Source of the DNA: Polyangiales bacterium
GTDB lineage: Bacteria; Myxococcota_A; Polyangia; Polyangiales; JADJQN01
DNA length: 64,000 bases
Reading direction: 5' to 3'
Assembly: GCA_964202905.1 (NCBI GenBank)
Contig: CAXNJO010000011.1
Location: forward strand, 32,001-96,000
This document shows positions 1 to 64,000 of the stretch, one piece after another; within the stretch, counting starts at the first letter, position 1, and each line of letters opens with the position of its first letter. Position numbers and translations under genes: made by a program. The notes under the pieces were generated by a model. It worked only from the letters and a program-made list of their open reading frames with translations. It was not told the origin of the DNA and made no database searches.

Positions 1-141
1 CCTCCGCGGCGACCGCGCCGACTTCGTCGACGACGCCTCCCTCGGTGATTCCCAGAGCCCAACCGACCTCGGCCGGAGCCCTCCGAGCGCGCGCGTCGCG
101 CCGCAAACAACCACCGCCTCGGGCCACGCGGGAGCGCTGCC

Positions 142-1239
142 TTGCGCATCCTGATCTTGTCCGCGACCGGGCAGCAGGACGTCGCGGCGCGCTCGATCGC
201 CGAGGCGCTCGCGACCGCGCACGAGGTCGTCGAGTTCGACTACGCGGCGGCGCACACGCCGTTCCTCGGCATCACCCCGCTGCGGCGCGTCACGAGCGTC
301 TACCGCCGCGCGCTGCAAGCGGCCGGGATCGGTGAGACGGCCCTCGCCGACCTCGCGCTCAAGCGCTTCATCGCGGGCAAGCGCTTCGACATGGTGCTCT
401 TGCTGCGGGTCAACGTCATGCCCCCCGAGGTCATCGAGGCGCTGCGTTCGACGGGCGCGCTGGTCATCGGCTGGTTCATGGACGCGATCGTGAACCTCGG
501 CGCCGCGCGCTTCTTCGAGGCCCCGTATCACCGCGTGTTCTTCAAGGATCGGCTCGTCGTCGCCCATTTCCGCGAGATCACGCGCAGCCCGGTCTACGAC
601 TACCTCGCGCAGGGCTTCGATCCGCGGCTCCACCGTCCCGTCGCCGGCGCCACGAAGGAGGTCGACGTCGGGACGTTCGGCAACGGCTACCCGTACCGAT
701 CCGCGCTGCTCTTGCCCCTGCTCGAGCGCTCGGACCTCCACGTCGAGGTGCGCGGTGCGCCGGCCCGGATGACCTCCCCGGAGATGCGCCGCGCGTTTCG
801 CTCGACGGTCCGCGGCCTCGAGAAGAGCGCCACCGTCGCCCGCTTCCGCATCGCCTTCAACTCGTGCCACTTCGGTGAGCTCGGGGGCGTGAACAAGCGC
901 ACCTTCGAGCTCGCGGGGATGGGCGCCTTCCAACTCACGGACGGTGTCGCCGTCGGCCACTACCTCGAGCCCGAGAAGGAGGTCGCGACGTTCCGCGGAC
1001 GCGCGGACCTCGTCGAGAAGGTCGACTACTACCTCGATCGCCCTGCGCTGCGCAGCGAGATCGCCGAGGCGGGGTTGCAGCGCGCGTGGCGCGAACACAC
1101 CTGGGCGCACCGCTGCAACGAGCTCTTCGAGCGTGTGCCCGAGCTGCGCGGGGTCGCGCGCCTGCCCGTCGTCGCCGAGGCGCCCGCCCCCGACTCGGCG
1201 CATCTGCGGGACGCGCGCCCGAAGGCTCAGGCGCGCTGA
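142..1239 (+). CDS. CgeB-family / glycosyltransferase family 1-like protein
   Basis: GT-B style protein. The C-terminal motifs NKRTFELAGMGAFQL, FRGRADLVEKVDYYL and EHTWAHR are typical of CgeB/Glyco_trans_1_2. The TTG start is uncertain. Confidence 0.8.
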   Translation: MRILILSATGQQDVAARSIAEALATAHEVVEFDYAAAHTPFLGITPLRRVTSVYRRALQAAGIGETALADLALKRFIAGKRFDMVLLLRVNVMPPEVIEALRSTGALVIGWFMDAIVNLGAARFFEAPYHRVFFKDRLVVAHFREITRSPVYDYLAQGFDPRLHRPVAGATKEVDVGTFGNGYPYRSALLLPLLERSDLHVEVRGAPARMTSPEMRRAFRSTVRGLEKSATVARFRIAFNSCHFGELGGVNKRTFELAGMGAFQLTDGVAVGHYLEPEKEVATFRGRADLVEKVDYYLDRPALRSEIAEAGLQRAWREHTWAHRCNELFERVPELRGVARLPVVAEAPAPDSAHLRDARPKAQAR

Positions 1240-3083
1240 GTCGCGACCCAGGCGGCGTACGCGCCGAGGTTGCCCCAGATCCAGCGCGACGCGTGGGGCA
1301 GCGCCTCCCACCGCGGGCGCCGATCGAAGACGGCCGCGCACTGCTCCCATCCGGCGCGGAGCGGCTCGTCGAGCGCGGCGACGTAGGCCTTCAGCGGCGC
1401 GTGGAAGCCCATCTTCCACGCACGTTCCGCGACCACCCGCGGGAGCGCGTCGGCGACCGCGTGGCGCAGCGTGGCCTTCAGGCCCGTGCGGTCCACGCGC
1501 TCGGCGGGAGGCACGCCGAAGGCGGTCTCCACGACCTCCTCGTCGAGGAGCGGGACACGCCCCTCGACGCCGTGCGCGAGGCCCATGCGGTCGCTGTGCA
1601 GCAGGTAGCGCGGAACCGACCACGACTCGAGCGAGGACCGCAGCGCCGCGTTCACGCGGGGCCGCCCGTCCATCGCATGCCAGTGCTGCGCGGCGTCGAT
1701 CATCGCGGCGCAGCCGAGCGGCACGGGCAGGCGCGTAGCCCGCGCGGTGCGCGCCGCGGTGATCGCGGCCCGCAGGGGCGTCGGCAGCCGGTAGTACGCG
1801 CCCGTCGTCGCCACGTAGCGCCCCGGGTGCGCGGGTGCGTCGCCCGCGAACACCGCGCCGAGGCCCGCGGCGATGTCGCGCAACACGTCAAAGCGCCGGG
1901 CCTCGAACAGATCGTTGGCGAGCGCGCCGAGGTAGGCCGGATAACCGACGAACACCTCGTCGCCGCCGAGGCCCCCGAGCAGGACCTTCACGCCGTGTTC
2001 GCGCGCGGTGCGGGCGATGCAGTACTCCGCGTAGCTGGAGACGTCGCCGTACGGCTCCTCCTGGTGGTGCACGTAGCGCTCGAAATCGCCGCGCAACTGC
2101 GCGGGTGACGCGGACACCCAGTGCACCGTGTGCGGGCTCTTCACCGCTGCGAGCATCGCGTTCTGGAACGGGCGCTCGTCGGCCTGCGCGAGGCTGTCGT
2201 GGTAGGCGAAGAGGTGCAGCGGCTGCGTGTGTCCGGCCGCGACGCGCACGCGGTCGGCGAGCGCGACGACGGTGGAGGAGTCGAGCCCGCCCGAGACGGT
2301 GGCGCCGATCGGCACCTCGCCGACGAGCTGCCGCGCGATCGCGCGCTCGAGCGCCGCGCGCACGTCCTGCACCGTGCGCGCGGGCGGCGCGACGGGGATC
2401 CGATAGAACCGGCGCGTCGCGAGCGTACGCCCATCCCAGCGCGCCACGTGCCCCGCGGGCAGCGACGAGACGCCCCGCAACATCGTGTCGAAGGGAACCT
2501 CGTCCGTGCGCCCCAGCAGCACGTAGCGGAGCGCCACCTCGTCGCGGATCGACGCATCGACCCAACGGAGGCCGAGCAGCGCCTTCTGCTCGGAGGCGAA
2601 CGCGAGGCGGCCGCCCTGCGTCGCGTAGTAGAGCGGCCGCACGCCGAGCCGATCGCGGGCGAGCGTCAGCGTCCGCGCCCGCGCGTCCCACCACGCGAAG
2701 GCGTACTGCCCGCGGATCCGCTCGAGCGTCGCGTCGACGCCCCAGCGCGCGAGCGCGTGCATCAGGACTTCGGTGTCGCTGCGACCCTGAAACGCGGCGC
2801 CCTCGGCCACGAGCCGCTCCCGGAGCGGCTGCCAGCCGAAGAGCTCACCGTTGAAGACGAGCGTGCCGGCACCGTCGGGCGCGTGCATGGGCTGCGCGCC
2901 CTGCGGGCCGAGCCCTTGAATCGCGAGGCGCCGGTGTCCGAGCGCCAGCGGCGCGTCCGGGACGAGGTGGACGGCCTCGTCGTCGGGGCCGCGGTGGATC
3001 AGCCGCCGGGTCGCCGCCCGCGCGGTCGCCTCACGCTCGGCGACGTGCGCCTCTGCATCCCACAACCCGAAGATTCCACACAC
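1227..3083 (-). CDS. asnB: Asparagine synthase (glutamine-hydrolysing) family amidotransferase
   Basis: GTG start gives (M)CGIFG with the Ntn nucleophile Cys. Also HRGPD, GHRRLAI, FNGE, SGGLDSS, GGDEVF and EGRVPLLD. Confidence 0.93.
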   Translation of the reverse strand: MCGIFGLWDAEAHVAEREATARAATRRLIHRGPDDEAVHLVPDAPLALGHRRLAIQGLGPQGAQPMHAPDGAGTLVFNGELFGWQPLRERLVAEGAAFQGRSDTEVLMHALARWGVDATLERIRGQYAFAWWDARARTLTLARDRLGVRPLYYATQGGRLAFASEQKALLGLRWVDASIRDEVALRYVLLGRTDEVPFDTMLRGVSSLPAGHVARWDGRTLATRRFYRIPVAPPARTVQDVRAALERAIARQLVGEVPIGATVSGGLDSSTVVALADRVRVAAGHTQPLHLFAYHDSLAQADERPFQNAMLAAVKSPHTVHWVSASPAQLRGDFERYVHHQEEPYGDVSSYAEYCIARTAREHGVKVLLGGLGGDEVFVGYPAYLGALANDLFEARRFDVLRDIAAGLGAVFAGDAPAHPGRYVATTGAYYRLPTPLRAAITAARTARATRLPVPLGCAAMIDAAQHWHAMDGRPRVNAALRSSLESWSVPRYLLHSDRMGLAHGVEGRVPLLDEEVVETAFGVPPAERVDRTGLKATLRHAVADALPRVVAERAWKMGFHAPLKAYVAALDEPLRAGWEQCAAVFDRRPRWEALPHASRWIWGNLGAYAAWVATQRA

Positions 3084-3218
3084 GTCCGGGTCGCTCCTCG
3101 TGCCGCGGGGGGCCGCAGGCGCGGAATGTCGTCTCTCCACGCGGCCGAGTCAAACCCGTCCGCCGTGGCCCTGCCTGCGCGACGGGCGGCCTCCCGTCCG
3201 ACGCCGCTGAATGACGGT

Positions 3219-5003
3219 TCAGTCGCGCGCGCGCCCCGCCACGAGCGGCGCCGCGCGCTCGAGGCGCAGGGCGCGGCGGAGCGCTCGCGACACGAGCAGC
3301 GCGCACGCGAGCAGCAGGCCGAGCGCCGAGAGCGCGAGCGACGGCGCGAGCAGCGGTGGCCGAAAGCGCACGTCGAGGCGGTAGCGGCCGGCGGGCGCGT
3401 CGATCGCGAGGCGGCCCGCGTCGTCGACCGCCGCGCCGTGGCTCGGCCGCCAGCCGGGATCGAAGTTCGAGTTCCACACGAGCCGCGTCGGCGCGGGCAG
3501 ATCGACCTCCGCGTAGAGCCGCGAGGGCGTGCGGCCGCTCGCGTGCACGCGTCCCGGCGCGGTCGCGCGGACCTGCGGCACGGGGCCGAGCCAGAGCCCG
3601 GGCGCGACGGTCCAACGCATCGCGCCCTCGTAGCAGCCCGTCGTGCCGAGGTCCTCGCGCGGCAGGTGCGCGTAGCGCGCGTGGTAGTCCGCGACGGGCG
3701 CGAGGTGGAAGGCGTCCGCCGTGAGCCCCGCGCCGATCGGTGGGGCCTTCCAGCGGTCGACGATGGGGCGCGTCACCACGGCGAGGTCCGTCGTCGCGCC
3801 GAGGACGACGAGCCACGCGAGCGCGGTCGCGGCGATGCGCCCGGCGCTGCGCGGCGCGCCGGACTTCGCGAGCGCGTCGAGCGCGAGGCCCGCGAGCAGC
3901 GCGAGGTAGAAGGTCGCGACGCCGAGGAAGCGCGAGGGCACGCGCAGCGCATCGAAGACGGGCAGCGCGTGCAAGAGCGGCCAGGGGCGCAGCGCGCCGT
4001 TGCCGAGCACGAGCGCGAAGAAGAGCGCCGCGCCGAGCCCCGCTGCGAGGATGCGGCCCCTCCGAGCGCGGCCGCCGCCCATCCGTCCGAGCAGCGCGCG
4101 CACGCCCCCGAGCAGCGCGAATCCTGCGAGCGCGATCACCGTCCAGCCGACGAACGCGCCGTACTCGGGCCACACGAACTCGTGTCCCGGCCAGCGCCAC
4201 GCGTGCGTGCGCTCGGTGAGCGCGGTGACGACGTCCGCCGGGCTCAGGCGGTCGATCGACGCCATCGCGCGCGGGAAGCGCCGCAGCGCCTCGAGGATCG
4301 GGAGCAGGCGGACGGCGGAGACGAGCGGGAAGAGCACGCTGACGACGAGCGCAGCCCGCAGCGTCGCGCGGCGCGCTTCCGGGCGTCGCGCGAGGATCAG
4401 CGCCTCGAACGCGAGCGCGAGGCCCATGTAGGGCAGGGGATAGGTGCCGCCCTCCGCGACCGTCAGCGCGAGCAGCAGCGCGACCACGACGGCGCCGCGC
4501 ACGTCGCGGAGCGCGCGACGCCACGCGAGCAGCACGAGCGGCAGGTAATCGAACGCGAGGAACGTCCCGTGGCCGCCTGCGCCGTGCCACGCGAAGAAGC
4601 CCGAGAGCGCCCACGCGACGGCCGCGAGCCACGCCGCCGGCATCGCGAGGCCGAGCGCGCGGTGCGCGTACGCGCGCATGCCGAGCACGCCGATCACGGT
4701 GTGTCCGACGAGCATCGCCTTGATGCCGAGCGTCGGCCCGACGAGAAACGCGAGCAGGAACCACGGCGCGAAGTGCTGCGACTCCGGGTTGCCGAGCATC
4801 GTCACGCCGCCGCAGTGGTACGGGTCCCAGAGCGGCCACTCGCCGTGCCGCACGAGCGCGACCCAGCCCACCTCCCAGTTGTGGTGGACCATCTGCCAGT
4901 CGCCGAGGCCCGTCGCGTCCGGGGCGACGAGCGCGGGGGACCAGTACGCGAGCGAGAGCGCCGTCGCGGCGAGGAAGGCGCGCGTCGGGCCGCCCGCCTT
5001 CAC
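3219..5003 (-). CDS. Polytopic membrane protein, YfhO/GT-C-like glycosyltransferase
   Basis: Many hydrophobic segments, the WPLWDPYHCGG and LRVPSRF motifs, and a YfhO-like C-terminus (NSNFDPGW). GTGA overlap with the stop of the upstream GT2 gene. Confidence 0.7.
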   Translation of the reverse strand: MKAGGPTRAFLAATALSLAYWSPALVAPDATGLGDWQMVHHNWEVGWVALVRHGEWPLWDPYHCGGVTMLGNPESQHFAPWFLLAFLVGPTLGIKAMLVGHTVIGVLGMRAYAHRALGLAMPAAWLAAVAWALSGFFAWHGAGGHGTFLAFDYLPLVLLAWRRALRDVRGAVVVALLLALTVAEGGTYPLPYMGLALAFEALILARRPEARRATLRAALVVSVLFPLVSAVRLLPILEALRRFPRAMASIDRLSPADVVTALTERTHAWRWPGHEFVWPEYGAFVGWTVIALAGFALLGGVRALLGRMGGGRARRGRILAAGLGAALFFALVLGNGALRPWPLLHALPVFDALRVPSRFLGVATFYLALLAGLALDALAKSGAPRSAGRIAATALAWLVVLGATTDLAVVTRPIVDRWKAPPIGAGLTADAFHLAPVADYHARYAHLPREDLGTTGCYEGAMRWTVAPGLWLGPVPQVRATAPGRVHASGRTPSRLYAEVDLPAPTRLVWNSNFDPGWRPSHGAAVDDAGRLAIDAPAGRYRLDVRFRPPLLAPSLALSALGLLLACALLVSRALRRALRLERAAPLVAGRARD

Positions 5004-6487
5004 GCGCGGGCGTGCGCCGTGCCTGCGCGCTCGCGGGCGTGCGTCGGCTTGCGGAGCACGGCGATGAGCGAGAGGGGCTGGAGCGGGAACCACGGATCCA
5101 CGGCGCGCATGACCGGCGTGATCGCGTTGAGCGTCAGCACCTGGAAGAGCCCGAAGTGCCGGCGGCGCAGCACCTTGCCGTTGAGGTACCAGGCCGCGGT
5201 GCCGACGCGGTTGAACTCGATCATCTCGTCGACCTCGAAGCCCGCCGTGCGCGCGACGTCGCTGAGTGAGGCGCGCGTGTACCGGCGGACGTGCCCGAGG
5301 ACCTCGTCGAGCGTGCCGTAGTTCCACTCGCCCTGCGGCACGAGGATGATCGCGCGACCGCCCTCGGAGAGCGCGTCGCGGATGTTGCGGAGCGCGCCGA
5401 GGTCGTCCTGCACGTGCTCGACGACGTTGAGGCAGACGACGGTGTCGAAGCCCTCGCCCGTGCGCGGGAAGCTCGCCGGATCGGTCACGTCGCAGAAGGT
5501 CGAGCGCAGATAGGGGCGGCCGGCGCGGAGCGCGTCGAGGGTCTCGAGGTAGAGCGGGTTGATGTCGCTCGCCACGTACTCGGTGCGCGGGATGAGCGCC
5601 TGCGTGAGGTTGCCGACGCCCGCGCCGATCTCGAGGACGCGCTCGCCGCAGTAGCTGCGGATCGTGTCGGCCATCCACGTGTTGAAGCGCGTCGCGCGCG
5701 AGAGGCGCGAGAGCATCGCGGAGCCGTATTCGTCGCCGGTGTAGACCTCGTCCGAGACGGCGTATTTCGAGATCGCGGCGAGCGCCTTGAAGCCATCGCG
5801 CCAGCTGATCTTCTTGCCTTCCTGGTAGGTGCGGCCCGAGTAGCGGATCGGCACCTCGAAGACGCGCGCACCGCGCTTGGCGAGCTTGATCGTGAGCTCC
5901 GGCTCGAGGCGGAAATCGTTGGACTCGATCGGGATCGACTTCAGCAAGGTCGTCCGCACGGCCTTGTAGCAAGTCTCCATGTCGGTGAGGTTCAGGTTGG
6001 TCACGACGTTCGTGAGCGTCGTGAGCAGCCGGTTGCCGAGCTCGTGGCGGTAGTTGAGGACGCGCCGCGCGGAGGAGCCGGCGAAGCGCGAGCCGAAGAC
6101 GGCGTCCGCGCGCTCGTCGACGAAGACCTGCACGATGTGCAGGAGATCGACGGGGTGGTACTCGAGGTCGGCATCGTGGATGACGGTGATGTCGCAGCTC
6201 GCGCGCTCGAGCGCCGTCTGGATGGCCTTGCCCTTGCCGCCGTTGCGCTCGTGGCGGAGGAACACCCACTCGATGCGGACCTTCGCGTCCGAGAGGCGCC
6301 TCCGCTCTTCTTCCTGGAAGCGCGCGAGCGCCTCGGACGTGCCGTCGCGCGAGCAGTCGTCGACGACGATCACCTGCAGGCGCGTGAGGTGCGGGCTCGT
6401 CTCGAGGATGCGGAGCCGGCCGAGCGACTCGGCGACGAGGTACTGCTCGTTGTAGACCGGCACGAGCACGCTGAGGGAGGTCGACAC
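5000..6487 (-). CDS. Bifunctional glycosyltransferase family 2 (DPM1-like) / class I SAM-dependent methyltransferase
   Basis: N-terminal LSVLVPVYNE, VDDCSRDGT, NGGKGKA, HDADLEY and TDMETCYK. C-terminal VLEIGAGVG and CLNVVEH. Confidence 0.9.
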   Translation of the reverse strand: MSTSLSVLVPVYNEQYLVAESLGRLRILETSPHLTRLQVIVVDDCSRDGTSEALARFQEEERRRLSDAKVRIEWVFLRHERNGGKGKAIQTALERASCDITVIHDADLEYHPVDLLHIVQVFVDERADAVFGSRFAGSSARRVLNYRHELGNRLLTTLTNVVTNLNLTDMETCYKAVRTTLLKSIPIESNDFRLEPELTIKLAKRGARVFEVPIRYSGRTYQEGKKISWRDGFKALAAISKYAVSDEVYTGDEYGSAMLSRLSRATRFNTWMADTIRSYCGERVLEIGAGVGNLTQALIPRTEYVASDINPLYLETLDALRAGRPYLRSTFCDVTDPASFPRTGEGFDTVVCLNVVEHVQDDLGALRNIRDALSEGGRAIILVPQGEWNYGTLDEVLGHVRRYTRASLSDVARTAGFEVDEMIEFNRVGTAAWYLNGKVLRRRHFGLFQVLTLNAITPVMRAVDPWFPLQPLSLIAVLRKPTHARERAGTAHARA

Positions 6488-6542
6488 GGCCGCGATTGTG
6501 ATCGAAGTGCGGCGGTCGATCCAGCGTTGCCGCGGCACCACG

Positions 6543-6574
6543 AAAAACGCCCCGGAGGTCTCCCTCCGGGGCGT
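6543..6574 (-). terminator. Intrinsic terminator downstream of hppA
   Basis: Minus strand reads ACGCCCCGGAGG-GAGA-CCTCCGGGGCGT-TTTT: a perfect 12-bp stem, a GNRA loop and a short U tract about 50 nt after the hppA stop. Confidence 0.8.
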
Positions 6575-6623
6575 CTCGCGAGTGGGTGGCGCCTCGCCCC
6601 GCGGGGGGCAGGCGCGCTGCGGC

Positions 6624-9215
<2,592 letters not shown>

Positions 9216-9428
9216 GAGAGGTCTCCTGCAGTGGACTCGAGCGGTCGCCCGTGGCCTACCGACGCCTTTTGCGTAGAAATCTAGGGCAAAATGCGCGCGA
9301 TCGGGCCTCCGGGGCCGCCGAAGGTGCGCCCTTCTAGCAGCGGCCCCTGAAAATGTCGAGAGTGCCCCGCGGCGCTGGAGTGGGGGAGATCACGGGAAGC
9401 AGGGGCCTGGCGGGTCGCCGCGCGCCCC

Positions 9429-9758
9429 TCATCCGAGGCCGCGATCGGCCCGCACGCGCAGGCACTCGGCGTCGCCCGGCTGCACGCGGCGGCAGCCGTG
9501 GGGGCGGTGCGCGTAGATGGCGCAGCGCACCCGCTTGCCGAGCGCGCCGAGCAGGGCGAGGCAGCGCCCCTCGGCGTCGAGGCGCAGGTGCAGCTCGCCG
9601 CGCGCGTTCGCGACGACGTGCTTCTTGCGCAGGTCGGGGCGCCGCAGCACGGGCTCGCCGGGCCGCACCTCGACGTAGTCGGCGAAGCCCTCGGCCGTGT
9701 TGGCGGCGGGGTTCGTGCAACAGGCGCCGCACGCCGTGCACTCGAGCGGGGCGCTCAC
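9429..9758 (-). CDS. YkgJ-family cysteine cluster (CxxCxxCC) protein
   Basis: CTACGACC ... GRCLAL ... CAIYAHRPHGCR. GTGA overlap with the upstream gene. Confidence 0.85.
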   Translation of the reverse strand: MSAPLECTACGACCTNPAANTAEGFADYVEVRPGEPVLRRPDLRKKHVVANARGELHLRLDAEGRCLALLGALGKRVRCAIYAHRPHGCRRVQPGDAECLRVRADRGLG

Positions 9759-11461
9759 GGGCGGGCGGCGGCCGCGACCCTGCGGACGCGCGCGGCCTCG
9801 CGCAGGCGCCCCTCGGCGTCGTAGGTGAGGGCGAGCCGCTCGGCGAGCGCCGTGTCCGCGGGACTCGCGCGGAACGCGGCCTCGAGCTGCGCCGCGCGAT
9901 CGTGCCCCGCGGGCTGCCAGTGTTCGGTGACGAAGGCGCGCGCGTCGACGACGGCGGGGGTCTCCGCGGGGCCGAGCGCGGTCGGCAGCAGCGCGACGCC
10001 CGCCACCGCAGCGCTCGCGAGGGAGAGGCCGAGGGCCCGCGCCGCGCGACCATCGAGTCCCCCGTTCGCGCGGGCGGACGCGCGGTGGACGAGGAGCCCC
10101 AGCCCGGCGAGCGCGAGCGCGGCGAGGGGGAGCATCGCGAGCCCGCCGTGCACGTCGAGGCAGCCGAGCGCCGCCTTCGGCGCGTAGCCGTGCGCGAGCA
10201 GGACCGCGAAGAGTTGTGGAAGCGGGCGCGTCAGCTCTTCGGGGAGGTGGGGGTAGTAGACGCTCGGGATCCCGGACGCGACGAGCCCGGCGGCGCAGGT
10301 GCCGAGCGCGAGGGCGTAGGCGGCGAAGCGCGCGCGGGTCGCCAGCCAGCCGAACGCCTCCATCGCCCACCAGGCGAAGAAGGGCACCGTCAGCGCGAGG
10401 TAGCGCGGGCCGAGCGTCCAGCCGCCGCGCCAGATCCGCATCACGAGAATCGCGCCGATGGAGAGCGCGACGACGAGCAGCGAGGCGAGCGCGTCGGCGC
10501 GCGTGCCGCGACGTGCGAGCAGACGCGGCAGCCCGAGCGCCGCGAACACGAGGAAGGGCGTCAGCGCGAAGAGCCCGAAGCCGCGATCGAAGAGCAGCGC
10601 GAGCGCCTCGGGGTGGAAGCCGTCCGCGCCGAAGAGCCCCTGCTCGTGGTTCGCGCGGAACGCGGGGTTCTCGACGAAGAGGTGTCCCGGCGTGAATGGG
10701 CTGCCGAACGCCTTCCATTGGAAGTGCATCACCAGCAGCGTCGGGATGGCCGCGCCGAGCGCGAAGAGCGCGAGCCGGTTCCAGGGCCGCACGCAGCGGA
10801 GCGCGTAGAGCGAGAGGATCACGGACGCGAAGACCGCGGGATATTCGAGCCACGTGATCGCCGCCGCGAGCAGGCCCGCGGCGAACGCGCGCCGCCCATC
10901 GATGCGACCCTCGACGCGCGCGTCGGCGAGCAGCGCGAACGCGCCGAACGCGGCGGCCGCGCTCTGCGTGTGGCTCACGAACATCATCCCGTAGCCGTAG
11001 AGGAGCGAGCCGAGGCCGACGGCGAAGACCGTCGCGTCCGCGAGGACGGGCTCGGCCGGGACGCGCCGGAGCAGCCAGCGGTGGAAGAAGAAGAGGAACA
11101 GCAGCGCGGGCAGCACGCTCGCGGTGACGCGGCACACCCAGAGCGCGACCTCGCGGTCGATCGGCAGACCGCGCGCACGCTGCAACTGCGCGTAGAGCGC
11201 ATACCCGGGTACGCCGAGCTCGCTCGCGCCCGCAGCCTTCACGCTGTACGCGTGCCCGTCGCGCACGGCGGCGTCGTTCACCCATCCCCAGCGCGCGCGC
11301 TGGGTGTCGATCACGTAGGTGTGCTCCTCGACGAGCGCCGCCGTCATGTAGAAGCGGACGTTCTCGTTGGGGTTGTTGACCTCGGGCTGGTACGGGAACG
11401 CGTACAGATACGCGCAGGCGCAGACGCCCAGCACCGACCACGTGCGCGCGCGGCTCGTCAT
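9755..11461 (-). CDS. Polytopic membrane protein, GT-C-like (ArnT/PMT-like) glycosyltransferase candidate
   Basis: About 11-13 hydrophobic segments, NNPNENVR after the first TM, WRGGWTLGPRYL, and a short TPR-like C-terminal helix. Confidence 0.6.
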   Translation of the reverse strand: MTSRARTWSVLGVCACAYLYAFPYQPEVNNPNENVRFYMTAALVEEHTYVIDTQRARWGWVNDAAVRDGHAYSVKAAGASELGVPGYALYAQLQRARGLPIDREVALWVCRVTASVLPALLFLFFFHRWLLRRVPAEPVLADATVFAVGLGSLLYGYGMMFVSHTQSAAAAFGAFALLADARVEGRIDGRRAFAAGLLAAAITWLEYPAVFASVILSLYALRCVRPWNRLALFALGAAIPTLLVMHFQWKAFGSPFTPGHLFVENPAFRANHEQGLFGADGFHPEALALLFDRGFGLFALTPFLVFAALGLPRLLARRGTRADALASLLVVALSIGAILVMRIWRGGWTLGPRYLALTVPFFAWWAMEAFGWLATRARFAAYALALGTCAAGLVASGIPSVYYPHLPEELTRPLPQLFAVLLAHGYAPKAALGCLDVHGGLAMLPLAALALAGLGLLVHRASARANGGLDGRAARALGLSLASAAVAGVALLPTALGPAETPAVVDARAFVTEHWQPAGHDRAAQLEAAFRASPADTALAERLALTYDAEGRLREAARVRRVAAAARP

Positions 11462-11561
11462 GCGGCCGCGAGGGTAGCAGGAACCCCGCGCATGCCCGCA
11501 CGTGCGCGCGCCGCGGGGTGCGTTGACCGCGCGGGGATCGCCCTCTAGTCTCCGCGCGCTC

Positions 11562-12632
11562 ATGGGGTCCGACAGCGGCGGAGGCACGGTCGGGGGCGCG
11601 TCGGCGCTGGCGCGTACGGAGAGGCGCGTGCTGGCGCGGGGCGCGGCGCGAAAGCGGGTCGTCGCGGTGTCCGGGGCGAGCTCGTTCCTCGGGCGGAACC
11701 TCGTCGGTCTGCTCGAGTCGGACGACGCCACGGAGAGGGTCGTCGTCGTCGACGTGCAGAGCCCACGCACGGCGGGCAGCAAGACGACCTTTTACCAGCT
11801 CGATCTCACGCAGCCGACCGTCGACGCGCGCCTCGCGGAGATCCTCGGCGCCGAGGGCGTCGACACCTTCGTGCACCTCGCCTTCTTGTCGAGCCCCTCG
11901 CAGGCGGGCGCGTGGGCGCACGAGCTCGAGTCCGTCGGGACGATGCACGTGCTCAACGCGTGCCGCGAGCGGCGCATCGCGCGCTTCGTGTTGCGCTCGC
12001 AGACGGCGCTCTACGGCGCGCACGCGTCGAACCCGAACTTCCTCACCGAGAGCCACGCGGTGCGCGGTTTGCCGCGCTCGCCCTTCCTCGCGGACAAGAT
12101 CGACGCCGAGAAGGAGACGCGGAAATACGCGCAGTCGCTGCCGGACTCGTGCGTGACGATCCTGCGTTTCGCGCCGATCCTCGGGCCCACGGCGAGCAAC
12201 TTCCTCACCCGCTGGCTGTCGCGGCGCTTCGTGCCGACGGTGCTCGGCTTCGATCCGCTGCTCCAGTTCGTGCACGAGATGGACGCGCTCGCCGCGCTCA
12301 AACTCGCGATCGAAGGGGACGTGCCCGGCACGTTCAACATCGTGGGCGAGGGGGTGTTGCCCGTCTCGACCGTCATCAAGCTCGCGGGCCGGTCGGCGAT
12401 GCCGCTGCCGTGGACGGTGCTGCAGCAGCTCACCGCGCTCGGCTGGGCCGCGCACGCCGCCGAGGTGCCCCCCTCGTTCCTCGCCTACCTGCGATTCCTC
12501 TGCGTCGCGGACGGCGCGCGCGCGGCGACGGAACTCGGTTTCCAGGCCGCTTACTCCACGCGCGAGGCCGTGCTCGACTTCGGCGGCGCCTTGCGGCTGC
12601 GCGACGCGCGCCTCCTGCACGACGCGCCGTAG
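11562..12632 (+). CDS. NAD-dependent epimerase/dehydratase family (atypical SDR)
   Basis: VAVSGASSFLG Rossmann motif, VHLAF, ILRFAPILGP, QFVHEMD and FNIVGEG. Confidence 0.85.
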   Translation: MGSDSGGGTVGGASALARTERRVLARGAARKRVVAVSGASSFLGRNLVGLLESDDATERVVVVDVQSPRTAGSKTTFYQLDLTQPTVDARLAEILGAEGVDTFVHLAFLSSPSQAGAWAHELESVGTMHVLNACRERRIARFVLRSQTALYGAHASNPNFLTESHAVRGLPRSPFLADKIDAEKETRKYAQSLPDSCVTILRFAPILGPTASNFLTRWLSRRFVPTVLGFDPLLQFVHEMDALAALKLAIEGDVPGTFNIVGEGVLPVSTVIKLAGRSAMPLPWTVLQQLTALGWAAHAAEVPPSFLAYLRFLCVADGARAATELGFQAAYSTREAVLDFGGALRLRDARLLHDAP

Positions 12633-12655
12633 GCCCCGCGATCAGGAAGACCCCG

Positions 12656-14277
12656 ATGTCGAACGAACGCCCGAAGCGCCCCACGCGCGACTCCCGCCCT
12701 GCGGCCCCGGCCGGCCGCTCCGCCGCGCCGAAGTCGGCCACGCCCCTCACGAAGCGCGCACCCGTGACGCCCGCGAAGAAGGCGACGGCGGCGCCCGCGC
12801 GCAAGGGTGCGGCGCCCGTCGCATCGAGCCCGACGCCCGCCCCGAAGGCGCCCGCCCGGCAGTCGCCCGCCCGGCAGTCGCCCGCCCGGCAGTCGCCCGC
12901 CCCGGGCGCGCCGATCCGCCCCGCGAAGAAGGCGTCTGTCGCGCCGACCAGCCGAGACGCAGACGCGCCGGTCGCGTCACGCGCGGGCTCGACGGCCTCT
13001 GCCGCGATGGTCTCCCCCGAGGCCGCCGCGGCCGCGGCCCCGCGCCGAAGCGCCCCGGCGCGCGCCGCAGCGCCGCCCCTGCGACGCGCGGCGAAGCGGT
13101 CACTTCAATGCGCACGAGACAGCTCCCAGCCGCCGCGAAGGCGCCCGCCGCGCCGCGCCCGGCGGCCGCACTCGGCACCACGAAGACCGACGCCGCGCCG
13201 TCGTCCGTGGAAGCGCCCGCCGCCGCGGGATCGTCCGCGCAGGCCTACGTCACGGAGGTCGCCGTCGTCGCGGGCGACGAGGCCCCGCCCGCGCTCCGCC
13301 CGCCGGGCATCCTGCTCGATGCCGACGACGAAGAGACTTTCGCCATCGACGTGCCGCAGTTCGAGGCGACGCTCACGCGCGAGCTCGACGCGGCGCCGGT
13401 CGAGCGCGCCGTGCGCACCGCGGGCGCGCCGGAGCGCGAGGTCTACGCGAGCGACTACTACCTCCGGCAGTGGGGCCGCGCGGGGTTGCAGGGGCGCTCG
13501 GAGCAGGTCGACGAGTTCGGGCTCGATCCCAGCGTCGACGCGCGCTCCCGCGCGGGGTTCGAGGCGATGTTCCGCAAGTACTTCCGCGCGGAGGTGAGCG
13601 GCCTCGAGCACGTGCCGTCCTCGGGCCGCGCGCTGCTCGTCGCGAACCACAGCGGCACGTTCCCGTGGGACGGCGTGATGCTCAAGACCGCCCTCCGCCT
13701 CGAGCACCCGGCGCACCGCGAGCTGCGCTGGCTCACCGAGGACTTCGTCTACCACTTCCCCTTCCTCGGGACCTTCCTCAGCCGCATCGGCGCCGTCCGC
13801 GCCAACCCGGAGAACGCCGAGCGCCTGCTCGCGCGCGACGGCCTCGTCGCCGTATTCCCCGAGGGAATCCAGGGGATCGGCAAGCTCTACCGGCAGCGCT
13901 ACCAGCTGCAGCGGTTCGGACGCGGCGGCTACGTCAAGCTCGCCCTGCGGAGCGGCGCGCCCCTCATCCCCACGGCGATCGTCGGCGCCGAGGAGACCAA
14001 CCCCCTGCTCTTCAAGGTGGGTTGGCTCTCCAAGCTGACGGGCCTACCGTACCTCCCGGTCACGGCGACGTTCCCATGGCTCGGCCCGCTCGGCCTCGTC
14101 CCGCTTCCCGCGCGCTGGAAGGTCGTGTTCGGTCCGCCCGTCGACCTCTCCGAGTACGGCCCCGAAGGAGCGGACGACGCGATCCTCGTGAACCGCCTCA
14201 ACGAGCGCGTCCGCGCGACGATTCAGTCGATGGTGGACGACGCGGTCGCGGCGCGCGGGTCGGTCCTCTTCGGCTGA
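12656..14277 (+). CDS. Lysophospholipid acyltransferase (PlsC/DGAT-like) with a Lys/Pro/Ala-rich N-terminal extension; apparent frameshift near 13080-13110
   Basis: VANHSGTFPWD (HxxxxD-like), FPEG, RFGRGG and IVGAEE in ORF 13108-14277. ATG 12656 opens a PAKK-rich segment in another frame. ATG 13108 is an alternative start. Confidence 0.8.
12851..12900 (+). repeat. 15-bp tandem repeat (CCCGCCCGGCAGTCG)x3 encoding PARQS
   Basis: Read directly from the sequence; a coding repeat. Confidence 0.85.
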
Positions 14278-14324
14278 CCGCGTGGCATGCGCGAGGCCCG
14301 GCCCCGGCGGGGGATCGGCGCGCG

Positions 14325-15218
14325 TCAGCCCTCGACGCGGTTGCGGCCGCCGCGCTTGGCGTCGTAGAGGCGCTCGTCGGCGCGCTTGACCGGGTCCGCG
14401 CCCTCGGGCGCCGTCGGATCGAAGGCCGCGACACCGGCGCTGATCGTGACCGGGAGGTGCGTGCTCTCGAAGCGGAACACGGCCTCCTCGACGGAGCGGC
14501 GAAGCTTCTCGGCGAGCATCATCCCGCCTTGCAGGTCGATTTCCGGGAGGATCACGCCGAACTCTTCGCCGCCGACCCGCGCGATGGTGTCGTCGCGGCG
14601 CACCTTGGTGCGCACGAGCTGGCCGAGCTGGCGCAGCACGGCGTCGCCGGCGAGGTGCCCGAACGAGTCGTTGATCTTCTTGAAGTGATCGATGTCGAAC
14701 ATGACCACTGCGAAGCCGCGCCCATAGCGGCGCGCGCGCGAGGTCTCCTTGTCGATCTGATCGAGGAAGTAGCGCTTGTTGTGGACCTCGGTGAGACCGT
14801 CCACCGTCATCAACCGGTAGATTTCCTCGTGGTACTGGACCTCGACGTTGCCGCTCGAGATGAACTTGAAGATCGTGCGCCCCACCTTCACCTGATCGCC
14901 GTCGCGCAGCGTCGTCGCGTCGACCGGCTCGTCGTTCACGTACGTGCCGTTCGTCGAGCCGAGGTCCTCGATGTGGAAGTGCGTCTCCCGCTGGGTGATG
15001 CGCGCGTGGCGGCGCGAGGCGCTGTCGTGGTCGATCTGCACCTCGCAGTTCGAGGCGCGGCCGATGGTGAGCGGCTCGGGGGAGAGCGGGATGCGGCGCC
15101 CCATGTCGTCGCCGTAGATGACGACGAGGCAGGCGTGGCTCGGCGCAGCGGGGCGCGGCGCGAGCGGCGCGGTCGCGTCGATGGACAGGTGCGGATTGGT
15201 CGTCCTCTCCTCGGTCAT
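14325..15218 (-). CDS. FHA-GGDEF diguanylate cyclase
   Basis: FHA motifs IGR, SRRHA and DLGSTNGT. GGDEF domain motifs DGLT, DIDHFKKINDSFGHLAGD, I-site RRDD and active site GGEEF. Confidence 0.93.
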   Translation of the reverse strand: MTEERTTNPHLSIDATAPLAPRPAAPSHACLVVIYGDDMGRRIPLSPEPLTIGRASNCEVQIDHDSASRRHARITQRETHFHIEDLGSTNGTYVNDEPVDATTLRDGDQVKVGRTIFKFISSGNVEVQYHEEIYRLMTVDGLTEVHNKRYFLDQIDKETSRARRYGRGFAVVMFDIDHFKKINDSFGHLAGDAVLRQLGQLVRTKVRRDDTIARVGGEEFGVILPEIDLQGGMMLAEKLRRSVEEAVFRFESTHLPVTISAGVAAFDPTAPEGADPVKRADERLYDAKRGGRNRVEG

Positions 15219-15315
15219 GCGCCGGCGCGAGCGTACCCCGGAACGCGGGTGTGCCGCAAAACTGGCGCAGCGGCTTTTTTGACCCTCCGACGTCGGCACC
15301 TTTAGTTTCGGCCGC

Positions 15316-16674
15316 ATGTCCCGGAGACCCACCGTGCGGCAGGTCCGCGCCGCCGGAACCCTCGTCCTCGCCGCCGCGATCGCGTCGGGCGGGTTGGCGC
15401 TCGCGACCGCGGACGGTCAGGCCCGGACGGCACCCGCCGTGCGCGCGCGCTCCGCGGCGCCGGTCGTGGCGCCGCCGCCGCGCGTCGTCGAGGGGCGCAT
15501 CCCGCGCGAGCTGCTCGACGGGCTCGACCCGCTCGCGCACCGTGCCGCCGCGGACGACGTCGAGGGCGATGCGCGCGTCGCGTCGCTCGAGGGAGGGCGC
15601 CGCGCGATCCTCACGATCGAGCCGGGTTTGCAGGCGTTCGTGGCCCAGACACTCGAGTCCTACGCGGTGCCGTATGCGGCCCTCGTCGCGATGGACCCGG
15701 CGAGCGGGCGCGTGCTCGCGTACGTGAGCCACTCGTCCGCGAACCCCGACGCCGGCGACCTCGTGCTCGACCCGACGCCGCCCGCGGCCTCCGTCTTCAA
15801 GGTCATCACCGGCGCCGCGCTGGTCGATGCGGGGCGGCCCGCGAGCACGCGCGTCTGCTACGGGGGCGGCGCGAGCCGGCTCCACACCTCCGATCTCGAC
15901 GACACCCCGGGCCGCGACACGCAGTGCGCGACGCTCGGCGAGGCCATGGGCGGCAGCATCAACGCGGTCTTCGCCAAGCTCGCCGATCGGTCGCTCGAGC
16001 CGCCGACGCTCGAGCGCTACGCCTCGGCCTTCGGCTTCGGGCACGCGCTGCCCTTCGACGTGCCGACGCGCCCGAGCCCCTCGGAGGTCCCGACGGAGCG
16101 CCTCGAGTTCGCGCGCACGGCCGCCGGGTTCTGGCACATGCACATGTCGCCGCTCCACGCCGCGCTGATCGCATCGACGGTGGCGAACGGCGGAGAGATG
16201 CCGCGCGCGATCCTCGTCGACCGCGTGATCGACGCGCAGGGGGCGACCCTCGCGCGGGCGCGCCCGGAGCCGTTCCGCCGCGTGATCTCGGTAGAGACGG
16301 CGCGGGCCGTGAACGGGATGATGCGGAACACGGTGTCCCAAGGCACTGCACGCCGTACTTTCCATGATCCGGCCGGGGTGCCCTTCCTCCCCGGCATGGA
16401 GATCGCCGGCAAGACGGGCACGCTGAGCGGAGAGAACCCCTACCGCGGCTACACGTGGTGGGTCGGCTTCGCGCCCGCGAACCGCCCCACGATCGCCGTC
16501 GCCGCGCTCGTCGTGAACACGCCGATGTGGCGCATCAAGGCGAGCTTCGTCGCGCGCGAGGCGCTCCGCTACCACCTCGTGCAGGCGCCGCACGAGCGCG
16601 CCGAGGCGCAGCGGCGCGCGGCCCGCCAGCAGGCGGCCGACGACGTCGCGGCGACGCCCGCTCCGCCGCGTTGA
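15316..16674 (+). CDS. Penicillin-binding protein, transpeptidase domain
   Basis: N-terminal signal/anchor, SxxK (SVFK), SxN (SIN) and KTG (GKTGT). Confidence 0.88.
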   Translation: MSRRPTVRQVRAAGTLVLAAAIASGGLALATADGQARTAPAVRARSAAPVVAPPPRVVEGRIPRELLDGLDPLAHRAAADDVEGDARVASLEGGRRAILTIEPGLQAFVAQTLESYAVPYAALVAMDPASGRVLAYVSHSSANPDAGDLVLDPTPPAASVFKVITGAALVDAGRPASTRVCYGGGASRLHTSDLDDTPGRDTQCATLGEAMGGSINAVFAKLADRSLEPPTLERYASAFGFGHALPFDVPTRPSPSEVPTERLEFARTAAGFWHMHMSPLHAALIASTVANGGEMPRAILVDRVIDAQGATLARARPEPFRRVISVETARAVNGMMRNTVSQGTARRTFHDPAGVPFLPGMEIAGKTGTLSGENPYRGYTWWVGFAPANRPTIAVAALVVNTPMWRIKASFVAREALRYHLVQAPHERAEAQRRAARQQAADDVAATPAPPR

Positions 16675-16819
16675 CGGCGCAGCGCGGCGCCCCGGCGCTG
16701 CGCGGCTCGAGCGCGCGGCGCGCGGTCGTCGGTGGCCCTGCGCGGGACTCGTCGGCGCCCAGCGGCTTGTCCGCGCGGCGCCGTGCGTGCCACGGTGGGG
16801 CCGTGCTTGGGTCGGGCGC

Positions 16820-17305
16820 ATGGCGGGTGCGGACCCCGGGGAGGCGCGTCGCGTGCGCGTGGCCGCGTCGCTGACGGCGTTGTGGATCTGGGTGCTCGGC
16901 GCCGAGGTCGCGCCGCACGTGCACCTCGCGCTCCACGCCTCGCTCGCGCCGCACACGCACGCGGCGTCGGTCGAGGCGCGCGCGGCGGGGGGCGCCGCCG
17001 CCGGCCGTTGTCACGACGAGGGCGGGGGCGCGCACTGTCACCGTGTGCGGCGGGCATCGACGCGCGGGTGGGATCGCCCCGCGGCGCGAGGCGAAGCGCT
17101 GCGCGCCGCCGACCCCGCGTACGGCGACGGGGCCCACGGCGCGGGCGCGCTCGCCCATCGGCAGGCGGCGTTCCTTCGGCCTGCGTCCGCTGCGGCGCCC
17201 CTCGTCGAGGCCCCCTTCGTCGCGCTCGCCGCCCGGGCGTACCCCGCGTCCCACCGCACCTACGGAATCCCCCGCGCGCCCGCGATGCGCGGACCCCCGG
17301 CCTGA
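16820..17305 (+). CDS. His-rich leader protein with a signal-like N-terminus and C-terminal RGPP motif (DUF2946/CruR-like uORF candidate)
   Basis: Hydrophobic segment VAASLTALWIWVLGAEVAP, then HVHLALH, HTH, CHDEGGGAHCH and HGAGALAH. Ends MRGPPA-stop, about 96 nt before a TonB-dependent receptor. Confidence 0.7.
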   Translation: MAGADPGEARRVRVAASLTALWIWVLGAEVAPHVHLALHASLAPHTHAASVEARAAGGAAAGRCHDEGGGAHCHRVRRASTRGWDRPAARGEALRAADPAYGDGAHGAGALAHRQAAFLRPASAAAPLVEAPFVALAARAYPASHRTYGIPRAPAMRGPPA

Positions 17306-17323
17306 CGGCACCGCTCCGGTCCA

Positions 17324-17396
17324 CGGAGGCGCGCCCCCGCGGCGCGCGCCCTCCGAATCCGTCTCGAGGTCAAGCGCCCGTTGCAGGGCGCAGGAG
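17324..17396 (+). promoter_or_regulatory. Structured intergenic leader: two hairpins followed by the AGGAG ribosome-binding site of the TonB-dependent receptor
   Basis: CGGAGGCGCGC (17324-17334) pairs with GCGCGC-C-CTCCG (17344-17355). The GCGCCC/GGGCGC stem at 17374-17391 abuts AGGAG at 17392-17396. GTG start at 17402. Confidence 0.45.
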
Positions 17397-17401
17397 CCGC
17401 C

Positions 17402-19684
17402 GTGCGCGCTCGCTCATCGCTCGCCCTCGCGTGGTCGGGGGCCTTGCTCGTCGCTTCGTGCGCGCTGCGCGCACGCGCCCAGGAGCCTGCGTCGCGTTCA
17501 CGCGGGGGAGGGGGCGGTGCGCCCGACGCGCCCGCCGTCACGGCAGCCGCGCAGACCGAAGGCGCGCCCGGTGAGGGCCCACCGCGCACGTCGGCGGCCT
17601 CGCCCGACGCGGCGACGCCGGTCTTCGGTGCGCGCGCGCGCGCGTCGCGGGGTTCGGCCGACCTCGCGGCGAGCAGCGACACCGACCTCGCACTCGCGCG
17701 TCTCCACGACGTCCCCCGCGCCCGGGCCGAGGAGCTCCTCACGCTCGCGCCGGGCGTGCTCCTCGGCAACCACGGCGGTGACGGACACGCGAGCACCTTG
17801 TTTTTTCGGGGCTTCGACGCCGGCGAGGGCCAGGACGTCGAGATGACGGTCGATGGCGTGCCGTTCAACGACCCGTCGAACGCGCACGGGCACGGCTACG
17901 CGGACGCGGGATTTCTCATCCCCGAGTTGGTCGAGCGCGTGCGCGTCGTCGAGGGCCCTTTCGACGCGCGGCAGGGCGACTTCGCGCTCGCCGGGAGCGC
18001 CGACTACACGCTCGGGCTCGCCGAGCGCGGGGCCCGCGCGAAGGTCGAGCTCGGGACGTACGGGCACCAGCGGTTGTTGCTCTCCTGGGGGCCCGAGGCC
18101 GCGTCGCGCCATACGTTCGTCGGTGTCGCGCTCGCGCGGGGCGAGGGCTTCGGTCCGAGCCGCGCGTCCACCGCCGCGACCGCGCTCGCGCAGCTCGAGG
18201 TGCCGCTCGGTCATGGTCTCCGCGGGGCGCTCTTCGCGACGGGGCACGTCGCGGACTTCGCCTCCGCGGGCGTCGTGCGTCTCGACGACGTCGCAGCCGG
18301 GCGCCTCGCGTGTCCGGCCGGTACGGAGCCGTTCTACTGCGTCGCGGATCCGTCGCAGGGCGGGGCGAGCGCGCGGACGTCGATCGGGGCCCGCGCCGCG
18401 TGGCAGCGGGGCGCGGCCCACCTCGAGCACGCCGTGTGGATCGTCGCGCGGCGTCTCCGTCTCCGCGAGAACTTCACGGGTCAGCTGCTCGACGCGCGCG
18501 GCGACGGACTCGACGCGCTCTACGACACGACGACGATCGGCGCGCGGGGCCGCTACCGCTTCGCGCGTCGCGTCCTCGGACGCAGGCAGGCGCTCGAGCT
18601 CGGCTTCCTCGCGCGGCGCACCGCGGGCGTGACGCGGCAGGACCGCCTGCGCAGCGACGGCGGCGCGCCGTACGCGACCGTGTTCGACGACACGATCGCG
18701 CTGACGAACGTGGGCGCCTGGGCCGCGATCACGCTGCGACCGCTCTCGTGGATCGCGCTGCGTGGCGGGCTCCGCGCGGAGGCGTTCGGCTTCGCGGTCG
18801 AGCGGCGCGGGTTGCCGATGCTCGATCGCGACGGCGCGCGCCTCGGCCTCGAGCGCGTGGACGCGCTGGGGATCGCGATCGCGCCGCGGGGCTCGGTGAC
18901 GCTGCGCCTCGCGCGCGGGCTCGCGTGGACCACGAGCGCCGGCGTCGGCACACGCAGCACCGACGCGCAGGCGCTGTCCGACGGCGAGCGCGCGCCCTTC
19001 GCGCAGGCGACCGCTGCGGAGACGGGGCTCGCCCTCGAGGCCGGTGCGCCGCGCCGTGTGGCGCTCGATCTGCGGGCGGCGTTGTTCGCGACCCGCGTCA
19101 CGCGCGATTTCGTCTTCGACGCCGAGCGCGGGCGCAACAGCGATGTCGGCCCTTCGAGCCGCTTCGGCGCGCTGCTCGCCGCGCAGCTGCGCGCGGGTCG
19201 CTGGCTCGAGGCGCGCGTGAGCGGCGCGTGGACCGAGGCGCACCTCGTCTCCCCAGAAGCGGGCCCCTTCGCGCTCGCGGCCGGGCCGCGGCTGCCCTAC
19301 GTGCCGCGCTTCGTCGCGCGCGCCGACGTCGCCGCGCGTCGCAGCTGGCGGATCGCGGGGCAGACCGTGGAGTTCGGCGCGTCACTCGGCCTGACGGCGC
19401 TCGCCGCGCGGCCCCTGCCGCTCGGCACGTTCGGCGAGCCGTATGCGCTCGTCGATGCGGCGCTCCGCGCGCGCTGGCGGAGCGTCGAGCTCGCGGTCGT
19501 CGCGCGCAACGTGCTCGACGCGCGCTGGCGCGCCTTCGAACTCGCCTATCCGTCGCGCTTCGGCGACGGCCCCGCCTCGATGCTCCCCGCGACGCACATC
19601 GCGGCGGGGCCGCCGTTCACCGCGTTCGTTTCGCTCTCGGTCGCCGTGCCGACGGGCGCCGCCGACACCACGGAGATGCCATGA
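17402..19684 (+). CDS. TonB-dependent outer-membrane receptor, probable divalent metal transporter
   Basis: Signal peptide, plug motifs FFRGFDAGEG, VDGVPFN and ELVERVRVVEGP, His-rich plug (NHGGDGH, NAHGHGYAD), and a beta-barrel ending with RNVLD and GPPFT. Confidence 0.9.
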   Translation: MRARSSLALAWSGALLVASCALRARAQEPASRSRGGGGGAPDAPAVTAAAQTEGAPGEGPPRTSAASPDAATPVFGARARASRGSADLAASSDTDLALARLHDVPRARAEELLTLAPGVLLGNHGGDGHASTLFFRGFDAGEGQDVEMTVDGVPFNDPSNAHGHGYADAGFLIPELVERVRVVEGPFDARQGDFALAGSADYTLGLAERGARAKVELGTYGHQRLLLSWGPEAASRHTFVGVALARGEGFGPSRASTAATALAQLEVPLGHGLRGALFATGHVADFASAGVVRLDDVAAGRLACPAGTEPFYCVADPSQGGASARTSIGARAAWQRGAAHLEHAVWIVARRLRLRENFTGQLLDARGDGLDALYDTTTIGARGRYRFARRVLGRRQALELGFLARRTAGVTRQDRLRSDGGAPYATVFDDTIALTNVGAWAAITLRPLSWIALRGGLRAEAFGFAVERRGLPMLDRDGARLGLERVDALGIAIAPRGSVTLRLARGLAWTTSAGVGTRSTDAQALSDGERAPFAQATAAETGLALEAGAPRRVALDLRAALFATRVTRDFVFDAERGRNSDVGPSSRFGALLAAQLRAGRWLEARVSGAWTEAHLVSPEAGPFALAAGPRLPYVPRFVARADVAARRSWRIAGQTVEFGASLGLTALAARPLPLGTFGEPYALVDAALRARWRSVELAVVARNVLDARWRAFELAYPSRFGDGPASMLPATHIAAGPPFTAFVSLSVAVPTGAADTTEMP

Positions 19685-20493
19685 ACATCGAAGACAATGA
19701 CTGCATTCACAGGCGCGCATGCGCAGCGCCTTTGGCCGCGCTCGCCGCGTTCGCGTTCGTCGTCGCGTCGGCCTGCGAGAGTGGCACCGAGGGCCGCGCG
19801 GTGCGCTTCGGGCTCACGCTCCGATCGGTGGCCGAGTCGGGCTTCACCGCGGCGGGTGTCTTCGACACGGACACCGGCTGGCGCGTCGTGCTCGACGAGG
19901 CCCGCGTCGCGCTCGGCCCCGTCTACCTCTACGCCGAGCCCGGCGCGACGGCGGCACGTGCGCTGGAGCGGCTCCTCGTCCCGGTCGCCCGCGCGCACGG
20001 CGGCACCGACCCCTCCGCGGGTCGCGTCGTGCGGGGCGAGCATCTCGGCGTCGTCGTGCTCGACGCGCTCGCGACCGAGCCCGTCCGGATCGCGTCCGTC
20101 GCGGGTCGCGCGGGTCGCGCCGTGAGCCTGCGCGTCGATCTCCCAGGCCCTGCGGCCGATGTGGACGGCGTCCTGCGGGGCCACCACGCGTGGATCCGCG
20201 GCACCGCGACGCGCGGCGCAGCGTCGATCGCCTTCGCGGGCGGGCTCGACATCCCCGACGACGGCCTCGCGCAGCACGTCGATGGCGTCCCGCTCGACGG
20301 CTTCGTCGACGACGGCGTCACCGTCGCGCTCGACGTGCATGTGCGCGCCTGGCTCGCGGCCGCGCACTTCGATCGCCTGCCCGCGCCCGGTCCCGATGGG
20401 GTGTGCGCCATCCCCGCCGAGACGCAGGTGCGCACGGCCTGGTACCTCGGCGCGCGCAGCCTCGCCGCCTTCTCCGCGTCGATCACGCCCTGA
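19681..20493 (+). CDS. Uncharacterised lipoprotein associated with the TonB receptor
   Basis: ATGA overlap with the receptor stop, lipobox VASAC, beta-rich body, AHGG and GHH motifs. Confidence 0.75.
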   Translation: MNIEDNDCIHRRACAAPLAALAAFAFVVASACESGTEGRAVRFGLTLRSVAESGFTAAGVFDTDTGWRVVLDEARVALGPVYLYAEPGATAARALERLLVPVARAHGGTDPSAGRVVRGEHLGVVVLDALATEPVRIASVAGRAGRAVSLRVDLPGPAADVDGVLRGHHAWIRGTATRGAASIAFAGGLDIPDDGLAQHVDGVPLDGFVDDGVTVALDVHVRAWLAAAHFDRLPAPGPDGVCAIPAETQVRTAWYLGARSLAAFSASITP

Positions 20494-20538
20494 TCGCGCC
20501 GCATGTCTCGAAACAATCACCATCTTGAAAGATATCCA

Positions 20539-21446
20539 ATGATGAGACGTCTCTTCGTCCTGCTCGCGCTGCTCCTCACCTTCCCGCTGTCCGCCTGCAC
20601 GGGCGCCGACGACGGCGGCACCGGTACGCTCCGGGTGACGCTCTCCGGCGAGCAGGGCGCGAAGGTCGGCTATCCGTTCACGGTCGACGGCGAGACCGTC
20701 GGCTTCGTCGACGGCTGGTCGCTGCGCTTCGACGAGGTCGTCGTCGGCGTCGCCGCGCTCCGTCTCCGTGCAGGCGACGGCGACGAGGCCCCGCTCGACG
20801 TCGACCACGTCGTCGCGTCCCTCCGCGTCGACGACCCCGTCGCGTGGGAGCGTGAAGGCGTTCCGGCGCGGCGCTGGGATCGCGTCGGGTACGCGCTCCG
20901 GGCCCCGTCGCCCGGGGCGCGCATCCTCGGCGGCGTCCCCGAGGCGACGCTCGCGCGGATGCGCGCGCGCTCGGCGCGGCGCTCTACGTCAGGGGCAGCG
21001 CGACCTCTGCCGCGGGGCGCGCGATCGCCTTCGAGCTCCACCTCCCGGATGCGATCCTCGCGGACCGCTGCGAGAGCGGGCGCGACGGCACGCCTGGCGT
21101 CGTCGTCACGCCGGGCGCGCGCACGGACGTCGCGTTGACGGTGCACCTCGACCACCTCTTCTTCGACTCGCTCGTCGTCGAGCGCGCCGAGATGCGCCTC
21201 GAGGCGCTCGCCGCGGCCGCCGACGCCGACGGGCGCGTCACGCTCGACGCGCTCTCCGCGCAGCCGCTCGCGGACCTGCGCGACACGGCCGGCGCGCCGC
21301 TGCGCGACGCCTCCGGCGCACCGGTGCTCTACGATCCGGGCTCGGCGCCTCTCGCGGCCCCGACGCTGCGCGAGTTCGTCCGCGCGAGCCTCTCGACCGT
21401 CGGGCACCTCGATGGCGAGGGCCACTGCGCGTACGCGCGCGAGTGA
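20539..21446 (+). CDS. Uncharacterised His/Cys-motif lipoprotein; apparent frameshift in a (GC)n run at about 20961-20970
   Basis: Lipobox LSAC. Removing one GC from ATGCGCGCGCGCTC gives MRALGAALYVRG..., which continues to TVHLDHLFFD and the C-terminal GHLDGEGHC. Confidence 0.75.
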
Positions 21447-21497
21447 GGAGCGTGCAGGGACAGAGTATGTCCCACCCTCGGCGTCGCCCGGGCGGGA

Positions 21498-22544
21498 TCA
21501 GCCGAGGGCCGCGCGCGCCGTCTCGACGCTGACGGCGCCGCTCTTCACGAGGTCCTTCAGGGCCATCTCGAAGGTCTGCATCCCGTAGGGGTGCGTCCCG
21601 CGCTCCATCACGTCCTTGAGCGGGACGTTGCCCTCGGGGCGCCGCAGCGACTCGCGCGCGGTCCCCGTCACGACGAGCACCTCGGCGGCGAGCACGAGCC
21701 CGTTTCCGTCGAGGCGCGGCAGCAGGCGCTGCGCGACGATTCCGCGCAGGTTGTCGGCGAAGCGCTCGCGCGTCTCGGACGTCGGTCGGCTGCCGTCGCC
21801 GGCGAGGGAAATGACGCGACCGATGGTCCGCGGCACGTCGGGCGTGTGCAGCGTCGAGAGCACGAGGTGGCCCGTCTCGGCGGACTTGAGGGCGATGTCC
21901 ATCGTCTCCTCGTCGCGGATCTCGCCGAGGAGGATGACGTCCGGGTCCTGCCGGAGCGCGGCGCGCAGCCCCGTCGCGAACGCCTCGGTGTCGATGCCGA
22001 TCTCGCGCTGCGAGATCGCGGCCAGCGAGTCCGTGTGGAGGAACTCGATCGGGTCCTCGATCGTGACGATGTGGATGCGCTGCGTCTGGTTGAGGTGCCC
22101 GACCATCGCCGCGAGCGTCGACGACTTGCCGTTGCCGGCGGCGCCGACGACGAGCACGAGCCCGCGCTCCATTTCGGCGAGGGCGCGCGCGACCGGGGGC
22201 GCGCCGAGCTCTTCGAAGGTGGGGATGCGCAGCGGGATCGAGCGCATCGCGACCGCGAGCGTGCCGCGCTGCCGGTACACGTTGACCCGGTACCGCCCGA
22301 TGTTGGGGACGCCGTACGCGGTGTCGTACTGCTGCATGTCGTCGAGCGTCCCGCGGAAGCGGGAGGCCGTGAGGACGTGCTCGGCGATGCGCAGCGTGTG
22401 ATCCGGCCGGAGTTTGTCGCCTTGCAGGTAGTGCAGCTCGCCGCCGATGCGGAAGGCCGGGGGCTGGCCGACCTTGAAGAGCACGTCGCTCGCGCGGTGC
22501 TGCTCGCCCTTCTGCAGCAGCGCGTGGAAGGTCGCTTCGTCCAT
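21498..22544 (-). CDS. PilT/PilU-family type IV pilus retraction ATPase paralog
   Basis: Walker A GAAGNGKSST, TIEDPIE, LRQDPDVILLGEIRD, ETGHLVLSTLH and GMQTFE. Lacks the AIRNLIRE motif. Confidence 0.92.
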   Translation of the reverse strand: MDEATFHALLQKGEQHRASDVLFKVGQPPAFRIGGELHYLQGDKLRPDHTLRIAEHVLTASRFRGTLDDMQQYDTAYGVPNIGRYRVNVYRQRGTLAVAMRSIPLRIPTFEELGAPPVARALAEMERGLVLVVGAAGNGKSSTLAAMVGHLNQTQRIHIVTIEDPIEFLHTDSLAAISQREIGIDTEAFATGLRAALRQDPDVILLGEIRDEETMDIALKSAETGHLVLSTLHTPDVPRTIGRVISLAGDGSRPTSETRERFADNLRGIVAQRLLPRLDGNGLVLAAEVLVVTGTARESLRRPEGNVPLKDVMERGTHPYGMQTFEMALKDLVKSGAVSVETARAALG

Positions 22545-22634
22545 CGGCGGGCGAGGATAACAGCGCGGGCGCCGGGAGCGCGCGACTTCGCGACTCCGGG
22601 CGCCCGCTCGGGACGGGAGAGGCTGCGCGCGCGG

Positions 22635-23420
22635 CTACTCGGCGGCGCTGCGCGCCTCGTCGGGGCGCCGCACGACGATCGTCGCCATGCGCTCGCGCGC
22701 CTCGAAGTCGCGGCGGTAGGCTTCGGCTTCGTGCAGCGTGTCGAACGGACCGACGCGCACGCGGAAGTGGCGGCCGCGGCCGGGGATGTCGGCGCTCGTC
22801 GTGAACGCGTGGTGGCCACGCACCCGGAGCGCGGCGGCGAACGCGTCCGCCTCGTCGCGCTGGTCGTAGGAAATGACCTGCACCGTGTAGGCGCCGTCGC
22901 TCCCGGCGTGCGCGGGCGTGCGGGCGTCGGCGGGCTCGGCGGCAGGGACGCGGGCGACGAGCGCGTCGGCGGCGGGGCGCGTGAAGACGCGGGCCGCGCT
23001 GCCCGCCGCGACCGCCGCGGGGAGCGAGGTCGGCACGACGGACGCTGCACCGTCGGCGCGCGCTGGGAAGTCGCGGAGCGCGGCGGCCTCGGCCCCAGCG
23101 GCAGCGAGCGCGGCGTCGACCTCGGGGCGCGCGTCCTCCGCCTCCGTGAGCGCCGCGGGGAAGGTCAGCGACTCCCGCTCGAGCGGGGGCGGGACCGGGA
23201 CCGGCGTCGGCGCCGGGGCGAGGCCCTCGAGCGCATCGAGGCGCGCGAGCGGGTCCTGCGACGGGCCTTCCGCCGCGCCTGCCCGGTCGGTGACGAACGC
23301 GCCCACCGCGAACACCAGACCGGCCGCGGCCACCGTGCCGAGGGCGTAGAGCCCCAGGCGGCGCCCCGCCCCCTCATCACGCTCCCGGATCTGCTCGAGG
23401 TCTCGCATCGCCATGTCCAT
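22635..23420 (-). CDS. SPOR domain-containing membrane-anchored protein
   Basis: GGAGG RBS, single TM, Pro/Ala linker, C-terminal YTVQVISY...FRVRVGPF SPOR motif. Confidence 0.88.
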   Translation of the reverse strand: MDMAMRDLEQIRERDEGAGRRLGLYALGTVAAAGLVFAVGAFVTDRAGAAEGPSQDPLARLDALEGLAPAPTPVPVPPPLERESLTFPAALTEAEDARPEVDAALAAAGAEAAALRDFPARADGAASVVPTSLPAAVAAGSAARVFTRPAADALVARVPAAEPADARTPAHAGSDGAYTVQVISYDQRDEADAFAAALRVRGHHAFTTSADIPGRGRHFRVRVGPFDTLHEAEAYRRDFEARERMATIVVRRPDEARSAAE

Positions 23421-23506
23421 CACGCCTCCCGTGTGCTGCCCTGAGGGTGTGTGTAAGACAACGACGCCAATGTCGTCAAAAAAGCGTCCGCCGTGCGCGC
23501 GTGGAC

Positions 23507-23911
23507 TCAGCGATCGCGGACCACGCAGTCGATGCAGAGCTCCGTGTACGGGCCGCGGTCGTTGCCGCGCTGCTGCCACACGAGCAGCGAGTCCCCCGAT
23601 TGCGCGGGGATCTCGAGGCGGAAGCGCCCCGCTGCGTCGGCCCGCACGATGACGCCGGACGCGAGGCGGACGTTGAGGCACGACACGAACGCGTCCGGCA
23701 GCACCTCGCCCGTCACCGTGACGAGCCCGGTCGCCGCGTCGGGGCTCGTCGCGGCGAGCGCAGCGGGCGGCGGCAGCGGCAGCGTCGGCGCCGTGCACGC
23801 GGCCCCGAGGGCAGCCGTCCCGAGCAGCGCGATCGCGAGCGCCGCGGCCCGCAGGCCCCGCTGCAGCCCCGCCCCGATCTCCCCCGTCCATCCCGCGCGC
23901 CGTGCCGTCAT
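23507..23911 (-). CDS. Small hypothetical lipoprotein (Ig-like, beta-rich)
   Basis: GGAGA RBS, lipobox-like GAAC, PTLPLPPP, VRADAAGRF. Confidence 0.6.
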   Translation of the reverse strand: MTARRAGWTGEIGAGLQRGLRAAALAIALLGTAALGAACTAPTLPLPPPAALAATSPDAATGLVTVTGEVLPDAFVSCLNVRLASGVIVRADAAGRFRLEIPAQSGDSLLVWQQRGNDRGPYTELCIDCVVRDR

Positions 23912-24019
23912 GGTGTCTCCCCGGGCGTCGCACGCCCGCTCCGCGCCCAAGCAAAGCCGGGGCCGACCTCCGCGTCCACGGGACGACGGTGTTTTCCCCG
24001 TGCGGGAGCGGCGCACGAT

Positions 24020-24054
24020 GCAACGAAGTTGGCGTGAGTCCGCAACGATGTTGC
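24020..24054. promoter_or_regulatory. Tandem imperfect palindromes GCAAC-N3-GTTG, candidate operator
   Basis: GCAACGAAGTTGG at 24020 and GCAACGATGTTGC at 24042, 22 bp apart, in the divergent gyrA/lipoprotein intergenic region. Confidence 0.4.
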
Positions 24055-24151
24055 ATGTCGGCGGGGCGCCTCGGGCCGCATCCGGCCTCTTTGTTACGCG
24101 CGCGTGCGTGCGTGCGACGCCGTGGAGCCCGTGATAGCGTCGCCGCCGCCC

Positions 24152-26845
<2,694 letters not shown>

Positions 26846-26903
26846 CCGACGGTCACGGGACGCCGGGAGCCGGCGAGCCGCCGACCGTGACGGGTCGCCG
26901 ACG

Positions 26904-27512
26904 ATGACGGGGCGCGCGGCGCCGACGCGGGCTGCGGGGCGCTGCGGTCCCTTCCTCGACGCGCTGCGGCGGGAGTTCCCCGGGCTCCGCGTGATCGCCA
27001 AGCAGCGTGACCCGCTCTCGCGCGCGATCGACGTCGCGCTGCGGATCGTGACGCTCGGCGGCCAGTCGGCCTACTTGACGCAGTACGTGACGACGCTCGG
27101 CGTCTCCCTCTACGTGCCGTCCGACTGGGACTCGCGCGACGACCTCCCGCGTTATTGCGTGCTGCGCCACGAGGCCGTGCACCTGCGGCAGTTCCGGCGG
27201 TACGGGTACCTCGGGATGGCGTGGCGTTATCTCGTGCCGATCCTGCCGCTCGGCCTCGCGTGGGGGCGTGCGCGGCTCGAGTGGGAGGCCTATTCCGAGA
27301 CGCTGCGCGCGACGGCCGAGGTGTACGGCCTCGCGGCGGCCGAGCAGCCCGCGCTCCGCGCGCGCATCCTCGCGCAGTTCACGGGCCCTGCCTATGGGTG
27401 GATGTGGCCGTTCCCGACGGTGGTCTCGCGCTGGTACGACGCGACGCTCGTCGCGCTGCGCACGGGGGAGGGCGCCGATTCTCCTGTGGAGGCGCCCGCC
27501 GAGACCGTGTAG
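26904..27512 (+). CDS. Hypothetical protein with an HExxH zincin-like motif
   Basis: LRHEAVHLRQ followed by LEWEAY (possible third ligand). Start uncertain. Confidence 0.65.
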   Translation: MTGRAAPTRAAGRCGPFLDALRREFPGLRVIAKQRDPLSRAIDVALRIVTLGGQSAYLTQYVTTLGVSLYVPSDWDSRDDLPRYCVLRHEAVHLRQFRRYGYLGMAWRYLVPILPLGLAWGRARLEWEAYSETLRATAEVYGLAAAEQPALRARILAQFTGPAYGWMWPFPTVVSRWYDATLVALRTGEGADSPVEAPAETV

Positions 27513-27527
27513 AAAAGAGTTAGCGAG

Positions 27528-30217
27528 ATGACAGAACCCGTCCTCGGCATCGATCTCGGCACCACCAACTCCGTCGTCGCGATCGCCGAACCGGGGGGCG
27601 TCCGGGTCCTGCGGGACGAGGACGGAAACACGCTCGTCCCCTCGGTCGTCGCCTTCGGCCCGGAGGGCGACGTGCACGTCGGCTACCCCGCGCGTGAGCG
27701 GCGGCTGCTCGACGCGAAGAACACGATCTACTCCGTGAAACGCCTGATCGGGCGCCCCTTCGCGAGCCCGGAGGTCGCACGCGCGCGGGAGCGTTTCCCG
27801 TTCACGCTCGCGCCCGGGCAGCTCACGGGGATGACCGTCGTCGAGGCGCGCGGCGAGTCGTATCCGCTCCCCGAGATCAGCTCGTTCGTGTTGCGCAAGG
27901 TGCGCGACGTCGCCGAGGCGGCGCTCGGGCGCGAGTGCACGCGCGCGGTCGTCACCGTCCCGGCGAACTTCAACGAGTTGCAGCGCAGCGCAACGAAGGC
28001 GGCCGCGCGCATCGCCGGACTCGAGGTGCTGCGCATCCTCAACGAGCCGACGGCGGCCGCGCTCGCGTACGGCTATGGGCGCGGCGCGCAGCAGCGCATC
28101 GCGGTGTACGACTTCGGCGGCGGCACCTTCGACCTCACGATCCTCGAGCTCTCGGGCGACGTCTTCGAGGTCATCGCGACGGCGGGCGACACCTTCCTCG
28201 GGGGCGACGACATCGACGTGCTCGTCGCGGACGTGATGGCCTCGGAGGCGCTCGACCGGCACCGCTTCGACGCGCGCCGTGACGCGCAGGCTTACGAGCG
28301 GCTGCGCGCGGCGGCCGAGTGGGCGAAGTGCCAGCTCTCGTCGGCGGCGGAGGTGCAGCTGAAGCTCGAGGAGCTCGCGTACGACTCGGGCGGGCGATCG
28401 ATCGACCTCGACTTCGGCTTCGATCGCGCCGCCCTCGAGCGGCTCATGCGGCCGCTCATCGCGCGCTCGTTCGAGGTCTGTGAGGACGCGATGCGCGTCG
28501 CGGGCGTGCGGCCGACGCAGCTCGGCAACGTGATCCTCGTCGGCGGCACGACCCGCATCCCGCTCGTGCGCTCGATGGTGCGCGAATACTTCGCGCGCGA
28601 GCCCCTCGCGCACATCGATCCGGATCTCGTCGTCGCGCAGGGCGCGGCGATCCAGGGGCTCTCGCTCGCGGGGCAGGCGCCGACCAGTCGTCGCAGCACG
28701 CAGCTCGCGCGTGTGTCGCTGAAGAAGGTGCAGGCGGGGGATGTGCGGGAGGTCGATCTGCGCCGTCCGCGCGGGCCCGCCTTCGCGAACGAGGCCGCGC
28801 CCGCGAGCGGGCGGCTCGGATCGATGCGACCGCCGGCGCCGCCGCGGACGCTCCCGCCGCCCACGCTCCGCCCCGCGTCGATCCCGGCCGCGTCGCGTCC
28901 GCCCGCGCCGCAGGCCCCGACGGTCGCTCCGTCGTCGGACGCCGGAAACACGAGTCTTTTCGAGGAGTTCGCCGAAGACGCGCACCAAGCGCGCACGCGT
29001 CCCGGCGTGTCGAAGCTGGGCCTCGAGGCTCCTGGCGCCGAAGCGCCGATGGACGTCGAGCTCGATCTCACGCCGCGTCCGCAGTCCGTGCCGCCTGAGG
29101 CGTCGCCCCCCGCGCCCGCGCTGCCGTTGACGCACCGCCCCGAGCCGATGTCGGTGCCGCCCCTCGCGTTCCCGTCGTCGCGACCGGGCGTGGCTGCGTC
29201 CGCGACGCCCACCACGGTGCGTCCGGAGCCCGAGCTGCCGCGCAGCGTGGGCGCGGTCATCATCGCGGCGAGCGTCGCCGTCGAGGCCCCGCGCGAGGGG
29301 GTGCGGCCCGAGGCGACGCGCCGGCCGATCGCTCCCCGCCACTGCCCGCGCCGCCACTGCCCGCGCCGCCACTGCCCGCGCCGCCACTGCGCCGCGCCGC
29401 CACTGCCGCCGCACGCGGCGCCGCCGCTGCCTGCGCCGCGGCCGCCGCTTCCCGCGCCGCCGCTGCCGACGCGGCCGCCGCTGCCGGCTGCGCCGCCGGC
29501 TGCCCGCGCCGTCCGCTGCCGGCTGCGCCGCAGTCCGGCGCGTTCGATCTCAGCGAGGATCCGCTCGCTTGGCTCGAGCTGCCCGAACCTGGGGCGGCGG
29601 AGCCGTCGGCGCCCCGCGCAACGCTGCCCGGTGCTGGGGTGCCGCCCGTGCTCGCGCCGGCGCTGCCCGCGTGGCAACCGCTCCCGCCGCTGCCGCTTCC
29701 GCCGCGCTTGGAGCCCTTCTCACTGCCGCTGACCGAGGCTGCGCCGCCACTGCCGCTGCAGGCCCCGGGGCCGGATCTCCTTCCGCTCCCGGCGGGGCCA
29801 GCGCCGCTGCTCCTCGACGTCACGCCGCTCTCGCTCGGCATCGAGACGGTAGGCGGTTACTGCGAGCACGTCATCGCGCGGAACGCCGCCATCCCGGTCG
29901 AGCAGACGCGCGTGTTCTCGACCGGGCAGGACGGGCAGACCGAGGTGAGCGTCCGCATCTGCCAGGGCGAGTCGCGCAAGCTCGCAGACAACCAGGAACT
30001 CGGCGAGATCGCGCTGAGCGGCCTGCGCGCGGCGACCCGCGGGCTCGTCCAGATCGAGGTGACGTTCGTGCTCGACGCGGACGGGACGCTCGGGGTGCGG
30101 GCGCGGGACGTCGAGACCGGGCAGGAGCAGGCCGTGCGCATCAGGCTCGTCGGCGGCCTCGATGAGGCGGCCATCGCCGCGGCGACCGCGCGGCAGGTGA
30201 AGAAGCTGGGGCGCTGA
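27528..30217 (+). CDS. Atypical Hsp70/DnaK-family chaperone with a long Pro-rich insertion and no lid; apparent frameshift(s) at about 29335-29520
   Basis: NBD motifs GIDLGTTNS, TVPANF, NEPTAAA, DFGGGTFD and LVGGTTRIP. The SBD (LLLDVTPLSLGIET...QIEVTFVLDADG) lies in ORF 29639-30217. Confidence 0.88.
29336..29410 (+). repeat. 15-bp tandem repeat (CCGCCACTGCCCGCG)n encoding PPLPA
   Basis: About 4-5 copies, read directly within the Hsp70 insertion. Confidence 0.8.
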
Positions 30218-30218
30218 G

Positions 30219-30713
30219 ATGGGTGACGGCGATCGGCTCGATCTCCTCGACTACTACACCCTGCTGCGGGTCGCGGACGACGCCGGACCGGACGTCATCC
30301 GCAGGGCGTTTCATGGGTTCGCCCTCAAGTTTCACCCGGATCGCCACGCGGACGCCGCGGACGACAAGCGCGAGCGTGCCGCGCGGATCTACCGTCGCGG
30401 CGCCGAGGCCTACCGCGTGTTGCAGGACCCGGTGACGCGCCGGGCCTACGACGCGCAGCTCGCCGCGGGGAAGCTGCGCTTCGACGCCGAACAGGCGAGA
30501 AAATCGAAGCGCGCGCCCGCCCCAAACGGCGCGCCCGCCGTGCAGAGCCCGCAGGCCCGCCCGTTCGTGATGAAGGCCGAGCAGGCGCTCCGCACCGGCG
30601 ACCTCAAGACCGCGCGGCTCAACCTGCAGATCGCGCTGCGGCACGATCCCGGAAGCGCCGCGCTCGAGGCCAAACTCGCGGGCGTCGAGGCGCAACTCAA
30701 GGCCGCGAAGTAG
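30219..30713 (+). CDS. J-domain (DnaJ-type) co-chaperone with a C-terminal TPR-like helix pair
   Basis: DYYTLL, KFHPDR (HPD motif), EAYRVLQDP and RRAYD. Starts 1 nt after the Hsp70 stop. Confidence 0.9.
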   Translation: MGDGDRLDLLDYYTLLRVADDAGPDVIRRAFHGFALKFHPDRHADAADDKRERAARIYRRGAEAYRVLQDPVTRRAYDAQLAAGKLRFDAEQARKSKRAPAPNGAPAVQSPQARPFVMKAEQALRTGDLKTARLNLQIALRHDPGSAALEAKLAGVEAQLKAAK

Positions 30714-30737
30714 CAGCGCGCGTGCTAGAGCGGCTCC

Positions 30738-30995
30738 GTGGTCGCCGGGACGCTCTACTTCCTGCTCTTCGTCGGGTGCTTCGCCTCGCTGGTCGTGACC
30801 GGGCTGATCGCGTGGGTGCTCTACGCGGTGGGTCGGCGGCGCGAGGCGCGTGCGGCGGCGTCGCGGGCGGCGCGGCGGCGCGAGGCCGCGGATGAGCGCG
30901 GCGGGTCCGCGGAGGCGGGTGTGGAGGCGGCGACGCGCGACATCGCCGCGGACGAGCCCGGCGCGGCCGCGCCGGCACACGGAGACGACCGATGA
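30738..30995 (+). CDS. Small single-pass membrane protein
   Basis: Strongly hydrophobic N-terminus then a charged tail. ATGA overlap with the next gene. Confidence 0.55.
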   Translation: MVAGTLYFLLFVGCFASLVVTGLIAWVLYAVGRRREARAAASRAARRREAADERGGSAEAGVEAATRDIAADEPGAAAPAHGDDR

Positions 30996-31980
30996 CCCAG
31001 CGCCCGCGCCTCGGCGACATGCTCGTGCAGTCGCACATGCTCACGCCCGACAAGCTCGACCAGGCGCTCGCCCTGCAGGGGGCGCGCCCGGGGAGGCTCG
31101 GTGAGATCCTCGTCGAGGAGGGGTTCGTCACCGAGAACCAGCTCACGCAGACGCTGTCGAACCAGCTCAGCGTCCCGTGGGTCTCGCTGCACCATGTGGA
31201 CTTCACGCGCGCGTTGCTGAACCACGTGCCGCGCGAGCTCGCGGAGCGCTGGTGCGTCGTGCCGGTCTACGTGCGCGCGGTGCGGCGCGACGGGGACACG
31301 CTCTTCGTCGCGATGGACGACCCGACGAACGAGGAGGCCATCGCCGCCGTGTCCGCCGCCGCGGGCCTGCCCGTCCGGCCGATGGTCGCGGCGCCGAGCG
31401 ACATCCGGCAGGCGATCCGCGCGTACTACGGGGGTCAGCCCGCCCCCGCGCCGCGCGCGCAGCCTGCCCTCCTCGGGCCCGCGCCGGCAGTGCCCGCGCC
31501 GGCAGTGCCCGCGCCGGCAGTGCCCGCGCCGAGCGGCCGGTCGTCGCCGCGCCCGTCGCGCCTGCGCCTGCGCCTGCGGTGCCCGCGCCCCCGACAACCG
31601 CGCCGCCGCTCGAGCCTGCCTTGCCGCTTGAGCCCGCCGCGCCGCGCGAGACGCCGTCGGCGGGGCTGCGCCGCACTGCGTCGCGTCCGCGCATGATCGC
31701 CATCACCCTGCTCGATGGCACCTCGATCGCGCTCCCGTCCCCCGGCGAGAAGCGCATCGCCGAGGCGGAGCAGGGCGCGCCCGCCGGCGTCGCGGACACG
31801 CTCACCGCGGCGGATCTCGTCGCGGCCCTGCGTGCCCGCGCGGCCGGTGCCGACGTGAGCGCAGTGCTCGGCGACGCGACCTGGGAGTCGATGTTCGCCG
31901 CGCTCCTGAGCGTGCTCCTGAAGAAGCACCTCATCGCCGACTGGGAGTTCGTCGAGGAGTGGAAGAAGCACCGCCCCTGA
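30992..31980 (+). CDS. Stand-alone MshEN (GspE/PilB N-terminal) domain protein, probable c-di-GMP receptor; apparent frameshift near 31530
   Basis: Tandem RLGxxL motifs (RLGDMLVQSH...LALQ and RLGEILVEEGFV...LSNQ) and VAMDDP, with no ATPase domain. The C-terminal LLKKHLI helix lies in a second frame. Confidence 0.82.
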
Positions 31981-32022
31981 GGGGCGGCGCTGGCCTCCGG
32001 TGCGCCTCCGCGGCGCAGGCCG

Positions 32023-33630
32023 CTAGGACTTCGCGTCGGCGGCGCGCATCGGTGCCGTCGCCTCGAACGTCCACGCGGTGTTGTCGCGCGTGACGCGGCG
32101 CAGCTCGTATTCGTCTCGGAGCAGCGCGACGGAGCGTCCGTCGACGTCGAACGCACCGATGGAGACGCGCGCCTCCTCGAGGTCGTTCGTCGTCGGCGCG
32201 GGGCCGCCGTCGGTGCGTGACACCCAGCGCGCGAGCGAGACGCCGAGCGGCTCGAGCTCGATCTTCGCGCCGTACTCGTGCTCGAGGCGGTACTGCAGCA
32301 CCTCGAACTGGAGCTTGCCGACGACGCCGATGATCGGGTCCTTCTCGCGGCCCTTCTGCGTGAACACCTGCACGGTGCCCTCCTCGGAGAGCTCCTCGAC
32401 GCCCTTCACGAACTGCTTGCGCTTCATCGGATCGCGCAGTCGCAGGCGGGCGAAGTGCTCGGGCGAGAAGCGTGGGACCGAGTCGAACGAGAGCGGGCCC
32501 CCCGTCGCGAGCGTATCGCCGATGCGGAAGATCCCCGGATCGAAGAGGCCGACGACGTCGCCCGCCCAGGCCTCCATGATCGCCTCGCGATCCTGCGCGA
32601 AGAACTGCTCCGCGCGCGCGAGGCGGACCTCCTTGCCGAGGCGGTGGTGCCAGACGCGCATCCCGCCCTCGAACTTGCCCGAGCAGATGCGGAGGAAGGC
32701 GATGCGGTCCCGGTGCGCCGGGTCCATGTTCGCCTGCACCTTGAAGATGAACGCCGTGAAGCGCGGGTCGTCGGGCTGGACCGTGCCGATGCTCGTCTCG
32801 CGCGGGCCGGGCGGCGGGCAGATGTCCGCGAACGCTTCGAGAAACGGCTCGACGCCGAAGTTCGTGAGCGCGCTGCCGAAGAAGACGGGCGTCTGCTCGC
32901 CCCGCAGAAAACGCTCACGGTCGTAGCCCTCGCCGGCCCCCTCGAGCAGCTCGACGCCCTCGCGCATCTCCTGCGCGAGCTCGGCGCCGACGGTGCGGTC
33001 GATCTCCGGATCGTCGAAGCCCTTCACGGCCTTCACGGGCGCGCGGCCGCCCTTGCTGCCCGGATCGAAGAGCATGACCTCGCGCTTCTCGCGGTCGTAG
33101 ACGCCGCGGAAGCGATCACCCGAGCCGATCGGCCAGGTGCGCGGAACCGTATGCAATTTCAGGACGTCTTCGAGCTCGGCCATCAGCTCGAACGGGTCGC
33201 GCGAGGGCCGATCGAGCTTGTTCACGAACGTCACGATGGGCGTGCCGCGCTGGCGGCAGACGTCGAAGAGCTTGCGCGTCTGGGCCTCGATGCCCTTCGC
33301 GGCGTCGATGAGCATAATCGCGCAGTCGGCCGCGATGAGCGTGCGGTACGTGTCCTCGCTGAAGTCCTGGTGGCCCGGCGTGTCGAGCAGGTTGTACTCG
33401 ATGCCGCCGTAGCTGAAGTGCAGGACGCTCGAGGTGATCGAGATGCCGCGCTTCTTCTCGAGCTCCATCCAGTCGCTGGTGGCGGATTTCTGCGCGCGGC
33501 GCGCCTTCACGGCGCCGGCCGTGTGGATGGCGCCTCCGTAGAGCAGCAGCTTCTCGGTGAGCGTCGTCTTGCCCGCATCGGGGTGCGAGATGATGGCGAA
33601 CGTGCGTCGCCGCTGGGCTTCGGTGGGCAT
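32023..33630 (-). CDS. prfC: Peptide chain release factor 3
   Basis: RRRTFAIISHPDAGKTTLTEK, SDWMELEKKRGIS, DTPGHQDFSEDTYR, NKLD and KVQANMDPAHRDR. Confidence 0.97.
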   Translation of the reverse strand: MPTEAQRRRTFAIISHPDAGKTTLTEKLLLYGGAIHTAGAVKARRAQKSATSDWMELEKKRGISITSSVLHFSYGGIEYNLLDTPGHQDFSEDTYRTLIAADCAIMLIDAAKGIEAQTRKLFDVCRQRGTPIVTFVNKLDRPSRDPFELMAELEDVLKLHTVPRTWPIGSGDRFRGVYDREKREVMLFDPGSKGGRAPVKAVKGFDDPEIDRTVGAELAQEMREGVELLEGAGEGYDRERFLRGEQTPVFFGSALTNFGVEPFLEAFADICPPPGPRETSIGTVQPDDPRFTAFIFKVQANMDPAHRDRIAFLRICSGKFEGGMRVWHHRLGKEVRLARAEQFFAQDREAIMEAWAGDVVGLFDPGIFRIGDTLATGGPLSFDSVPRFSPEHFARLRLRDPMKRKQFVKGVEELSEEGTVQVFTQKGREKDPIIGVVGKLQFEVLQYRLEHEYGAKIELEPLGVSLARWVSRTDGGPAPTTNDLEEARVSIGAFDVDGRSVALLRDEYELRRVTRDNTAWTFEATAPMRAADAKS

Positions 33631-33732
33631 GGGAGGCTCGTGGGTGCGCGCGGCGCCGGGGGACGCGGGGGGGCGCGGGTCGCGAGAGATAGGGGACGCC
33701 GCGCGCTGCGGCAACACGATCGCGCGGCGCGC

Positions 33733-34230
33733 TCAGGGGATCTGCAACGCGACGCGCGCGTAGCGGGCGCCGGCAGCCCCGGGCTCGCCGCTGGGGAGGC
33801 GCGATCGCCCCGCCTCGACGCGCAGCGCGAACCGCCCCGCGGGGAGGCCGCGCACCGCGTAGTCGAGCTGGTGCGTGCAGAGACAACGCGCGACCGAGGG
33901 GCCCGTCGGGGCGAGCGCGTGGAGCGTGATCGGCGTCGAACCCGACGCGTCGGGCCGGGGTGCGACCTCGAGGCGGAACTCGGGCGGGGGCGCGCAGGGA
34001 GCGACGTAGTGGCGCACGCGCACGCGCACCACGCCGCGGCGCACCGTCGCGGACAACGTCAAGAGTGGCGGCTGGCTGCCGGGCGTGAGCTCGCCGCATG
34101 ACCCGGCGACGCGCTCGAGGCTCGGCGCGCTCGGGACAGGCTGCGCCGACGAGGGGCCGGGGCGCAGCGCCGCGACGGTCAGCGTCGCGAACGGCAGCGC
34201 GAGCGCGAGGGCGAGGGCGCGCGGGGACAT
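33733..34230 (-). CDS. Hypothetical exported protein with four Cys
   Basis: Signal peptide, beta-rich body, ARCLC motif. Confidence 0.6.
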   Translation of the reverse strand: MSPRALALALALPFATLTVAALRPGPSSAQPVPSAPSLERVAGSCGELTPGSQPPLLTLSATVRRGVVRVRVRHYVAPCAPPPEFRLEVAPRPDASGSTPITLHALAPTGPSVARCLCTHQLDYAVRGLPAGRFALRVEAGRSRLPSGEPGAAGARYARVALQIP

Positions 34231-34314
34231 CGCCGCGATCATGGACGCGCGCGGCGCGGGGTGCACGGCCGCGAAGGCGGTGCGGCGATCGCTGCGTGCT
34301 ATCGTCGCGCGGCC

Positions 34315-34911
34315 GTGACACGCCGCGCCGAGATCGAAAGGAACACGAAGGAAACGCGCATCCGCGTCGAGCTCGATCTCGACGGTAGCGGCACCTATCG
34401 CGTCGCGACGCCGCTGCCCTTCCTGACCCACATGGTCGAGCAGCTGGCACGGCACGGGCTGCTCGATCTGGTCGTCGAGGCGCAGGGCGACACGCAGATC
34501 GACGGTCACCACACGACCGAAGATCTCGGCTTCGTGATCGGTCGCGCCGTCGCCGCGGCGCTCGGCGAACGCGCGGGCATCCGTCGCTACGGTTCGGCCA
34601 CCCTGCCGATGGACGAGGCGCTCGTGACCGCGGCCATCGACCTCTCGGGGCGCCCGTTCTTCGTGTGGAAGGTGCCGCTCCCCAAGGCGAAGATAGGCGA
34701 CTTCGACGTCGAGCTCGCCGAGGTCTTCTTCGAGGCGTTCGCGCGCGGGGCGCAGTGCAACCTGCACGTCGTGCTGCACGCGGGGGAGAACCTGCACCAC
34801 ATCGTCGAGGTGTCGTTCAAGGCGCTCGCGCGCGCGCTGCGCGAGGCGTCCGCGCCCGATCCGCGCGCCGCCGGGGCCATCCCGTCGACGAAGGGGACGC
34901 TCACGGAATGA
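34315..34911 (+). CDS. hisB: Imidazoleglycerol-phosphate dehydratase
   Basis: RNTKET, DGHHTTED, PMDEAL, NLHHIVE and PSTKG. Confidence 0.97.
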   Translation: MTRRAEIERNTKETRIRVELDLDGSGTYRVATPLPFLTHMVEQLARHGLLDLVVEAQGDTQIDGHHTTEDLGFVIGRAVAAALGERAGIRRYGSATLPMDEALVTAAIDLSGRPFFVWKVPLPKAKIGDFDVELAEVFFEAFARGAQCNLHVVLHAGENLHHIVEVSFKALARALREASAPDPRAAGAIPSTKGTLTE

Positions 34912-35555
34912 GCGCGCCGGCGGTGGTGCTCGTCGATCTCGGGCTCGGTAACATCCGCAGCGTCGCGCGGGCGCTCGAGCGGGCGGGGGCGCGCGTGACG
35001 ATCTCGGGCGAGCCCGACGTGCTCCGGTCGGCGCCGCGACTCGTCGTGCCGGGGCAGGGCGCGTTCCGCGATTGTGCGGCTGCGCTCGCCGGGGCGCGCG
35101 GCGAGGTGTTGCGCGAGCGCATCGCGGCGGGGGTCCCCTACCTCGGGATCTGCCTCGGGATGCAGGCGCTCTTCGCGCGGAGCGAGGAGGCGCCGGGCGC
35201 TGCGGGGCTCGGCGTCTTCGCGGGGGAGGTCGTGCGCTTCCCGCCGGGGCTCGTCGACGCCGAGACGGGCGCGCGCCTCAAGGTGCCGCACATCGGCTGG
35301 AACGAGGTCCGCGGCGCGCATCCGCTCGTGCCGCACGCCGCGTGGTTCTACTTCGTGCACTCGTATCACTGCGTGCCCACGGACGCGTCGCTCGTCGTCG
35401 GCACCGCCGACTACGGCGGCGAGTTCTGCGCGGCCATCGCGCGCGACAACGTGTTCGCGTGCCAGTTTCACCCGGAGAAGAGCCAGGACGAGGGCGCGGC
35501 GTTGCTCGCGCGCTTCCTCGCGGGCGGCCGCTGGGAGGCGGGGCGATGGAGCTGA
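34908..35555 (+). CDS. hisH: Imidazole glycerol phosphate synthase, glutaminase subunit
   Basis: GNIRSV, PGQGAF, GICLGMQ, PHIGWN, YFVHSY and QFHPEKS. Confidence 0.96.
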   Translation: MSAPAVVLVDLGLGNIRSVARALERAGARVTISGEPDVLRSAPRLVVPGQGAFRDCAAALAGARGEVLRERIAAGVPYLGICLGMQALFARSEEAPGAAGLGVFAGEVVRFPPGLVDAETGARLKVPHIGWNEVRGAHPLVPHAAWFYFVHSYHCVPTDASLVVGTADYGGEFCAAIARDNVFACQFHPEKSQDEGAALLARFLAGGRWEAGRWS

Positions 35556-36271
35556 TTCCCGCGATCGACGTGCTTGGCGGGCAGGTCGTGCGTCTGCACC
35601 AGGGCCGCTACGACGCCGCCACCGTCTACGGCGACGACCCGGCGGCGTGGGCGCGCCGCTTCCACGAGGCGGGCGCGACGCGCCTGCACGTCGTCGACCT
35701 CGACGGAGCGCGCGACGGGCGCCCGGGCAACGTCGCCGTCATCGAGCGCATCCTCGCGGCCGCGCCCCTGCGCGTGCAGGTCGGCGGTGGCATCCGCACG
35801 CGCGAGAGCGCCGAGCGCTGGTTCGCGGCGGGCGTCGAGCGCGTCGTGCTCGGCACGGCGGCGGTGCGGGATCCGTCGCTCGTGCGGGACCTCGCGGCGG
35901 CGCGGCCGGGCGGGGTCGTCGTCGCGATCGACGCGCAGGCGGGCGAGGTGAAGGTCGAGGGCTGGCTCGAGGGCACGGGCGTGCAGGCCGCGGCGCTCGC
36001 GGGCGAGGTCGACGCCTGGGGCGTCGCCGCGGTGCTGTTCACTGCCATCGAGCGTGATGGTACGAGCGTTGGGCCCGACGTCGCCGCGACGGCCGCGCTG
36101 CAACGCGGGCTCCGCGCGACGGTCATCGCCTCGGGCGGCATCGGCGCGCTCTCGCACCTCGCTGCCTTGCGTGACGCCGGCGTGCGCGCGTCGGTGTGCG
36201 GCCGCGCGCTCTATTCGGGGGCCTTCACGCTCACCGACGCGTTCGCGGTGTGTCGCGGGGAGACGCGCTGA
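35546..36271 (+). CDS. hisA: ProFAR isomerase
   Basis: [22 protein letters not shown] and IASGGIG, in his operon context. Confidence 0.95.
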
Positions 36272-37068
36272 TGCTCGCGAAGCGCATCGTCCCCTGCCTC
36301 GACGTCAAGAACGGCCGCGTCGTGAAGGGCGTGCAGTTCGTGGGGCTGCGCGACGCGGGGGACCCGGTCGAGTGCGCCGCGCGCTACGACGCCGAGGGCG
36401 CCGACGAGATCACCTTCCTCGACATCACCGCGTCGAGCGACGAGCGCCGCATCCTGCTCGACATCGTCGAGCGCACGGCGGCGACCGTCCGCGTGCCGCT
36501 CACCGTCGGCGGCGGCGTGCGCCAGCCCGACGACGTGCGCGATCTGCTGCATGCGGGCGCGGACAAGGTCTCCATCAACACCTCGGCGGTGCGCGACCCC
36601 GCGCTGATCGAGCGCGTCAGCGGCGCGTGGGGCGCGCAGGCCATCGTCGTCGCCATCGACGCGCGGCGCGTGAGCGGCCCCGGCGAGCCCGCGCGCTGGG
36701 AGGTCTTCACGCACGGCGGGCGGACGGCCACCGGGCTCGACGCGATCGACTGGGCGCGTCGCGTCGTGGCGCTCGGCGCGGGCGAGATCCTCCTCACCTC
36801 GATGGACCGCGACGGCACGCGCGACGGTTACGACCTCCCGCTCACGCGCGCGGTCGCGGACGCCGTGAGCGTGCCCGTCATCGCCTCGGGGGGCGTCGGG
36901 ACGCTCGCGCACGTGCTCGCAGGGCTCACCGAGGGCGGGGCCGATGCCGCGCTCGCGGCGTCCATCTTCCATGATGGTGAACACAGCGTGGGCGCCGTGA
37001 AATCCTATCTCGCGGGGCATGGCGTGCGCGTGCGGCCGGGCCCGCGGGGCCCCGCGGTGGGCGCGTGA
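36271..37068 (+). CDS. hisF: Imidazole glycerol phosphate synthase, cyclase subunit
   Basis: [31 protein letters not shown] and ALAASIFH. Confidence 0.97.
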
Positions 37069-38806
37069 GCGGCGCCGCCGGCACGAGCGTCGAGACACTC
37101 GTCGCCGCGCTCAAACAGCGACGCGCCGCCCTGCCGTTCGAGATCGGCGCGTACGTCGCGCTCGCGGCGTGCGAGCGCCTGCTCGAGGCGCCTGCGGTCG
37201 CGGGCGGCCGCGACGTGCGCATCGGCGCGGATGGAGAGGTACGCGTCGTCGGTGCGTCCGCCGCGAACGACGCAGACGCCGCGCGCGCGCTGCTCGCGCT
37301 GCTCGCACAGCTGCTCGTCGCGGCCGGCCCCGGGGTGCCCGCGGCGCTGCTCGCGCTCGTCGAGACGCGGGAGTCGCCCTCGCTCGACGCCGTGCGCGAC
37401 GCGCTCGCGCGCGCGCTCATGCCGCTCAACCGCGCGGCCTCCCGACGCGTGCTCGCGCGCCTCGTGCGGGAGTCGGTCCGTGAGCTGCGTCCTGCGGCGT
37501 CGGACGACGCGCCCGCTGCCGTCGACGGGCTCGACGAGGACCTCGACGCGCTGCTCGGCGCAGCTCCTCCAGCGCCCGAGGCGCCGCCGTCCATCGGCCA
37601 CGGGCCTCCGCCTTCGGAGTCGGACGTGTCCCCGTCCGCGCTCGCGGCCGCGCTCGCCGCGCTCGCCGCGGAGGAGGCCGAGGAGGACGCCGCCGCGCCC
37701 GATTCGCCAGCGTCCGCGGCGCCCGCGGCATCCGCTTCCGTGCCACCGACGTCGGCGCCCGCGACGCACACGGCATCGCTTGCGGAGCCTGTGCCTGCGA
37801 CCCCCGCCTCGTCCGCGTCGGTGCCGTCGCCGGCGGCGCCTGCGACCCCCGCCTCGTCCGCGTCGGTGCCATCGCCGGCGGCGCCTGCTGACCCCCGCCT
37901 CGTCCGCGTGCGGTGCCGTCGCCGGCGGCGCCTGCTGCGCCCGCAGCGTCGCCTGCTGCGCCCGCGCCCCCGGCGGTCGCTGCGTCTGATTCCATGCCGC
38001 CCGCGCCTTCGCCGTCTGTCGCGTCGCCTGCGTCGCCTGCGCACCGGCCCCTCGCCCGGCTCTCGCTCGAGGGGCTCGACGAGGCGCCGCGCCGAGCGCG
38101 ACGGGGACCGCGTCTCCCCGTGCTCGCGCTGCTGCTCCTGACCCTCGCCGGCGTCGGCCTGTGGCTCGTCGCGGGGCCGCGCTTCGGACCGTCGGACGCA
38201 GCCGGTCCATCCGGCGCCGTGCCTGCGCCTGCGCCCGACCCGCTCGCCGCGGTGGCTGCGTCCGACCTCGGGCCCCGGGGTTCCGTCGTCGTGCGCGCCA
38301 CGCCCGCGGGGGCGCAGGTGCTCGCCTTCGTCGGGCGCGGGCCCGCCATGACGGAGCCGCTGCCGCTCGGCGTCGCGCGCGAGTTCGTCGTCGTCGCCGA
38401 TGGCCAAGGCGCCTCGCGCGGCGTCGTCCCCGCGGACGCCGAGTGGGACGCGACGCCCGACGGTCCCCGCTACGAGCTCGCGCTGCAAGGGGGTGAGACC
38501 GAAGTCCCCTTCGAGGCGCTCGCGCTCGGGCCGAGCCGTCTCCCCGCCGACGTCGGTGCCCCGGGGGACGCACTCGGCCGGGTGCGCGTCATCACGACGC
38601 CGCGCGGCGCGAAGGTCTACCGCTTCGTCGGTCTCGCCCCCGACGCGCGCCTCGAGGGCGTGCGCACCGACGCGGCGCTCGAGCTGCTCGTGGCCGCCGA
38701 GGGGCACGTCCCGCAGCGCGTCGTCGTCGGTCCGAGCGACTGGCGCGAGGAGGGCGGCGCGCGCATCGCCTCCCTCGACGTGCGCCTCGTGCCCCGCGCC
38801 CCGTGA
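37065..38806 (+). CDS. Hypothetical bitopic membrane protein (N-terminal domain, Pro/Ala/Ser linker, TM, PEGA-like beta domains); apparent frameshift near 37890
   Basis: GTGA-coupled to hisF. Formed by joining ORFs 37065-38141 and 37913-38806. [21 protein letters not shown] and PEGA-like ATPAGAQV / TTPRGAKV. Confidence 0.6.
37794..37932 (+). repeat. 45-bp tandem repeat x3 encoding [15 protein letters not shown]; the third copy has two 1-bp insertions
   Basis: The unit CCTGCGACCCCCGCCTCGTCCGCGTCGGTGCCGTCGCCGGCGGCG is repeated. Confidence 0.85.
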
Positions 38807-38983
38807 GTTTGGATCGAACGCGCCCTCTCGCGGAATGAATCACCGTTCAGTTCACCTGAGCGCGGGATGATCCGCCGGCCGGTCCGTGCGTGCACCCAAC
38901 GTTCGCCGCGCGGGCCTGCGCGGTGTGCGGCGCCTGCGTGAACCCGCAGTTCTCCGCGTGCGCGGGCCCGCCGATCGACGAGG

Positions 38984-40372
38984 TCAGTGCGCCGCGGCGC
39001 CGCCCACCGCGCCGCCGCCCGCCCGGGCGACGACGGCCTCGACCTCGGCGCGGATCTCCGCGAGGCGCTCGGCAGTCTGCGCCTCGAAGCGAAGCACGAG
39101 CACAGGCTGCGTGTTGCTCGCGCGCACGAGCCCCCAGCCGCCCTCGAACTTCACGCGGGCCCCGTCGATGTCGGCGAGCTCGTGCGTCGGGCGGTAGTGC
39201 TCGAGCACCCGCGCGACGACGTCGAACTTCACGTCGTCGGGGCACTCGACGCGCAGCTCCGGCGTCGCGTGCGTCGTCGGCACGTCGGCGAGCAGCTCGC
39301 GCAGCGAGAGCTGCGTCGTCGAGAGGATCTCGAGCAGGCGCAGGCTCGCGTAGATGGCGTCGTCGTAGCCGTAATAGCGATCGGCGAAGAAGACGTGGCC
39401 GCTCATCTCGCCGGCGAGGAGCGCGTGCTCTTCCTTCATCTTCTTCTTGATGAGCGAGTGCCCCGTCTTCCAGAGGATCGGGCGGCCGCCGTGCGCCGCG
39501 ATGTCGTCGTAGAGCGTCTGCGAGCACTTCACCTCGCCGAGCACGGCCGCGCCCGGCCGCGCCGCGAGCAGCGCGCGCGCGTAGAGGATGAGCAGCTTGT
39601 CGCCCCACAACGTCTCGCCCTCGGCGGTGATGACGCCGATGCGATCGGCATCACCATCGTAGGCGATGCCCAGCTCGAGCCCGCCGCTGCGCACGCGCTC
39701 GGTGAGCAGCGTGAGGTTCTCCGGCTGCGACGGGTCGGGGTGGTGGACGGGGAAGCGACCGTCCGGCTCGACGAGCAGCGCCTCGGGCGAGAGCCCGACC
39801 GCCTCGAACGCCGCGAGCGCCGCGCGCCCGCCCGCGCCGTTGCCCGCGTCGAAGGCGAAGCGCACGTTCGTCCGCCCGAGCCGCACGTTGCCGCGCATGT
39901 ACGCGGCGTAGGCCGGCACCGGATCGCGGTGTTCGACGCGGCCGCCGGGCGCTCGCTCGAAGTCGCCCGCCTCGATGAGCCCACGCAGCACCTGGATGTC
40001 GGCGCCGAAGAGCGAGGCCTTGCCGATCATCATCTTGAAGCCGTTGTCGCCGGGCGGGTTGTGGCTGCCCGTGACCTGCACGCCGCCGTCGAGGTCGTAG
40101 AAGTGCACGCCGAAGTACATGAGCGGCGTCGGCTGCATGCCGAGATCGACGAGCACGAGCCCCGTCTCGAGGAGGCCCTCCGTGAGCGCGGCGTGCAGGC
40201 GGGGCGACGAGAGGCGGCAGTCCTGCCCGACGGCGATGCGGCGTTTGCCCGCGCGGCGGAGGAAGGTGCCGAGGGCGCGCCCGAGATCGCGCGCGAGCGC
40301 GTCGGGCAGGTCGCGGTCGGCGACGCCGCGGATGTCGTATTCGCGAAAGACGTTGGGGTTCACGATGCTCAT
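38984..40372 (-). CDS. Phosphomannomutase/phosphoglucomutase (AlgC-like)
   Basis: FREYDIRG, TGSHNP (phosphoserine), DGDADR, GEMSGH and RASNT. Confidence 0.95.
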   Translation of the reverse strand: MSIVNPNVFREYDIRGVADRDLPDALARDLGRALGTFLRRAGKRRIAVGQDCRLSSPRLHAALTEGLLETGLVLVDLGMQPTPLMYFGVHFYDLDGGVQVTGSHNPPGDNGFKMMIGKASLFGADIQVLRGLIEAGDFERAPGGRVEHRDPVPAYAAYMRGNVRLGRTNVRFAFDAGNGAGGRAALAAFEAVGLSPEALLVEPDGRFPVHHPDPSQPENLTLLTERVRSGGLELGIAYDGDADRIGVITAEGETLWGDKLLILYARALLAARPGAAVLGEVKCSQTLYDDIAAHGGRPILWKTGHSLIKKKMKEEHALLAGEMSGHVFFADRYYGYDDAIYASLRLLEILSTTQLSLRELLADVPTTHATPELRVECPDDVKFDVVARVLEHYRPTHELADIDGARVKFEGGWGLVRASNTQPVLVLRFEAQTAERLAEIRAEVEAVVARAGGGAVGGAAAH

Positions 40373-40430
40373 GCGTGGATCTCCGTGGACACGGTCGAGG
40401 GGGAGGGCGAGGCGACGCGATCGCGTGGGG

Positions 40431-41549
40431 TCAGAGGCGGTCGACCGCGCCGCGCGCGCGGAGGGCGTCGACGACGGCGCGCACGTCCTGGGCGCGCTCG
40501 CGCGGCATCACGAGGAGCGCGTCCTCGGTGTCGACGACGACGAGGTCCGCGAGCCCGACGAGCGCGACGAGCTTGCCGTGCGGGGCGCGGACGTAGTTGC
40601 GCGCGCTGTCGATGGCGACGGCGTCGTGGGGGAGGGCGTTGCCGGCGTCGTCCTTGTCGGCGAGCTCCCAGGCGGTCGTCCACGAGCCGACGTCCGACCA
40701 GCCGAAGTCGCCCGGCACGACGGCGACGCGCTCGGCGCGTTCCATCACGCCCGTGTCGATCGAGACGCTCGGCAGCGAGGCGTAGCCGCCCGCGACGGCC
40801 GCCTCTTCTCCGCCCTGCGCCGCGGCCGCGTCGAACGCGGCGAGCCCGCGCGCGAGCTGCGGGAGGAAGCGCTCGATCGCCGCGAGCACGACGTCGGCGC
40901 GGAAGAAGAACATCCCGCTGTTCCAGAGGAAGTTCCCCGCGCGGAGGAACGCCTCGGCGCGTGCGCGATCGGGCTTTTCGACGAAGCGCTGCGCGCGGAA
41001 CACGCCGTCCGCGAGCGTGCCTCCGAGCTCGAGGTAGCCGTAGCCCGTCTCGGGCCGCGTGGGCTGGATGCCGACCGTGACGAGCTCGCCGTCCGCGGCC
41101 GTGCGCACCGCGCGGCGAAGCACCTCGACGTACGCAGCCTCGTCGGCGATGAAGTGGTCGGCGGCGAGCACGGCGAGGATGCCCGCGGGATCGCGCCGCG
41201 CGATCGTCGCCGCGGCCCAGCCCACGCACGGCGCGGTGTTGCGGCCGAGCGGCTCGACGAGGACGTTCTCGGGCGGCAGCTCGGGCAGCTCGGCGAGCAC
41301 GCCGTCCTTGAGGTTCGCGGCCGTCACGACGAGCACGCGCTCGGGCGGCACGAGCGCTGCGACGCGCCGCACCGTCGCGCGGAGGAGCGACTCGTCGCCG
41401 CCGCCGAGCGGGAGCAGCTGCTTGGGCCGCGCGCCCCGCGAGAGCGGCCAGAAGCGCGTCCCCTGACCCCCGGCCATCACCACCGCGTAGACGCGGGGCG
41501 TCGCGTCTGATCCGCCGCCATCGCGCGGCGCGCTGCTGTTCGTCGTCAT
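40431..41549 (-). CDS. manC: Mannose-1-phosphate guanylyltransferase
   Basis: MAGGQGTRFWPLSR..PKQ, EPLGRNTA, GYGY, FVEKP, WNSGMF and WSDVGSW. Confidence 0.94.
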   Translation of the reverse strand: MTTNSSAPRDGGGSDATPRVYAVVMAGGQGTRFWPLSRGARPKQLLPLGGGDESLLRATVRRVAALVPPERVLVVTAANLKDGVLAELPELPPENVLVEPLGRNTAPCVGWAAATIARRDPAGILAVLAADHFIADEAAYVEVLRRAVRTAADGELVTVGIQPTRPETGYGYLELGGTLADGVFRAQRFVEKPDRARAEAFLRAGNFLWNSGMFFFRADVVLAAIERFLPQLARGLAAFDAAAAQGGEEAAVAGGYASLPSVSIDTGVMERAERVAVVPGDFGWSDVGSWTTAWELADKDDAGNALPHDAVAIDSARNYVRAPHGKLVALVGLADLVVVDTEDALLVMPRERAQDVRAVVDALRARGAVDRL

Positions 41550-41562
41550 GTGCGTGCACCCA

Positions 41563-42372
41563 TCAAGAGGTCAGCTGCCAGAGCACGAGCGCGAGCCCGA
41601 GCGGCACGAGGTAGAGCGCGAAGAGCCAGAGTTTGCCGCGGCTCACCGTCTCTCGCACGGCCCAGATCGCGGCGAGGCCCACGACGAAAGCGATCGCCGC
41701 GCCGACGGCCGCCTGTGGCCCAAGCCCTGCGAGCGCTTCGGGATGCAGGGCCTTGAGCAGCACGGCCCCGCCCACGGCCGGCAACGAGAGCAGGAACGAG
41801 AGCCGGAACGCGGCCGGCCCCGAGAGCCCGAGCAGCATCGCGCACGCGATGGTCGACCCGCTCCGCGACAGCCCCGGCAGCACCGCGAGCCCCTGCGCGA
41901 CGCCGAGCACGCACGCGGCACCGAGCGAGAGCCGCGTGCTGCGCTCGCGCCCGAGCGCGGTGAGGGCGACGGCGCCCGCCGACGCGAGCAGACAGACGCC
42001 GACGATCCACTTCACCTCCGCCCACGCCTCGACCGCGTCTTCGAGCGCAAGGCCGACGATCGCGGTCGGCACCGAGGCGACGATCACGGTGAGGGTGAGC
42101 CACCCCTCGTCGGTGCGGAGCCACGCGCGCGGTGCACGCATCCCGCGCGCGAGCCCGAGGGTGAGCTGCACTACGTCCCCGCGGAACGCGAGGAGCGTCG
42201 CGAGCAGCGTGCCCGCGTGGAGCATCACGACGAACGCGAGCGGCATCTCCGTCGTGCCGAAGAGCATCGCGCCGACGGCGAGGTGCCCGTCGCTCGAGAT
42301 CGGGAGGAACTCGGTCGCGCCCTGCAGCGCGCCGAGCACCGCGGCCTGACCGAGGCCGATGGGGTCGGACAT
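41563..42372 (-). CDS. uppP: Undecaprenyl-diphosphate phosphatase (BacA)
   Basis: QGATEFLPISSDGHL, HAGT, PGLSRSGST and SFLLSLP. Confidence 0.95.
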   Translation of the reverse strand: MSDPIGLGQAAVLGALQGATEFLPISSDGHLAVGAMLFGTTEMPLAFVVMLHAGTLLATLLAFRGDVVQLTLGLARGMRAPRAWLRTDEGWLTLTVIVASVPTAIVGLALEDAVEAWAEVKWIVGVCLLASAGAVALTALGRERSTRLSLGAACVLGVAQGLAVLPGLSRSGSTIACAMLLGLSGPAAFRLSFLLSLPAVGGAVLLKALHPEALAGLGPQAAVGAAIAFVVGLAAIWAVRETVSRGKLWLFALYLVPLGLALVLWQLTS

Positions 42373-42430
42373 CGCGGCCGCTTGTACCACGAGCGCGCGG
42401 AGGCCCGGCGCGCGGCGCGATCGGGGCCCT

Positions 42431-43450
42431 TTACTGGAGCCGCGCGGCGATCTCGAGCGGCGCCTGCCACGCCACGAGCCGTGTCAGCCGCGGCCGGGCG
42501 CCGAGCGCGACGGTGAGCGCGCCTGCGACGCAGGGCTCGAAGCCGTCCTCGGCGAGGGTCGTCTTTTGCACCTCGACGCTCGCCTCGTAGGTGTCGTATT
42601 CGCCCATGTCCCGGAAACGTGAGGTCAGCTTGAGCACCAGCGACGCGCTCGCCTGCCGCTCGTGCCGCAGCTCCCAGTCTTGGATGAAGCAGTCGGCGAT
42701 CGCCTGGCGCGCGGGCTCGCCGAGCACGGCTGCGCGCAGCTCCGGGGAGCCCGGCTGATCGGGCTGCTCGGTGAGGTCGATGGCGAGGTCGATCGCGTCG
42801 ACGGTCGGGCGCGAGGGCGGCGCCGAGAAGAAGCGGTCCGCCGGCTCGGGTCGGTCGAAGCGCGTGAGGTCGAGCCCGTCGTAGCGGAGCCGCCCGAGCG
42901 CGATTTGTGCGTCGGCGCGCTCAGGCGCTCCGGGCAGCGATCGGCGGAAACAGAGATCGGCGGATTTGGCCGCAGTTTCGCGTGCTTCCGGGGTGCGTGC
43001 GGCCCGCAGCGCCGCCGCGGCGGCGCCGCAGAGCAGGCGCGCGGGGATGGGCGCCTCCGCCGCGTCGAAGGCCGCGATCGCCTGCTCGTACGTGCGCCCC
43101 GCGCCCTCGAGATCGCCCGCCTCGACCTGCGCGCGTGCGGCGGCCGCGAGGACCTCGCCGGCGGCGCTCGTGAGCCGGTAGCCGCACACGCCGCGCATGC
43201 AGAGCTGGTCGGTCGGGCAGTCGTCGCGGCCGGTGCACGCCGCGCCCTCGGGCTGCGCGGTGCTCGGCGGCGCAGGCGTGCTCGCGACGAGCGCACGCTG
43301 CTCGGCCTCGGCGCCGGCGCCGGTGTTCGCGAGGCGTCGCCCGCATCCGCCCGCAGCGACGAGGAGCGCGGCGATCGCGAGCGCGCCGTGCGCGGCGTGG
43401 CGTGCGCGGACGAGCACGGCGCGTGGGATGTTGGAGCGGCATTCGCGCAT
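42431..43450 (-). CDS. Hypothetical lipoprotein with a small Cys-rich repeat and TPR-like helices
   Basis: Lipobox AGGC, CTGRDDCPTDQLCMRGVC, and an Ala-rich helical region. Start uncertain. Confidence 0.65.
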   Translation of the reverse strand: MRECRSNIPRAVLVRARHAAHGALAIAALLVAAGGCGRRLANTGAGAEAEQRALVASTPAPPSTAQPEGAACTGRDDCPTDQLCMRGVCGYRLTSAAGEVLAAAARAQVEAGDLEGAGRTYEQAIAAFDAAEAPIPARLLCGAAAAALRAARTPEARETAAKSADLCFRRSLPGAPERADAQIALGRLRYDGLDLTRFDRPEPADRFFSAPPSRPTVDAIDLAIDLTEQPDQPGSPELRAAVLGEPARQAIADCFIQDWELRHERQASASLVLKLTSRFRDMGEYDTYEASVEVQKTTLAEDGFEPCVAGALTVALGARPRLTRLVAWQAPLEIAARLQ

Positions 43451-43692
43451 GGGGTCGGGCTTTCCGGAGCGGGGTGACGGGCTTCGCGGTCGACGCGGTC
43501 GCACGCGTGCGGGCGCAGCGAGGAGCGCGTCCGAGTCGGTCGCGCTCCGGCCGCGATGGTAGCGCCCGCGCGGGCCTGCGCGCAGCCCCGAACGGCGCGC
43601 GCTGCCCGCGGCCCTGCGGCACGTCCCCCGCGGGCGCACCGACTCGGGGTACGGTTGCCACGTCTGGGGCTCACCCGTACGCTGCCCCGCCG

Positions 43693-45180
43693 ATGCGCGA
43701 TTCGTGGACCGCGGCCAAGGTCGGCCTGCTCGTCGTCGGCGCGCTGGTCGCGAGCTGGCTGGTCTACCGCGCGGTCGACGAGCGCGGTGGCAGCGGTGGC
43801 GGCTACACGGTGTGGGCCGTCTTCGGCGACGCGTCCGGCCTCGTCCCGAAATCCCGCGTGCTCGTCGCGGGCATTCAGGTCGGCTACATCGAGCGCATCC
43901 GCCTCTGGGGCGCGCAGGCGCGCATCGACATCCACGTGCGCGAAGGCGTCGCGCTCCACGACGACGCCCGCGTCGCCAAGCGCACCGCGTCGATCCTCGG
44001 CGAGGCCGTGCTCGCCATCGACCCCGGCTCGCCCACGCGCCCGCAGGTCGCGGATGGCGCGCGGATCGGGACCGCGCAGGAGACGCCGGGCACCGACGCG
44101 ATCCTCGCGAACGTCGCGCGGATCAGCGACGCGGTGCTCGCCGTGACCTTGCAGATGCAGCGCACCTTCGGCACCGACGAGGGCGGCCGGCGGATGAGCG
44201 AGGCGCTCGCGAACCTCTCCTCCGCGCTTGCCGCGATCAACGAGACCATCCGCCAGAACCAGGAGGTCATCGCGCACGCGATCCGCGGCGTCGACGGCAT
44301 CGTGAGCGAGACCGCGCCGCAGCTCGCGCGCATCCTCGAGAACGTCGAGCGCTCGACCGTCCAGATCCACGAGCTGCTCGCCGACAACCGCGGCGAGGTC
44401 GACGAGACGGTCGGCGGCCTCGCCGACACGATGCAGAGCGTGCAGCGCTCCGCGACGGAACTCGAGGGCGTGCTCGCCGACGTCCGCGACGTGACGGGCC
44501 GCACGGCGCGCGGGGAGGGCGCGATCGGGCGGCTGACGAGCGACGAGACGCTGATCGACGAGGTCCAGGGCGTCGCCGAAGGCCTCGGCGACATCGTCGG
44601 CGGCGTGTCGCGCCTGCAGACGATCGTGCAGCTCCGCGCCGACTACAATTTCCTCGCGAACACCATGAAGAGTTACGTGCAGCTGCGCCTGCAGCCGCGC
44701 GAAGATCGCTACTACTACATCGAGCTCATCAACGATCCGCGCGGCCTCACGACCTACGAGCAGAGCGAGATCATCCGCAGCCCGCCCGCGGACGGCGAGC
44801 CTGCCGTCCAGCAGGTCAACACCGTCACGACGCGCGACGCGTTCCGCTTCTCGCTCGGTCTCGCCAAGCGGATCGAGTTCGCGACGTTCCGATTCGGCGT
44901 GATCGAGTCGACCGGTGGCGTCGGCCTCGACCTGCACTTCATCGACGACGACCTCGAGGTGACGACGGATGTGTTCGGGTTCGGCGAGCGCGCCTACCCG
45001 CGGATGCGCACGAACCTCGCCTTCCAGATCGTGTCGCGCCTCTGGATCCTCGGCGGCGTCGACGACTACCTCAACTCGAGCCGCGACTTCTATCTCGGCG
45101 CCGCGCTGCGCTTCAACGACGAGGACCTCATCGCGATCCTCGCGGCCGGCGGCGGATCACTCGCGGGCGCGGGGAACTGA
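43693..45180 (+). CDS. mlaD: MlaD/MCE-family protein with a long helical region and C-terminal beta-rich domain
   Basis: N-terminal TM, MCE motifs FGDASGL, VLVAGIQVG and SILGE..LAIDPG, heptad-like helical middle, alternating beta-strand C-terminus. Confidence 0.85.
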   Translation: MRDSWTAAKVGLLVVGALVASWLVYRAVDERGGSGGGYTVWAVFGDASGLVPKSRVLVAGIQVGYIERIRLWGAQARIDIHVREGVALHDDARVAKRTASILGEAVLAIDPGSPTRPQVADGARIGTAQETPGTDAILANVARISDAVLAVTLQMQRTFGTDEGGRRMSEALANLSSALAAINETIRQNQEVIAHAIRGVDGIVSETAPQLARILENVERSTVQIHELLADNRGEVDETVGGLADTMQSVQRSATELEGVLADVRDVTGRTARGEGAIGRLTSDETLIDEVQGVAEGLGDIVGGVSRLQTIVQLRADYNFLANTMKSYVQLRLQPREDRYYYIELINDPRGLTTYEQSEIIRSPPADGEPAVQQVNTVTTRDAFRFSLGLAKRIEFATFRFGVIESTGGVGLDLHFIDDDLEVTTDVFGFGERAYPRMRTNLAFQIVSRLWILGGVDDYLNSSRDFYLGAALRFNDEDLIAILAAGGGSLAGAGN

Positions 45181-45188
45181 GCGGCGCG

Positions 45189-46082
45189 GTGGCGGTCCCC
45201 GGCGAGGAGCCCGTGCGCAGAGCGGCCGCGGCGGTGGTGAGCACCGCGAGCCAGGTGGCGGCCTCCGCGCGGCGCGACGTCGCGGCCCCCGTGGGACGCA
45301 GCGTGATCGGTTTCTGGCGCGGGCTGACCTACCCCTTCCGCGGCGCGCGCTTCGTGTACCTGCAGCGGCCAGGGCTCGTGCGGTATTGGGGCGCGCCGGT
45401 GCTCCTCACGCTGCTCGCGGCGGCGGGGATCGTGTGGGGCGCCGTCGCCGCGCGCGACGCGATCGTCGAGGCGGTGTGGGCGGCGCCCGCGGGCGAAGGC
45501 TTCTGGGCCGATGCGCTGCGGGTGCTGCACGCCGCGCTCGAGTGGCTCGTCGCCCTCGGGCTCGCGCTCGGCGGCCTCGTCGTGCTGAGCCTCGCGACGA
45601 GCCTCATCGCCGCGCCCTTCAACGACGCGCTCAGCGAGGCCGTCGAGGAGCACGTGACGGGGACGCCTGGCGCCCCGCTTTCCCTCGAGGTCCTCGTGCG
45701 CGACGCCATCCGCACGGTGCTGCTCGAACTCACGAAGCTCGCGCTCTACGCGGCCGTGATGGGGCCGCTCTTCGTCGCCTCGCTCTTCGTCCCCGTGCTC
45801 GGGCAGGCCGTCTACGCGGTGCTCGGCTTCGCGTTCACGGCCCTCTATTTCAGCGTCGACTACATCGACTGGCCCGCGTCGCGCCGCAACCGCGGGCTGC
45901 GTGCCCGCGCCGCCGTCGTGCGGCGGCATTTCTGGCCGATGTTCGGGTTCGGGACCGGGGTGTGGCTCTTTCTCTTCGTGCCCTTCGTGAACCTGCTCTT
46001 CATGCCCGCCGCGGTCGCGGGCGGGACGCTGCTCTTTCTCGACCTCGAGCGCGCGGCGACGGTCGCCGACGAGCCCGTGTGA
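45189..46082 (+). CDS. EI24/CysZ-like membrane protein
   Basis: IAAPFNDALSEAVE, DYIDWPASRR and VPFVNLLFMPAAVAGGT, with several TMs. Confidence 0.82.
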   Translation: MAVPGEEPVRRAAAAVVSTASQVAASARRDVAAPVGRSVIGFWRGLTYPFRGARFVYLQRPGLVRYWGAPVLLTLLAAAGIVWGAVAARDAIVEAVWAAPAGEGFWADALRVLHAALEWLVALGLALGGLVVLSLATSLIAAPFNDALSEAVEEHVTGTPGAPLSLEVLVRDAIRTVLLELTKLALYAAVMGPLFVASLFVPVLGQAVYAVLGFAFTALYFSVDYIDWPASRRNRGLRARAAVVRRHFWPMFGFGTGVWLFLFVPFVNLLFMPAAVAGGTLLFLDLERAATVADEPV

Positions 46083-46166
46083 ATCCCCGCGCGTTGCCCC
46101 CCGTCCGACGCCGCGGCACGTGCCGGAGCACCGTGTGATAAGGTCGCGCGCACACTGGAGGATGGG

Positions 46167-47150
46167 ATGAAGAAGGCCGTCGTCGTCGCCATGGTCGCGA
46201 GTCTCGTTGTGCTCGCTCTCGCCGGGGAGGCCGCCGCACAGCGGCGCCGTGGGCCGCGTGGGCGCCGCGCCGCCGCCGCTGCACCCGCGGCACCTCCAGA
46301 GGCCCCGATGAGCGAGGCCATCTCGCCCGCCATGGGTGATCTGCGTTGGGGCATGACCCGCGCCGAGGTGCTCAATTTCTTCCAGGGTCAGATCCGCGAG
46401 GCCTACCGTCCGCGCCTCGCGAAGGCGACGGGCGCCATCGAGGAAGACCGCCTCCGCGCCGAGATGGGCGACGAAATCCGCCGACTGCGCGAGAGCGAGG
46501 TCTGCTTCCGCGGGAACCGCACGGGCTGGGATGCCTCGTTCATCCGCGACGAATTCACGCACAACAACAGCGAATGCCTGCTCGTGAAGAACGACGGCAA
46601 CAGCCAGAACTTCTACTTCTTCATCAACGCGAAACTCTGGAAGTGGTACAAGGCCTTCAACGCTGAGGTCTTCCAGGGGCAGGACTTCGCGCAGTTCAGC
46701 CAAGCGCTGCAGACGCGCTACGGCGCCGCGCGCCAGGCGAGCGGCGAGCTCGTCGCGGGCAGCGGGTCGCGCCAGTGGCTCGAGTGGCAGGACGTGGCGA
46801 CGCGCCTCCGCGCCGTCGACCAGACGCGCTTCTACGGCTTCTTCTGCCTCGTCTTCGAAGAGAAGGCGACGCTCGGCAACCTCGCGACGCTCCGCCGCAA
46901 CGCGCAGCCGGCGCGCGACGGGCGTCACGCCCTCGTCGACGCCGTGACCTCGGGGGAGGGTGAGTCCGCCGCCTCGAATTCCAACGCCGACATCGTCGAT
47001 CGCATCACCGGCAACATCCGCAACCGGCAGGATGCGCCCGCCCCCGCTGCGAATGGACGCAACGGCGCGCGCCCCGCGGGCACGCCGCCTGCGCCCGCCC
47101 CCGCGCGCCCCGCGGCGGGCGCCGATCCGCTCGGTGGCATGGACCTCTGA
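46167..47150 (+). CDS. Hypothetical exported protein
   Basis: GGAGG RBS, signal peptide ending AAAQ, globular middle, C-terminal DPLGGMDL. Confidence 0.75.
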   Translation: MKKAVVVAMVASLVVLALAGEAAAQRRRGPRGRRAAAAAPAAPPEAPMSEAISPAMGDLRWGMTRAEVLNFFQGQIREAYRPRLAKATGAIEEDRLRAEMGDEIRRLRESEVCFRGNRTGWDASFIRDEFTHNNSECLLVKNDGNSQNFYFFINAKLWKWYKAFNAEVFQGQDFAQFSQALQTRYGAARQASGELVAGSGSRQWLEWQDVATRLRAVDQTRFYGFFCLVFEEKATLGNLATLRRNAQPARDGRHALVDAVTSGEGESAASNSNADIVDRITGNIRNRQDAPAPAANGRNGARPAGTPPAPAPARPAAGADPLGGMDL

Positions 47151-47177
47151 GCGCCGCGCGTCGCGCGGGCTCCCCGT

Positions 47178-47438
47178 TCAAGGGGCCCGCTCGACCCGGA
47201 GCACGAGCCCCGCCACGACCGTGCGCAGAAGCGGCGTGAGCACGTGCGCCGTGGTGACGCCTGAGCCCGGGCAGCCCGCGCAGGCCGCCGTCAACCGCAC
47301 GACGACTTCGGCACCGTGCACCGAGACGAGGTCTACGCCGCCACCGTCGCGCGCGAGGAGGGGGCGCGCGACCTCGCGCAGCAGGGCCTCGATCGCGGCG
47401 GAAGTGGCGTCGTCGTCGCGCAGCGGGGCGTCGGGCAC
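47178..47438 (-). CDS. NifU C-terminal (Nfu-type) Fe-S carrier domain protein
   Basis: RPLLARDGGGVDLV...RLTAACAGCPGS. Confidence 0.85.
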   Translation of the reverse strand: MPDAPLRDDDATSAAIEALLREVARPLLARDGGGVDLVSVHGAEVVVRLTAACAGCPGSGVTTAHVLTPLLRTVVAGLVLRVERAP

Positions 47439-47609
47439 GCGCCGACGCTAGCACGGGCCCACCCGCGCGGGGAGGCCGCGCGCATCGGCAAGCAGTCGGT
47501 CGGCGCAAGACACCTCGCACGCAGGCCCACGGCGCTCGGGATGCGCCCGTTTGACGGCGCGGCGCACCGGTCGCTATGCTGCGCAACTCGCCCGCGCTCT
47601 GGAGGGACA

Positions 47610-48476
47610 TTGGCTCGCTACCGTCTGCGCTTTCTCCTTCAGGAGTTCGACCTCGTCGGCCCGGAGATCCTCATCGGCCGCAGCCCCGACTGCCACATCA
47701 CGATCGAGGACCCGCTCGTGTCGCGCGAGCACACGCGCATCCGCGTGTCCGACGCGGGCGAGGTGAGCGTGGTCGACCTCGGCAGCCGCAACGGCGTCCG
47801 CGTCAACGGTCGCCCCGTGCCGTCGCGGGGCGAGCAGCGGCTGATGGATGGCGACCGAATCCGGCTCGGCACGCAGGAGCTCGTCTTCACCGTGGTCCAG
47901 GGGCGCGAGGCCCCCGCGCGGCCGACGGGCTTCATGCGCATGTGTGCCGCGTGCAACACGCCCTATCCCGAGGGCGCCATGGTCTGTCCGCACTGCGGTG
48001 CGGCGACCTCCGACGACGAAGACACGATGAGCGGCATCGCCGTCGAGCCGCGCCGGAGCTGGACCTTCCACCTCCTCGGTGAGGTGATCGAGCGCGCGCT
48101 CGCGACGCGCCGTGCGGTCGAGGCCGATCGACTCCTCCGCCGTGCAGCCCGCGAGGTCGACGAACGCCTCGCCGCGGGCGACCAAATCGACACGGTCCAC
48201 GTCACCCTGATCGCGGGCTTCGCCGTGCGTCTTGCCGCAATCGCCAGCAACAGCGAATGGCTCGCGTGGACGCTCACGCTGCACACGCGCCAGTCGCTCA
48301 TGGTGTCGGCGCCCGTGCTCGATGCGCTCGAGCAGCTGGACGTCGAAGCGTTTCCGGAGCTCGCGCGCATCGTCGGCGGCTACTGCTCCTGGTACCGCCA
48401 GCACGCCACGAACCCCGACGCCGAGAGCCTCGCGAACCTCGCCCGCCTCGACCTCTTCGCGGCCCGCGGCGCCTGA
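47610..48476 (+). CDS. FHA domain + zinc-ribbon protein (paralog A)
   Basis: GGAGG then TTG start. IGRSPDC, VSREH, DLGSRNG, and CAAC...CPHC. Confidence 0.85.
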   Translation: MARYRLRFLLQEFDLVGPEILIGRSPDCHITIEDPLVSREHTRIRVSDAGEVSVVDLGSRNGVRVNGRPVPSRGEQRLMDGDRIRLGTQELVFTVVQGREAPARPTGFMRMCAACNTPYPEGAMVCPHCGAATSDDEDTMSGIAVEPRRSWTFHLLGEVIERALATRRAVEADRLLRRAAREVDERLAAGDQIDTVHVTLIAGFAVRLAAIASNSEWLAWTLTLHTRQSLMVSAPVLDALEQLDVEAFPELARIVGGYCSWYRQHATNPDAESLANLARLDLFAARGA

Positions 48477-48586
48477 GCCACTGCGGTCGTCCCGCGGCGC
48501 AGGGCACCCGTGACGGGGTGGCGCGCGCTTCCCTTGACGCCGCGGCCCGCGTCGCGTGGGTCATGTCGGGGCACGCCCGGGCGTGA

Positions 48587-49489
48587 TCAGGCGCCGACGA
48601 CGCGTTCGAGGCCGACGAGGCGCTGGAGCAGGAACTTCTCGCGCGCGTTGAAGAGGTCGGACTTCGCCTGCATGGCGGCGACGTACTCCGTGAGCGCTCG
48701 GCTGCCCGGGTGTTTCACCTTCCGCACGAGCGCGTAGAGCATGTCGATCGTCTCGGCGTGCAGGAGCGCACCGGTCGCGGTGTGGAGCTGGAACACCCAA
48801 TCCACCCAGCGCGGCTTGGCCGTCAGTTCGGCGAGGCGGAGCGCGTAGCCGACGGCCTCGTCGGCGCTCGGGGGCGTGCGCCCGGGCGCGGCCTGCGCGC
48901 GTTGCAGCAAGTCCTGGAGCTGCGCGGAGAGGATGCGCTCCGCATCCTCGGGGCGCCCGAGCGCGAGGGCCTTCTCCGCGATGCCCGCGAGCAGGCGGAA
49001 GGGCGAGGCGGGCGCAGTGTCCAGGAGGGAGGCCTCGGGGGGGGACGCGACCGGCGGGAGCGGGACGTCGAGCGTCGGCTGCACCGCGGGATCGACGCCC
49101 ACGGGGTGACCGCAATGCGCGCAGCGCGGCTCGCCCGGTGTGATGGGGAGGTGGCAACTCCTGCACACGATCATCACGCTGGTCGGGCGCTTGTCGCGAT
49201 CGCGGTGCCCGACCTCGAGGAGGACGAGTTCCTGCGAGCCGACGTGGATCGCGTCGAGGTGCTCCAGCGCGACCGCGCCCATGACGCGCTCCCCGTTGAC
49301 GACGATACCGTTGCGGCTGCCGAGGTCCTCGGCGACGACCGCGCTCGCGGAGACGCGGAGCCGAGCGTGCCGGCGCGAGACGAGCGGATCGTCGACGGCG
49401 AGGCTGCACTCGGAGCTGCGGCCGATGACGAAGTCACCCGGCGGCAGCTCGAGATCCGTCGACCGATACCGCAGCCGAAAGCGCGCCAA
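48587..49489 (-). CDS. FHA domain + zinc-ribbon protein (paralog B)
   Basis: TTG start. IGRSSEC, VSRRH, DLGSRNG, and CRSC...CAHC. Confidence 0.85.
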   Translation of the reverse strand: MARFRLRYRSTDLELPPGDFVIGRSSECSLAVDDPLVSRRHARLRVSASAVVAEDLGSRNGIVVNGERVMGAVALEHLDAIHVGSQELVLLEVGHRDRDKRPTSVMIVCRSCHLPITPGEPRCAHCGHPVGVDPAVQPTLDVPLPPVASPPEASLLDTAPASPFRLLAGIAEKALALGRPEDAERILSAQLQDLLQRAQAAPGRTPPSADEAVGYALRLAELTAKPRWVDWVFQLHTATGALLHAETIDMLYALVRKVKHPGSRALTEYVAAMQAKSDLFNAREKFLLQRLVGLERVVGA

Positions 49490-49567
49490 AGCGGGCGCAC
49501 GCTATCACAAAAGACAACGGCGGCACCATCGCTGGCGCCGCCGCAGGCTGGATGACTGAATCGTGAT

Positions 49568-50815
49568 TCAGTTGGAGAGAGCCGCGATCTGGCCGAGCTC
49601 CGTCTCGAGGCGCCCCTGCACTTCGATGGTCTTGTCGAGGAGCGCCTTCAGCTCGGTGAGGCTCGCGCGGTACTGACCGAAGGAGTTCGCCTGCTGGCCG
49701 AGCACGTTGATGCTCGACTGGCCCTCGACGAGGACGACGTACTGGCTCGGCTCGTCCTCGAGGGACTGCCCCGTGTAGATCTTCTTCGTGGCCGCCGCGC
49801 CGCCGCGGTTCGCGCGGACGCTCGCCTCGGTGCGGGGCTGGGGCTGCTCACCCGCCGGGGGGGCTGGAGGCGGATCGACGAACACGAGCGTGCCGACGAG
49901 GGCACCCTCGATGCTGCGCGGGACGAGGCCGTACTGCGTCGACGCGAGCTCGCCCGCCGCTTGCGCCGCGTTGGTCAGCTCGGTGCGCGCGCCCTGGTTG
50001 AGCGTGCGCGCCGAGACCGAGGCGAACTTCTCCCAGAGAAGATTGACGTTGTTGTAGTACTCGAAGAGCGCGTCGACGGTGCCCGGCTGGAAGGCGCCGT
50101 ACTTGCGGCGCGCGAACACGCCGGCCTCGAACGGCTTCTTCAGGCCGCGCAGCTGCTCGACGCTCGCGAAGTCGACGGTGGGCGGGTTGGCGCTCGCCTT
50201 GGCGAGGGCCGTGGTCACGAGCCGCTTCGACTGGTTCACCACGTCGGACGCGGTGTGCACCGAGGCGTAGATCTCCTTGCCGTCGGCGATGACCTGCCCG
50301 CGCAGCCGGTTCTGCTCGACGACGTTGCCCGTGCCGAAGCCGAGCGCGCCGCCGAGCAGGATGCCGAGCGCGAGCACGATGAAGACGCGCCCACGCTGCT
50401 TGCGGCCGATCTCGGCGTCGTCGACGGGCTTCTCGTCGATGACGAGGCGCACCTCGCGCGGGCCCTCGGAATACGAGGGCATGGGCGCGAACGGATCCGC
50501 CGGGCGTGGTGCTGGGGCGGGCGCCGCGGGGGCCGCCGGGGCGGCTGCGGGCTGCATGAAGGGGGGCGGCGCGACCGACGCGAGGCCCGGGGGGGCGCCG
50601 AACATCGGAGGCGGGGTGACCGAGGCTGCGGGCTGCTGCCGCACGTCCGCCGTGGGCGCGAACGAAGGCGGCGGCGCGATGCCCTCGCCGGGTGCACCCT
50701 CACCGCCGAACGCGGGGGCAGGGACCCCCTTCTGCGTCGTCGGGACGATCGTGCGCCCGAGGCGGGCCTTCAGGTCTTTGATGTCTTTCGGCTTCTTCGG
50801 CGGGTCGGCAGACAT
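49568..50815 (-). CDS. Hypothetical bitopic membrane protein
   Basis: Basic N-terminal helix, Pro-rich linker, single TM (VFIVLALGILLGGALG), helical/beta C-terminal domain. Confidence 0.75.
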   Translation of the reverse strand: MSADPPKKPKDIKDLKARLGRTIVPTTQKGVPAPAFGGEGAPGEGIAPPPSFAPTADVRQQPAASVTPPPMFGAPPGLASVAPPPFMQPAAAPAAPAAPAPAPRPADPFAPMPSYSEGPREVRLVIDEKPVDDAEIGRKQRGRVFIVLALGILLGGALGFGTGNVVEQNRLRGQVIADGKEIYASVHTASDVVNQSKRLVTTALAKASANPPTVDFASVEQLRGLKKPFEAGVFARRKYGAFQPGTVDALFEYYNNVNLLWEKFASVSARTLNQGARTELTNAAQAAGELASTQYGLVPRSIEGALVGTLVFVDPPPAPPAGEQPQPRTEASVRANRGGAAATKKIYTGQSLEDEPSQYVVLVEGQSSINVLGQQANSFGQYRASLTELKALLDKTIEVQGRLETELGQIAALSN

Positions 50816-50941
50816 GAGTGGGGCGCAACGTATCCGCGCATGCGGGGCGCTGTCAACGCCGTCGAGGCGCGTGCGGCGCTTCTCGTGACGCCGCGCCGCG
50901 CGCGTTGCGGCAGGTGCGCGCGGCCCCTAGATTCGCCGCGC

Positions 50942-51835
50942 ATGAAGCCTGTCCGTGTCGAGGAGCGCCGCGTCCCATCGTTCGACGGCACCGAGGTCGC
51001 TTACCACGTCACCGGGGAGGGACCGCCGGTGCTGCTCGCCAACGGGCTCGGCGGCAGCTGGAAGGCGTGGAAACACCAGCTCGCCCATCTCGGGGATCGC
51101 TACCGCTTCGTCAGCTGGGATTACCGGGGGCTCTACCGCTCCGGGCCGCCCGGCGATCGCGACGCGCTCGGCATCGACGCGCAGGTGCGCGACGCGCTCG
51201 CGGTGCTCGACGCCGAGGGCATCGAGCGCACCGCGGTGCTCGGCTGGTCGATGGGCGTGCAGGTCGCGCTCGAGCTGTTCCGCGTCGCGCCGGAGCGCGT
51301 CTCGACGCTCGTGCTCGTGAACGGCGTCGCCGGGCGCCCCTGGGAGACGGTGCTCGACGTCGGCGCGATGCGGCACGTCGTGCCGCGTGCGCTCAGCGCG
51401 GCGCGCGCGGTGCCGGGGCTCGTCGGAGCGGTCACGCGGCGGGTCACCTCGTGGCCCGAGACCGTGGGCTGGGCCAAGCGGCTCGGGCTCGCCGGGCGCA
51501 CGCTCGACGAGGAGTTGTGGGCGGACCTCGCGGGATCGTTCCAGGACCTCGACATGGACGTGTACGTCCGCACGCTCGAGAAGCTCGGTCAGCACGACGC
51601 CTGGCCGACGCTCGCGCACGTCGACGTGCCGACGCTTGTGATCACCGGCGATCGCGACCTCTTCACGCCGCGCAGCGCGGCCGAGCGCATGGTCGCCGCG
51701 ATCCGCGGCGCGGAGCTGCTCGTGGTCCCCGGCGGGACGCACTACGTCGCGGTCGAGTACCCCGAATTGGTGAGCCTGCGCGTCGAGAAGTTCTTCCGCG
51801 AGCGCGGCTGGCCGCCCGCGTCGAGCGCTCCGTGA
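50942..51835 (+). CDS. Alpha/beta fold hydrolase
   Basis: LANGLGG, WDYRG, nucleophile GWSMG, GDRD and GTH. Confidence 0.9.
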   Translation: MKPVRVEERRVPSFDGTEVAYHVTGEGPPVLLANGLGGSWKAWKHQLAHLGDRYRFVSWDYRGLYRSGPPGDRDALGIDAQVRDALAVLDAEGIERTAVLGWSMGVQVALELFRVAPERVSTLVLVNGVAGRPWETVLDVGAMRHVVPRALSAARAVPGLVGAVTRRVTSWPETVGWAKRLGLAGRTLDEELWADLAGSFQDLDMDVYVRTLEKLGQHDAWPTLAHVDVPTLVITGDRDLFTPRSAAERMVAAIRGAELLVVPGGTHYVAVEYPELVSLRVEKFFRERGWPPASSAP

Positions 51836-52392
51836 GTCCCGCGCGCGTCCCCTCGCGCGGGCCGGTCCGCGCATGGCGTGACGTGATCGTGGCGCTCGCC
51901 GTGGCGCTCGTGGGCGTCGCGGCGTGCGGTCCGCAGGCGCCGACGCCGACCGATCCGCGCGCGCTCCGCAGCGACGGCGAGGCGCTCACGCGGCTGCTGG
52001 CGAGCGACCCGGCGCAGCCCGTCCTCACCGAGATCGACGGCATGATCGAAGACCGCGTCCCGGTGCGGGCCGCCGAGACGGTCCGCGGCGCCGCGCTCCC
52101 GGCCGTGCGGCGGCAGCGCGAGCGGCTCGGCGGCGCGAGCTTGCGGACGGCGGAGGGGAGGGCGCTTCAGGAGCGCGCGGTGCGCGCGTGTCGTCGCCGC
52201 GGCGAAGCGCTCGAGTCGTACGCGGCCGCCCTCGCGCGCGGGGAGGTCGAGGACGACGGGCTCCTCGAGGCCGTGCGCGCCCACCGCGCCGCGGAGGCTG
52301 AGGTGCTCGCCGTGTTCGACGCCGCGCGCGCGCTCGCGCAGCCGGAGCAGGCCGCGCAGGTCGAGGGGGCGCCCGCGCCGCGGAGGCCCTAG
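51832..52392 (+). CDS. Hypothetical helical lipoprotein
   Basis: GTGA overlap with the upstream gene; lipobox VAAC. Confidence 0.6.
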
Positions 52393-52423
52393 GGCGCCGC
52401 GCAGCGCCTCGGCCGGGACACGC

Positions 52424-53023
52424 ATGATCGTCGTCGTCGACAACTACGACTCGTTCACGTGGAACCTCGTGCAGTACCTCGGCGAGCTCGGGGCGAACGT
52501 GGTCGTGCACCGCAACGACGCGCTGGGCGTGGATGCGCTCGCCGCGCTCGAGCCCGAGGGCGTGCTCCTCTCGCCGGGGCCGGGCGCGCCCGATGGCGCG
52601 GGCATCACGCTGCCGGTCATCCGCGCGCTCGCGGGGCGTGTGCCGCTCTTCGGCGTGTGCCTCGGTCAGCAGGCGATCGGGCAGGCGTTCGGCGGTGCGG
52701 TCGTGCGCGCGCGGGAGCCGATGCACGGCCGCACCTCGGCCATCCACCACGCAGGGCGGGGGGTCTTCGCGGGGCTGCCCTCGCCCTTCACGGCGATGCG
52801 GTACCACTCGCTGCTGGTCGATCGCGCGACGCTCCCAGAGACTCTGGAAATCACGGCATGGACGGAAGATGGGGAAATCATGGGGCTGCGTCATCGCACG
52901 CTCGCGATCGAGGGCGTGCAGTTCCATCCCGAGTCGTTCCTCACCGAGCACGGGCACGCGCTGCTGCGCGGCTTCGTCGAGGCGCTCCCCGAGCGCGGCC
53001 GTCGCCCGGAGACCAGGGGTTGA
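52424..53023 (+). CDS. trpG: Anthranilate/aminodeoxychorismate synthase component II (TrpG/PabA glutamine amidotransferase)
   Basis: DNYDSFT, SPGPG, GVCLG, RYHSL and QFHPES. TrpG versus PabA cannot be resolved from sequence. Confidence 0.93.
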
Positions 53024-53215
53024 GGCGGCCGGCGAACACGGACGACTTCGCGCATCGACTCCCGAGCCGTGCGTGCGAAGCTCGTCACCTCGCGCGCCCC
53101 ACCCGGGCGCGGAGGAGCGGGCGCATGGGCCGATCGGCCATGGGAGCGAGCGGATGAGCGGGGCGTTCGAGGGGCTGCACGGCGCGGGCGCGGCGCTCGC
53201 CGACACGGAGGGCAC

Positions 53216-54286
53216 ATGACCGAGACAGTGCTCGTCACGGGCGCGCGGGGGACGGTCGGCAACTACGTCGTCGGCCTCGCCGAGGCCGCGGGCTACCGCG
53301 TCATCGCGAACGACCTCACCGCGGCGGGCGTGCCCGTGCCGGTGCGCGGCGAGGTGCGGCCCGGTGATCTGCGCGACGAGGCCGTGCGTGCGCGCGTCAT
53401 CCGCGGCGTCGATCACGTCGTGCACACGGCCGCGCAGCTCGACTCGATAGCCGATCCGGCGCAGCTCGCGGCGAGCAACACCGACGTCGTCGTGCGGCTC
53501 TACGAGGCGGCCGAGCAGGCGCGTGTGAAGCGATTCGTGCACATGTCGACGTCGATGCTCTACGCCCCGCGACAGGGGCACGCGCTCGACGAGGACGCCG
53601 CGGTCGCGCCGCGCGGCCCACACGGGCTCTCGAAGCACGGGGCCGAGGCGTTCTTGCGGGGGCGCGGCGTCGGCGCGTCGCCCGCGTACACGATCCTGCG
53701 GGCGGCCCCGATCTACGGGCGTCGTGGCCGTCACTTCGCCGCCGTGCTGCTCGCCGTCGGGCCGATGCTCGGGCTCGGGCTGCCCGTGCTCCCGCGGCCG
53801 CGCGGCGGGCCGCGACACACCTTCGTGCACGCCGAGGACGTCGCGCGGGCGCTCCTGTTCGCGCTGCGCCGCGACCAGACGGCGGGACAGACCTACAACG
53901 TCGCGGACGAGGACCCGCTGCCCTTCGGCGACCGCCTCGCGGAGACGTTCCGGGCGTACGGGCTGCGCTCGCTTCCCTCCGGACCGCTCCGGGACGGACT
54001 GCTCACCTGGGTCGCGCGCGCGTTCGGGGCGCCGGGCGGCTACCAGGCGGTCGACACGGGCGCGCTCGTCGCGTGGCGTCTCGTGGTGCTGCGGCACGGG
54101 TTGAAGCCCGCGCTCCGGCCGCGCCTCGACCCCGAGGCGGTCACGCTGCTCGACGACCCGCTCGTGATCGACGCGGGCCGCCTGCGCGCGCTCGGCTGGA
54201 CGCCGCGGTTCCCGCGGTTCGCGGACGGTTTCCGCGAGGTGCTGCGCTGGTATCAGGCGGAGCGCTGGGTCCCGCGCTACGCGTGA
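53216..54286 (+). CDS. NAD-dependent epimerase/dehydratase family (extended SDR)
   Basis: GGAGG RBS, VLVTGARGTVG, VVHTAA, ILRAAPIYG, FVHAEDVA and YNVAD. Confidence 0.87.
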   Translation: MTETVLVTGARGTVGNYVVGLAEAAGYRVIANDLTAAGVPVPVRGEVRPGDLRDEAVRARVIRGVDHVVHTAAQLDSIADPAQLAASNTDVVVRLYEAAEQARVKRFVHMSTSMLYAPRQGHALDEDAAVAPRGPHGLSKHGAEAFLRGRGVGASPAYTILRAAPIYGRRGRHFAAVLLAVGPMLGLGLPVLPRPRGGPRHTFVHAEDVARALLFALRRDQTAGQTYNVADEDPLPFGDRLAETFRAYGLRSLPSGPLRDGLLTWVARAFGAPGGYQAVDTGALVAWRLVVLRHGLKPALRPRLDPEAVTLLDDPLVIDAGRLRALGWTPRFPRFADGFREVLRWYQAERWVPRYA

Positions 54287-54351
54287 GCGTCGGTTGCCGT
54301 CGCGTGTCGGTGGCGCAGTCTGTGGACATCTCGACGCGAGGAATCTCGACG

Positions 54352-55071
54352 ATGCATGAGCGGATCCGGCGTGCGCTCGCCCTCCAGCGGGAGGGGGCCG
54401 CGGTCATGGAGCAGGCGCTGCTCGTCGCGCGGAGCGTCGCGCGTCCGCGCCGCGCCGCCGCGCCGGTGGCCGAGCGGCGGGAGGGCACGGTGCTCTTCGT
54501 GCACGGCTTCCTCGCGGCGGGGCCGGTGTTCGACCCGATGCGGGCCCACGTCGAGCGCGCGCTCGGGGTCGCGACGGCCGACTTCTCGTACGGCCCGACG
54601 GCACGGTTCGAGGACGTCGCCGCGCGCTTCGCCCGCCTCGCGGATCGCCACGCCGCGGACGGGCCGCTCGATCTCGTCGGGCACTCCCTCGGCGGGCTGA
54701 TCGCGCGCTGGTACGTGCAGGAGCTCGGCGGCGCCCGGCATGTGCGACGGCTCGTGACGCTCGCGACGCCGCACGCGGGCACGGAGGCGGCGCGCATCGC
54801 CCCTGTCGCGCTCGCGAAGGCGCTGTGTCCGGGGAGCCCCGTCGTGGCGCGGCTCGGGGCGACGCGGGAGGCTGCGCGCAGGGTCGTCCACACCGCCATC
54901 GTCGCGGGGGCCGACCGCATGGTCACGCCGCCGTCGAGCGCGTCGGCCCTCGACGACGCCGAGGTGCACTGGTTCGACGCGCTCGGTCACAACGAGCTGC
55001 TCTTCGACCGCGGGGTCTACGCGCGCGTCGTCGCGGCGCTCGCGCGGCCCGTCAGCGACGACGGAACGTGA
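54352..55071 (+). CDS. Lipase/esterase family alpha/beta hydrolase
   Basis: FVHGF, GHSLGG, LATPHAG, D.MV and GH. The 3' end overlaps the convergent pilS by 20 nt. Confidence 0.85.
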   Translation: MHERIRRALALQREGAAVMEQALLVARSVARPRRAAAPVAERREGTVLFVHGFLAAGPVFDPMRAHVERALGVATADFSYGPTARFEDVAARFARLADRHAADGPLDLVGHSLGGLIARWYVQELGGARHVRRLVTLATPHAGTEAARIAPVALAKALCPGSPVVARLGATREAARRVVHTAIVAGADRMVTPPSSASALDDAEVHWFDALGHNELLFDRGVYARVVAALARPVSDDGT

Positions 55072-56764
55072 CGCGGAACGTCGTGCCGCTGCCGCCCGAC
55101 CCCGCGAGCCCGCGCGGCTCGGCGTCGATGCGCGCGCCGTGCGCGTCGACGATCTGCTTGACGAGCGCGAGACCGAGTCCGGTCCCCCGCGCGCGCTGCG
55201 TGTAGAACACCTCGAAGAGTTGCGGCAGGCTCTCGCGCGTCACGCCGGGGCCTTCGTCACGCACCTCGAGCACGCCTGCGCCGCCTTCGTCGAGGTGGGC
55301 CGCGAGCGTGACCGTTCCGCCCGGGGGCGAGGCCTGGACCGCGTTCTTCAGCAGGTTCCACACCACCTGCCGCACCTGCGCCGCGTCGACCCACGCCGGG
55401 ACCCGCGTCTCTGCCAGCTCGGTGGCGATCGACACCGTGGTGCTCCTCGCCGCGCCGATGCGCGCCATGTCGACGACCTGCCTCACGATGTCCGCGAGAT
55501 CGTGCTCGTCGCGCTCGAGGATGCCCGGGCGACCGAGCTGCAACATCGTGGCGACCAGTTCGTCGAGTCGATCCGCCTCGGAGATGACGATCGCCAAGAG
55601 TTTGCGGTCTTCCTCGACGAGCTCCGGGGACTCGGACACGAGCTGGACGGAGCCCGAGATCGAGCCGAGCGGGTTGCGGATCTCGTGCGCGAGTCCGGCT
55701 GCGATCCGGCCGAGCTGCGCGAGCCGCTCGGCGTGCGCGGCCGACTCGCGCAGCATCTGCACCTCGCTCAGGTCCTGAAAGACGAGGAGGCCCCCGAGCC
55801 TGCGGCCGTCCCCATCATGGAGGGAGGTCCGTGTGTAGCCCGCCGAGAAGGTCGTCCCATCCATCCGCCGGGCGACCGTCTCCGCGCGCGAGGCGGGCGG
55901 GACCTCCTCCGCGAGCGGCGCGAAGAGTTCGCCGACCGGTCGGCCGCTCAGCGCATCGGCCGAGGCGCCGAGCATCGCGCACGCGGCGGGGTTCGCCGTC
56001 TGCACGCGCCCCGCCTCGTCCGTCGTGAGCAGGCCGGCGGTGATCGAGAGCACGATGTGGTCGTTGAGCCGCTCGAGCGCCTCGACGCTCTCGGCGGCGC
56101 GCGCGAGGGCGCGGCGTGTCCGGCGCTGACGCGCGGCGAGGTAGCTCGCGAGGACGCTGATGGCCGACAAGCCGACCACGCTGCGCACGAGCGCGAAGCT
56201 GTTCGCGGGGTCGGCGAGGAGATAGCGGCTCGGGTCCTGGTCCGGGGGCCAGGGCAGCCAGCCGTTCGACGTCGCGACGCTGAGCGTGACGTAGAGCGTC
56301 ACCGCACCGACCGCGGCGCCGCGCGCCGAGCCCGGACCGATCAGCACGGCCGCCGCGAGGATGGTGATCCCGAAGAGAAACGTGAACGCGCTCGTGACGC
56401 CGCCGCCGAGCCACACCAGCGTGAGCTCGAGCCCGAGGTCGAGGACGATCTGCGCGCTGGCGAGCACCAACAGGCGCCGCGCCTGCAGCGCGGGCTCGCC
56501 CTGGGTTCGCGCGATGCGCCGCAACACGAGCGCGGAGACCAGCGTCGCCGCGTACGTCGCGACGATCAGCCACGAGATCCCCGCGCCCGTGAAGGTGTAC
56601 GCGGCCGCCTGCTCGCTCAGGAGGTGCCCGCCGAGGAGCAGCGTCGCGACGACGAGCCGACCGGCGAGCCAGAGCCCGACGCGTCGCGCGTCGCCCCCGT
56701 CCTCAGGGGCCGCGACCTCGACGGGGGAGCGCGCGGGGACCGGCTCCGCGGAGCCCGCGACCAC
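55052..56764 (-). CDS. pilS: Sensor histidine kinase, PilS-like
   Basis: Multi-TM N-terminus, PAS domain, H-box LAHEIRNPL, N-box NLLKNA, DEGPG and GTGLGL. Immediately downstream of pilC. Confidence 0.85.
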   Translation of the reverse strand: MVAGSAEPVPARSPVEVAAPEDGGDARRVGLWLAGRLVVATLLLGGHLLSEQAAAYTFTGAGISWLIVATYAATLVSALVLRRIARTQGEPALQARRLLVLASAQIVLDLGLELTLVWLGGGVTSAFTFLFGITILAAAVLIGPGSARGAAVGAVTLYVTLSVATSNGWLPWPPDQDPSRYLLADPANSFALVRSVVGLSAISVLASYLAARQRRTRRALARAAESVEALERLNDHIVLSITAGLLTTDEAGRVQTANPAACAMLGASADALSGRPVGELFAPLAEEVPPASRAETVARRMDGTTFSAGYTRTSLHDGDGRRLGGLLVFQDLSEVQMLRESAAHAERLAQLGRIAAGLAHEIRNPLGSISGSVQLVSESPELVEEDRKLLAIVISEADRLDELVATMLQLGRPGILERDEHDLADIVRQVVDMARIGAARSTTVSIATELAETRVPAWVDAAQVRQVVWNLLKNAVQASPPGGTVTLAAHLDEGGAGVLEVRDEGPGVTRESLPQLFEVFYTQRARGTGLGLALVKQIVDAHGARIDAEPRGLAGSGGSGTTFRVTFRRR

Positions 56765-56765
56765 G

Positions 56766-57983
<1,218 letters not shown>

Positions 57984-58053
57984 GGCACCTCGGGGGCGAC
58001 TCTACGCCATGCGCTTCGCGCGCGTCAAAAGTCGCGGCCGGCGCGTGGCGCGC

Positions 58054-59749
58054 TCAGCGTCGATAGGGGTTGTTGAGGAGTTCGTCGTCGTCGGAGCCCG
58101 CGCGCTCGTCGGTCTGCACGGGGGCGCCGCTCGCTTCGTCGCGGGCGCTGTGGCGATGGCGGCGCGTCGATGTACCGCGCGCCGCGCGGTCCGCGGCGTC
58201 GTGTCGGGTGGGGGGGCGGCGTGGCGGCTGACGGGGAAGAGGGCGCAGCGGGCAGGCTTGGGGCGGGGACGGGAGGGAGCGGCGCCGCGGCGGGCACGGC
58301 GGCAACCGGCGGCTTCGTAGCGAGCGCGGGGGCCGTCGGCGCGGGCAGGGTACCGGTGGCTGTCGCAGGAGCGCGCGTGAGCACGAGCGCGGCCGCTGCG
58401 ACGGCCACGATGAGGAGCGCCGCGGCGGCGAGGGTGAGCGCACGGCGCCGTCCCGAAGGCGCGCCGGGCTGCGTGGCGTGCGGCGGCGGCGCGGCGAAGG
58501 ACGGGGCGTGGCTGCCGGCGCCGGGAGCGGGGCCGAGCACGCCGGGGAGGGGGACGCCCGGGAGCGGCGCCGCTCCGGTCAGCGTCTGTGCGCTCGCCCA
58601 CGCACCTGCGGGCATGCTTCGGCTCCGAGAGGGGAGCGACGGCTCCGACCCGACGCGCATCCCCGGTATCGACGGCTCGGAGGCGCCGCGCGGGATGGGC
58701 AGCGCGAGGCCGGTGGCCGTCTCCGCGGAGCTGAGGCCGCGGACGGCCTCTTGGACGCGGAGCTTCTCCTTCGCCAGTTTTTCGGCTGCGAGTCGGCGCA
58801 CCACCTCGCCCACCTGACGGGCTGTCGCGATCCCGCCCGTCTCGTCGACCACGGCTTCGAGCGCTGTGGCGAACGCGTCCGCCGTTTGGAAACGGCGCGC
58901 GGGGTCGCGCTCGAGGGCGCGTGCGCAGAGCGCATCGAACGGAGCGAGCTCCGGGCGCGCTTCCGACGGGCGCGGGATGGGCTCGGCGAGGATCTTGTTG
59001 AGCGTCTGCGCGTTGGTGTCCGCCCGGAAGAGGCGTCGCCCGGTGAGGCCCTCCCAGAGGATGATCCCCATCGCGAAGAGGTCGGAGCGCTGATCCGTCG
59101 CGCCCGTGGAGGCGTGCTCGGGCGCCATGTACGCGAGCTTGCCCTTGAACTGTCCATCGCGCGTGGAGGTGAGCCGCACCTCCGCCTTGGCGACGCCGAA
59201 ATCGGTGAGGCGCGCGATGCCATCTGTCCCGACCATGATGTTGTGCGGGCTGATGTCGCGGTGGACGAGCTGGAGCGGGACGCCGTTCTCGTCCACGAGG
59301 TCGTGTGCCGCGGCGAGCCCCGCGAGCGCATCGAGCACCACGCGCACGACGACGGGCGGCGGCACGCGGAGGCCGTCCTTCGCAGCCTGCTGCAGCAGCG
59401 CCCCGAGATGGTGGCCCTCGATGTAGTCCATCACGAGGAAGAAGCCGTCACCCTCCGTGTCGCTGATGTCGAGCGTCGCGACGACGTTGGGGTGGTGGAT
59501 GCGCGCGGCGAGGCGGGCCTCGTCGAGGAACATCGAGATGAACTCTTCCTCGTGGGCGAGGTGCGGGTGCAGCACCTTCACGGCGACGAGCCGCTCGAAG
59601 CCCGCCATGGCGAGCGCGCGCGCGATGTAGACGCCCGCCATGCCGCCCGCCGCGAGCTGCGCGAGCACCTGGTAGCGTCCGAGGCGGCGCCCGACGAGGC
59701 TCTGCCCCGCGCCGCCGGCTCCGACCGCCGCAGGCGCCGGGTTCGCCAT
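58054..59749 (-). CDS. Membrane-anchored Ser/Thr protein kinase (Hanks type); apparent frameshift in the Pro-rich tail near the G run at 58210-58216
   Basis: AAGGMAGVY, VAVK, HRDISPHN, DFGVAK, YMAPE and a TM. The C-terminal LLNNPYRR lies in a shifted frame; the in-frame ORF would end at 58025. Confidence 0.92.
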
Positions 59750-60795
59750 CAGAATCGCCCCCGGACCACGCCGACCGCGCCACCGGGCGCCGGCGCGACC
59801 GCGGCCTCGACGCGGGGCGAGTCGGGGGCGTCGTCGGTGCGGCCGCCCCAGTCCGTGAGGAGCGCGAGCACGCCCGTGACGGCGCCGAGCGCGGCGGTCA
59901 CGCCGATGAGCACGTTCGTGCGCAGCTCTTTGCGCTGGCCGGCGTCGAGCGCCTCCTGCGTCGGGTTCGCTTCGTAGGCAGGGACGCCCGCCGCTGTGTC
60001 GAGGCCGGACCAGGCGAGGAATCCGCCTGCGACGAGCGTGGCGCCGGCGGAGGCGATGAACACCGCGGGCGGGAGTCCGCCGCGCGCGCGATCCTCCGGC
60101 CGCTCCGCGTCGGCGTCCCGTGCCTCCGTGACCTCGCCGCCGGTGTTGCGCCGGAGTGCGGCGGTCGGCCAGCCGCGCGGGCCCGTCGCCGCAGGCTCGG
60201 GCTCCGGGGCCGGCGGGGCGTCGAACGCGATCGCGCGCGTGTCCCCGGCCGCGCCGCGCACCGTCTGCGGGACCGCGTCGCCCGTCTCGAAGTGCGCGCC
60301 GATCGCGTGGTCGGCGTCGGCCTCGACGAAGAACGACGGCCACTCCTGCAGCGTCCCATCCAACTCCGTGGTGCACGCCGCGCAGGACACGTCGATCCGC
60401 ACGTACGCGCGGGTCGCGGCGCTGACGAGGGGGGTGGCGACGCGCACGGACTGGCGGTCGTCCGCGTACTGCGCGAGCAGTCGAAGCGCGAGGTTCGCGG
60501 CGCGCAGCGCGTCGCCGGCGCGCTGGTGCGCGCGAACGGCCTGCAGCAGCGCGGGCGCGGCCGGGGCCATGCGGTGCGCCGTCTCGAACCAGCGGGCGGC
60601 GGCGACGTAATCGCGCGACAGATACGCGGCCGTCGCGCGGTCATAGGCCTCTGCCGCGGCCTGCCGCTGCTGCGCGCTCGGCTCGGCAACGGGCTCGCCG
60701 GACGGGGTGTCCTGGGCTGCCGCGCTGCGTGCGCCCACGGCGAGGGCGAGCGAGAGCCCGAGGGCCGTGACGAGCAGCCCGCTGCGTGCGCGCAC
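59749..60795 (-). CDS. Exported TPR / PEGA-like protein with a C-terminal hydrophobic hairpin
   Basis: Signal peptide ending AAAQ, TPR-like AYDRATAAY..DYVAAARWFETAH, C-terminal VGVVRGRF. Stop overlaps the kinase start. Confidence 0.75.
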   Translation of the reverse strand: MRARSGLLVTALGLSLALAVGARSAAAQDTPSGEPVAEPSAQQRQAAAEAYDRATAAYLSRDYVAAARWFETAHRMAPAAPALLQAVRAHQRAGDALRAANLALRLLAQYADDRQSVRVATPLVSAATRAYVRIDVSCAACTTELDGTLQEWPSFFVEADADHAIGAHFETGDAVPQTVRGAAGDTRAIAFDAPPAPEPEPAATGPRGWPTAALRRNTGGEVTEARDADAERPEDRARGGLPPAVFIASAGATLVAGGFLAWSGLDTAAGVPAYEANPTQEALDAGQRKELRTNVLIGVTAALGAVTGVLALLTDWGGRTDDAPDSPRVEAAVAPAPGGAVGVVRGRF

Positions 60796-60932
60796 GGTCC
60801 CCTTGCGGCCAAGCACGCCGGCGCGGCGGCGGGGGGATGTCGGTCGGGCGTGGAGGACGTTCACCGGGACCCGCCGCGCAGCATGCGGGTCGCCGCGCGA
60901 CCGCGTCAAGCGGGCCGGGGGCGTGCGCGGGC

Positions 60933-62048
60933 TCAGCGCGGGCGGCGCCCGCCACCGACGCCGTGCTCGACCATCGAGCGCAGCTCGAGCGGGTCGGGGG
61001 AGCGCAGCTCGGCCTCCTCCATCGAGATGGCCTTGCGCACGAGGAGGCCGTAGAGGGCCTGATTCATCGTCTGCATGCCCGATGCGCCCTGGCCCGTCTG
61101 CATCACGCTGTAGATCTGGTGGACCTTGTCTTCGCGGATGAGGTTCCGGATCGCGGCGTTCGGGACCATCACCTCGATGCACGCGACGCGGCCGGGGCCG
61201 TCGGACCGCGGGACGAGCAGCTGGGACACCACGCCCTGCAGCACGAAGGACAGCTGCGCGCGGACCTGCGGCTGCTGGTGCGCGGGGAAGACGTCGATGA
61301 TGCGGTTGATGGCCGCGATGGCCCCGTTGGTGTGGAGCGTCGCGAAGACGAGGTGGCCCGTCTCACTGATGGTGAGGGCGGCCTGAATCGTCTCGAGGTC
61401 GCGCATCTCGCCGACGAGCACGACGTCCGGATCCTGACGCAACACGTACTTGAGCGCGTCCTTGAAGCTGTACGTGTCGGTGCCGACCTCGCGCTGGTTG
61501 ACGACCGAGAGCTTGTGCTGGTGCATGTACTCGATCGGGTCCTCGATCGTCATGATGTGCTGGCGCGTCTCCGCGTTGATCTTGTCCAGCATCGAGGCGA
61601 GCGTCGTGCTCTTGCCGGAGCCCGTCGGCCCGGTGATCAGCACGAGGCCGCGTGGCAGCGCGGCGAGCGCGGAGATGACGGGAGGCAGCCCCAGTTCATC
61701 GAGCGTCATGATCTTGTAGGGGATCGCGCGGAAGGCGCCGGCCGCGGCGCCGCGCTGCATGAAGATGTTCGCGCGAAAGCGCGAGAGGTTCTTCACGCCG
61801 AAGGAGAGGTCGAGCTCGTTCGTCCGCTCGAAGGTGACCTTCTGCTCTTCGGTGAGGGCCGAGTAGCAGAGTTCCTTCGTCTCGACCGGGCCGAGCGGCG
61901 GCGTCTTCATGGGAATGAGCGCGCCGTCGATGCGCAGGGAGGGCGGGGCGCCGGCGGTGATGTGGAGGTCGGAGGCGCCCTTCTCGATCATCACGCGGAG
62001 GAGCTGGGGGAGCGTGATGCGGGGGGACTCCTGAACGGGCTGCGTCAT
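60933..62048 (-). CDS. pilT: Type IV pilus retraction ATPase
   Basis: GPTGSGKSTT, TIEDPIE, LRQDPD, ETGHLVFATLH, AIRNLIRE and GMQT. Confidence 0.96.
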   Translation of the reverse strand: MTQPVQESPRITLPQLLRVMIEKGASDLHITAGAPPSLRIDGALIPMKTPPLGPVETKELCYSALTEEQKVTFERTNELDLSFGVKNLSRFRANIFMQRGAAAGAFRAIPYKIMTLDELGLPPVISALAALPRGLVLITGPTGSGKSTTLASMLDKINAETRQHIMTIEDPIEYMHQHKLSVVNQREVGTDTYSFKDALKYVLRQDPDVVLVGEMRDLETIQAALTISETGHLVFATLHTNGAIAAINRIIDVFPAHQQPQVRAQLSFVLQGVVSQLLVPRSDGPGRVACIEVMVPNAAIRNLIREDKVHQIYSVMQTGQGASGMQTMNQALYGLLVRKAISMEEAELRSPDPLELRSMVEHGVGGGRRPR

Positions 62049-62110
62049 GGCCTGAGGATAGACGATCCCGCGGGCGAAACTCGACCCCGGCTTCGCCGCG
62101 CCTGGCGCCG

Positions 62111-63649
62111 TCAGATCTCGACCTTCGTCCAGAGGCGGCCGCGCATCCAGGCCTTGCGCCGGTCGGCGCGCGTCACGATGCGCGCGGCGCTCCAGGCCGC
62201 GAGGAGCTGGCCTTCCATGCCGAGTCCGGGGGTCGTCTGGCCGCTGCAGAGGAGCAGCCCGCGCAGCGGCGTGCGCACGGGGAGCGCGCTCAGCCCGAGC
62301 GCGGTCGTCACGGGGTAGCCGTGGAGCGCGCGCATCGTCTGGGGGCCGCGGGTCCACGGCTCGGGCGCGAGGCGCGTGCGACCGGCGCGGACGTCGAGCA
62401 CGGGGCGTCCGTCGTGCGGCGAATCGATGAGCTGCACGGTGCGCCCGAGGAACGGCACGAGCTCGCCGAGGGCCGCGAAGATGCGCTCGCGCACGCCGTC
62501 GATGTAGTCCGGGACGTCCTCGATCGCGCGGCGGGGCAGCAGCGCCTCGACGCAGAGGAGCCGCCGGCCTTGCGCGTCGGGCGGGTGCGCCTCGACGTGC
62601 AGCAGGTTCTCCGCGGCGAGCGGGCGGCGCGGATCGCGAACGAAATACACGTCGCGCGCCATGCCGACCGGCACGCCCTCGGCCGCGAGCACGAGGTTCA
62701 GCGTGTAGCGGAACCAGCGCGGCTGCGGCTCCCCGAGGCGCTCGAACAGCTCTTCGAGCGGGCGTCGATCGGGCAGGAGGCGGAGGAGGCTCGAGACGTC
62801 GCCACCCCACGCCACGAACGAAGCGCCGAGCTCTTCGCCGGAGCCCGCGATCCGCACGCCTGCGACGGCGCCGCGTCGGACGAGGAGCGCGTCGGCGCAT
62901 TCGCGTTCGCGCACGTCGCCCGAGTGCGTGCGCAGCTTGTCGACGAGCATCTGTCTCAGGCTCGCCTCGCCGCCGTCGAGGACGGCCGAGCCGCGGAGCA
63001 GCGCCCCGTAGAGCCGGCCGAGGCGCAGCGGCGTCGCGTAGTCCGGGTCCATGCCGTCGTGGAAGCGCGTCGGTGCCTGCACCACGAGGCGGAAGGGGTG
63101 CTCCTCGCGCAGCTCGGCGAACGGATCGCGTCCGCCTCCGAGCTTGTCGAAGAACAGGTGCGCGGAGGCCCGCGCGAATTCGCGCCGCTCGAAGAACGAC
63201 TCGGGCGGCCACACCAGATCGCGCTCGATCAGCCGATCGAACTCCGCGCCCGTCCGCGCGACGCCGCGGTGGAAGTCCTCGACCGGGCGTCGTACCTCGG
63301 GGAACTCGCGCTCGATCTCGCGATCGAGCTCGGCGTCGCTCTCGGGCAGGTCGAGACGCTGCCGCGGGAGCGCGACTTGGAACACCGGGTCCATCGCGAG
63401 CGCGCGACGGCGGAACAACTGATGGAGCGCGAGCTCCGCGAAGATGCGCCGCGCCGCGGGGGAGCCCGCTGCCGTGAACGTGAAGGGCGCGCGCGGGAGC
63501 ACGAGGCCCTCGCCCGCGTCGTACGTCGGTGGGAGGTCGTCCTGCGCGAGCACGAGCACGCGGAAGCCGCGCTTCGCGAGGAGCGTCCCGGCGAGCAGCG
63601 GTCCGAGCTGCGTCCCGAGCACGATGACGTCGTAGAAGTTGCCGTTCAT
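62111..63649 (-). CDS. FAD/NAD(P)-binding-fold protein, phytoene dehydrogenase-like, with a degenerate dinucleotide motif
   Basis: YDVIVLGTQLGPLLAGTLLAKRG and C-terminal RTPLRGLLLCSGQTTPGLGMEG. ATGA-coupled to purN. Confidence 0.7.
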   Translation of the reverse strand: MNGNFYDVIVLGTQLGPLLAGTLLAKRGFRVLVLAQDDLPPTYDAGEGLVLPRAPFTFTAAGSPAARRIFAELALHQLFRRRALAMDPVFQVALPRQRLDLPESDAELDREIEREFPEVRRPVEDFHRGVARTGAEFDRLIERDLVWPPESFFERREFARASAHLFFDKLGGGRDPFAELREEHPFRLVVQAPTRFHDGMDPDYATPLRLGRLYGALLRGSAVLDGGEASLRQMLVDKLRTHSGDVRERECADALLVRRGAVAGVRIAGSGEELGASFVAWGGDVSSLLRLLPDRRPLEELFERLGEPQPRWFRYTLNLVLAAEGVPVGMARDVYFVRDPRRPLAAENLLHVEAHPPDAQGRRLLCVEALLPRRAIEDVPDYIDGVRERIFAALGELVPFLGRTVQLIDSPHDGRPVLDVRAGRTRLAPEPWTRGPQTMRALHGYPVTTALGLSALPVRTPLRGLLLCSGQTTPGLGMEGQLLAAWSAARIVTRADRRKAWMRGRLWTKVEI

Positions 63650-64000
63650 CGCAGCGGGGGTGCGAAGAGCACGGCGCGCGCCTCGGTCGGGGCCGCGTCG
63701 CCGACGAGTCGCGGCGGCGCACCGAGGACCATCGCCCCGCGCGCGATCGCGTCGAGGACCGCGGGCAGCAGCACATGCTCCGCGCGCTGGATGCGGGCGT
63801 GCAGCGAGGCGGCGTCGTCACCCGGTTCGACGCGCACGGCGGCCTGCGCGAGGATCGGCCCGGTGTCGACGCCCGCGTCGACGAGGTGCACCGTGCAGCC
63901 GCTCAGCCGCACGCCCGCGGCGATCGCCTGCGCGGGGCCGTCGGAGCCCTTGAAGGCCGGCAGCAGCGCGGGGTGGACGTTCACGATGGCGTTCGGGAAG
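63646..64000 (-). CDS. purN: Phosphoribosylglycinamide formyltransferase (3' part; truncated by the window edge)
   Basis: NVHPALLPAFKG, GCTVHLVDAGVDTGPILAQ and EH.L. Confidence 0.93.
   Translation of the reverse strand, partial: FPNAIVNVHPALLPAFKGSDGPAQAIAAGVRLSGCTVHLVDAGVDTGPILAQAAVRVEPGDDAASLHARIQRAEHVLLPAVLDAIARGAMVLGAPPRLVGDAAPTEARAVLFAPPLR

Follow-up and report, generated by a model that had tools for sequence, protein, structure and literature searches.

We describe here a small conserved gene, found in the 64,000-nucleotide stretch of DNA analysed (the window), that by anatomy and conservation is a real leader of the arrest type as judged from its sequence, and that probably acts in cis as an arrest peptide sensing a divalent metal through histidines. 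The family to which it belongs in myxobacteria is probably a His-based metal switch. To our knowledge, copper is the only metal for which sensing by an arrest peptide has been demonstrated (CruR and CutF). With its six His, its constant spacer of 43 residues and natural variants in the hundreds, the family makes nascent-chain sensing of Zn, Ni or Co testable, as well as the way in which a metal bound outside the tunnel would free an RGPP stall.

A conserved His-rich leader before a receptor-lipoprotein cassette

The ORF had been picked out in an earlier note on this DNA, and translation and coordinates confirmed its extent, the terminal RGPPA plus stop, the gap of about 96 nt and the His/Cys clusters (Table 1). 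The 161-aa product ends in IPRAPAMRGPPA followed by the stop, the last codons being CGC GGA CCC CCG GCC TGA (17288-17305), and the receptor start is best placed at the GTG at 17402, behind AGGAG and 96 nt past the leader stop. Third-position GC of the ORF is 0.895, and only its own frame has a positive codon score (+25.9), the other five all scoring below zero. Since 26 of the 44,865 stop-to-stop ORFs of at least 60 aa in the whole genome, which has 73% GC, end in RGPP, a terminal RGPP alone proves little, and we took the leader ORF as real because of its conservation in homologues. Among the 4,674 script-called genes of this genome, RGPP is depleted (10 vs 99 for AGPP) and occurs near the C-terminus in only two, one of which is the leader. 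The signal-like hydrophobic N-terminus claimed earlier is present but only moderately hydrophobic, with a best 19-residue Kyte-Doolittle mean of 1.51 at residues 14-32; values of at least 1.6 were obtained for 114 of the best 150 of 315 homologues. An AlphaFold2 model of the leader (pTM 0.44) displayed a helix at residues 6-38, nothing else informative and no folded metal site.

Table 1. Features of the leader and of the downstream cassette (positions in the window)
Feature	Position	Strand	Evidence
Leader ORF, class A His-rich R[AG]PP leader, 161 aa	16820..17305	+	Translation, profile search, alignment, codon score
Hydrophobic segment, residues 14-32, putative signal or signal-anchor; conserved W24, G27, E29, P32	16859..16915	+	Hydropathy, column counts
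First His cluster, H35-x3-H39-x5-H45-x-H47	16922..16960	+	His in 143, 143, 142 and 142 of 144 aligned rows
Second His cluster, H106-G-x2-[SA]-L-x-H113	17135..17158	+	His in 143 and 144 of 144 rows; H113 43 residues before R157
RGPP putative arrest motif, R157-P160	17288..17299	+	R and both P invariant in the 144 aligned rows
Intergenic region, 96 nt, Shine-Dalgarno-like AGGAG at 17392-17396	17306..17401	+	Sequence
TonB-dependent receptor, His-rich plug motif NAHGHGYAD	17402..19684	+	Pfam Plug PF07715, E 3.6e-14
Lipoprotein-like protein 1, MbnP-like fold	19681..20493	+	Conserved Cys32; structure comparison
Lipoprotein-like protein 2, reading frame interrupted near 20961 in the assembly	20539..21446	+	Homologues are single ORFs

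A profile made from six sequences, seeded by the leaders upstream of the closest receptor homologues, matched 315 proteins at E <=0.001 in a search of 1.84 billion representatives, and we examined the best 150 matches, four of which are, or nearly are, seeds of the profile. An R[AG]PP end lying at most 17 residues from the C-terminus was present in 139 of these 150 (121 RGPP and 18 RAPP), and the remaining 11 comprised three RDPP, one RSPP and seven apparently cut or shifted sequences. The seven were left out of the alignment, which therefore had 144 rows (the window's protein plus 143 of the 150). Six His were present in 142-144 of these rows, and no Cys or Met was conserved. Thus, as to the clustered His/Cys described in the earlier note, the histidines stood but the cysteines did not: 44 of the best 150 homologues have no Cys at all, and CXXC, found in two of them, is absent from the window's leader. 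The spacer between H113 and R157 measured 41-44 residues in all 144 rows and 43 in 130, its sequence being poorly conserved; a profile could favour such equal spacing, yet a wide range (10-123 residues in the 144 rows) was tolerated in the often His-rich linker between the two His clusters (H47-H106). Across 35 leader loci the motif codons varied synonymously, which points to selection acting on the peptide.

The fetched loci contained 66 distinct leaders, about seven of which had been found receptor-first. Fifty-five stood directly before the receptor family and seven before lipoprotein 1, while two of the other four had too little flank and two preceded something else. The terminal R[AG]PP, the His clusters and the position before the receptor were therefore kept across homologous loci in the conservation check that the earlier note had proposed. 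The leader protein matched no Pfam family at E up to 1 and no NCBIfam entry, and the clusters nearest to it in a protein atlas are unnamed and mostly from Myxococcota. One member of the family (L035:3056-3460, plus strand) ends in TGPP rather than R[AG]PP, and TGPP is one of the motifs given in the part of PMC10987492 that was available.

A leader that monitors secretion or membrane insertion by SecM/ApdP-like pulling, with a secondary role for the His tract, would also combine a signal-like N-terminus with RGPP, as in ApdP and ApdA (PMC12992588), and the downstream genes do all encode exported proteins. However, the six His are nearly invariant, one cluster lies at a fixed distance from the motif and no sec or yidC gene was a downstream neighbour in the 62 loci classified out of 66, and we regard this explanation as unlikely. 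We give even less credit to the idea that the product is released into the periplasm as a His-rich metal chaperone serving the receptor, its Pro-rich tail being incidental. The mean of 14.9 His per homologue (best 150), the putative export signal and the variable, often His-rich linker are what such a protein might display, but it would need neither the fixed His-to-RGPP spacer nor a cis position directly upstream, and RGPP is kept in 139 of 150 homologues despite its depletion in the genes of the genome.

Regarding the cassette, the receptor resembles solved structures only in the plug. Lipoprotein 1 was compared with MbnP 7l6g (Foldseek E 2.2e-4; VIA-align Z 9.4, rmsd 4.2, 193 aligned), and it lacks the WxW motif, which we take to be the copper-site motif of MbnP. 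The frame of lipoprotein 2 is broken near 20961, where a run of CG contains two additional nucleotides; since one low-depth contig in each of the runs X1 and X2 (one study) is without 2 nt at 20961, this frameshift is possibly an assembly error. At loci L131-L134 (genomes G011, G034, G118 and G132) it is the lipoprotein pair that follows the leader, the receptor being transcribed in the opposite direction, and the L131 operon runs on into MbnP- and MbnH-like genes; these arrangements suggest that the target is the cassette and not always the receptor. A ZnuA-family gene was not found in this genome, despite its two receptor cassettes.

Known arrest peptides, proposed mechanism and output

CruR (Bp2923) of Bordetella pertussis, a DUF2946/PF11162 protein, acts through Rho and carries a CXXC-RAPP spacer of 45 residues that is functionally important (PMC9426467), and its arrest has been shown in vitro (PMC12992588). 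It has in common with the leader a C-terminal R[AG]PP a few residues before the stop, a metal motif at a fixed distance from the arrest motif (45 residues in CruR and 43 in the leader) and a long intergenic gap followed by a TonB receptor. Its export signal has a putative counterpart in the moderately hydrophobic N-terminal segment of the leader. In contrast to CruR, the leader has six His in two clusters and no CXXC, does not match DUF2946, belongs to a genome in which rho was not found and stands in a context linked to Zn or Ni/Co and not to Cu. The lack of a match when the leader was checked against the DUF2946 profile is as expected of a separate His-based analogue, and the profile found no member elsewhere in this genome. 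The idea that the leader is a CruR analogue with His in place of CXXC was thus upheld by the conservation of R[AG]PP, His, position and absent CXXC, but it breaks at the output, rho not having been found. By its predicted features, the leader is CruR-like in anatomy, yet profile, ligand and likely output all place it outside DUF2946.

CutF of Rhodobacter capsulatus, according to those parts of PMC9973294 and bioRxiv 10.1101/2025.02.05.636593 that were available, carries CxxxC; Cu causes it to stall, and a detoxifying oxidase is thereby switched on via a stem-loop at the ribosome-binding site. On that account both CutF and the leader would be exported leaders with a metal motif, a Pro-rich tail, cis action and an output at the level of translation (predicted for the leader), but we found no conserved equivalent of the stem-loop at class A loci. 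His-only CutF-like clusters (14 and 17 among those compared) precede HupE/UreJ genes (PMC9973294), whereas the leader precedes TonB receptors. Moreover, R[AG]PP leaders before TonB receptors have been reported across Gram-negatives as a 'TonB-related' class (PMC12992588), which shares with the leader the small secretory ORF, the terminal motif and the TonB receptor downstream. The source table of that work holds at least one protein with the motifs and the 43-residue spacer of our family (MCB9656136.1) and at least nine RAPP leaders before 'zinc-regulated' receptors, whereas its main text does not describe the leader family, its His ligands or its spacer and never mentions zinc, nickel or cobalt. 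A RAPP-like core after a localisation signal, as in the leader, is also found in ApcA/ApdA/ApdP and uA_RQH_Myxococcales, which in the available part of PMC10987492 precede sec/yidC genes, monitor protein localisation and have no metal motif. The same part of that paper includes an in vitro test of a Myxococcales QAPP arrest peptide before secA; the earlier note knew of no characterised example in Myxococcota. The novelty is hence below what was first assumed: R[AG]PP leaders before TonB receptors, one member of the family and His-only CutF-like clusters are already in print.

We propose that the ribosome would stall at RGPP, which of the arrest cores tested in four contexts proved the most robust (PMC12992588). 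At the stall, and given the observed spacing, H106/H113 would be 43-50 residues back and just out of the exit tunnel, and the first His cluster would lie close beside the membrane helix, carried by a linker whose length is not constrained. Metal may then join the two His clusters, so that a folding or translocation force would free the stall, as in the model for CruR. With scarce metal the stalled ribosome would keep the receptor-lipoprotein cassette on, and with metal present the cassette would be off, a direction that we infer from the target being an importer.

As regards the output step, we favour, by exclusion, an effect on receptor initiation or on mRNA decay over Rho-dependent termination. 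In this genome (94.5% complete) rho was not found by family search or by direct six-frame search, nor was it found in any of the 12 same-order genomes of a leader-focused set (this genome plus 11 others), which overall had rho in 15 of 38 genomes. A CruR-type Rho-dependent output is thus unlikely in this host, where, with Rho apparently lacking, an output step other than that of CruR is to be expected. In the order as a whole rho was present in only nine of 81 genomes and not found in 72, single-contig genomes included. This is far wider than the one species among the 12 Myxococcota that a published survey lists without Rho, in the part of PMC11347177 available. A promoter/terminator scan gave nothing, with no terminator-like site in the leader-receptor gap; the fold of the 96 nt was no more stable than shuffles (z -0.11) and Rfam, run on 16000-22000, gave no match, its one sub-threshold match in that range being taken as chance. 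A rut site before the motif was considered and discarded, as the C-over-G skew there is accounted for by Pro/Arg/Ala codons. The cost of opening the Shine-Dalgarno site at the window's locus was 23.3 vs 21.4 kcal/mol, the site being paired in both states, and a gain of at least 2 was seen in only six of 21 loci. Likewise, a family-wide hairpin between Shine-Dalgarno and footprint, found in 16 of 35 loci, was rejected because it did not beat the controls (pairing 0.34 native vs 0.31 swapped, p 0.39); all these estimates come from equilibrium folding of very GC-rich RNA, which is unreliable.

Three control modules before one receptor family

Other homologues of the receptor are preceded by a sister leader (class B) that ends in [AS]P[KAS]xSPP (APKxSPP type) and has no Arg, the residue reported as irreplaceable in RAPP cores. 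Class B was found in 73 of 151 genomes of the class, its loci including L007:896-1315(+), L008, L010-L015 and L101-L130, and it is related to class A over the helix-His segment only (probability 66.9, 38 columns). The spacer from its Cys to the first Pro of the motif was 44-48 residues (21 rows). ZnuA/ABC-3 operons and CobW-family genes can likewise have a class B leader at their head. If its stalling is true, the APKxSPP motif would widen the known arrest code; a literature search on APKxSPP variants returned plant papers only. At L150:12599-13417(+), a tandem pair of APKxSPP leaders precedes the gene of a CobW-family GTPase, and two FUR genes in the neighbourhood have box-like sites.

A third type of control is suggested by a leaderless paralogous receptor-lipoprotein cassette (L144) in the same genome as the window (C12:44862-49849), followed by FUR, CobW_C and WD40 genes. 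A FUR-family protein is encoded at C12:44862-45164. Upstream of this paralogue (C12:49833), TTGCAACccgGTTGCAA agrees at every position with the box that has been predicted as the Zur site of Desulfovibrio (PMC545781, in the part available); the box was scored against that prediction, and its assignment to Zur is itself predicted only. We scored 63 receptor loci, less two duplicates and six with short flanks, with a cut-off of two mismatches or fewer, and the box preceded 17 of 27 leaderless receptors, two of 28 leader-bearing ones (none of seven class A) and none of 55 inside-gene controls, counts in which kin are not independent. The box preceded none of the 66 class A leaders, and near the window's leader no Zur-like box was found, the best match having six mismatches. 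In addition, it precedes four of eight ZigA-type genes vs none of four other CobW-family genes. Within this genome four of the five perfect boxes fall inside called ORFs, and a genome-wide box search defined no regulon. A literature search on Myxococcus, Zur and TonB gave nothing relevant among the papers listed, and no paper was found for the plug motifs of the receptor.

On a quick receptor tree the three control states interleave, the starred branches forcing at least 4, 6 and 6 changes. Class B was also present in 13 of 26 class A genomes and a boxed paralogue in three more, and class B was in none of 10 box-bearing genomes, only 26 candidates having been scored per genome for these co-occurrence counts. 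The coexistence of classes A and B and the absence of class B from boxed genomes would fit a class B that replaces Zur and a class A that reads another cue. We put forward, only tentatively, that in Polyangia a Zur-type operator, the six-His RGPP leader and the Arg-less His/Cys APKxSPP leader are interchangeable before one receptor family, and that zinc is sensed by one or both of the leaders, as arrest peptides that take the place of a transcription factor and work without Rho. The swap with a Zur-like operator provides a natural control pair within one genome.

Candidate metals

On present sequence evidence zinc is the leading candidate for the metal read at the window's locus, at somewhat short of an even chance; nickel or cobalt is possible, and copper and any other metal are each improbable. 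In favour of zinc, the window's receptor falls in a 61-row clade with every box- and APKxSPP-controlled copy (FastTree), the box stands before leaderless receptors and ZigA-type genes and, as a perfect match, before the leaderless paralogue with its FUR and CobW_C neighbours, and this genome shows no clear Ni or Co sink. Against zinc, most class A-led receptors group with receptors near Ni/Co genes (see below), class A often shares a genome with class B or a boxed paralogue, Zn genes are rarely near class A cassettes, and most perfect boxes of this genome fall inside called ORFs. A literature search combining zinc with arrest peptide, DUF2946 or CruR found no zinc-sensing example among the papers listed.

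By the same arrest mechanism, class A might instead be a nickel/cobalt sensor, only the APKxSPP sister leader standing in for Zur, and to this we give roughly a one-in-three standing at most. The His-only ligand set and the published His-only CutF-like clusters before HupE/UreJ genes (PMC9973294) agree with it. So does the receptor tree, where 19 of 29 class A-led receptors group (FastTree, support 100) with five annotated plasmid proteobacterial receptors, of which three adjoin nikR, hoxN or both, a fourth lies close to a cob gene and the fifth has no metal gene next to it. It would also suit the finding that 16 or more of the 26 class A genomes contain a class B leader or a boxed paralogue as well, and that class B is in none of the 10 boxed ones. 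Nevertheless, the window's receptor is in the other clade, and a clear sink for Ni or Co was not found in this genome (94.5% complete), in which there was no NiFe hydrogenase, CobS or CbiC and a urease match spanned only 37 positions.

A copper sensor of the CruR kind with His ligands is improbable, as class A has no CXXC and conserves neither Cys nor Met. Its best arguments are the MbnP-like fold of lipoprotein 1, the MbnP/MbnH-like genes near four of 50 inspected loci, the multicopper-oxidase-like genes near four of the same 50, and the weak scores that 13 of the 144 family members reach with DUF2946 (best E 0.0021); lipoprotein 1, however, is without WxW, and a common fold demonstrates no function.

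Two further observations concern other parts of the window. Between a SPOR-like gene and gyrA, the interval 24019-24055 holds two weak matches to the Zur-like palindrome. The long membrane protein at 6624-9215, on the minus strand, is by eye like a membrane-bound pyrophosphatase.
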